Notes under the pieces: generated by a model
Told to the model about the DNA's origin: nothing
What the model saw: the letters and a program-made list of their open reading frames with translations, nothing else
The model's database searches: none
IMG/VR virus record: IMGVR_UViG_3300032237_000427
Coordinates: 1 to 36,577 of that record
Source: a virus
Taxonomy: Duplodnaviria; Caudoviricetes
Length of the DNA stretch: 36,577 nucleotides
Direction: 5' to 3' (one strand)
Position numbers and translations under genes: made by a program
In this document: positions 1 to 36,577 of the stretch, piece after piece
How positions within the stretch are numbered: the first letter of the stretch is position 1
Layout of the letters: each line of letters opens with the position of its first letter

Positions 1-123
1 CGGTGCCTCCTTGCTAGTTGGTAGGGTGTACGCTAGCACAAACCTACCGGAAAGGCGGCAACATGACCCCGGAAGAAGCCCGGCGTGTCCAAGAACAAAT
101 GACAGCAGCGCACAAACACTTAC
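1..123. repeat. 123-bp direct terminal repeat, left copy (probably circular-assembly overlap)
   Basis: Bases 1-123 are identical to 36455-36577. Confidence 0.95.
19..40. promoter_or_regulatory. Overlapping divergent extended -10 promoters
   Basis: Plus strand TG-G-TAGGGT (19-27) precedes the HTH gene. Minus strand TGTGC-TAGCGT (40-30) precedes RBS AAGGAGG (12-6) and, across the junction, the Rad52-like ATG at 36453. Confidence 0.5.
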
Positions 124-362
124 GCGACCTGACTAGACAACGCGACCAAGTGTTCCTGCAACTATCCCGCGCTGGATACTCCCCACGGCAGATAGCAAAA
201 ATCGTGGGAATCAACTATTCCGTTGTTTATAAAAGTCTTGAGCGTTCCGGCTATACCCCCAAGTTTTCATTCACTGAAGGTCGTTTGCGGAATGTGACAC
301 AACAAGCCATTGTGAATGATGTGAAAGCCAAAATGAAAACCCAAGGCAAACAATATGTCTGA
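63..362 (+). CDS. Helix-turn-helix DNA-binding protein
   Basis: ATG at 63 after GGAAAGG; HTH-like segment GYSPRQIAKIVGINYSVVYKSL. Confidence 0.75.
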   Translation: MTPEEARRVQEQMTAAHKHLRDLTRQRDQVFLQLSRAGYSPRQIAKIVGINYSVVYKSLERSGYTPKFSFTEGRLRNVTQQAIVNDVKAKMKTQGKQYV

Positions 363-1119
363 CATAGCACTCATTTCCCTATTTGCAGGAGTGGGTGGTT
401 TTGATCTTGCTGCACAAAACCTTGACATTCCCACCATTGCAGCAGTTGAAATTGATGACAACGCTAGAGGTGTTTTAGCGCACCAATTTCCTGAAACCCG
501 CCTATATACCGATGTAACCAAAGTGACCGGAAAGGAACTGTTAGGAGATTATGAAGGGACAGTTATCGTTACTGGGGGATTCCCCTGCCAAGACCTTTCC
601 ATTGCAGGAAAACGCGCCGGATTGGTTGGTGAGCGCAGTGGACTATTTTGGGAAATTATTCGCATCGCTGAAGAAATCAAACCCCAAGCACTCCTATTGG
701 AAAATGTGCCAGGTCTCCTCAGCAGTAATGGTGGACGGGATATGGGAACCGTCATCGGGGCGTTGGGCCAGCTCGGGTATCGCGTCGGATGGCGAGTGCT
801 GGATGCTCAACACTTCGGAGTACCCCAAAGACGGCGGCGTGTGTTCATCGTTGCGGGACATTTTGGAGCAGACACCCTCGCAGAAGTATTGCTTGAGTGC
901 GAAAGCGGCGCAGGGGATTTTGCGTCGAGCAACCAAACGGGGCAAGACGCTACCGGAACCGTTACAGGTGGCGTTGGAGCAGGTCGCACAGTCGTAAGAG
1001 AGAGAGAGAGAGAGAGAGAGAGTCTTCGGGCAGGCCGGATTCGGGACTTACGCAGCCGGAGTCAAAACTCTCAACGCATCTATGGTCAAACGACCAGAAG
1101 ACACGGTGGTCATCGGTGA
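355..1119 (+). CDS. C5 cytosine DNA methyltransferase, N-terminal catalytic part (motifs I-VIII)
   Basis: SLFAGVGG (I), GGFPCQD (IV), LLENVPG (VI), PQRRRRVF (VIII); reads through (AG)13 and stops at TGA 1117-1119. Confidence 0.92.
   Translation: MSDIALISLFAGVGGFDLAAQNLDIPTIAAVEIDDNARGVLAHQFPETRLYTDVTKVTGKELLGDYEGTVIVTGGFPCQDLSIAGKRAGLVGERSGLFWEIIRIAEEIKPQALLLENVPGLLSSNGGRDMGTVIGALGQLGYRVGWRVLDAQHFGVPQRRRRVFIVAGHFGADTLAEVLLECESGAGDFASSNQTGQDATGTVTGGVGAGRTVVRERERERESLRAGRIRDLRSRSQNSQRIYGQTTRRHGGHR
551..997 (+). CDS. Overprinted +1-frame ORF inside the methyltransferase gene, resembling the beta polypeptide of M.EcoHK31I-type split C5 MTases
   Basis: AGGAG at 543-547 just before ATG 551; C-terminus SLRDILEQ..KYCLSAKAAQGILRRA..RGK.LP..L..AL. 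Confidence 0.7.
   Translation: MKGQLSLLGDSPAKTFPLQENAPDWLVSAVDYFGKLFASLKKSNPKHSYWKMCQVSSAVMVDGIWEPSSGRWASSGIASDGECWMLNTSEYPKDGGVCSSLRDILEQTPSQKYCLSAKAAQGILRRATKRGKTLPEPLQVALEQVAQS
997..1022 (+). repeat. (AG)13 dinucleotide microsatellite
   Basis: 26 bp of perfect AG repeat within the MTase coding region. Confidence 0.95.
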
Positions 1120-1235
1120 CTGATATCGCTGGTTGCCTTTCCGCTGGGGCACATCCAGGTGGATTCAACGGACAGGACGCATATGTCGGACATCTTTTGG
1201 TTCAGCAAGAGTCGTCGCGCAATGAGCGCAGATGA
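1116..1235 (+). CDS. Small MTase variable-region module (frame 3)
   Basis: GTG overlaps the upstream TGA (GTGA); translates as MTDIAGCLSAGAHPGGFNGQDAYVGHLLV, resembling phage MTase variable-region modules. Confidence 0.4.
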   Translation: MTDIAGCLSAGAHPGGFNGQDAYVGHLLVQQESSRNERR

Positions 1236-1710
1236 TTATGAAACACGGATTGAAGGGGGAGTGTGTCCTACTTTGAATGTGTTTGACAATAAAGGCGATA
1301 CACGCGCAACTGTACTAACTATTGCATATTCGATCCGTGAAGATGCGCAAGCCAATACTTTCAGTGCCACAGAAATAGAAACGAGTCGAGCATTGCAAGC
1401 ACAACAACCATCGGTGCAATCACATCATGCGCAAACATTCATAGCGCAACCAACAATTGTTCGACGCTTGACGCCAGTTGAATGTGAACGCCTACAAGGG
1501 TTCCCTGACGGATGGACAGAGCAACGCATAGACAAAACCGGCCAAGTCATTGAACAAAAAGACTCAGCCCGCTACAAACAAATGGGCAACGCGGTAGCCG
1601 TACCTTGCGCCCAATGGTTACTGCAACGACTAGTTACTTCACTGCGGGAGGAACACGATCCCCAACCACATAACGCAAATGCCACGGTTCAGACTGCGAT
1701 TCCCAACTAA
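1183..1710 (+). CDS. C5 methyltransferase, C-terminal part (variable region plus motifs IX-X)
   Basis: RRLTPVECERLQGFPDGWT and RYKQMGNAVAVP; ATG 1183 follows AGGA (ORF track starts at GTG 1159); same frame as 355..1119. Confidence 0.88.
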   Translation: MSDIFWFSKSRRAMSADDYETRIEGGVCPTLNVFDNKGDTRATVLTIAYSIREDAQANTFSATEIETSRALQAQQPSVQSHHAQTFIAQPTIVRRLTPVECERLQGFPDGWTEQRIDKTGQVIEQKDSARYKQMGNAVAVPCAQWLLQRLVTSLREEHDPQPHNANATVQTAIPN

Positions 1711-2134
1711 ACCCAAACCGCGCAGCATTAGTCAACAACCACTTCAACCGCTGATCATTCATACCAGCCACATCAACAGCCAAACCCCAACCATGATTAC
1801 TCGTACCAGGAACAGCAACCCCAGCCATCTTTGGCTTCAACCACCAATCCTTACCCTTCCATTTCTCATGGCGGGTGTCACGCTTGGTGTTGTCATACCG
1901 CGCTAGAAACGCTTTCTCCTGAATAGACAACGGACGGTAAGTATCCACTGGACTCGTCGGCTTCAACACCACACCAGCTTTAGCGGCCTCAGCAACCATC
2001 GCTGTCCATGCTTTAGCCGCCAAATGATGCAACTTCCCACCAGTAATAGCGCTCAAAAGTTTCGGGTCAACCTGACCATTTGATTGACCATACAAATCTT
2101 TCGGCAACAACACAGGTTTAATGGGAAGTTTCAT
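1634..2134 (-). CDS. Peptidase M15B (VanY-like) endolysin
   Basis: YRPLSIQ, PGTSNHGWGLAVD and EPWH zinc-peptidase motifs. Confidence 0.85.
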   Translation of the reverse strand: MKLPIKPVLLPKDLYGQSNGQVDPKLLSAITGGKLHHLAAKAWTAMVAEAAKAGVVLKPTSPVDTYRPLSIQEKAFLARYDNTKRDTRHEKWKGKDWWLKPKMAGVAVPGTSNHGWGLAVDVAGMNDQRLKWLLTNAARFGFSWESQSEPWHLRYVVGDRVPPAVK

Positions 2135-2412
2135 GCCGATAGAGTACCGAATCCCAGAGCTGCGTAAGCCGCAGCATCAACCCAACTGTCTTTATGTTCA
2201 GGGGTAATTTGGGAACGAATCAGTTTCATTCCCGCCATCATCGCTGCCACCGTATGAGGCGGAATGGGCATAGATAAATCAAGTTGCGCTGCCCACACTT
2301 CCCCAATACGGCGACACGCATCAATCGCATCACCATAAACCTCTTGCCGATCCTGCGACAACAAACGACCTGCCTCACCCAACACTTCCACAGCGCGGTC
2401 AGCAGTAGACAT
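2131..2412 (-). CDS. DUF6378-like phage protein
   Basis: DRQEVYGD..., MMAGMKLIR and DSWVDAAAYAAL pattern. Confidence 0.75.
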   Translation of the reverse strand: MSTADRAVEVLGEAGRLLSQDRQEVYGDAIDACRRIGEVWAAQLDLSMPIPPHTVAAMMAGMKLIRSQITPEHKDSWVDAAAYAALGFGTLSA

Positions 2413-2420
2413 AACTCCTC

Positions 2421-3581
2421 CTAAACAACAGCAATATCTGAAACAAACCTATCCGGATCAATACCAACCACAAAAGTCAATGTGCCTGGCGTTGACCACT
2501 TACCCGCAGAATCTTCGAACCATTTCGAGCCACCATCATTGGATGGGCATTGCAGTCTCCACCACGGCCCCATGTCTTCCACTTTGAGATGGTGTAGGTG
2601 GGCGGTTACCCATACACGGGGTTCTCTACCGTGGTCGCGTAACAGGCGTATGGATTGACCGCGTAACCATTCTAGTTCGCGTGCCTGTGACGGGATTTTG
2701 TGTCCGTGGGTAAATGCCACTGGGACTGTGGACAAGTCGTGTAGGACTGTCATTTCGTCATGCGGCACAACCCACTCAATGCCAAGGTCAGAGGGCAGGA
2801 TTCGCATGAGTGCATCCGCTAGGAAACCGTCTGCGCTATCAGAGTCAGAAGTTAGCGGTCTGCCGCCTGTGGATTTGCGTGACCATTCCCCATGATTAGA
2901 CAATACGGAAACAACAGTCAACTTGTTCACATGTGGCAGTAGGGCGTAGATGCCTTCCGCATACAAGTCCAGCGCGGCTACGAGCTGTTGCCGTAGGGTC
3001 AGTTCGACTGTGAAAAGTTGGGAGTCGTACTGCCCGTAGCAGCCTTCGATGGGGTCGCCCATGAGGGCTATGCATACATCTGTGACGGGGATTCCTTGTT
3101 TGCGTAAGGCTTTCAACCGGCGCACTGTGGCATCAAACGAATCGCGCACCCGCCTCAATGTGGCTTCAAAACCGCCATTAGCGGACTTACCTAACTGCCA
3201 GTCAGCCCAACACACAACAAGAGTTCCAACGCCGGAGAATGGCTCCTGTGGCTTTTTAGGGGCATTCCTGCGCAGCACTAGCGCAAAGTCATCATCCGTG
3301 AGGGTTTCCCCAACAATACGCTCAAACTGTGCCCGATACGAATACAGCCACAAAACATCCCGATCACCATTCTCAAGACGCTTAGACTGCTGCCACTTAG
3401 ACATGCGCACCGTGTCATCCTTCACACGGAACACAGCAGGGTCAAGCCCAAACGACCTCAAAATAGGTGACCAGTCAGAACCAATCGGCTCCGGCAACGG
3501 CCCAGTCTCAATTGAACCGCCGTCTAAACCAATCTCAGCGCGAGCCTTCACCGGCTCCTCAAACCTGTCTTTAATACTCAT
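2421..3581 (-). CDS. Metallophosphoesterase (Mre11/calcineurin-like)
   Basis: ADWQLGK, GDPIEG, SNHGE, HGH and AHLHH metal-binding motifs; start taken at MSIKDRF. Confidence 0.85.
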   Translation of the reverse strand: MSIKDRFEEPVKARAEIGLDGGSIETGPLPEPIGSDWSPILRSFGLDPAVFRVKDDTVRMSKWQQSKRLENGDRDVLWLYSYRAQFERIVGETLTDDDFALVLRRNAPKKPQEPFSGVGTLVVCWADWQLGKSANGGFEATLRRVRDSFDATVRRLKALRKQGIPVTDVCIALMGDPIEGCYGQYDSQLFTVELTLRQQLVAALDLYAEGIYALLPHVNKLTVVSVLSNHGEWSRKSTGGRPLTSDSDSADGFLADALMRILPSDLGIEWVVPHDEMTVLHDLSTVPVAFTHGHKIPSQARELEWLRGQSIRLLRDHGREPRVWVTAHLHHLKVEDMGPWWRLQCPSNDGGSKWFEDSAGKWSTPGTLTFVVGIDPDRFVSDIAVV

Positions 3582-3826
3582 CGCGCACCACACTGCCCGC
3601 GACGGTGACGAGACACCGACTGAATCCCTACCGAAAATCCTTCATCGGTAAGAATGTCAGCAATCTTCGCATCCGAATACCGAGACTTATCATCCGCTGA
3701 CTTCTCAAAATTAGTATTCAAAAAGTCTCTATCATCAACATCAAGTTGCGTCAAAATAGAACAAACCCGGCACACGCTCCGGGGATATTGCGCTGGTTCG
3801 GCCAGCAAACGGTCTTTGATACCCAC
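3578..3826 (-). CDS. Small hypothetical protein with CxxC and a possible HTH
   Basis: GAGGAGG RBS; CRVC ... SDAKIADIL ... RHRRGQC. Confidence 0.65.
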   Translation of the reverse strand: MGIKDRLLAEPAQYPRSVCRVCSILTQLDVDDRDFLNTNFEKSADDKSRYSDAKIADILTDEGFSVGIQSVSRHRRGQCGAR

Positions 3827-3860
3827 AGGAACCTCCTCATTGTTGTGGACAACAAGGGGA

Positions 3861-3871
3861 ACAGTAGCACC
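3861..3871 (-). promoter_or_regulatory. Extended -10 promoter
   Basis: Intergenic GGTGC-TACTGT; same TGC-TANNNT pattern as at 30-40, 14999-15009 and 32350-32360. Confidence 0.5.
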
Positions 3872-4113
3872 TAACCGCGAAGAATTTGGTAAATAAGAGA
3901 AGAAACAGCAATGAGTGTCGCAGCGCTAGGCAAAGCCCACACTCGACGCTCCAAATACCGAACCCGCTTCTCATGATCCGCAATACGCTCAGCTTGCGAA
4001 TCGGCTGCCGCACCCATCAAATCCAATCTGGCAAGAATCGTGTTCAGAATATCTTTCTGTTCCTTAAGTTCTTCCCACACATCACCTAGGGTGACGACTA
4101 CTTGGTGTTCCAT
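3871..4113 (-). CDS. Small coiled-coil membrane protein (possible lysis accessory)
   Basis: Coiled coil (IADHEKRVRYLERR) followed by a C-terminal hydrophobic helix. Confidence 0.65.
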   Translation of the reverse strand: MEHQVVVTLGDVWEELKEQKDILNTILARLDLMGAAADSQAERIADHEKRVRYLERRVWALPSAATLIAVSSLIYQILRG

Positions 4114-5357
4114 TAGGCAGCCTCATAGGTGCCGGTAATAGCGAAATAGTGACCAACTGTGGCAGTCAAAGCCACTGGTGAGTTCAAATCAAAATTCGTG
4201 ACTGTCGCGTTACCCGTAGTTGAGTTAAGGTAATACAAAGGCATAGTCGTACTGCCAGGAACAATGCGACCTATCAACTGATGGCGTGAACCGCCGCTAG
4301 AAGTCCTATCCAAAATACCTGTGTATGAGAACTGCTGATAGGTGCTAACAGGGGTCACTGGAAGCGTAAGTTGGAAACCACCTGAACCAAAAGTCGTAGC
4401 AGGGGAAGCCTTAAAGTCAACTTGAATTCTGAAATGAACCGTCTTACCAATTTGAATATAAGCAGAATTGACAGTTCCATTTGTAGGGTTAACTGATGTC
4501 GCCGTCCAACTCGATGTGTAAGTCGTCGTCCACGCCCCAGTCAAACCAGTAACATCAGTACCATTCACCTGAAACTTAGTAGTCGCATTAACCGTAGGCG
4601 CAGTGACAGTCCCAGTAAAAGTCGGACTTGCAGTAGGAGCCTTAGCATCAATCTGCGTTTGAATTGCTGAAGTGACACCATTCAAATACTGGAACTCAGT
4701 ATTATCAACAGAACCATCAGCAATCTTCGTTGCCGCAATCGCAGCGCTAGCATTCACATCCGCATTCACAATACTGCCCGAAGTAACAAGCGTCCCCGAA
4801 GCAGCAGGCAAAGTAACCGTCGTAGAACCAGCAACCGCACTAGCCTTCACAACCGTCGTACCAGAAGTAGACCCAGCAAACGACGCACCCGCACCATCAA
4901 CAGAAGGCGAAGTCAACGCCGGGGAAGTCAAAGTCTTATTCGTCAAAGTCTGCGTATCAGTCGTACCCACCACATTAGAACTTGTGGCAAGACCATGCAC
5001 ACTCACAGTTGAATCAGAACCAGTAGCCGACACATGCGCGTTAGCGTCATCAGCATCCGTCGCAGACCACGAAACCCAAACCGTGTCACCCACAGAATGC
5101 CCAACCGCAGTCGTCCCATCCTGACCACGCGACACCACAGTCACAGTCGTACCCGAAGCCCCCGAACACAAAATGCGTTCCTCAGTAGCCGTACCCGCAC
5201 CAATCGTCACCCAAAAATTTACGCCCGTAGCAGACGGCCAGTTAGTACCAGACGCAATAGTGAAAGTCGTATCCCCGCTAGACATGTTCGCAGCCAGCGT
5301 CGTAACAACCGGGGCGTTCGCAAACTTATACCGGCGACGGGTGGGCAGAGTAGGCAT
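4113..5357 (-). CDS. Tail fibre protein
   Basis: T/S/G-rich; fibre motifs TQTLTNKTLTSP, YLNGVTSAIQTQID, APTASPTFTG; C-terminal YIQIGKTVHF receptor-binding-type domain. Confidence 0.8.
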   Translation of the reverse strand: MPTLPTRRRYKFANAPVVTTLAANMSSGDTTFTIASGTNWPSATGVNFWVTIGAGTATEERILCSGASGTTVTVVSRGQDGTTAVGHSVGDTVWVSWSATDADDANAHVSATGSDSTVSVHGLATSSNVVGTTDTQTLTNKTLTSPALTSPSVDGAGASFAGSTSGTTVVKASAVAGSTTVTLPAASGTLVTSGSIVNADVNASAAIAATKIADGSVDNTEFQYLNGVTSAIQTQIDAKAPTASPTFTGTVTAPTVNATTKFQVNGTDVTGLTGAWTTTYTSSWTATSVNPTNGTVNSAYIQIGKTVHFRIQVDFKASPATTFGSGGFQLTLPVTPVSTYQQFSYTGILDRTSSGGSRHQLIGRIVPGSTTMPLYYLNSTTGNATVTNFDLNSPVALTATVGHYFAITGTYEAA

Positions 5358-5366
5358 GAGTGTCCT

Positions 5367-7280
5367 TTACGCAATCTGTCTCAAAGTGAGAACCAGTGTA
5401 CCTTGATACCTTTTAGCCTTAGTCGAAAACTTCTCCGGAAGCCAAGAAAAATCATCAACAATAACCGAATACGACGAATCACCCTCTTGATAAGTAATAA
5501 TCGTCTGATCCGTATGCAACCCCACAAGGAAGTCATACTCATACCCAACATCCAACGGATAGTCGCGCTGGTTCAAAGCTGTAATAGCGTCATACAGCAG
5601 GATGGGAACCATGAAACGGGTCAAACGCTTCGGCGCTGGGTAAGACCGAAGTAGTGAACCTGTCACTGTTGGGCCTTTAACAATCAGTTTGGTTTCAATG
5701 AAAGTGTTGCGTTCACCGACATAGAAGTCAGGGGACTGCAAACTATTCACCACATTAGAGGAACCTAGAAAGTTGAATGCTGCCCCATCCACTGAATGCC
5801 AAATCTCAACCGACTGTCCCGTGGTTAGTGCGGCATGGCGAACACCTTGGAATACTGCAACCTTTTGATCTGTCAAACCGTGGGTGATTTGACCGCTAGT
5901 AATCCAGCCGCTAGACAACACACCATCTTCAGCGTAAATACCTGAACCGACAACCATCAATGTCCGCTTGCCGTCACTGGTTGTTAAGATACTGCTGACA
6001 GTTCCAGTGACGCTAGACATCAAATCAGTGGCATAAGCAGGTTGTAGAGTCTTGTTGAACACGGTCAGGTCAGCGCGACCCAAGCCAGAGAATCCACTAT
6101 CAGTGTTATTTGACCAACCAAACCACACAAACCTGTCTTGACCTTCAGCACAATACACAGGCGCAGGCGTAGGAATCAGTGGCCCAAGAATCAGATTGCC
6201 ACTGTTGTCGGTGTCTGCCATGCGGAAACCTTTAGAAGTTCCCACAAACATGTATCCAAGATGGGCATAAAGTAAGGTGACATATTCACCGTCAGGCATT
6301 TGTAGCGCAACAGTTGGCGCACCAAGTTTCGTGTTTTGCGTATCAGCAAGAGTAGCTTTATAAATAGTTGACTTGTCGTTGTAATACCCACCAAAATAAT
6401 GATATGCGCCAAGCGCATCACTTGCCGTCCAGTTCCAACCGGGAACATAACGAGCCATGTGAGTTGAATCATTGAAAGTCATCAACGCATAATTTTGAGA
6501 AACTGTATAAGAAGTAGCTAATGCCGAAGAAGAAGTTTCTGTAACTTCATTCAAAACACCAGTAGTTTGCGACGCAAATAAACGACCATTGTTAAACCAC
6601 AAACCATTACAACCAGCAGAACCAGGAACTGTTGCAATCTGCGTTGCACTTCCCGGTGAAGACACATCCACCCGGTAAATACCATTAGAATTGAATGCCA
6701 CAAAAATGTAGCGACCATTCGTAGCAATCGCAGTTGCGTTAGCAGCCGGAGTACCTGTCACTGTTGTAGATGAACCCCAAGTGGAACCCGACAACAACGA
6801 ATACTTCAACGACTGACCATCAATCCAAAACACATACGAACCAGCAACAACCATCTCCCCATTAGAACCAGTGGCAGACTTCTGTAGCGCAGTCGAATTC
6901 AACAAACTAATCTGACCAAACGACCATGGATTAATACCAACACTAGCGTTGAAACGATACGGGTCAGAATCCTCACGATCATAATGCGTTTGCCCCGCGC
7001 CATGATGCCACGAATCCACACTACGCCGCCACAAGTTTTCCGGCGACACACTTGACTCACCAGAAGTACGCGCATTATCAGCCTGCGTACGCAACAAAGG
7101 CAACGAATCTCGACTAAACCTGTGATAGATAGAACCAATAGCCTGCGGGTCAGTGTTCACCATGTACGGTCTGCCAGCTACAGCGCAAGGAAACAACCCT
7201 GGTACTTGCGAAGTGGATGCCGAGGCAGCCGATGAAAGTGATGCACCGAAATGAGAACCAAGCAACAGGCTATAAACCAT
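5367..7280 (-). CDS. Tail nozzle (tail tubular protein B-like, beta-propeller)
   Basis: 637 aa, beta-rich, follows the adaptor gene in podovirus order. Confidence 0.6.
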   Translation of the reverse strand: MVYSLLLGSHFGASLSSAASASTSQVPGLFPCAVAGRPYMVNTDPQAIGSIYHRFSRDSLPLLRTQADNARTSGESSVSPENLWRRSVDSWHHGAGQTHYDREDSDPYRFNASVGINPWSFGQISLLNSTALQKSATGSNGEMVVAGSYVFWIDGQSLKYSLLSGSTWGSSTTVTGTPAANATAIATNGRYIFVAFNSNGIYRVDVSSPGSATQIATVPGSAGCNGLWFNNGRLFASQTTGVLNEVTETSSSALATSYTVSQNYALMTFNDSTHMARYVPGWNWTASDALGAYHYFGGYYNDKSTIYKATLADTQNTKLGAPTVALQMPDGEYVTLLYAHLGYMFVGTSKGFRMADTDNSGNLILGPLIPTPAPVYCAEGQDRFVWFGWSNNTDSGFSGLGRADLTVFNKTLQPAYATDLMSSVTGTVSSILTTSDGKRTLMVVGSGIYAEDGVLSSGWITSGQITHGLTDQKVAVFQGVRHAALTTGQSVEIWHSVDGAAFNFLGSSNVVNSLQSPDFYVGERNTFIETKLIVKGPTVTGSLLRSYPAPKRLTRFMVPILLYDAITALNQRDYPLDVGYEYDFLVGLHTDQTIITYQEGDSSYSVIVDDFSWLPEKFSTKAKRYQGTLVLTLRQIA

Positions 7281-8176
7281 CAGGCATCCTTGATGATTGG
7301 GTAGAACGCATCAAGGCGTTGCTTCTCAGCCTCAATGCGCTGCGCCCGCAACAACCGCAAACTATTCACTGAAGCATTCGTAGCACCAACCGGAACCTCA
7401 GCCGCACGACGAGTATCACCCTGCGTCTCAGTAAACGCCCGCTTCACCTCACGACCCGCCATAAGCTGAATCGCAGCGCCAATTGGAGGCAAGTCATACG
7501 CAGTAGATGGCAAACCAGTCGCAGACACATCCGCAGAACTAGAAGCCAGCGCTGTGAAACCCTTCTTGTAAGTCACCCAAATCGGGTAACCCGCATACAT
7601 GTCCTCATAAATAAACAAAGCCTTACCCGAAGCAAACCCATTAGAACCCGTAGGCGCAGTCTGCATGACACGGAACTTTTGTGTATTGACCCGCGGCCAG
7701 TCCTTATAAATACCAGGAGTCTGACCACGAACCTCAATTACTGAAATTAAGTTAGTGACACCATCAAGGTCATAACCAGTCATCAATGGGTTATAAGTCA
7801 AAGTCTCTGTACCGACCTGATACAAACCATGCGCCGGGCTAGACAAATCAACAAGATCAAAATTCAAAGCATCAAGAATCTGCGCTGCCGGGAAACGCGG
7901 ATTGACCGTAATCACAGACCCCGAAACGGCATTCGCATCCGTGGTGCCTTCCCACCCACCGGACACTGTGGCAGTCTTACCAACAACCTCCCACACATAC
8001 AAAAGATTAGAACCAATCTCAATACGAGAACCCGGCTGAATACCCATCGTGTCATACGAAACAGTCAAAGTGCCAGACCCAGCCGTATACGCAGAAGCTA
8101 GTTTGTTCTTTTCTTCCTGAATACCAGAAAGCAAATACGCTTTAGTGCGCTCAATCCAATCAGATGCAAGAGTCAC
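7280..8176 (-). CDS. Head-tail adaptor (tail tubular protein A-like)
   Basis: Synteny; helical termini with RFPAAQILDALN; translationally coupled to neighbours. Confidence 0.55.
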   Translation of the reverse strand: MTLASDWIERTKAYLLSGIQEEKNKLASAYTAGSGTLTVSYDTMGIQPGSRIEIGSNLLYVWEVVGKTATVSGGWEGTTDANAVSGSVITVNPRFPAAQILDALNFDLVDLSSPAHGLYQVGTETLTYNPLMTGYDLDGVTNLISVIEVRGQTPGIYKDWPRVNTQKFRVMQTAPTGSNGFASGKALFIYEDMYAGYPIWVTYKKGFTALASSSADVSATGLPSTAYDLPPIGAAIQLMAGREVKRAFTETQGDTRRAAEVPVGATNASVNSLRLLRAQRIEAEKQRLDAFYPIIKDA

Positions 8177-8541
8177 TGCGCTGCCTTTGCTGGTTCATAA
8201 ATACTTCTGCCAATACTTTCCTGAACAAAGGATACCGCGTCAGCGACCTGCTTTTCCTTACCGGGAAACGCTCGACCCGATTCAATTTCAAACCGGCTAG
8301 AAGCCTTAGCCTCAAGCGCAGCAGAACCATCAATACGCGGCGGCTGATACCCCTGCTCACGCAACCGCTTGTATGCGGGCATGTCTGAAGCCCAACGCTG
8401 CTCCAAAGCCTTCTCACGCAGCGCAGATTGACCACCTTCAGTGGAAGCAGCCACACTAGGCGCAAGCATCAAAGTGCCAAGTTTGCACCCAAAACAACCC
8501 TCAACAGGAACCGAATGAGTACGACGCTGATGCAACGACAT
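8173..8541 (-). CDS. Hypothetical phage protein
   Basis: HQRRTH..VEGCFGCK N-terminus; coupled to the next gene. Confidence 0.7.
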   Translation of the reverse strand: MSLHQRRTHSVPVEGCFGCKLGTLMLAPSVAASTEGGQSALREKALEQRWASDMPAYKRLREQGYQPPRIDGSAALEAKASSRFEIESGRAFPGKEKQVADAVSFVQESIGRSIYEPAKAAQ

Positions 8542-8549
8542 GAATGCCC

Positions 8550-9086
8550 CTAAGCTTGATAAGTGAACTGGTAAGTGTCCCCAGAATTCACACTATTCTT
8601 CGGTGTCAAACTAATCGTATACAGCGTTCCCGCATTGAAAGTGACACCAGAAATAGTGACAGTAGACGCACCATAAGTCCAAGTAGCAGAACCCGACTGT
8701 GTACCGCCATCCTTCACAGACCAATCAATAGACGCGCTACCCGATGAAGCCACACCACGCGAATAAGTACCCGTAGCAACCTTCACCACAATATTGCCAC
8801 CAACCACACTCGCAGACGGAACATTATCCGGAGTCAAGGTGTAACCCGCAGCCAACAACCAACCAGCAACCTGATCCGTGATGCCAACAGGTTCATGCCC
8901 GCCAAGAAACTGGTAGACAGCCCTATCGGTGGGCGGGTTGTAGTTTTCGGCAACTCTGCCATCAGACCACACGAAAACATTCGGTGCCTTTAAAGTTCCT
9001 CTGTAATATTTGAAAGGAACATCAGTGCGCTGCTTGCCCAAAGTGGGTGGATTGCGCAAACTCGTTGGTGGGGTAAAGGAAGGCAT
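8550..9086 (-). CDS. Virion-region protein, paralogue B
   Basis: Starts MPSFTPP, overlapping the upstream TGA; shares APNVF, GHEP.GI and PD.V with 9086..9601. Confidence 0.7.
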   Translation of the reverse strand: MPSFTPPTSLRNPPTLGKQRTDVPFKYYRGTLKAPNVFVWSDGRVAENYNPPTDRAVYQFLGGHEPVGITDQVAGWLLAAGYTLTPDNVPSASVVGGNIVVKVATGTYSRGVASSGSASIDWSVKDGGTQSGSATWTYGASTVTISGVTFNAGTLYTISLTPKNSVNSGDTYQFTYQA

Positions 9087-9601
9087 CAGGAACTCCATTC
9101 CACAACATAAGGATCAAGACTGAACGCATTATTGCGCAACACAACCTCAACACGATGCGGTCGAACAGAATCCAAAATGTATTGGAACCGAATCTCTTTA
9201 TCGGCAGGGAACCATTGAACCGGACGCTTCCTCACCACATTGTTTTCACACAACACAGTGAAATCAGCAAACGCCCCCAAATAGTCAGACACACCTCGCG
9301 CAAACGGCCCATCATTCACACCAACTGTAATAGTGAAACCAGACCCCAAAATTGGTGCTTTAATCTCATGCCACATCACACCATCAGGAATCAAACTGAA
9401 GCCATAATCAATCAACAATTTGGCTTCATCATTAGAAATCCCAGACGGTTCATGCCCAAACAAAAACGCCTTACTCACAGTATCCTCATGCGGGGAACCA
9501 CTCTCAACAATGGTTCCATCTTTCAACAAAAACACATTCGGTGCGCGATTAAACCTCAACCGAGGCGACTGCACCGACTTGTAAGGCGTAAAAGAAGGCA
9601 T
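9086..9601 (-). CDS. Virion-region protein, paralogue A
   Basis: Starts MPSFTPY; shares motifs with 8550..9086. Confidence 0.7.
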   Translation of the reverse strand: MPSFTPYKSVQSPRLRFNRAPNVFLLKDGTIVESGSPHEDTVSKAFLFGHEPSGISNDEAKLLIDYGFSLIPDGVMWHEIKAPILGSGFTITVGVNDGPFARGVSDYLGAFADFTVLCENNVVRKRPVQWFPADKEIRFQYILDSVRPHRVEVVLRNNAFSLDPYVVEWSS

Positions 9602-9897
9602 TACTTATTCTTATTCCTAGCACTAATAGCCGCAGCCTTCTTACGAGCATCAGCCTTACTGGACGCACCCCAAGCCTGAAGACTCAACAACAAACGAGTC
9701 GGCTCACCATTTGCTTTACGCTCCGGCCCAGGCATGTTCCCCATACGCGCCAAAAACGAGGCTCTACGAGGATTATCCCCCGATTTGACAGGAGCCTTAA
9801 GGTTCATGCCTTGCGCCCGCGCAGATGCCCTTCCTGCCGCATTTAGACCCCCTGTAGGACTCTTGCCTTCCTTGCGCTGCCATGCTGGAGTTTTCAT
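9601..9897 (-). CDS. DUF6321-like basic phage protein
   Basis: MKTPAWQRKEGK..GGLN..GRAS and RRASFLARM; AAGGA RBS. Confidence 0.8.
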   Translation of the reverse strand: MKTPAWQRKEGKSPTGGLNAAGRASARAQGMNLKAPVKSGDNPRRASFLARMGNMPGPERKANGEPTRLLLSLQAWGASSKADARKKAAAISARNKNK

Positions 9898-9916
9898 GTG
9901 TATTCCTTATCAATAT

Positions 9917-10825
9917 TTACTGCTGCCAACGAACAATGACATAGCCGACTGCACCGGCACCGCCGCTAGTTGATGAAAGGTTAGTGGTCGGGCGACCGCC
10001 ACCACCACCACCCGAACCGTATCCAGATGTGCTAGCAACAATAGTTGCCGATGATCCATTAACGGCACCTGTTCCACCATCGCCACCACCAGATGAACCA
10101 GTGCCACGAGTGCCAGTTGATAAGGCTCCGCCGCCGCCACCACCGGCTACAAGAATGGAACTACTGCCAGAAGTGATATTCAGTGCTACGCCAGATGTGC
10201 CGTCAGTCCAATAGAAGGTTTTACCGGCACCACCAGAACCAGAAGTGGTTGACGAGTTACTGCTACCTGCAGCGTTTGCGCCACCACCACCACCGCTAGT
10301 ACCACGAGTGCTAGCGCCACCACCAGCATTTGCGTAGCCAGTTCCACCGCTGCCGGCTGACGCGGTTCCACCCGTTCCTACTGATGTGCCGCCACTGGAA
10401 CCAGTAGGGTCGTTCAAATATGCGCCACCGGCACCCGAACCACCATTGTTACCGGCAGGGAAGTTACCGCCACCACCACCTGTAGCGGTTACAGATGCAC
10501 CAAAAGATGAGTTGCCACCATTGCCGCCTGCCGCACCAGATGTTCCCGCAGTACCGGCAGTGCCGACAGTCACAGAAACATTGCCACTGACACTGACCGC
10601 CGAGGCATACACGACACCACCAGCACCCCCACCGCCACCGGCATAATCAGTCGCGGGTGCAGTTGACTGGAAGTATCCGCCACAGCCACCACCACCACCA
10701 GCAACGACCAGCACTTCAACAGTTGAAACACCAGCTGGTTTCGTCCAAGTGCCACTAGCAGTGAACACTTGTGTAGTCCAAGAAAGCGTTGCTTGCGAAG
10801 CAATATTGATTGCTCGACGAGACAT
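9917..10825 (-). CDS. Glycine-rich tail-associated protein
   Basis: FTASGTWTKPAGV..VEVLVVAGGGGG at the start and GYVIVRW at the end. Confidence 0.8.
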   Translation of the reverse strand: MSRRAINIASQATLSWTTQVFTASGTWTKPAGVSTVEVLVVAGGGGGCGGYFQSTAPATDYAGGGGGAGGVVYASAVSVSGNVSVTVGTAGTAGTSGAAGGNGGNSSFGASVTATGGGGGNFPAGNNGGSGAGGAYLNDPTGSSGGTSVGTGGTASAGSGGTGYANAGGGASTRGTSGGGGGANAAGSSNSSTTSGSGGAGKTFYWTDGTSGVALNITSGSSSILVAGGGGGGALSTGTRGTGSSGGGDGGTGAVNGSSATIVASTSGYGSGGGGGGRPTTNLSSTSGGAGAVGYVIVRWQQ

Positions 10826-11940
10826 TACGCGAATGCCTTTCCAGCCAAGAAGCCATAAACATTGTCCGTGGCACCACTGGTTCGGTTCACAACCAAAGTC
10901 ACAATGTCAACAGAGTTAATTGCTGTGCTCAATGTTGGTGCTGTACCGCTAGCCCACTTAGGCACAGCGTTTGTTGCGCTGCCGTTGATTGTGGTTCCCG
11001 ACCATGTAATAGTGCGGCTACCTGCTGAAGCGTCTTGCTTCAAAATCAAAGTAATAGTCGTTGAACCCGCATTCGGCAGGTTCGTTAAAAGCAAGCCCGT
11101 GATGTTTCCCGCACCAAAAGTAACCGTGAAAGTTGTTCCAGTTGAACAATCCAAAGTGGTGGTTGTGCCAGCGCCCGCAGTGGTTGACACAATCGGTTCA
11201 ACAGCAATGATTCCGCCACCGGACACGACCCGTGTGATGACATTGCTGCTCGAATCCTGCCATTGTTGCAAATTGCCAGGTGTTGTTGCGTTGGCCTTGA
11301 CAATTGCTCCAATGGAAGATGCAGCTGCGTTAACCGTGATACCAGTGACTGATGTTGACGGCGTCACGGTTTGCGTAGAAGTGAAAGTGTTTGCTCCGGT
11401 AGTGGCAATGTTTGTGACTGCACCAGTTGATCCATTGACTGATAAAACACCAGTGTTAGCAATGGTGACCGCTGACGAACCGTCAAACGAAGTGCCCGAT
11501 AGTCCTGTGCTAATCGTCAGTGCGTTAGTCGTAGAGGCTTTGACCGTACCGGAACCGCCAAGGGTGATAGCCGTACCGTTCACTGTTACTGACGAAGCGG
11601 CCAACTTAGAAACCGCAATTGCTGCAGATGCAGAAACATCAGCATTCACAATTGCGCTGGATGACAAAACCCCTGAAGCATCAGAATGAACAATCCCCGT
11701 ACTAAACGGAGTGGTAATAGTTCCCGAAAAAGTAGGAGACGCAGCCGGGGCGCGGGAAGTATCCGTTGGATGCACATGGTCAGCGCGAGCCAATCGAACA
11801 GAAGAACCAGCCGAAACCGTTCCTAAAGGTTGAATTTCCCCAACAAGACCATAAACCGTTGATGCAAGTTTTGCAGGAGTTACTGAACCATCATCTAACC
11901 CGGAAGAAGGATTGTAAATGTAAATATCGGGCAGCATCAA
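10825..11940 (-). CDS. Tail fibre protein
   Basis: ARADHVHP, GVLSVNGSTGAV and a C-terminal LILKQD..GSRTITW...PTLST..VDIV module. Confidence 0.8.
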   Translation of the reverse strand: MMLPDIYIYNPSSGLDDGSVTPAKLASTVYGLVGEIQPLGTVSAGSSVRLARADHVHPTDTSRAPAASPTFSGTITTPFSTGIVHSDASGVLSSSAIVNADVSASAAIAVSKLAASSVTVNGTAITLGGSGTVKASTTNALTISTGLSGTSFDGSSAVTIANTGVLSVNGSTGAVTNIATTGANTFTSTQTVTPSTSVTGITVNAAASSIGAIVKANATTPGNLQQWQDSSSNVITRVVSGGGIIAVEPIVSTTAGAGTTTTLDCSTGTTFTVTFGAGNITGLLLTNLPNAGSTTITLILKQDASAGSRTITWSGTTINGSATNAVPKWASGTAPTLSTAINSVDIVTLVVNRTSGATDNVYGFLAGKAFA

Positions 11941-12200
11941 TACCCCTTAACAATAACATTCACCGCAAGAGAACCCGAAGCCATAACCCCATACAACTCC
12001 TCCCCCACAGTCATCTTCACCACAAATACTTGACCAGGAAGAAGTTTGTACCCATAATTCACAGTAGACAACTCACGGCCACCCAAATACACAGTCAAAG
12101 AAGCATCCTCATTTTGGACGCATACAGTTTGATCCGCTTTGCCTGCGCTAGAAACCAAAGTAGGGCTAGTTGTGACAACCGTTCGGCTGTGCGTAATCAT
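11937..12200 (-). CDS. Small virion/decoration-type protein, paralogue 2
   Basis: VQN.DAS..VYLG...GY.L...E.LYGV pattern shared with 12203..12475. Confidence 0.7.
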   Translation of the reverse strand: MITHSRTVVTTSPTLVSSAGKADQTVCVQNEDASLTVYLGGRELSTVNYGYKLLPGQVFVVKMTVGEELYGVMASGSLAVNVIVKGY

Positions 12201-12202
12201 GG

Positions 12203-12469
12203 TCAGCCCCTACGGACAGCAAAAACAGCAACCGTTCCTGTACCAGTAGACACCACACCATACAAAGACTCATTGTGGTCAAGTTGCACATTCGTCAAAG
12301 TACCTGCCGCAGCAACCTTAAAACCAGTAGAAGTAGTCACAGAAGAATTACCAATGAACACATCAGCGCTAGCGCTATCGTTACGCAACTGCACCTGCGA
12401 CTGACCGATAGATGTGTATAGCAAAGTCGCGGTGGAAGCAACTGTCACACTGCTAGTGACAACAGCCAT
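12203..12469 (-). CDS. Small virion/decoration-type protein, paralogue 1
   Basis: GGAG RBS; LRNDSAS..VFIG...GF.V...ESLYGV. Confidence 0.7.
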   Translation of the reverse strand: MAVVTSSVTVASTATLLYTSIGQSQVQLRNDSASADVFIGNSSVTTSTGFKVAAAGTLTNVQLDHNESLYGVVSTGTGTVAVFAVRRG

Positions 12470-12488
12470 AATCAAAACTCCAATCCTA

Positions 12489-12520
12489 AGATGGGGGCGG
12501 CAAGACTACCGCCCCCACCT
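12489..12520 (-). terminator. GC-rich hairpin, likely terminator
   Basis: Intergenic TGGGGGCGG/CCGCCCCCA stem; no U-tract. Confidence 0.6.
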
Positions 12521-12525
12521 GAATG

Positions 12526-12732
12526 TTACTTGCTTTTACGCTTCGGAGCCTTAGACATAGGGGGCATACCCGAAACCTTGTTCAAACGCGGATTAGCCTT
12601 ACGAGCAGCCGCACTTGACTTACGCGCACCGGCAGCAACAATCGCACCCGCCCGCTCCATCGAAATGCCCTGCTTCTTAGAGATTTCCTTCTGCACAGCA
12701 GCAAACCCACGATGGGCTTTCTTAGCAGCCAT
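12526..12732 (-). CDS. Small basic protein
   Basis: K/A/R-rich, GF.AVQ..I.KKQGIS.ERAGAI.A; TAATG coupling. Confidence 0.7.
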   Translation of the reverse strand: MAAKKAHRGFAAVQKEISKKQGISMERAGAIVAAGARKSSAAARKANPRLNKVSGMPPMSKAPKRKSK

Positions 12733-12926
12733 TATTGTTTCCCCTTATAGGTTTTGATTTCCTTACGCTGCATAGACGGAGACTCAGCAGTCTCATGCTT
12801 AGCCATAGCAGCCGCACTCTGATACGACTCACTAGTAGCCGACTCAAACACCGCTGCATGATTAGCAGACAACGAATCAAGCTTGTTACCAGCCAGGGCG
12901 TGACCCTGTGACGACTTAGAAGCCAT
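12732..12926 (-). CDS. Small hypothetical protein
   Basis: GGAG RBS then MASKSSQGH; coupled to the next gene. Confidence 0.55.
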   Translation of the reverse strand: MASKSSQGHALAGNKLDSLSANHAAVFESATSESYQSAAAMAKHETAESPSMQRKEIKTYKGKQ

Positions 12927-12946
12927 CTCAAACTCCAATCAGATTA

Positions 12947-12984
12947 GAGGAGGTGGGGCAGCCAATGACTGCCCCACCAACCTC
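12947..12984 (-). terminator. Hairpin after the capsid gene
   Basis: 10-bp stem GGTGGGGCAG/CTGCCCCACC immediately after the MCP stop. Confidence 0.65.
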
Positions 12985-12985
12985 A

Positions 12986-14299
12986 TCAGGCGGCGTTAGC
13001 GCCGATTGACGATACGGACTCGATACGACGGATAGCGGCCTGACGGAACACGGAGTAACCGACAAGGTGCTTCCAGCCCATACCTTCGAAACGACGCAGA
13101 GCGTCAGTGACAGGAACATCAACCATGACTGGCTGTTCACCGTAACCGCCACCAACAGAGAAGCCCTTAGCAAGAGCCTGACGGCCCATGAATAGGGTTC
13201 CGTACACATCGTTCGTTCCACCCTTGATGACCTTCACACCGGCAGTACCAGTGATGGAGGTTGAGGCAAGAGTGTTGCCCGGAAGCAGATCGAAGATGAG
13301 CGTGGTGCCAGTGGTACCTGCCTTAGCAACGAAGTCACCGTTGAGTGCTTCGTTACCGGAGACAAGGTTACCGGCGATGGAGAACTGTCCACCCACGGCG
13401 ATCGACGGGTCGGCCGCAAGGGTTGCGGTAACCGTAGTCACATTACCCGAAGTGGTGGAAGTGATGGACGAGATGGAAGTGGTTGCAGCCACAGCAGTTG
13501 CACCATTCGCACCAGCGTTAGTCCACAGTGGCGCACGCGGCGTTTCCATGAACTGCGCACCACCAAACACACCAACCACACCATTCCAAATACCCGACGG
13601 GTCGGAGTAGGCGTGCGGGTCAGCCCAGGAAGCAGTACCCGTGGTCTGGCGAAGGTCGTAGGAAACATCCGGGTGGATGAATGCCTTGTACAGACCATTG
13701 AAGGTCGGCACATTTGCGCTACGCAGAGCAGCCACCTGACGCAACACAGCGGCAGCAGTCAGAGTGTTAGAGGTGCCGAGGTTCGTGCGAACCTGCGAAC
13801 CAGTCGCATCGGTAGCGTTAACAAACGCAGCGTTCTTTGAAATACCCAGAGTGTTCTGGAAGTAGTTCTGACCAGCCTGCGCAGAGTTACGAGCAATACC
13901 ATCAACCGAAATACCGGCGTTAAAACCAAGCACATTCGCAATGATGGGGTTGACCTGCATGAACGCAACAGAACGCAACCGTGCAGAAGTCTGAACCGCG
14001 TTACCGTACTCAAGCAGAGAAACAGTAATCTGTGAATCATCCAGTGTAACTGGGTTGATGTCAACAGTTTCCGACAGCGCTGTAGTTGCCGCAGCAAGGT
14101 CATTGAAGATAGTGAACTTCAAAGTCGCGCCAGGGTTCGTAAGATCAGTTGCCTTCACTTCAGCAACAGAGTCGTAGTACAACTCCGGACGCAAAGCAAA
14201 GTAAGCCAACTTCTCATACGCAGTCTGAACGAGATCAAAGTTTGAAGTCGTCGTGTTCTGAATCGGCGCATAAGTGCCGAGACTTGTTTGAGTAGCCAT
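12986..14299 (-). CDS. Major capsid protein (N4-gp56-like) with an inserted domain
   Basis: LAYFALRPEL, V.L.EYGNAV, AFIHPDVSYDLR, G.FGG.QFMETPR, D.LRRF..GW; follows the scaffold gene. Confidence 0.9.
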   Translation of the reverse strand: MATQTSLGTYAPIQNTTTSNFDLVQTAYEKLAYFALRPELYYDSVAEVKATDLTNPGATLKFTIFNDLAAATTALSETVDINPVTLDDSQITVSLLEYGNAVQTSARLRSVAFMQVNPIIANVLGFNAGISVDGIARNSAQAGQNYFQNTLGISKNAAFVNATDATGSQVRTNLGTSNTLTAAAVLRQVAALRSANVPTFNGLYKAFIHPDVSYDLRQTTGTASWADPHAYSDPSGIWNGVVGVFGGAQFMETPRAPLWTNAGANGATAVAATTSISSITSTTSGNVTTVTATLAADPSIAVGGQFSIAGNLVSGNEALNGDFVAKAGTTGTTLIFDLLPGNTLASTSITGTAGVKVIKGGTNDVYGTLFMGRQALAKGFSVGGGYGEQPVMVDVPVTDALRRFEGMGWKHLVGYSVFRQAAIRRIESVSSIGANAA

Positions 14300-14316
14300 A
14301 GTCCCTTCTCAGGAAA

Positions 14317-14811
14317 TTAGGAGAGCGACTTCCACGAACCAGGCTGCGAGTAATCCAAAGACACCCCAGCCTTAGCCAGAATCTCGATAACCTGCTGCGG
14401 GGTTTCCGCAGCGGAAATCTCAGCCACATGATCCACCGGGTCATGCACCTGACCACCAGCCGCAGCGCTAGCGATACGGTTCATGGCAGCAAACTCCTCA
14501 GTAGGAATCTGCTGCTTAGGAGTCTCCAAGACCCCATACTCTGTAGCAGACGCGCGCACCGCATCAACCGTAAACTCACCATCGTAAGCCTTAGCAAAAA
14601 GCTTGCCCTGTGGCGAATCCAAGTCAATACCAGCCTTCAAGAAAGCCAGTTCGCGGCGTGCCTCATCAGCTTCAGCACGAACCCGTTCCGCATCCTTTGC
14701 CCGCTTTTCCAAATCCCGAATCCACTTACGGTCACGGTTTTGGGACGGCTCCGGTTGCTGCTCATCCGAGGTTTCGTAGTCGTCATTCTCGATTGAATTG
14801 TTATCAAGCAT
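14317..14811 (-). CDS. Capsid scaffolding protein
   Basis: Acidic N-terminus, coiled coil, RELAFLKAGID; directly upstream of MCP. Confidence 0.75.
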   Translation of the reverse strand: MLDNNSIENDDYETSDEQQPEPSQNRDRKWIRDLEKRAKDAERVRAEADEARRELAFLKAGIDLDSPQGKLFAKAYDGEFTVDAVRASATEYGVLETPKQQIPTEEFAAMNRIASAAAGGQVHDPVDHVAEISAAETPQQVIEILAKAGVSLDYSQPGSWKSLS

Positions 14812-14829
14812 TGGTTTCTCATTTCAGTT

Positions 14830-14990
14830 TCACACCCCGTCGAGAACACGGGATGGCCGGGTAGAAAAGGGTAATTCGTAGCAAGGCTACTGGAGTGAAT
14901 ACCGCGCTACCACGCGGGTCACTACCACAACGGACTTTCAGTTGGTCTAAACCACACCGTCCGGCAGGTGGCTACACACTTGCGGAACCA
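14830..14990 (-). ncRNA. Candidate structured leader RNA of the scaffold/capsid operon
   Basis: Consecutive stems on minus: CGGAC/GUCCG, CCGCG/CGCGG, GUAGC/GCUAC, CAUCCCGU/ACGGGGUG (G-U pair valid only on minus). Confidence 0.45.
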
Positions 14991-14998
14991 ACAAGTAC

Positions 14999-15009
14999 AC
15001 AATAGCACA
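14999..15009 (-). promoter_or_regulatory. Extended -10 promoter for the capsid operon
   Basis: TGTGC-TATTGT. Confidence 0.5.
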
Positions 15010-15044
15010 AACCCCCACAGAAGGAGGCGGACTGTGGGGGTTTG
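15008..15044 (-). terminator. 13-bp hairpin with anti-SD loop
   Basis: Stem CAAACCCCCACAG/CTGTGGGGGTTTG; minus-strand loop UCCGCCUCCUU. Confidence 0.65.
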
Positions 15045-15057
15045 CGGGAAAATACTA

Positions 15058-15990
15058 TCAGATGTTTGCTTGCGTTAAACCAACAACACCTTGTGCTGTC
15101 GCAGCCACCTGACCACCACCAGAATACTTAGCATTCTGACGCTTCTGTGCATCAAGCAACGCCTGTTGTGCCTGCACATCTGTAGCCTGCTGCAAACCTT
15201 GCGCGCTACTGGTTAACACATTAGCCAACTGGCTTTGCGACAAAGCCGCCTGTTCCCCGCCAACAGATTCCTTCGTCAAACCAATCAACTGCCCAGCCTG
15301 CTGCTGCAACAATGAAGCATTCACATCAGACGGAACAGACTGTTGCGCAACCTGCGCAGCCACCTCAGGAGTAAACCCAGCCACCTGTAGTGCAGCTTGG
15401 TTGAATTGGCGAACCACATCATTAGTCTTTTGGGCAGTAACTTCACGCGCACGATTCGGGTCAAGATAGAACGCTGTCAAATCGCCCTCTTGAATCCCAT
15501 ACTGTTGTTTCAACTGTTGACGCAAAGCATCATTAGACTGCAAAGCCGCCTGCTGCGCCATATCAATGCGAGTGGTGTACTCGTTAACGGAAACATCATT
15601 AGTAATCAGATTAACGAAATCCTGTGGATTGTCATAAAAACCGGCAGGCAACCCAGCCTGCTGCGCTTTCTTCGCATACTCCTGTTCAAGAGACAACTGG
15701 CCGCGCTCATCAATAGGTTGCATGAGAGTGAACTGACCCGACTGGGCAGCCTTCTTAATCAACTCATCACGCGCTATCTTCGCAGCAAAACGCGACCTAT
15801 AAGTAGGCTGTTGACGCAAATCCTCCATAGCCTTACTCGTATCAATGTCACCCTTATCGTTCTTAAACTGCGGGTCAGTCTGATACTTCACCACCGCTGT
15901 GGCAAGTTCACCCAAACCATACTGATCAAACAAAGCCTTCAAAACACTCAAAGAATCAGTAGACGAAGCAACAATCGTAGAATCAGCCAT
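15058..15990 (-). CDS. Putative internal virion (ejection) protein
   Basis: Q/A-rich, helical; Y..RFA, LP.GFYD and DVS..E...RI motifs; synteny. Confidence 0.6.
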   Translation of the reverse strand: MADSTIVASSTDSLSVLKALFDQYGLGELATAVVKYQTDPQFKNDKGDIDTSKAMEDLRQQPTYRSRFAAKIARDELIKKAAQSGQFTLMQPIDERGQLSLEQEYAKKAQQAGLPAGFYDNPQDFVNLITNDVSVNEYTTRIDMAQQAALQSNDALRQQLKQQYGIQEGDLTAFYLDPNRAREVTAQKTNDVVRQFNQAALQVAGFTPEVAAQVAQQSVPSDVNASLLQQQAGQLIGLTKESVGGEQAALSQSQLANVLTSSAQGLQQATDVQAQQALLDAQKRQNAKYSGGGQVAATAQGVVGLTQANI

Positions 15991-17147
15991 TACTTCACCA
16001 CTCCAAACATGCGCAAAATACTATTACCCAAATCATAAGCCTCATTCTTGGCGTTAGTCGTGCGCAACCATTCAGGCTTCTGCTTCACCTTATTCACAAA
16101 CTCATTCTCAGTCAACAACCGCTGACCAGACTCATCACTAGCCATAGCAGCAATATCGCCAATTTTCACTGCATCAGGATTCACTTCCATCAACGACGCA
16201 TACCGACTCAACAAAGGCGAAACCACCTGCTGAACCGTATTACCCGCATCAATTGCAGCCGCCATACCTGCACCAAACTTAGCCTTCGCCTGACCCTGCG
16301 CCTGCTGAACCAACGCATCCTCAGTCAAAGACCCCTTCATCAAATCCCGCACACTATTCAACACCTGCACAGGATCAGCAGCAATCCCATACTGCTGCAA
16401 AGTCTGATTCACCTTATCCTGCAAAGCACCAGCAGTACCACTCAAATCAGCTTGATTCTTTTCATGTGGCAACAAACCAGACATATATGAAGAAACCCAA
16501 GTGTTTTGGTCAAACCCACCGCTGCTCACAGTACCTGTGGAAGTAGTTTTCGTAATCCGTGGTGCTGCGCTAGCCGCGGCCAACAAAAACTTCTTAAAAG
16601 TTGTTAGTTCCTCTGCTGTTGGTGTTCGACCAAAAGATTGAGCAAAAGCATCCTTGCCAAGTTGAGTTGCTTGCGCATCAGTGTAACTAGACACATCTTT
16701 TCGAATTGGGGATGACTGTGTGTACTGCGCCAAAACAGCAAGATTGTTGGCATAGTTAGTCATCGGGTCAACCTTGCGACCCTTGCCGCCCTGGTAAATA
16801 TTTGCTGAATCCAAATAAATACGACGAATACCCGTGTAAACAGATTGCTTTGTTGGATTAGAACCAAACGCCCCAGAATTAAACAAAGACTGAAAAGTGT
16901 TTATGGCATCAGCATGATGTGGGTCATCAGCATTAAAAACGCTTTCCACAAAAGTATCAGCCAAAGACTTCACAGTCCCAGTCACCGCTTTGCCCTTAGC
17001 ATCCTGACCAAGCCACACAACCTTGGCATCATCAGCCGCACCAGTGTACATTCCACCAGCCGCTTGCAATGCTGCCTTAATATCATCAGAATTAAAAGCC
17101 GGAGGATTTTTAGGTGGATTTTGAGGTGGTCTTGGAGTTTGTGTCAC
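15990..17147 (-). CDS. Putative internal virion (ejection) protein
   Basis: FGRTPT..E and C-terminal W..T.NA.NE..DL...ILR.FG; synteny. Confidence 0.6.
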   Translation of the reverse strand: MTQTPRPPQNPPKNPPAFNSDDIKAALQAAGGMYTGAADDAKVVWLGQDAKGKAVTGTVKSLADTFVESVFNADDPHHADAINTFQSLFNSGAFGSNPTKQSVYTGIRRIYLDSANIYQGGKGRKVDPMTNYANNLAVLAQYTQSSPIRKDVSSYTDAQATQLGKDAFAQSFGRTPTAEELTTFKKFLLAAASAAPRITKTTSTGTVSSGGFDQNTWVSSYMSGLLPHEKNQADLSGTAGALQDKVNQTLQQYGIAADPVQVLNSVRDLMKGSLTEDALVQQAQGQAKAKFGAGMAAAIDAGNTVQQVVSPLLSRYASLMEVNPDAVKIGDIAAMASDESGQRLLTENEFVNKVKQKPEWLRTTNAKNEAYDLGNSILRMFGVVK

Positions 17148-20100
17148 TTGTCAGTCCCTTCAACCCATGTCATCTTATCCGAATCAAGCCAACGATCATA
17201 GAAATCAGCAAACAAAGCATTAGACCTCAACTGTGACACATAAGCATCCCGAACTGCCTTTAAGTCGCGTGCTTCAGCAGAATCAATAGTCATTGGATAA
17301 GCATTAATCTGATCAAAATTAGGATTGGCAACACCGCGAGCCTGCAATTTAGCAATCGTCCTATTCCGCAACTCGGAAACAATTTGGTCACGCATAGTGA
17401 AATACGCGCGAACAAATTTCATATGATTGTAATTCTGGGTATCCTTTACAACAGCAGGATTGAAAGAAACCTTGTAGGCGGCAAGAATATTTTTCTCCCA
17501 CGCCTTAGATTCCAAAGTAGATTTCTCAGCACCCCAAACTGGATACATGCGTTTTAACTTTTCAACAAGAGTTGCCTTACCAAGTGCAAGACCAGGATTC
17601 TGTTGGACAGAAGTCAAACCCTGCGACTTCAAAATAGCATCAACCGCATCATTCAAACGGTGATACTGCAACCAACCAATAGCCCGCTGCGAATCCTCCA
17701 ATGCCCCCTGTGGAGTTTTCTTTTCAACAAACTTAGGCTGATTACGCTTCCACAAGTTAGAAGCAGCATCAAACTGCCCAACCTTAACCGTATCCGTAAC
17801 CATAGATACAAACTTAGGATCAATATTGACAACATCATCAACCAATGAACTGTGCTTCTTGGCAAGGAAAACACTCAACTTAGTTGAATCCATGCCAGAA
17901 GTATTGGAACTCAACGATGCATTAATGAACCACAAATCAGGGTGTTCCTCAATAAACTTTCCAAAACCCTGCTGGTTACCAGACTTGTCTTGATATTCAC
18001 GCAACATATTTATGTACGGTTGCAACTCGGTTTGATACTTAGGAACCACAGGCAAACCAAGATTAGCGGCAGCTCGAATGAACATAAACATGGTTGCTTC
18101 GCGCTCGGCTTGCGCATACATTTTAGGCAACGCTTCAGACAAACTCGTATTAGCGTTTGCGGGGTCATTCAAGAAACTACGCATCTTAGTCATGGCAATC
18201 AGGAGTGCTGTTTGACCAAAACGATATGAGTCATCTCCACTTGCGGCAGCAGTTATGTTACGCGCCCAAGCTGGAAGCAAAGCATTGACAATAGAACCTC
18301 GTAATGTTCCTTCACGCGGTAATTGGTCATCGGGAACCAACTTGCTCAAAATTGAACGCACTGGCAAAACAATGCCAAGTTTGTCATACAACTCTTGGTC
18401 AATGCTTGGATTATTTACAATCCAACGACCCAAAGGAATCTGAACCGCAGGCCCAATACCAAACACCTGCGTAATCTGGGTCGTAATATCGTCGCCACGC
18501 AAACCAGGGAAAATAAGATTAAAACCAGTTTTAGGGAATGCCCACTTGTTGTAGGTTCGCAAAGCATCAGCCATAGCAGGTGAAACATGGTCAATAACAT
18601 TCGCTACAGCAGCGGGAAACTGGAAAGTCAAATACTTTTCCCCAGTTTGAGGATCAGTTTCAGGTGTACCCAACTTGTCAAGATTACGCCAAATCTGTTG
18701 CAAATACCCCAAAGATTCAGGATTCTGGTAAAGCAACTTGCCCCACACAGAAAGCGAATTCAACTGCGCTTGAACGAACGGAGAAATAGCCTTCGCTACA
18801 CGAGTTGAACCAATCTTCTTTTCCCGCATAATCGTGTACAAAGTTTTACGAGTTTCCTTAACAGCCAACGCCCGCGCATCATTTACCATGCGATCCATAA
18901 TGTCCTGCGTCATCACGCCACCTTGCGCATCCCAATTAGCAATCTGCTCACGCATATGCTTCATATACACAAGTCGAGCAAACGGGTGACGAACCATTGC
19001 ATCTTCAGGCATGGAACCCAAAATCTCAAAAAGGCGCTGCACCTTACGGGAATAAAAATTGCCTAACGCAGTCAATATTCCTTCGCCACGACGAATCTCA
19101 CCAAACTTTGCTGTTTCCAAACCATGCACCGGACGCAAATGCGGATTATCAAACAAATCACGCCGCAACTCAGAAGCAAGAATACGCTTCTTATCGGCAG
19201 CAAAACGAACCAGCAAATCCTGTTTTTCGCCACTGGCCGACATGAGTTGCTCAAGACGATCTGTAGCAACCGTCAACGGTGTGACTTCAGGGTCATATTC
19301 GCCAATGGATTTTAGGCGCTCAACATAGGAGCGACCTTCGGCTGATTCCAAAAACTTTACGCCACGCGAAACCGATTCCAACACTTGTGAATCAAAATCG
19401 TTAGGTGTTTTATAGGCTTCTAACATGCGCTCGGCTAGCGTATCGTTGCGCAATTCATGCACAAACTTTTCCAAGTGCGTAAAGTATTCAGGCGAACCCT
19501 TGATTTCGTCAGCAGTCAAACCACGAACATTAGGTGGATTGAAAACCTTTGCCTTTGCACCAAGTCGTTCCCCTGCGTCAAGGGAAAGAACGGATTGCAA
19601 ATTCATGTCCACATTGGAACGAGTTGTGGAGGAAACCAAATCGCGCAACAATTGACCAGAAGTATCAGAAAAAGCATCCGGAACCAAATGCGAACCAACA
19701 GCAAACTCGCCAGTTCCACCCTTAACACGATTCAACTTAGAACCAGGCGTGTTCAAAGTATCATTGAATTGACGGAACATTTCCGCTAGACGGTCAACCT
19801 TTTCTTGCTGACCAGTAATAACAGCATCAACATAAGTGCTGGTTGATTCGCGGAGTTCTTTTGCTAGGCGGCGAACATCAGCGCGTGCAGCAGTCAACGA
19901 TTCTGCAACATCTTCACCTGTTGCGGAACGAGTCTTCAACTCTTTAGCAATACGCTGCGCATCACGCAATTCACTTTCCAAAGACTTCAAATGCGCATCA
20001 GCAACAATCCCATGACCCTCACGCATCATGTTCAACTGTTCGCGCTGCACCGCAAGAGACTTCTCCAAATGAGAACCCCAAGTACGAACATTTCCCCACA

Positions 20101-22804
20101 AATACGCAGGAGCCTTTGGAACATTAATACCCTGCTGGTCGAGTTCCTTCCACTGTTGAACAACCTCAACCTTCTGCTGCCAACGCGCCCAACGATTCTG
20201 CGCCCACGCCTTAGTGCCCTCCTGCATAAACGGAGCCATAGCAACAATTTGGTGACCAAAATACGCAATGCTACGCAACCAACCTTCAGCCACATTTCGC
20301 TGCGTATAACCCAAACGCAACAAAGTTGCAGGCCGCCAAATACGATCAAAAACTGTATACAGACCAGTAATCGAACTCTTTAACGCATCATTACCGGCAA
20401 GAGCCAATGATTGAATCATAGAAATTTCGTTAACCATTTGCTCATGCGAAGCAGCATTAAACGCTTCATGCAAAACTTCCATATTCAACATTGGGTGCGA
20501 ATATGCGAGCTGGGAGTCAAGTACTGGCATCATGACGACTTTGCCTTCGTCGTCTACCCAATATCCGGGGCGACCTTTTTCAGTGTCGCGTGATTGCAGG
20601 ATTGCTTGGATTTGTTTTGCGCGCTTGCTGCGGTATTTGTTCCACAGTTCATCAGCAACTACTTGTGGATTGCCTAATTCATCTGTAGTACCAAGTGGTG
20701 TTAGCCAATCAGGATTCTTGGCTGCAGCAGTATCCAAAAATGCTTGACGCTCAGCATCCAAAAGAATCCGACTACGCAAATCGCCAATATACGACTGCTT
20801 GCCATGCTCACTCTGACCCGCAGTAATGTAATCATTCAATAACTTTTGTTTCAACTCAGGTTTAGCATCCCAAGTCTTAACCGAATTAAGCCAAGATGCT
20901 AACTCGTTAACACCATCTTCGCTACCCATACCATGCAAAACAACCCAGCCACGCGGAACCTCACGACCAGCAGCCTCGCCAGCCCACTGCAAAACCACAA
21001 CAGGACGCGCAAGATTGTGGAATTGGTAAGTACGAGAACGCCACGAAGACTGCGCTGCATCAATTGACTTACCCAATTCCAGTGCAACACCAGACGCACT
21101 CTTACCAATACGGGCAGACTCAATCAACGCAGGCAATTCATCAAGTTTAGAAGCAACCTTAGTAGCGACTTCACCCAACGGCCCCGGAAGGAACTTTGCT
21201 GCACTATTTAACGGATCAGTAATAGCATCAGCGCGAGCAAACTGGCGACGCAATCTTGCACCAGGGTTGCCTGCCTCGCCAATGGCTTCACGCAAAAATC
21301 CGTCATAGAGAACTAGGTCGTCAACTTCTTTACTAATTCGGTCACGAATGGCTTGCGTTTCGGCAACATATTCAGCCATGTCGCCACCAGTTTTTTCAAT
21401 CGAATCTAAATGCAACTGCATGTGTGACAAGTCACCGTTAGCGCGGCGCAACATTTCATGCACCACAGTTGCCTTGTCATACAACCGTTGGTAGGCGTTC
21501 ACATCACCTGTCAGCGCACGAATAGCATCAATTGTGACAGTTTTATCACCAAGTTTTGCTGCCGCATCAATAATGGATGAAGCAGTTGCAGCATTAGTAC
21601 CGAACTCACGAATCGTGTAATTGCGCATGATTTCTAGCGGCTCGTAACCTAAATCATGCACAGCGTCAACAAGTGTTTGCGCACCCGCTGAAGCCGGTGG
21701 CATATAAGTGGAACGCACATCAGCTAAACGCTGTTGCGCTTTTTCTGAATCCTGAATGATTGTTTTGCGCTGTTCGTCAAGAAGTTTCCACTGGTCATGC
21801 AAATCAGTAATCTGCTTTTCATACGAAGCGGAATTAATGCCAAGCATCGGGTCAGCGGAAGCTGCTTCCATAGCCTGCTTAATTTCAAGTTGCTTTTGCA
21901 CTGTGTCAGCGATAGCAACATCATGGTCACGCACACGCTGCGCAGCAGCATTAACTTCCTGTAAAGCAACATCGCGCTGGGTTGCGCCTGCTTCAAATGC
22001 TGCGCGTTGTTCGGCGGTACGGAAAATGCCTTTTTCTACATCAACAATAGGGTTGGTGACTGCAAGTTTTGCAACCTTAAAGACTTTGCCACCCAGAACT
22101 GTTGGGTCAAGAAAAATATTATTTGCAAAATCGCCCGCTCCTGTAGCCCATTTTAATACAGGATTAGTTTTGTATTTTTGGCGTTCGGCTTCAGAAAACA
22201 CATCATTGACCATGAAACTGTCAGGAGTAACCATGCCAAGTACTTGCTTAACACCAGGAATGTTTTGGAAGACATACATGCCAGCTTGGGCAGGAGTAAG
22301 TGGATTTTGCTGGCTGCGATCAGAAACTTCCCATGCCCGATTCCACACATTGATTGGGTTGTAGAAATCTCCTCTTTGTAAAGCATTGAGTTCGGTTCCA
22401 ACTGTTGCAGATAGGCTTGTTTCAATCTGTGACCACGGCTTCCATACATGTTCGTCATACCAAGATGCAGCCTTAAGAGTTTGCTGACCAACTTGTGCCG
22501 CAAGTTGTGAACCCATAACTTCTGGTGAAACACCCATTTGCACTGACTGTTGTGGCAAACCCAAAGAAGCAACACCAGTACCAACACCTGTTGCAGTTTG
22601 ACCTAAAAAAGTTCCAACCCTTTTAGTGACACCCGAAACAATTGAACCAACAAAATCCCCAATGGACTGCTGGGGAACATTAGCCGGCCCACCGGGGCGA
22701 CCCTGAAAAACCATAGGTGGTGTCGGGGGTGACACAACCGGGGGTTTTACTGGGGGATTCGTGTATTCGCTTGCCGTGCGACCACGGCGTTCTTGGTCAG
22801 CCAT
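17144..22804 (-). CDS. Large internal virion (DNA ejection) protein, 1886 aa
   Basis: Very long helical ORF between portal and capsid; W...TLLRLGY..RN and PED..VRHPF segments. Confidence 0.65.
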   Translation of the reverse strand: MADQERRGRTASEYTNPPVKPPVVSPPTPPMVFQGRPGGPANVPQQSIGDFVGSIVSGVTKRVGTFLGQTATGVGTGVASLGLPQQSVQMGVSPEVMGSQLAAQVGQQTLKAASWYDEHVWKPWSQIETSLSATVGTELNALQRGDFYNPINVWNRAWEVSDRSQQNPLTPAQAGMYVFQNIPGVKQVLGMVTPDSFMVNDVFSEAERQKYKTNPVLKWATGAGDFANNIFLDPTVLGGKVFKVAKLAVTNPIVDVEKGIFRTAEQRAAFEAGATQRDVALQEVNAAAQRVRDHDVAIADTVQKQLEIKQAMEAASADPMLGINSASYEKQITDLHDQWKLLDEQRKTIIQDSEKAQQRLADVRSTYMPPASAGAQTLVDAVHDLGYEPLEIMRNYTIREFGTNAATASSIIDAAAKLGDKTVTIDAIRALTGDVNAYQRLYDKATVVHEMLRRANGDLSHMQLHLDSIEKTGGDMAEYVAETQAIRDRISKEVDDLVLYDGFLREAIGEAGNPGARLRRQFARADAITDPLNSAAKFLPGPLGEVATKVASKLDELPALIESARIGKSASGVALELGKSIDAAQSSWRSRTYQFHNLARPVVVLQWAGEAAGREVPRGWVVLHGMGSEDGVNELASWLNSVKTWDAKPELKQKLLNDYITAGQSEHGKQSYIGDLRSRILLDAERQAFLDTAAAKNPDWLTPLGTTDELGNPQVVADELWNKYRSKRAKQIQAILQSRDTEKGRPGYWVDDEGKVVMMPVLDSQLAYSHPMLNMEVLHEAFNAASHEQMVNEISMIQSLALAGNDALKSSITGLYTVFDRIWRPATLLRLGYTQRNVAEGWLRSIAYFGHQIVAMAPFMQEGTKAWAQNRWARWQQKVEVVQQWKELDQQGINVPKAPAYLWGNVRTWGSHLEKSLAVQREQLNMMREGHGIVADAHLKSLESELRDAQRIAKELKTRSATGEDVAESLTAARADVRRLAKELRESTSTYVDAVITGQQEKVDRLAEMFRQFNDTLNTPGSKLNRVKGGTGEFAVGSHLVPDAFSDTSGQLLRDLVSSTTRSNVDMNLQSVLSLDAGERLGAKAKVFNPPNVRGLTADEIKGSPEYFTHLEKFVHELRNDTLAERMLEAYKTPNDFDSQVLESVSRGVKFLESAEGRSYVERLKSIGEYDPEVTPLTVATDRLEQLMSASGEKQDLLVRFAADKKRILASELRRDLFDNPHLRPVHGLETAKFGEIRRGEGILTALGNFYSRKVQRLFEILGSMPEDAMVRHPFARLVYMKHMREQIANWDAQGGVMTQDIMDRMVNDARALAVKETRKTLYTIMREKKIGSTRVAKAISPFVQAQLNSLSVWGKLLYQNPESLGYLQQIWRNLDKLGTPETDPQTGEKYLTFQFPAAVANVIDHVSPAMADALRTYNKWAFPKTGFNLIFPGLRGDDITTQITQVFGIGPAVQIPLGRWIVNNPSIDQELYDKLGIVLPVRSILSKLVPDDQLPREGTLRGSIVNALLPAWARNITAAASGDDSYRFGQTALLIAMTKMRSFLNDPANANTSLSEALPKMYAQAEREATMFMFIRAAANLGLPVVPKYQTELQPYINMLREYQDKSGNQQGFGKFIEEHPDLWFINASLSSNTSGMDSTKLSVFLAKKHSSLVDDVVNIDPKFVSMVTDTVKVGQFDAASNLWKRNQPKFVEKKTPQGALEDSQRAIGWLQYHRLNDAVDAILKSQGLTSVQQNPGLALGKATLVEKLKRMYPVWGAEKSTLESKAWEKNILAAYKVSFNPAVVKDTQNYNHMKFVRAYFTMRDQIVSELRNRTIAKLQARGVANPNFDQINAYPMTIDSAEARDLKAVRDAYVSQLRSNALFADFYDRWLDSDKMTWVEGTDK

Positions 22805-22943
22805 TTACTGGCCTGCCAAACATTGAAGCCAAATCCACATGCTGTGAATCAGCCATAGGGATTCCTGACAAATGCCACGCCATCGGCGACATATCAAAAC
22901 CTAGCGCCTTCAAATAGTTAGCGAAAATTTCAATACGAGTCAC
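22797..22943 (-). CDS. 48-aa hypothetical protein (absent from ORF track)
   Basis: GTGA coupling; MTRIEIFANYLKALGFDMSPMAWHLSGIP...; fills the gap between two genes. Confidence 0.6.
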   Translation of the reverse strand: MTRIEIFANYLKALGFDMSPMAWHLSGIPMADSQHVDLASMFGRPVNG

Positions 22944-23347
22944 TGCGTCCTCAACCATGACACGAAGGAAGCAAACTGTTCTGGAACATTCTGATAGCGC
23001 AAAGCATTCTCAAAATAAGGTAAATAGGTTGCCTTCATGGTTTGAACATCCGACGAAGCAGTAGTAGACGGCATTCCGGTAGTGATTGGTTCAGATGGAC
23101 GCTGCGTAGGTGCAGTCAACGGCACAACCGGCAAAGGTGTCCCAGAAGCCATAGGAGCCGTCTGGGGCGTGTTTGCGGTTGGGGTTGGGGATTCCGTACC
23201 CGCCATAGGAACAGCCCTCTGTGCGTCCTTTAAAGCCTTATTGTCGCCATACGGCATACCAGTAGGGGCAGAAACAGGCAACGGCTTACCCGCTTGCAAA
23301 TCCGTTCGATTCGCATACCCCTTAGCCCGACCCCTAGGCACCGCCAA
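22940..23347 (-). CDS. Pro-rich hypothetical virion protein
   Basis: GMPYG..KAL...Q and APTQRP.EPIT.G; directly after the portal gene. Confidence 0.7.
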   Translation of the reverse strand: MAVPRGRAKGYANRTDLQAGKPLPVSAPTGMPYGDNKALKDAQRAVPMAGTESPTPTANTPQTAPMASGTPLPVVPLTAPTQRPSEPITTGMPSTTASSDVQTMKATYLPYFENALRYQNVPEQFASFVSWLRTQ

Positions 23348-25124
23348 CCCCCAACTGGCTCAACAAATCCTGCATAGACGGCTGACCTGGAGCAGCAGGT
23401 GACTGTGCCGGAAGCGTACCCGGCTGCTCGGCACCCATCTGCGGTTGCGCAAGACCAGGCATAGTTTCAGGCGCACCAACCGGAGCCGGAGTAGCCTGAC
23501 GCTCCTGCGCCTGCTTATGCACCGCATCCACAGCCTCCGCAAGCGGCAACTTATCCGTCACCACAAGTTGCATAATTCGCGCAAGATCATTCGGAGGAAT
23601 CTGCCCCTGCTGCGCCTGCTGCTGCACACTCAGTAGTAAGGCTTGTTCCAGCGACTCAGCAACCACACGGTCATGCTCAAGTTCTGGGTCTGCCACAAGC
23701 GGGTCAATTTCCTGCGCTGACCGCTTTGAAAGCGTGCCCAAACCAACTCTTTGACCAAGCCCAACAACCAGCGAATTAGCATCCGATCCTGCATAAGAGT
23801 AGGTGACAACATTGTCGTCAGTTTCAAAGTCTTTATTTGGAACATAATCCACATGTCCCTGTGCGCCACGGAATGATACATAGAACGAGCGTCGTTCTTC
23901 ACCAAAATAGGACTTAGCGATAGCAATTGCCCGCTTATTTTCCTCAACCAGTGACTCACCAAGTAACTCTTGCGCCTCTTGAACAGGGAAATCAACCACA
24001 GCGGAAAGAATTGCGTCGCCACGCTTACCTGTACGAATGTTCGAATTGGATTCGCCACCGAATTCGGCAGGAATACCACTGGTGATACGCATGTTGCGCT
24101 CAAGACGGTCAATGGTGGCAGTCGGCCCCATGCCCTGCTGTAAGCCAGCTTCACGCAAATCTCCACCGGCAATGACATTGACCATGCCTGTGCGTCCGTC
24201 GTATGGCCCTGACACGAATTTGGCGGTTTCGCCGGGGCGTGAAACAAGATAAGTGTCGGGGAAGATGCCGCGTTCAACGGCAATGACTTCTAGTGCCATG
24301 AGTTTTGCCTGCATTTGGTACATGCCGACAAGCCCATCAAACTGTCCCTGTTGACGGTCAAGGGTGATACGACCCGGAACAACAGCCGGACACAAACCAG
24401 TACGGTTCGGGATGCGTTCCAATTCAACATAACGCATAGATGACTGTCCCGGAATGACACTTGGGGTGACTGGGTTCACTTCAACCGCAGCCAACACCCA
24501 ACAGTCAGCATCAACATATTCCACAATGTCATACATGGTTTGCGCTGAAGGTTCCTCACCATTAGCCCAAAACTTGTAGGCACTATTCGGGTAGTTTGCC
24601 TTCATCCACTTGTAAGACCTACCGAATGAGAAAATGCAATCGGTAGGGGTGATGTTGTCAATGTCTTCCGACATCGCTGGGTATGCGGTCAGTGGGGAAC
24701 GAACCTCCCACTTAGCGATACCACGCTTCGGGTCAGGACGCAAAACAACCGGCGACGACGCATACCCAATCATGAACCGGGCACGGCGACGCAACTTCAA
24801 ATTCATTTTGTTGGCATCCCACCAACCAAGCGTTGCGCGACGACGAGTAGCAGCCCTACGCTCAGAAGCCCTATCACCCGGCTTCAACGGTGGAAAAAAC
24901 ACATTCGGAGTAGTAGACGCAATACGCATCGCAGTCTGGTCAAGACCAGTAGAAATCAGGTTCGCCACCGAAGAACGCTCATTGCGATCCATTTCCGGCA
25001 GCGGAACAATAATGTCCCCGTTGTAGGCATCCCGAAGTTTCATCATCTGATTCAGCACCGGGCCGTATGTTGTACGGCGCTCGGAAAGCATCGTCAGAAT
25101 GGACTCAATGCTAGGGCCAGTCAC
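23334..25124 (-). CDS. Portal protein
   Basis: 596 aa following terminase; VANLI..GLDQ.A.RI and NIRTGKRG; Q/P-rich tail. Confidence 0.85.
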   Translation of the reverse strand: MTGPSIESILTMLSERRTTYGPVLNQMMKLRDAYNGDIIVPLPEMDRNERSSVANLISTGLDQTAMRIASTTPNVFFPPLKPGDRASERRAATRRRATLGWWDANKMNLKLRRRARFMIGYASSPVVLRPDPKRGIAKWEVRSPLTAYPAMSEDIDNITPTDCIFSFGRSYKWMKANYPNSAYKFWANGEEPSAQTMYDIVEYVDADCWVLAAVEVNPVTPSVIPGQSSMRYVELERIPNRTGLCPAVVPGRITLDRQQGQFDGLVGMYQMQAKLMALEVIAVERGIFPDTYLVSRPGETAKFVSGPYDGRTGMVNVIAGGDLREAGLQQGMGPTATIDRLERNMRITSGIPAEFGGESNSNIRTGKRGDAILSAVVDFPVQEAQELLGESLVEENKRAIAIAKSYFGEERRSFYVSFRGAQGHVDYVPNKDFETDDNVVTYSYAGSDANSLVVGLGQRVGLGTLSKRSAQEIDPLVADPELEHDRVVAESLEQALLLSVQQQAQQGQIPPNDLARIMQLVVTDKLPLAEAVDAVHKQAQERQATPAPVGAPETMPGLAQPQMGAEQPGTLPAQSPAAPGQPSMQDLLSQLGVGGA

Positions 25125-25324
25125 GAAGCGAACTCCCTGAAAAGTTTCGATTGCACAACCTCAAGGATACCAACGAGTTGCGTCACCTCAATAGTACCAG
25201 CACGATCCATCACAATACGCATTTTTCCGTTGCTGTCCATGCCAACCATGAGTCGCATCCCAAACACTGGGAATAAGTGTTCGCTTTCCGCAATGTCTTG
25301 AAACGCTTCCCATTCAGTCACCAT
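25121..25324 (-). CDS. Hypothetical protein
   Basis: Overlaps both the terL stop and the portal start; GGGAG RBS. Confidence 0.65.
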   Translation of the reverse strand: MVTEWEAFQDIAESEHLFPVFGMRLMVGMDSNGKMRIVMDRAGTIEVTQLVGILEVVQSKLFREFAS

Positions 25325-27162
25325 CGGCTCCCTTCAAGCCATGAAGGTCTTTTGAATTGTGGAGGGTTCTTTGGTGACACAGCAAACAGTTTAGGCGCAT
25401 TCCACGCTAGGAACCAGTGCGCCATGACACAGTCATCAGTTTTACCTTCCGGCCAAGTACCAAGTTCGTGTACCAGTGGTTCCATTTTCTTTTTAGAACC
25501 ATCAGCCACACTACCCGGTAGGCGAACTCGACCATAGAAATACTCTGGCGCAATAGTTTGAACACCATAATCCGGGTCAAGTTTGTTCCGGTTAGTTGAG
25601 TGGGGAATGATTTGCACTGACCGCTCGGCACGCCAACGCTGCACATGGTCATACTGCAAAAGAAACCGTTGCGCTGCGTTCTGTTCCACAATCACATGCG
25701 TGATAGGGCGCTTCTGCTCATATGACCACCACCACCAGTCCTCCAGTAGTCCAGAGAACTCTTGGCTTGTGTGATGCCAGTCCAAAAAGTCAGGTGCCTC
25801 CATCGGCTCACGGTGCATATCCACCAAATACTGCATTTTGGATTCAGGGGAATACAACCACCACTGCACCGACCAAAACTTACTAGGGGACGGGTCAGCC
25901 GTCACTACCGAAAACCATTCCCCCGCTAACCCTTTAGGCACAACCCCCGCCATACGGTCATCATCCCAACACCCAGGAATCAACTCCCCGGACGCATTCT
26001 TGCCCCCATCAATCCACAAACGCGGCACAAGCTGGTTAGCAGGGTCAACATCTTCCTGCTGATACATGACCAAAAACCTGTCTTCACGGTTAGCCCTGAT
26101 GCGTTGAAGTTCACGCCACGGCAACCGCCACGGGTCAAGCAAACACGACTGCGGCCACGCTTTTAACTTCTCGCCCTTTTTGTGGCCTTTACAGTTTTCC
26201 TCATAATGCGCCCGGTACAAAAAATGCGAATATTTTTTTGCGGGGGGTGCATCATCATCCTCATCCGCATCCACCAAATCCAGCGCATAGCGGTACAAGT
26301 CGTCGGCAGCCATACGCTGCCCCTGCAAGATTAGAAGCCCACCCGGCTCGACACGGGTTTCAGCTTCCTGCTCCCACCACTGTTGTAACGAATCCTGATC
26401 CCCACGAAGAGTCTTCTTATCAACAAGGTCATCCCAAATAACCAAATCGAAACGACCACCAAGAAAACCAGAATCCATACCATAACTAGAAAAAGTAGAC
26501 TCCTTGTCCTCAACCGCAGTGCCGTCCGTCTGCTGGAGAACAAACTCCTCAGCCCGCCACAAATCATTATTGACAGGTTTAAACACCCCAAAATCGTCCT
26601 TCAATGTGGCAACCGCATCCTGCGCCAACCCCAACTCAACAAGCCTAGGGTCAGCCTTAACCGGCACCTCACGCTCAAAAGTCCTACGACAACGCCCCGT
26701 ATACATTCTCGCCTGACGCTCAGTACGCGACCCCAACAAAATACGAATCTTCCTATCACGCACCGCCAACCACACCGGCAAATCGTGCGTAAAAAAAGTA
26801 GACTTACCAGAACCCGGAGGAGCATTAACAACCACAAACTCCTTACGCTCCGACCTAAGAAGTTCACTAATCCTATCCGCAGCCTCCACCTGCCACGGCA
26901 CCACAGCACGAGCCAAATACCTCACCCGAAAAAGCGCAAAATCCTCCAACGCCCGCTGCGCATCCCCCTGCGGAACAACAACCCTCCCCTCACCACGCCC
27001 AGCCAACAACTTAGACAACCTAGACTGCGAATCACGCAACTGCCTAAACACCGTCTGCGGCGACACCCCAACCTGCTTAGCCGCACGCTCAACCGAAAAA
27101 CCCTCATCACGCAAACCAATAAACCTACGCCACACATCATCAGACACACGCAAACCAGGCAC
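25318..27162 (-). CDS. terL: Terminase large subunit with N-terminal HTH
   Basis: Walker A APPGSGKST, Walker B LVIWDDL, nuclease ADPS and DDCVMA.W; N-terminal GFSVERAAKQVGVSPQTV. Confidence 0.93.
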   Translation of the reverse strand: MPGLRVSDDVWRRFIGLRDEGFSVERAAKQVGVSPQTVFRQLRDSQSRLSKLLAGRGEGRVVVPQGDAQRALEDFALFRVRYLARAVVPWQVEAADRISELLRSERKEFVVVNAPPGSGKSTFFTHDLPVWLAVRDRKIRILLGSRTERQARMYTGRCRRTFEREVPVKADPRLVELGLAQDAVATLKDDFGVFKPVNNDLWRAEEFVLQQTDGTAVEDKESTFSSYGMDSGFLGGRFDLVIWDDLVDKKTLRGDQDSLQQWWEQEAETRVEPGGLLILQGQRMAADDLYRYALDLVDADEDDDAPPAKKYSHFLYRAHYEENCKGHKKGEKLKAWPQSCLLDPWRLPWRELQRIRANREDRFLVMYQQEDVDPANQLVPRLWIDGGKNASGELIPGCWDDDRMAGVVPKGLAGEWFSVVTADPSPSKFWSVQWWLYSPESKMQYLVDMHREPMEAPDFLDWHHTSQEFSGLLEDWWWWSYEQKRPITHVIVEQNAAQRFLLQYDHVQRWRAERSVQIIPHSTNRNKLDPDYGVQTIAPEYFYGRVRLPGSVADGSKKKMEPLVHELGTWPEGKTDDCVMAHWFLAWNAPKLFAVSPKNPPQFKRPSWLEGSRW

Positions 27163-27168
27163 AAGACA

Positions 27169-27178
27169 AACCTACACC
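27169..27178 (-). promoter_or_regulatory. -10 element for a leaderless terL transcript
   Basis: TAGGTT 6 nt upstream of the GTG start; no SD. Confidence 0.5.
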
Positions 27179-27250
27179 AAATGGCACAAGAATCGGGAGA
27201 CACTAGTACATACTTCACCGGGGGGCGGGTTGAGGCACATGCCCGGTTGG

Positions 27251-27266
27251 CCGAACACTTGTTCGA
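27251..27266. promoter_or_regulatory. Actinobacterial LexA (SOS) box
   Basis: CCGAAC-ACTT-GTTCGA versus consensus TCGAAC-N4-GTTCGA (one mismatch), intergenic. Confidence 0.6.
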
Positions 27267-27486
27267 TTCCCTGGTATTAGTCGTACATACATACGAATGC
27301 TCGGGAATGGGGCCAGATAGTGTCAGAATGCGCTAGGAAAGGGACAGGTAGATCACTACCTATCTGCGGTGCTGGTGGCTTAGCGTGGCTTCCAGGGGCA
27401 TTATCGGGGGAGTATGGGATAGGGTGTCGCGTTGGTTGTGTTTCGGGTTGGTGTTGTGGGTGTGCGTGAGAGTGTTGGGGTATGAA

Positions 27487-27529
27487 AGAACCCCCGCCGC
27501 CGGTGTGTGGTGTCCGGGTGCGGGGGTTC
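27487..27529 (-). terminator. Hairpin terminator closing the small-gene cassette
   Basis: 11-bp stem AGAACCCCCGC/GCGGGGGTTCT with a short U-rich tail on minus. Confidence 0.6.
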
Positions 27530-27587
27530 TGTGGTGTGTGTTGGTGTCCGGTGTGTGTTTCCTCTCCTAGTAGGGCGGTGTTATGCG

Positions 27588-27704
27588 CTAGGCGTATTCT
27601 AGGCTTACTTCGTCATAGCAGCCTTTGCAAACTAATGTGTAGTCGTGAAAAGTTGCTAGGGCTTGGCAGCATGGTGTCAACTTGCTTTCATCTTGTATGG
27701 ACAT
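27588..27704 (-). CDS. 38-aa Cys-rich peptide (absent from ORF track)
   Basis: GAGGAG RBS, TGATG coupling; MSIQDESKLTPCCQALATFHDYTLVCKGCYDEVSLEYA. Confidence 0.65.
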   Translation of the reverse strand: MSIQDESKLTPCCQALATFHDYTLVCKGCYDEVSLEYA

Positions 27705-28027
27705 CAGTTAGTCTCCTCGTTGGTGTCGTATCTGCCACAGTTGCGGTCGTCACATTTGCCGTATTTGGTGACGGTCATGTCCGGCGCTAGTTGTGTTAGG
27801 TCAATGCAAGCGGCGCACTCTAGGTCTGATTCGTCGCGCATGATTCGCCAAGATTCGTTGATGTCCGCGCTAGTGGCTAATTCGTAGTTGTCTAGATAGT
27901 CCGCAAGCGTGTAGGTGTCCGGTGTTAGTTGGGTGCGGTGAATGTCCTCTGCCCAATACATCGCTGCGTATTTGCGCGCCGTGTCGGTTGCGCCGTTCAT
28001 GATTGCTAGTGCGTGTTCCGGTGTCAT
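27704..28027 (-). CDS. Hypothetical protein with C-terminal Cys motifs
   Basis: GGAGAGA RBS before ATG 28027; CAAC ... CDDRNC. Confidence 0.65.
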   Translation of the reverse strand: MTPEHALAIMNGATDTARKYAAMYWAEDIHRTQLTPDTYTLADYLDNYELATSADINESWRIMRDESDLECAACIDLTQLAPDMTVTKYGKCDDRNCGRYDTNEETN

Positions 28028-28089
28028 GTTGTCTCTCCCAACGATTGCGCCGTGTTGCGCTAGGACATAGTGAAACATGATTCACGGAT

Positions 28090-28136
28090 AAAAGCAAGCG
28101 CGCCCGGTGTCCGTGTCGGAACAAGCCGGGCGCGCT
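28090..28136 (-). terminator. Rho-independent terminator
   Basis: 11-bp stem AGCGCGCCCGG/CCGGGCGCGCT followed by UGCUUUU. Confidence 0.7.
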
Positions 28137-28151
28137 CGATTTGTGATTCTC

Positions 28152-28286
28152 TCAGAGAGTCGCACCCCCCCATAGGTTCACGGTCAAAAGCCACCACAAG
28201 CCACGCGCTAGCCAATAGGCCAAGGTCAAGCTGCCAATGCTTGCCAGGGTGAGGAGTACGCGCTGACCGCGCTTGGTCAGTTTCAT
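28152..28286 (-). CDS. 44-aa single-pass membrane peptide (absent from ORF track)
   Basis: AGGAGAGA RBS; MKLTKRGQRVLLTLASIGSLTLAYWLARGLWWLLTVNLWGGATL. Confidence 0.7.
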   Translation of the reverse strand: MKLTKRGQRVLLTLASIGSLTLAYWLARGLWWLLTVNLWGGATL

Positions 28287-28453
28287 GCTTTCTCTCCTAA
28301 ATCATGCGCCACGGGTGCGGCGCTTGGTGTAATAGTGACAGATTTATCGGTGATTAGCAAGGGCACGCGCGGCGCGTGTTGCGTGATTCCAGCCGCGCGA
28401 ATAGCCGTGTAGGTGCGCTAGCAGACATGCTGCCGCGCTTAGTAGGGCTAGTG

Positions 28454-28759
28454 TCATGGTGTGACCTGTGGCCCATGTTCGGCTTGCATGGTGTCGTGAG
28501 AGTCGCACACCTCACGCCAAATAGCGTCGTCCCCGCTAGCGTCCGGGTCAATCCATGCCCCGCTATCGTCGCGTTCAATTTGTCGGTGACAGTGACGGCA
28601 GAGTAGGCGCTCGCGTAGAATGTCGCGCGGCGGTACGGGTGGCGCGGTTGGTGGCACCGTGTCGCGGTGGGCTTCACAAGCACCCGAAACCACGGCGAAT
28701 GATAGGCGGTTAGCGCTAGCGCAGGCTAGGCACACGGTCACAAGGCGGTCAGTGTTCAT
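28454..28759 (-). CDS. Cys/His-rich hypothetical protein
   Basis: ATGA coupling; CLAC, CEAH, CRHC motifs. Confidence 0.6.
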   Translation of the reverse strand: MNTDRLVTVCLACASANRLSFAVVSGACEAHRDTVPPTAPPVPPRDILRERLLCRHCHRQIERDDSGAWIDPDASGDDAIWREVCDSHDTMQAEHGPQVTP

Positions 28760-28947
28760 AAGGCACACCCGCAAGGAACGCCCGCGAAAGTCCCGCAAAC
28801 CTCGCACGGGCTTAGGTCGCTGTCCTCTAAAAATGCGGCGGTGGTTGCCTCCATGACTCGCACGAACTGCGCGAACTCGTCCGGGGTCAATGCGTAACCG
28901 GCGCTAGCCAACCCGTCACGGCTCCATGAAATAGTGTCGCGGCTCAT
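28756..28947 (-). CDS. Small hypothetical protein with C-terminal CxxC..CxC
   Basis: ATGA coupling at both ends; CEVC..CGC. Confidence 0.6.
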   Translation of the reverse strand: MSRDTISWSRDGLASAGYALTPDEFAQFVRVMEATTAAFLEDSDLSPCEVCGTFAGVPCGCAL

Positions 28948-29516
28948 GCGGTCACGCCCAAGCAACCCGGGCGGCACGATTCACCGGCAGGTGCGTCGCA
29001 CGATTCGCACGCCTTGTACATCCACGGGTCACCCCACACGCAGCAACCGTGACAAACACAAGCCGCAACCGCCAACCGTGCCGCTTCGACACCAATCTTC
29101 GATTTCAACAAGCGTTCAGATTCGATACGGCTAAGCGGTTTCCCTTCATAATCCTGGACTGGGATACCGTCGGCGGTCGCGTTCAATGTTGCCACAAGCG
29201 AACCAAACCGGCACCACACGCTAACCGCGTAGGCGCGCCCATCAGACACATCAAACCCTGCGCCCTTAGATTCACGCACCATGAAACCCCAAGGCGCGTA
29301 TGGCTCGCCGTCATGCATGATTGACCAACCCAACACACGCGAGCGGAAAAAACTGCGCGTCCCGTTGTCGAAATAGTGCGATCCCATGTGCCGGGCCGCT
29401 TGCATTACTGCGTATTCCGTAGCGCCGGGATAAAGATCCGGAACCCAACCTCGGCACCCGTTACAGGTGCAAGGGAAAGCGGCGCGCGGTTCGCGTCCGT
29501 TTCGAATGTCTGGCAT
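28944..29516 (-). CDS. Cys-rich hypothetical protein
   Basis: GGAGAGA RBS; GSHYFDNGTRSFFRSRV core; CTCNGC, CVCHGC, CESC motifs. Confidence 0.7.
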   Translation of the reverse strand: MPDIRNGREPRAAFPCTCNGCRGWVPDLYPGATEYAVMQAARHMGSHYFDNGTRSFFRSRVLGWSIMHDGEPYAPWGFMVRESKGAGFDVSDGRAYAVSVWCRFGSLVATLNATADGIPVQDYEGKPLSRIESERLLKSKIGVEAARLAVAACVCHGCCVWGDPWMYKACESCDAPAGESCRPGCLGVTA

Positions 29517-29599
29517 GTTGATTCTCTCCAAATCTGCCCGAACCTTTCAGGCATGAACACATCAAAACACACAACCCGAAAAAAAGCAAGCACCAAAAC

Positions 29600-29647
29600 A
29601 AAAAAAGTCCCGGCGCTAGTGGACATAGGGAACACCAACACCGGGAC
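29600..29647 (-). terminator. Rho-independent terminator
   Basis: 15-bp stem with three G-U pairs on minus, loop UUCCCUAUGUC, followed by U7. Confidence 0.8.
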
Positions 29648-29716
29648 ACAAGACCGCGCCATGATCCGGCGCAAGCCCTGGCAACCGCCGCGAGCTGCAC
29701 CCAAAACCTAACACAC

Positions 29717-29759
29717 AAAAAAGAACCCCCGGCACCGGGGAGAGAACCGGCACCGGGGG
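29717..29759 (-). terminator. Rho-independent terminator with anti-SD loop
   Basis: 13-bp stem CCCCCGGUGCCGG/CCGGUGCCGGGGG, loop UUCUCUCC, then UUC and a U-run. Confidence 0.8.
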
Positions 29760-29803
29760 CTAGCCCAACCCTGCTCGCTGGGGGAGAAGGCAGGGTGGGA
29801 ACC

Positions 29804-30115
29804 TTAGTCTAGCGCGTGCTTGTCGTAAGGACGTTCATCAGGGTAGCGGTTTTGCTTAGGGAATACAAACTTTGTGTTTTTTGGGCGGGTGGGAACTTTC
29901 GTTGGTTTGATGATTGCTGCCGTGATTTTTTCCAACAGTTCCAATGCTTCATCACGACTCAAAGTGAGAGTGAAACTGCTCATGCGCTGCAAATCGTAAA
30001 CATCGTCCGGGTTCCATTGAAGGACTTTGGATTCAATGACGATTTCGCTGTGATTGTTTTTACGCACATCGAGTTCTAGTGAATCTCCGTGCATGTTTTG
30101 CCAGATGGTTGCCAT
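29804..30115 (-). CDS. Hypothetical protein
   Basis: AAGGAGG RBS; has its own consensus promoter. Confidence 0.75.
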   Translation of the reverse strand: MATIWQNMHGDSLELDVRKNNHSEIVIESKVLQWNPDDVYDLQRMSSFTLTLSRDEALELLEKITAAIIKPTKVPTRPKNTKFVFPKQNRYPDERPYDKHALD

Positions 30116-30146
30116 CTGATGCCTCCTTATTGCTTGGTTGGGTGGG

Positions 30147-30176
30147 ACTTTACAGGCCAGTCAAACCTGTTGTCAA
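30147..30176 (-). promoter_or_regulatory. SigA/sigma70-type promoter
   Basis: TTGACA-18 nt-TAAAGT. Confidence 0.7.
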
Positions 30177-30177
30177 G

Positions 30178-30387
30178 TCAAAAACCGGGTGTGTCGGATT
30201 CTTCTTCCTCTTCTTCTTCCTCAACCTCAACATCAAGCGGTGACCAACCCGCCTGCTTCAACTCAACCACAGTAGCAGTCAAAAGTTCTTTCGCCCGGTT
30301 AGTAACATCATTAGAACAATCAGGGTAAGTGCCGTCAGTTTCAAGCCTGACTTCAAGCTGACCCATTTGAACTACAACCCGGAACAT
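30178..30387 (-). CDS. Small protein with acidic C-terminus
   Basis: YPD...D..NRA core and poly-Glu tail; TAGAAT 6 nt upstream suggests a leaderless transcript. Confidence 0.7.
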   Translation of the reverse strand: MFRVVVQMGQLEVRLETDGTYPDCSNDVTNRAKELLTATVVELKQAGWSPLDVEVEEEEEEEESDTPGF

Positions 30388-30404
30388 GATCTAATTCTAC
30401 CGCC

Positions 30405-30830
30405 CTAATACCAGCCGTGCTGGTAATGGTGCCGTAGCGCTCGACATGGCGTGTCGTAGCGGTGGGCAATGTAAGTCAAGCCACGCCTGATTTGTTCCCT
30501 GGTTGGGGTTTTGGGATCTAAACCAAGAATTTGTGGAATGCCACCTGCTCCGCTGTGCTTGTTTAGCGCTTGGGGTCGGAAGTTGGATTCCCTAGTCCAC
30601 AACCGCAACAAACACCTGACTTGCTTTTCAGGCATTCCGCTAGCCATGCTGATAGTCAACATGCGAGCTGCGCTAGGAGAACGGTCACGGGACGCGCGTG
30701 GCGTGGAGACGACGGGAATCGAACCCGTGTGCCGCACCGTACCCACATGGGGTCTTTCGATACGGTCGAAACTTTCCGCCCCCCACGACAAATGTACCGC
30801 CACAAGCAACAACACACACGCGCTACGCAT
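30405..30830 (-). CDS. Secreted lytic transglycosylase (SLT/lysozyme-like fold)
   Basis: Signal peptide MRSACVLLLVAVHLSWG; CL..LW.RESN....A.N..SGA.GIPQ with catalytic Glu; GLTYI..RY..PC.A...GWY. Confidence 0.85.
   Translation of the reverse strand: MRSACVLLLVAVHLSWGAESFDRIERPHVGTVRHTGSIPVVSTPRASRDRSPSAARMLTISMASGMPEKQVRCLLRLWTRESNFRPQALNKHSGAGGIPQILGLDPKTPTREQIRRGLTYIAHRYDTPCRALRHHYQHGWY
30704..30783 (-). ncRNA. Minimal tmRNA-like RNA: tRNA-like domain only, no mRNA-like domain
   Basis: Acceptor stem GGGGGCG/CGUCUCC-A with G3:U; stemless D-loop GAAAGUUUCGA; 8-bp helix CCGUAUCG/CGGUGCGG capped by ACCC/GGGU; T-arm ACGGG-UUCGAUU-CCCGU. Confidence 0.85.
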
Positions 30831-31011
30831 CCCCACCGCCCAACTCAATCATGTCCAGCACGATTCTTCTGCGCTGCTCGTTAGGTTCTGGGCCAATCCA
30901 CGCCCATTGTTGCGGTGTGATTTTGTGAATGTCTTTGTTGATTCGACAAATGCGGCAGAAGTCTCGGTGTGAGGCTTTCCACTGGCCGCATTCAGGGCAT
31001 TCGTTTGGCAT
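30823..31011 (-). CDS. Small Cys-rich hypothetical protein
   Basis: CPEC..CRIC; overlaps both neighbours. Confidence 0.55.
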   Translation of the reverse strand: MPNECPECGQWKASHRDFCRICRINKDIHKITPQQWAWIGPEPNEQRRRIVLDMIELGGGDA

Positions 31012-31309
31012 TAAATCCGCCTAACAGGTTAGCGAAAAACATGTCACCGGCAATCGGTTTAGGTGTGATGCCGAGTTTGCGTCGGTTCGCGGTCAGTGAG
31101 CGTTCCGTCATGCCACCCCACACGCCTTCAACATTGTGATGCAGCGCATAGTCAGCGCAATCATTCAACAAAGGGCAACCGGAACATACGGCTGTGACAG
31201 CGATTTGCATTTTGTGGTCATCAGAAAAAAACCAGTCCGGGTCAAGTCCGGGATCGTTACAGGCTTGGGTTCCATCTTGCCAAGCCAACTCTGGTGAAGT
31301 GATAATCAT
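30992..31309 (-). CDS. whiB: WhiB family transcription factor
   Basis: Four Cys (AC..PDWFF..VCSGCP...C) and GVWGG.TER; GGAGG RBS before ATG 31309. Confidence 0.92.
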   Translation of the reverse strand: MIITSPELAWQDGTQACNDPGLDPDWFFSDDHKMQIAVTAVCSGCPLLNDCADYALHHNVEGVWGGMTERSLTANRRKLGITPKPIAGDMFFANLLGGFNAKRMP

Positions 31310-31367
31310 TTGCGCCTCCGAAAATAGTTGATGTGAATTGCCGCGCCACACGACACGATGATGAAAG

Positions 31368-31676
31368 TCAGCCACGCCATGCTTCCTCCGAATGGTGGCG
31401 GCGTGAACACTCCTTAGCTTGCATAGAAGTCTGATAACCGAAACCACAATCCGGGCACACACTTTGCTCATCAACAACAATCACATCGCGTTGCCAGCGA
31501 AATCCAACCAAAGTTGGTTCGCCGGTTGGATGTTGAAGAATGTCAATGAGAGTTGCGGTGCAGGCTTGCGCTAGGCAAATGTGGCAGTTGTCTAAACCGT
31601 GTGGGCATGAATCATCTTGATTGCGCCAAAACTCGACGGTCTGCAACATGCGTGCAAGAACATCTTGCCGGGTCAT
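31368..31676 (-). CDS. Hypothetical protein
   Basis: ATGA coupling; CPHG..CHIC and CPDC motifs. Confidence 0.6.
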   Translation of the reverse strand: MTRQDVLARMLQTVEFWRNQDDSCPHGLDNCHICLAQACTATLIDILQHPTGEPTLVGFRWQRDVIVVDEQSVCPDCGFGYQTSMQAKECSRRHHSEEAWRG

Positions 31677-31828
31677 TTCTCACCACCGATAAGTTTTTCC
31701 ACAAGTGTAAGTGCTTCTTGTGCAATCGTGTTATCGGGGTTTTTGGCTAGTTCACGCAACACGACCATCGCGTTGTGTAAAACCAGTCCGTCACACACAG
31801 TTTTGCTTGATGAACCAAGATCCAACAT
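31673..31828 (-). CDS. 51-aa hypothetical protein (absent from ORF track)
   Basis: GGAGG RBS, upstream TACTGT -10, ATGA coupling; MLDLGSSSKTVCDGLVLHNAMVVLREL... Confidence 0.6.
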   Translation of the reverse strand: MLDLGSSSKTVCDGLVLHNAMVVLRELAKNPDNTIAQEALTLVEKLIGGEK

Positions 31829-31863
31829 GTGCGCCTCCAATCTGTCAGGAGACAGTATCGGGG

Positions 31864-32139
31864 CTACTTGCTGGGTTTGTCAAGCGTTTCAATCAGCGTG
31901 TCTAAAACTTGTAGCGTGTCGCTGATGAGTGTTAAATTGTCGTTGGCTACCGCGAGTTGTTCGTTGTAGTCACGGTTAGGCAACTGGGTGAGCATGTCGC
32001 GTGAGCGTTGCACTTCATAGCCTTTGAGGATGAGTGCTTCACGCTCGGCCTTCAAATGGTTCAAGTGGTATTCGGTTGTGACTGCGCTGATGAAATCTGG
32101 TTCGGTTGGGTTGTGTACCCATGCCGGGTCGAGTGTCAC
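31864..32139 (-). CDS. Coiled-coil hypothetical protein
   Basis: GTG overlaps the holin stop; helical heptad pattern. Confidence 0.6.
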   Translation of the reverse strand: MTLDPAWVHNPTEPDFISAVTTEYHLNHLKAEREALILKGYEVQRSRDMLTQLPNRDYNEQLAVANDNLTLISDTLQVLDTLIETLDKPSK

Positions 32140-32342
32140 TTTTTGATTCCCCAGCGGTGATCGGTTGGGTCGAGTGCTGTGACGATTGGGGGAAGGGTGG
32201 CGGCGAGTGCTGCTGCGAGCCATGTTTTGCCTTCGGTTGCGCTGATGTTGAAAATGTTTGCGCCGTCAGCCAGGAATAGTGACAGCAGGGTTGCCAAAAA
32301 AACCTTGCCGTAGGACTTGGCGATTGCGGTGATGTTGGTCAT
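32136..32342 (-). CDS. Holin (r1t-like)
   Basis: Two hydrophobic helices; SYGKVFLA...W.AAALAA.LP....LDP.D..G. Confidence 0.75.
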   Translation of the reverse strand: MTNITAIAKSYGKVFLATLLSLFLADGANIFNISATEGKTWLAAALAATLPPIVTALDPTDHRWGIKK

Positions 32343-32349
32343 GGGTGGG

Positions 32350-32360
32350 AACCTAGCACA
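32350..32360 (-). promoter_or_regulatory. Extended -10 for a leaderless holin transcript
   Basis: TGTGC-TAGGTT 7 nt before the ATG. Confidence 0.55.
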
Positions 32361-32862
32361 CGCATTGGCTGTTGTGGCAGGTGACGCACATTCCGGCTAG
32401 TTGTTCGGCTCGACAGTTTCCACAGGGTTGTGGCTTGTCGTGAAATTGGCAGTGCTGTTGTTTATCTATGTTGTTATTACTGTTGTAACCCAACGGACTT
32501 GGGGTTTTATCCCGTGGACTTGGGGTTTTAGACCCCCCAGACTTGGGGTTTTCTTCTTCAAAACCCCAACTCATTTGGGGTTTTATTTCGGAGTTATCCA
32601 CAGCCTTGAGGAACTTAAATTCGGTTGCTTTGCCACGACCCCACCCCTGATTTGTGACGCAAATCACACCATCATCAATGAGTTTTTTGACAGTCAACCG
32701 CACAAACTCAACCGAACACCGACACTTCTTAGCCAGCGTTGCCTTCGACGCAAAAAAGAAACCCTCATCCGTAGCGAAATCAGCCATCGCTAAAAGGATC
32801 AGCAGTTCCTTTCCATCGTAAGGCGCGTCTGACCACACCCGGCTCATCAACTTGATACTCAC
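32353..32862 (-). CDS. Replication initiator with N-terminal winged HTH
   Basis: MSIKLMSRVW...LILLAMADFA..EG..F.S..TLA; repeat-encoded linker; Cys-rich tail. Confidence 0.8.
   Translation of the reverse strand: MSIKLMSRVWSDAPYDGKELLILLAMADFATDEGFFFASKATLAKKCRCSVEFVRLTVKKLIDDGVICVTNQGWGRGKATEFKFLKAVDNSEIKPQMSWGFEEENPKSGGSKTPSPRDKTPSPLGYNSNNNIDKQQHCQFHDKPQPCGNCRAEQLAGMCVTCHNSQCVC
32496..32584. repeat. Iteron-like repeats (candidate replication origin)
   Basis: GACTTGGGGTTTT at 32496, 32517 and 32540; inverted AAAACCCCAA at 32560; TTGGGGTTTT at 32575; AT-rich tract at about 32455-32490. Confidence 0.75.
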
Positions 32863-33106
32863 GCGCTACCTCCCACAGCTCGCCAACATCTGTTTTAGGC
32901 GCTGGTGGAACCCACCGGCCATTGTTTTTTACCCAACCTAGGGTGATTTCTGGGTCAGCGCATTGGATTTTTCCGGGTTGCCGGTGGCTAGCGGATACAT
33001 CGTGCGCGAAAGTTTCGTGGCAAAACACGCAATGCCATGCTGAAGCCTCCCAGACGGCTTTACAGGCTCGGCAGCGGTAGTGCGGTGGGTTACCATTAGG
33101 TTGCAT
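32780..33106 (-). CDS. Zinc-binding hypothetical protein
   Basis: CRAC..HCVFCHETF..H..C pattern. Confidence 0.6.
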   Translation of the reverse strand: MQPNGNPPHYRCRACKAVWEASAWHCVFCHETFAHDVSASHRQPGKIQCADPEITLGWVKNNGRWVPPAPKTDVGELWEVAREYQVDEPGVVRRALRWKGTADPFSDG

Positions 33107-33150
33107 GGTTCGCTCGTCTCTGTGGCGTTTAGGTGCCTTCTAGGGGCATT

Positions 33151-33498
33151 CTAGAGCAAACCCTCAAGTTCCCGCAAAAGTTTCAAGAACTGTTCTCCAG
33201 TCATGGTGACAAACCAATCCTCGGCACGACCCTTACCGCGACGCTTATGCCACACCACACCATGCTCAGCCTTAGCATTCACAACCTCTTGCGCTACCTC
33301 AGCCAACCACTCCGGCAACTTCCCACCATACGAATCATGGGCCTTCACCTCAAACACCCAACCCGGAACACCCAACACATCACCCTTGTCCAGCGCACCA
33401 GCAAGCGCTCGACGCTCCGTGTGAACAAATCCAGCTCGTTGTAGGGCGGCAACGACTTCGGATTCTGCTGCGGTGCCTTTGCGTTTCGCCTTACTCAT
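33151..33498 (-). CDS. Holliday junction resolvase (PD-(D/E)XK type)
   Basis: KRKGTAAE, ERRAL.GALDKGD, FEVK. Confidence 0.85.
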   Translation of the reverse strand: MSKAKRKGTAAESEVVAALQRAGFVHTERRALAGALDKGDVLGVPGWVFEVKAHDSYGGKLPEWLAEVAQEVVNAKAEHGVVWHKRRGKGRAEDWFVTMTGEQFLKLLRELEGLL

Positions 33499-33668
33499 GG
33501 TTTGCCACCCCATCCGTCGCCAACGAATCGCACTCCTGGCGCTGTGAATAGTCTGCGCATAGGTCGGTCACATGATGTGCAAGTTGGTTCAATGATGGCT
33601 TCTTTGATGGGGAAGGAGCGTTCTATTTTGAAGTCACAGTGATCGCAACGAAACTGATACACCGGCAT
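33495..33668 (-). CDS. FmdB-family zinc-ribbon protein (absent from ORF track)
   Basis: MPVYQFRCDHC...PTCTSC..PMRRLFTAPGVRFVGDGW; coupled at both ends. Confidence 0.85.
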   Translation of the reverse strand: MPVYQFRCDHCDFKIERSFPIKEAIIEPTCTSCDRPMRRLFTAPGVRFVGDGWGGKP

Positions 33669-33862
33669 TACTGCTCACCGTCCAACACTTGCGCAGCATC
33701 CTCAAACTCTTTCCCCAAACCAAGAATCCAATCAGCCACCTGCGCTGCATCAGGAAACTCCTCACGCACCAATTTGGACAAGTCGTAACACAAATCAATC
33801 TTCGCCGAAAACTCTTGGCGAGTCTTAGGCTCAGCCAACACAAACTCCCGCGTCACACTCAC
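33668..33862 (-). CDS. Hypothetical protein
   Basis: GGAGG RBS; coupled to both neighbours. Confidence 0.6.
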   Translation of the reverse strand: MSVTREFVLAEPKTRQEFSAKIDLCYDLSKLVREEFPDAAQVADWILGLGKEFEDAAQVLDGEQ

Positions 33863-34002
33863 TTACGCCTCCGTTTCAAACCCTCAAGTTTCATCCACTT
33901 GACGAAACCCTCACGAACAACAACCGGAACAACACCGCGCTCGGCAACCGGAATACCCATCCTCCTAGCCCAACGCCGAACCTGCTTATCAGAAGGGTGC
34001 AT
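33859..34002 (-). CDS. Stand-alone Lsr2-like DNA-binding domain (absent from ORF track)
   Basis: KQVRRWARRMGIPVAERGVVP matches the Lsr2 C-terminal pattern IR.WA..NG..V..RGRIP. Confidence 0.75.
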   Translation of the reverse strand: MHPSDKQVRRWARRMGIPVAERGVVPVVVREGFVKWMKLEGLKRRRK

Positions 34003-34411
34003 CTTCAATAATCTTTCCACCCAACTGCTGCACAACATCCTTCAACGAAGCCAAACCAGTTTGCTCACCAGCGCTACGCGAGAAACCCTTAAATCGAGAC
34101 AACGCTTTACCAACCTCGTTAGCCTCAACTTCAAGAGTGAAAGCCTCAACCCCATCCTCACGGGTATAAGAACGCTGTTTCACTTTTCCGGCAACAACAA
34201 CCCGATCACCCTTGCGCAAAGTTTCCGCAACACCCTCAGCGAGCTGACGGAAACACACAACCGAATACCAAGTCGTTGAACCGTCTTTCCAACTACCATT
34301 GTCGTTGATGCGTTCGGTCACGGCTAGCGAAAATTTGGCTACCGCAACACCATTCTGACTGAACTTGAACTCCGGGTCACGACCCAAGTTCCCAACAAGT
34401 GCTTCCACCAT
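33989..34411 (-). CDS. ssb: Single-stranded DNA-binding protein
   Basis: LVGNLGRDPE, FSLAVTER, L.KGDRVVV.G, C-terminal DAPF. Confidence 0.95.
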   Translation of the reverse strand: MVEALVGNLGRDPEFKFSQNGVAVAKFSLAVTERINDNGSWKDGSTTWYSVVCFRQLAEGVAETLRKGDRVVVAGKVKQRSYTREDGVEAFTLEVEANEVGKALSRFKGFSRSAGEQTGLASLKDVVQQLGGKIIEDAPF

Positions 34412-34671
34412 TACTCCCAACTGTTCTTCAACCATCCCTGCTCACGGGCCGCGGCAGGATTTTCAGTCACCCAACGGTGACACTCATGGCACAAAGGAAC
34501 ACAATTCTCACGATCAAGAATTGAACCCCCACGCGCCCTCGTTTTAATCTCATGCACCTCAGTAGCCTGCGCTGACTCACATCTAGCGCACACTGCACCA
34601 TCAAGAAGTTCCGCAACCAACAATCGGCGTTCCCGATAGATGGCTTGCATCTTTTTAGAACGGTGTCTCAC
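34411..34671 (-). CDS. HNH endonuclease
   Basis: CARC..EVHE..RARGG...N...LCHECH. Confidence 0.85.
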   Translation of the reverse strand: MRHRSKKMQAIYRERRLLVAELLDGAVCARCESAQATEVHEIKTRARGGSILDRENCVPLCHECHRWVTENPAAAREQGWLKNSWE

Positions 34672-34814
34672 CTGACCGTCGCCTGCCCAAGTTCCTTACG
34701 AAGCGCCTCCACAACCACCGGACGACCCTCCACCGTTTTCTGAATCCACCAACCACCAGGCAAAAGTGATTTACCAACCACAACCCAATCTTCATCACAA
34801 TAAGTCACCGTCAT
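34668..34814 (-). CDS. 48-aa hypothetical protein (absent from ORF track)
   Basis: Fills the gap; GTGA coupling to the HNH gene; weak RBS. Confidence 0.4.
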   Translation of the reverse strand: MTVTYCDEDWVVVGKSLLPGGWWIQKTVEGRPVVVEALRKELGQATVR

Positions 34815-35721
34815 TCCCGGTTTCACTTTGAACTCGAACATTTTCCCTCACATCAATACGCTCAAACACATCATCTAATGTGTTCACTTCAGTCCAGCGT
34901 ACCGAAATACCTTCAGGGGTAACACCTTGAACACCGCGCAAGGCTTCCTTCGCACCATGTTTGACAGAGGTTGCTTCCTTAATTTCACGATTAGCTTGCA
35001 CATATGTTCGCGCAGCAATCGCAGCCTGCTCAGACAACCATCCATCGGGAATGTCATCAGTGCGGCAAGAAAAATAGAATTGGCAAAACTTGCGGCACAT
35101 TTCCCGCGGCCAATCCTTTTGCGCCTGCTCACCATGCTGCACCGCGTAAATAATGTCCTGAATGAATGCATCCGAATAGCGAATGTTTTCCTCATCAAAC
35201 ACAAACTCGTACACCCACGGCTCCGAAATGCGTCCAGAGCGGTCAAGGTACGCCAACCGAAGCAACGGATTCGGTGCCAACACACCCTGCTGAACCAACC
35301 CCAGCGCATACAAAGTGACTTGTCGAATGTGGTTATCGTCAGCGCCAATACGCTTACGGTAGGCAAGGTCAGCCACAGTTTTGAAATCCGTTACCGAATT
35401 CTCTACCGGGTCAACCTCGTCAGCGTGACCAGTAATAGTTGCACCGCTAGGCAAAGTAATCAACACTTCAACCTCATGCAACAAATTAGGGTTCAGCGCT
35501 GTCCTTGCTTGCCGGATGCCTTCGTGAATATGCGTTCCAAAAATTGCAGCCAAGCTGCCTGGTTCACGATCCGGTTTTGTGCCCACAGTGACGCGCCTTG
35601 CTCGTTCTCGACATACGAGGTCGGATGGGCCGAGCAGTCCTTGTTCAGACTGTTGGCTACGCTCGGATTGCTTGTCGTATTGGAGTAGGTCGGCTGTGAA
35701 TAGTTGCGCCCATTCATTCAT
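34795..35721 (-). CDS. PD-(D/E)XK (Cas4/RecB-like) exonuclease
   Basis: LGPSDL.C, GTHIH, GHAD, DFKT, Q..LY and CRKFCQF...C; two genes from the recombinase. Confidence 0.88.
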   Translation of the reverse strand: MNEWAQLFTADLLQYDKQSERSQQSEQGLLGPSDLVCRERARRVTVGTKPDREPGSLAAIFGTHIHEGIRQARTALNPNLLHEVEVLITLPSGATITGHADEVDPVENSVTDFKTVADLAYRKRIGADDNHIRQVTLYALGLVQQGVLAPNPLLRLAYLDRSGRISEPWVYEFVFDEENIRYSDAFIQDIIYAVQHGEQAQKDWPREMCRKFCQFYFSCRTDDIPDGWLSEQAAIAARTYVQANREIKEATSVKHGAKEALRGVQGVTPEGISVRWTEVNTLDDVFERIDVRENVRVQSETGNDGDLL

Positions 35722-35978
35722 TTCACTCTCCAGTGTTCAGGTTTGACACAGTGTTTGTGTCCACAGGTGTTTGTGAGTCGTTTGGTTGTGTGTCCGTTGT
35801 GGTAGTGCCAAACGATGCGATGCGCTTGAAAGCGGTACGGATTGCCGTTATGACGCTCCGTGAGGTACCCAAATCCAGCGGGGCTGATTGAGCCTGTGAA
35901 AAACCAGTGTCCATCATGCGCTTTCAGATTCTTCAGAACCTGTTGGTGCAGATTCCTCAACTGGCTGTTCACTATCAT
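35718..35978 (-). CDS. HNH-homing-endonuclease-like zinc-loop protein, possibly degenerate
   Basis: W.FTG....GFG, AHRIVW...NG, TC.HK.CV.PEH. Confidence 0.65.
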   Translation of the reverse strand: MIVNSQLRNLHQQVLKNLKAHDGHWFFTGSISPAGFGYLTERHNGNPYRFQAHRIVWHYHNGHTTKRLTNTCGHKHCVKPEHWRVK

Positions 35979-36453
35979 CCTCCGGCTTGATTAGGGTGTC
36001 TCGAACAACAGCACCCGTTGACCCATCCTTATACAGCGACAAACCAAACTGGTCGCCAAGGTTCACGGCTGCCCGTTTGAATGCTTGGGATTCAGCGGTT
36101 TTGATTGCCATGTCGTGCGCATCGGCACGAGAAGGGTTGTTTTGTGAATCACCGGCTGCCGCCTCGGTGTAAATAGCAGGGCTGCAAAACACACCATCCC
36201 CATAAACGGTGAGTTTCACGGTTGCCCGATAGCACACAGACCAACGGGATTTACCGTCGCGCTGTGATTCAGTCTCAAATACGAGCTGCAAATCAGTCAA
36301 TTCGGCTGACCAGTTAGTGAACCCGAAAATGCGGGTCAAATGGGCGCGAACATCCCATGCTTCAAGATGGGAAAAACCCTTGCCATCCTTACCAATTCTG
36401 GTCGGATTGATGGGTTTGAGCAGTTGTTCTAACTGCTGTTTGTTGACCGTCAT
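35914..36453 (-). CDS. Rad52/22-family single-strand annealing protein
   Basis: L.RIFGF.NWS, A.K.AES.A.KRAA..LG.QFGLSLY. Confidence 0.9.
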   Translation of the reverse strand: MTVNKQQLEQLLKPINPTRIGKDGKGFSHLEAWDVRAHLTRIFGFTNWSAELTDLQLVFETESQRDGKSRWSVCYRATVKLTVYGDGVFCSPAIYTEAAAGDSQNNPSRADAHDMAIKTAESQAFKRAAVNLGDQFGLSLYKDGSTGAVVRDTLIKPEDDSEQPVEESAPTGSEESESA

Positions 36454-36454
36454 G

Positions 36455-36577
36455 CGGTGCCTCCTTGCTAGTTGGTAGGGTGTACGCTAGCACAAACCTA
36501 CCGGAAAGGCGGCAACATGACCCCGGAAGAAGCCCGGCGTGTCCAAGAACAAATGACAGCAGCGCACAAACACTTAC
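36455..36577. repeat. 123-bp direct terminal repeat, right copy
   Basis: Identical to 1-123. Confidence 0.95.

Follow-up and report, generated by a model that had tools for sequence, protein, structure and literature searches.

The window analyzed here, 36,577 nucleotides in length, is a complete phage record (IMG/VR IMGVR_UViG_3300032237_000427) with direct terminal repeats, and it contains terminase-like, portal, capsid, SSB, Rad52-type, and WhiB genes. No tyrosine integrase, resolvase-type recombinase, or SmpB is encoded in the window. On its minus strand, positions 30405 to 30830 encode a transglycosylase-like open reading frame (ORF) of 141 amino acids with an ATG at 30830, a stop codon ending at 30405, and an in-frame TTG at 30848. 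Codons 16 to 43 of this ORF coincide with an RNA element that corresponds to tmRNA's tRNA-like domain (TLD). The ATG is overlapped by the stop codon of a 62-amino-acid gene (30823 to 31011, minus), upstream of which lies a WhiB-family gene (30992 to 31309, minus) that is also found upstream in the related contig L002. According to PMC10202952, WhiB marks phages of actinobacteria, and its presence points to an actinobacterial host. The nearest upstream match to a sigma-70-like promoter consensus (10/12) is at 31854 to 31883 (minus), and no further match to this consensus was found between that site and the TLD; three sites were obtained against 1.6 expected, with a tool that is weak for actinobacteria.

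Several other features of the two contigs were recorded. Downstream of the transglycosylase-like gene, its gene block ends in a strong 15-pair terminator-like hairpin (29724 to 29761, minus). By eye, a G/C-rich hairpin that is absent from the window lies between the enzyme gene stop and the next gene in L002 (2269 to 2300). Four 22-nt repeats and an inverted copy (32489 to 32586) are found inside an HTH_36 gene (32353 to 32862); they are likely replication origin iterons and probably explain a weak c-di-GMP-I riboswitch match (E = 0.008, under the cutoff). At 355 to 1710, a gene that we take by eye to be cytosine methyltransferase-like is apparently split over overlapping frames (355 to 1119 and 1159 to 1710), with a GA-repeat run near the junction and a second ORF (551 to 997) nested within. 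Two 17-bp inverted repeats (27487 to 27530 and 28091 to 28142) occur near the start of the terminase gene.

The 141-residue product begins with a hydrophobic segment (30786 to 30830, minus) that is conserved as protein and is likely a signal peptide or anchor. The peptide GAESFDRIERPHVGTVRHTGSIPVVS makes up residues 17 to 42, within a stretch predicted to be disordered (residues 9 to 42), and a helix is predicted at residues 52 to 62. Protein alignment and the predicted structure delimit a folded domain (residues 44 to 141; 30408 to 30701, minus) with an invariant W-x-x-E81-S motif, in which E81 is the presumed catalytic glutamate. This C-terminal domain matches PHROG transglycosylase families in a profile search (E = 3.4e−15). 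The invariant E81-S82 pair aligns with the E-S motif of MltF in a match that is not significant (E = 0.92), and the predicted fold is nearest to muramidases and Slt70, with a middling Z score of 6.2 (rmsd 2.8, 72 aligned). The predicted structure had no Foldseek match at an E value of ≤0.001, a PDB sequence search returned nothing significant, and the ORF had no Pfam match at 0.01. Profile and structure predictions suggest that the product is likely a cell wall enzyme, transglycosylase-like and possibly with a lysozyme-like fold. The first-pass annotation had placed the TLD in frame between the N terminus and the catalytic domain, and this arrangement was recovered, with codons 16 to 43 lying between the hydrophobic segment and the PHROG-matching domain. 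Four families of phage transglycosylases (phrog_12661, phrog_35836, phrog_3310, and phrog_15428) share the C-terminal E-S-motif domain and the hydrophobic N terminus, but the TLD-coded linker is exclusive to a group of 16 proteins; its motif occurs in 0/163 and 0/145 other relatives. The full-length protein was found in none of the named phages searched.

Structure of the TLD element

The element spans positions 30704 to 30783 (minus), 80 nt from G1 to the discriminator A73, and is a TLD-only mini-tmRNA whose sequence is exactly the one first quoted for it. A73 belongs to the identity set of alanyl-tRNA synthetase (AlaRS). The layout proposed at first pass was reproduced by the minimum free energy (MFE) fold, in which all 20 stem pairs form. 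The 5′ strand of the 7-bp acceptor stem, which holds the G of the G3-U70 pair, lies at 30777 to 30783 and pairs with 30705 to 30711; it contains Gly and Ser codons that are invariant in 16/16 proteins. It is followed by an unpaired, stemless D-loop of 11 nt ending in UUCGA, with AG for the usual GG (30766 to 30776), and by a P2 helix of 8 bp that is capped by AAAG and a hairpin of 4 bp (30732 to 30765, hairpin at 30741 to 30753). Fold, Rfam alignment, and covariation agree that this small hairpin replaces the pseudoknots and tag reading frame of tmRNA. The 3′ half consists of a 3-nt CAC connector (30729 to 30731) and a T-arm (30712 to 30728), which has a 5-bp stem and a 7-nt loop, UUCGAUU; the arm as a whole encodes T-G-S-I-P-V. 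A73 is followed by CGC and the element thus lacks an encoded CCA, as had been noted before.

The Rfam tmRNA model (RF00023) aligned to both ends of the element and skipped the middle, with a score of 41 bits (E = 5e−14), which is below the gathering score of 47; the L002 copy scored 61 bits. About 294 model positions, comprising the pseudoknots and tag frame, are swapped for a few bases in the window element, and the P2 strands are only 18 nt apart in the fold and the Rfam alignment, which leaves both parts absent. ARAGORN called 0 genes in the window. The tmRNA match anticipated at first pass was therefore obtained with Infernal, albeit at a subthreshold score, and not with ARAGORN. A tRNA-Ala was rejected because the fold has no D-stem or anticodon loop and ARAGORN called no gene, and a full trans-translation tmRNA was rejected because the pseudoknots and tag frame are missing and the score is below the cutoff.

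Folding energy was not unusual relative to shuffled sequences (z = −0.49; 54 of 200 shuffles were equally stable), and it was likewise uninformative for the L002 (z = −1.48) and mycobacteriophage DS6A (z = −0.86) copies. It is the Rfam tmRNA match together with the covariation described below that indicates that the element did not arise by chance. Within 300 nt of mRNA context, an equilibrium model, which ignores tertiary contacts, SmpB, and cotranscriptional folding, gave the acceptor stem a probability of 0.31 to 0.37 in the window and 0.01 in L002, at best a weak preference for the TLD fold.

Two positions that the first-pass annotation did not flag set the window copy apart. Most relatives carry GG in the D-loop (it is missing in 4 of 84 unique copies) where the window carries AG, and the window protein is the only one of the 16 with Ser at the corresponding codon. 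The connector is GAC in 60/84 unique copies, while the CAC of the window is found in 10/84 and in DS6A. The D-loop and the connector are the regions expected to contact SmpB, and the UCGAC at the end of the D-loop is kept in the window copy. In a near-identical strain from run X2, the G of the D-loop UUCGAC is changed at window position 30767 (Asp to Asn), on a single contig with a depth of 5.8 that may be in error. The absence of one D-loop G may reflect a weakening of the window copy and, taken with the X2 variant, suggests relaxed selection on it.

Selection on the RNA and on the reading frame

In searches covering proteins of 76 amino acids or more, the in-frame peptide encoded by the TLD was found in 16 proteins. 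DNA represents two independent copies, those of the window and L002; the other 14 are known as proteins, obtained by a protein search that favors intact frames. Between the window and L002, 19/19 compared pairs are kept, 7 of them by double changes and 3 by one-sided changes. In the stems, first and second codon positions lie opposite one another, which makes pairing readable from residues, although pairing via Leu, Ser, or Arg assumes the best codon. Read in this way, the T-stem pair is compatible in 16/16 proteins, all Watson-Crick, through five types (T-V, V-T, A-A, M-I, and L-S), and the type found in the window is shared with protein P0003. The acceptor codons pair in 16/16 proteins (14 Watson-Crick), and the P2 codon pairs are compatible in 15/16 and 16/16. 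With relatedness ignored, the permutation P value was ≤6.4e−4 for each stem pair, and of the 2,485 variable column pairs, the T-stem pair ranked highest and the acceptor pair next. If the count is restricted to distinct pair types whose codons are unambiguous or confirmed in DNA, no fewer than eight separate compensatory events must have occurred. G3, U70, A73, and C74 are implied by Gly, Ser, and Thr residues that are invariant in 16/16 proteins, and the TLD varies in length only by a single codon (27 or 28 residues). The covariation sought since the first-pass annotation was thus found both as compensatory changes between the two DNA copies and as residue covariation in the 16 proteins, and these comparisons support structural selection on the TLD as RNA.

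The 16 members scored 130.7 to 167 bits versus ≤122.2 bits for all 302 other scored relatives, and on catalytic residues alone they occupy one side of a branch that is not firmly supported (81/93). Viral scans for more group DNA yielded only the L002 contig (best 80 of 437 matches), a metagenome scan yielded the same contig (best 80 of 398), and a genome scan gave no confirmed relative. A profile search of cluster representatives added no new group member. A relaxed TLD pattern run over 160 relative loci matched only the two copies of the L002 contig, and a tmRNA match was found in 0/3 complete TLD-less relatives; these searches thus revealed no free-standing donor adjoining the gene.

Translation through the element was assessed from the codons around it, aligned by protein. 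Over the 15 codons that precede the TLD, 7 residues are common to the window and L002, with 0/7 codons identical, and nucleotide identity is 10/15 at codon position 2 versus 5/15 at position 3. Because this hydrophobic N terminus is conserved as protein and not as DNA, translation likely runs through the RNA. The catalytic domain has a strong codon rhythm (identity of 57, 65, and 35 of 78 by position) that is missing inside the TLD (14, 15, and 18 of 27), which suggests protein-level constraint on the flanks and RNA-level constraint on the TLD, whose peptide drifts. The excess of third-position identity in the TLD over the catalytic domain was not significant on its own (P = 0.07).

All 16 members have a Met and a hydrophobic segment 8 to 41 residues upstream of the TLD, a hydrophobic N-terminal segment is also present in 96% of 163 TLD-less relatives, and in 10/16 members the stretch from the TLD to the catalytic core is devoid of Met. 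Initiation at M57 would truncate the helix predicted at residues 52 to 62. Among 73 nonembedded TLDs with enough flank, the same frame was open in 10, a start was present as well in 3, and the full layout occurred in 0. The first-pass annotation had allowed that translation might start downstream of the element, for example at MLTISM; the frame through the TLD was instead found to be under protein-level selection. These patterns suggest that the same bases are likely both conserved as RNA structure and translated.

Distribution of TLD-only RNAs and embedding in portal genes

A DNA pattern scan of viral contigs (11 of 64 parts) found 119 loci, which extrapolates to about 760 overall. A full 7-pair acceptor with G3-U70 was present in 93/119; with the window and L002 added, these gave 95 rows and 84 unique sequences. 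The filter dropped 26 loci, some of them tRNAs or attachment site ends, although one of them, L074, with 6/7 acceptor pairs, may be a genuine copy. In an alignment of 59 rows chosen from the 84 unique sequences plus DS6A, the window aligns with DS6A, L002, and 56 other phage copies, and by structure, as judged from these alignments, the window element is a member of the DS6A TLD-only class. The first-pass view of the element as DS6A-like therefore stands, while the assumed rarity of the class does not, given 119 pattern loci.

A BLAST search of the element against named phages returned T-arm fragments only. Two look-alikes in cultured phages (hits H42 and H43) are similar to a TLD-only RNA over the full length but are not annotated as such: the Streptomyces phage GiJojo copy (L283, 899 to 987) lies in a tRNA cluster under the called hypothetical gene 44, and the Pontimonas phage phiPsal1 copy (L284, 901 to 981) lies between genes ahead of the capsid gene. 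DS6A, the Streptomyces phages GiJojo, LuckySocke, and pSt2308, and Pontimonas phage phiPsal1 provide free-standing look-alikes in culture for comparison.

Over the 84 TLDs, 81 open frames of at least 100 codons were found, 9 of which match PHROGs: 2 transglycosylases, 6 same-strand portals, and 1 antisense HNH frame whose matched part is outside the TLD. The remaining majority, 76/84 unique TLDs, lie outside any recognized same-strand gene (flanks were short at 39 of the 119 pattern loci). A DNA pattern for the portal lineage matched 30 loci with 11 unique elements, and in 30/30 an open stretch of no fewer than 485 codons leads in frame into the TLD. Portal TLD lengths (62, 65, 68, 74, and 92) all belong to one class modulo 3, while nonembedded copies are spread 26/33/17, and all embedded copies share one reading frame. 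In these lambda-type portal genes (L287 to L316, for example L287 1788 to 1852 on the plus strand, L290, and L293; proteins P0331 to P0360), the TLD either falls within the C-terminal tail or precedes an extension of 200 residues. The motif is kept in 17/63 portal homologues, some with about 200 further residues downstream, and several close sisters carry decayed versions; because portal sisters lack the motif or have it in decayed form, the RNA is dispensable in some lineages. By these sequence criteria, in-frame embedding has arisen in no fewer than two gene families that are unrelated, transglycosylase-like and portal. No report of a TLD inside a coding sequence was found in searches of an open-access literature collection, although supplementary tmRNA database tables could contain such sequences. 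What is new is the in-frame position in a coding sequence; the TLD-only RNA type itself is already known from DS6A.

Function of the embedded element and comparison with known systems

The primary study cited for the DS6A TLD-only tmRNA is reportedly that of Mao et al. (2009). In two later sources, a “TLD only” tmRNA is listed for DS6A (PMC4131195, PMC11915505), in agreement with the first-pass annotation. A DS6A-like molecule is said to inhibit tmRNA strongly, perhaps via SmpB titration and independently of the molecule's chargeability (PMC4131195), and the DS6A form is reported to inhibit endogenous tmRNA in Escherichia coli (PMC11915505). G3-U70 is described as an AlaRS determinant (PMC3985003); since it is also invariant in the group, alanylation would be expected, provided that the RNA has the free 3′ end that makes this pair relevant to AlaRS.

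Sequence comparison demonstrated that the RNA structure exists and covaries, that the frame is maintained, and that selection of the protein type acts on either side of the TLD. The reading that we favor, with a probability of roughly 0.58, is that a conserved TLD-only tmRNA lies in frame in the transglycosylase-like gene, is likely translated as a tolerant linker, and is likely excised on other transcripts as an alanine-chargeable SmpB competitor. A free-standing TLD gene would have been inserted once in a disordered stretch between the signal-like N terminus and the catalytic domain, at a site that would tolerate any 27 to 28 residues. The TLD would be transcribed as part of a longer message and would fold on transcripts that are not under translation. 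Host RNase P would then cut at G1, the 3′ end would be trimmed and CCA added, and AlaRS would charge the excised RNA at G3-U70. The charged RNA would bind SmpB and enter or block stalled ribosomes without a tag frame, leading to less ssrA tagging during infection. A cut transcript could not make the enzyme and would leave a stopless upstream fragment. The mutually exclusive outputs proposed at first pass would thus hold per transcript if the RNA is excised; the split between RNA and enzyme is probably passive, and a regulated switch is possible but unsupported.

The alternative that comes closest to this reading, though we regard it as unlikely, also accepts dual coding and excision but takes the RNA to be a tagless rescuer, an alanyl-TLD that with SmpB would take the stalled chain and free ribosomes without a proteolysis mark. 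The strict retention of G3-U70, A73, and the T-arm, which exceeds what a sponge needs, would be explained in this way; the reported inhibition is said to work whether the molecule is chargeable or not (PMC4131195), and messageless tmRNAs are said to be kept in mitochondria together with SmpB (PMC11915505). Without a frame there is no stop codon, however, and judging from PMC8012679, release would require an additional step. This, together with the reported inhibition in E. coli, is why we prefer a decoy. The TLD might instead act within the mRNA as a cis regulator: RNase P cleavage in competition with translation would silence the enzyme, or a nonstop product would survive only with tagging blocked, as in arfA, where an in-ORF stem-loop and a nonstop mRNA set a precedent (PMC8012679). 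Embedded copies occur in two gene families that are unrelated and in two or more portal sublineages, and G1 cleavage necessarily leaves a stopless upstream fragment, of about 450 codons in portals. That fragment encodes only about 15 residues in the transglycosylase-like gene, however, both insertion sites resemble low-constraint linkers for which tolerance alone suffices, and portal sisters lose the element. The 76/84 TLDs outside recognized same-strand genes indicate that embedding is unnecessary for the RNA's job, and because most TLD-only genes are free-standing, we favor tolerance of embedding over its exploitation; a cis-regulatory role is accordingly rather improbable. A broader version, in which phages repeatedly embed a mini-tmRNA as a one-piece control circuit, with RNase P excision both making a nonstop mRNA and freeing an RNA that blocks or replaces tagging, is doubtful, if slightly less so than the cis role by itself. 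In that case translation load would govern output, and in portal genes a tailless portal would be made only under suppressed host tagging.

The remaining explanations question the RNA or the frame itself. A genuine RNA that is decaying in the window copy, with bases that persist mainly as a protein spacer, would account for the lost D-loop G, the four G-U pairs beyond G3-U70, the lower Rfam score (41 versus 61 bits for L002), and the X2 variant, but all 20 stem pairs form, the T-stem pair type is common to P0003, and the CAC connector is that of DS6A, which makes decay improbable. There is still less reason to assume an ordinary small RNA gene followed by an enzyme whose start lies downstream, for example at MLTISM, with the upstream frame open by chance. 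Met residues do occur at 57, 62, and 66 in the window, an in-frame GTG is present in the same region of L002, and GTG or TTG starts are possible in the 14 protein-only members; against this, the upstream segment is conserved as protein, the full layout is absent from the 73 nonembedded TLDs, no truncated member was seen among proteins of at least 76 amino acids, and 96% of the 163 TLD-less relatives start with a hydrophobic segment. That the element is a functionless remnant left when the phage integrated at a host tmRNA gene serving as the attachment site is scarcely credible. Although tmRNA genes are reported to be common integration sites (PMC11915505), the complete genome has no tyrosine integrase or resolvase-type recombinase domain, both ends of the TLD are present and joined by a hairpin common to DS6A, and compensatory changes indicate selection on shape and not on identity to the host, so that the covariation largely refutes this origin.

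A tRNA-like RNA gene can be kept entirely within a phage protein gene, and so strongly that its stems are legible from amino acid covariation. Such embedded genes are overlooked by annotation pipelines, being missed by ARAGORN and near or under the Rfam cutoff. If the RNA is excised, each cut would create a nonstop mRNA, the substrate of the very system that the RNA targets, and in portal genes this mRNA would encode a nearly complete portal. The old question of why phages carry a messageless tmRNA would then become testable with one short construct that reports on RNA, protein, and tagging.

The closest known counterpart is the DS6A element (tmID 11587, tmRNA Website). Like the window copy, it is about 80 nt long and has a G3-U70 acceptor, the UCGAC D-loop end, a CAC connector, a P2 helix with an AAA linker and small hairpin, and a T-arm, with no encoded CCA and no tag frame. 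It differs in being intergenic, between gp33 and gp34, whereas the window copy is in frame inside a protein gene, as in the whole group, and lacks one D-loop G that DS6A has. Bacterial one-piece tmRNA (RF00023) has the TLD geometry and the alanine identity pair in common with the window copy, which cannot tag. CDS-less organellar tmRNAs, which include mitochondrial forms and forms of about 65 nt in Mallomonadaceae plastids (PMC11915505), have likewise kept the tRNA-like part and lost the message, but they are the organelle's own genes, while the window element serves a phage as an accessory RNA, lies inside a CDS, and comes from a genome without an SmpB gene. The arfA gene, reported to be controlled by an in-ORF stem-loop and nonstop mRNA (PMC8012679), is similar in having an RNA structure inside an ORF whose cleavage would leave a stopless message for trans-translation. 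The arfA stem-loop is cut by RNase III or ends by termination, and the gene makes a rescue protein, whereas the structure in the window is a tmRNA mimic whose cleavage we infer.
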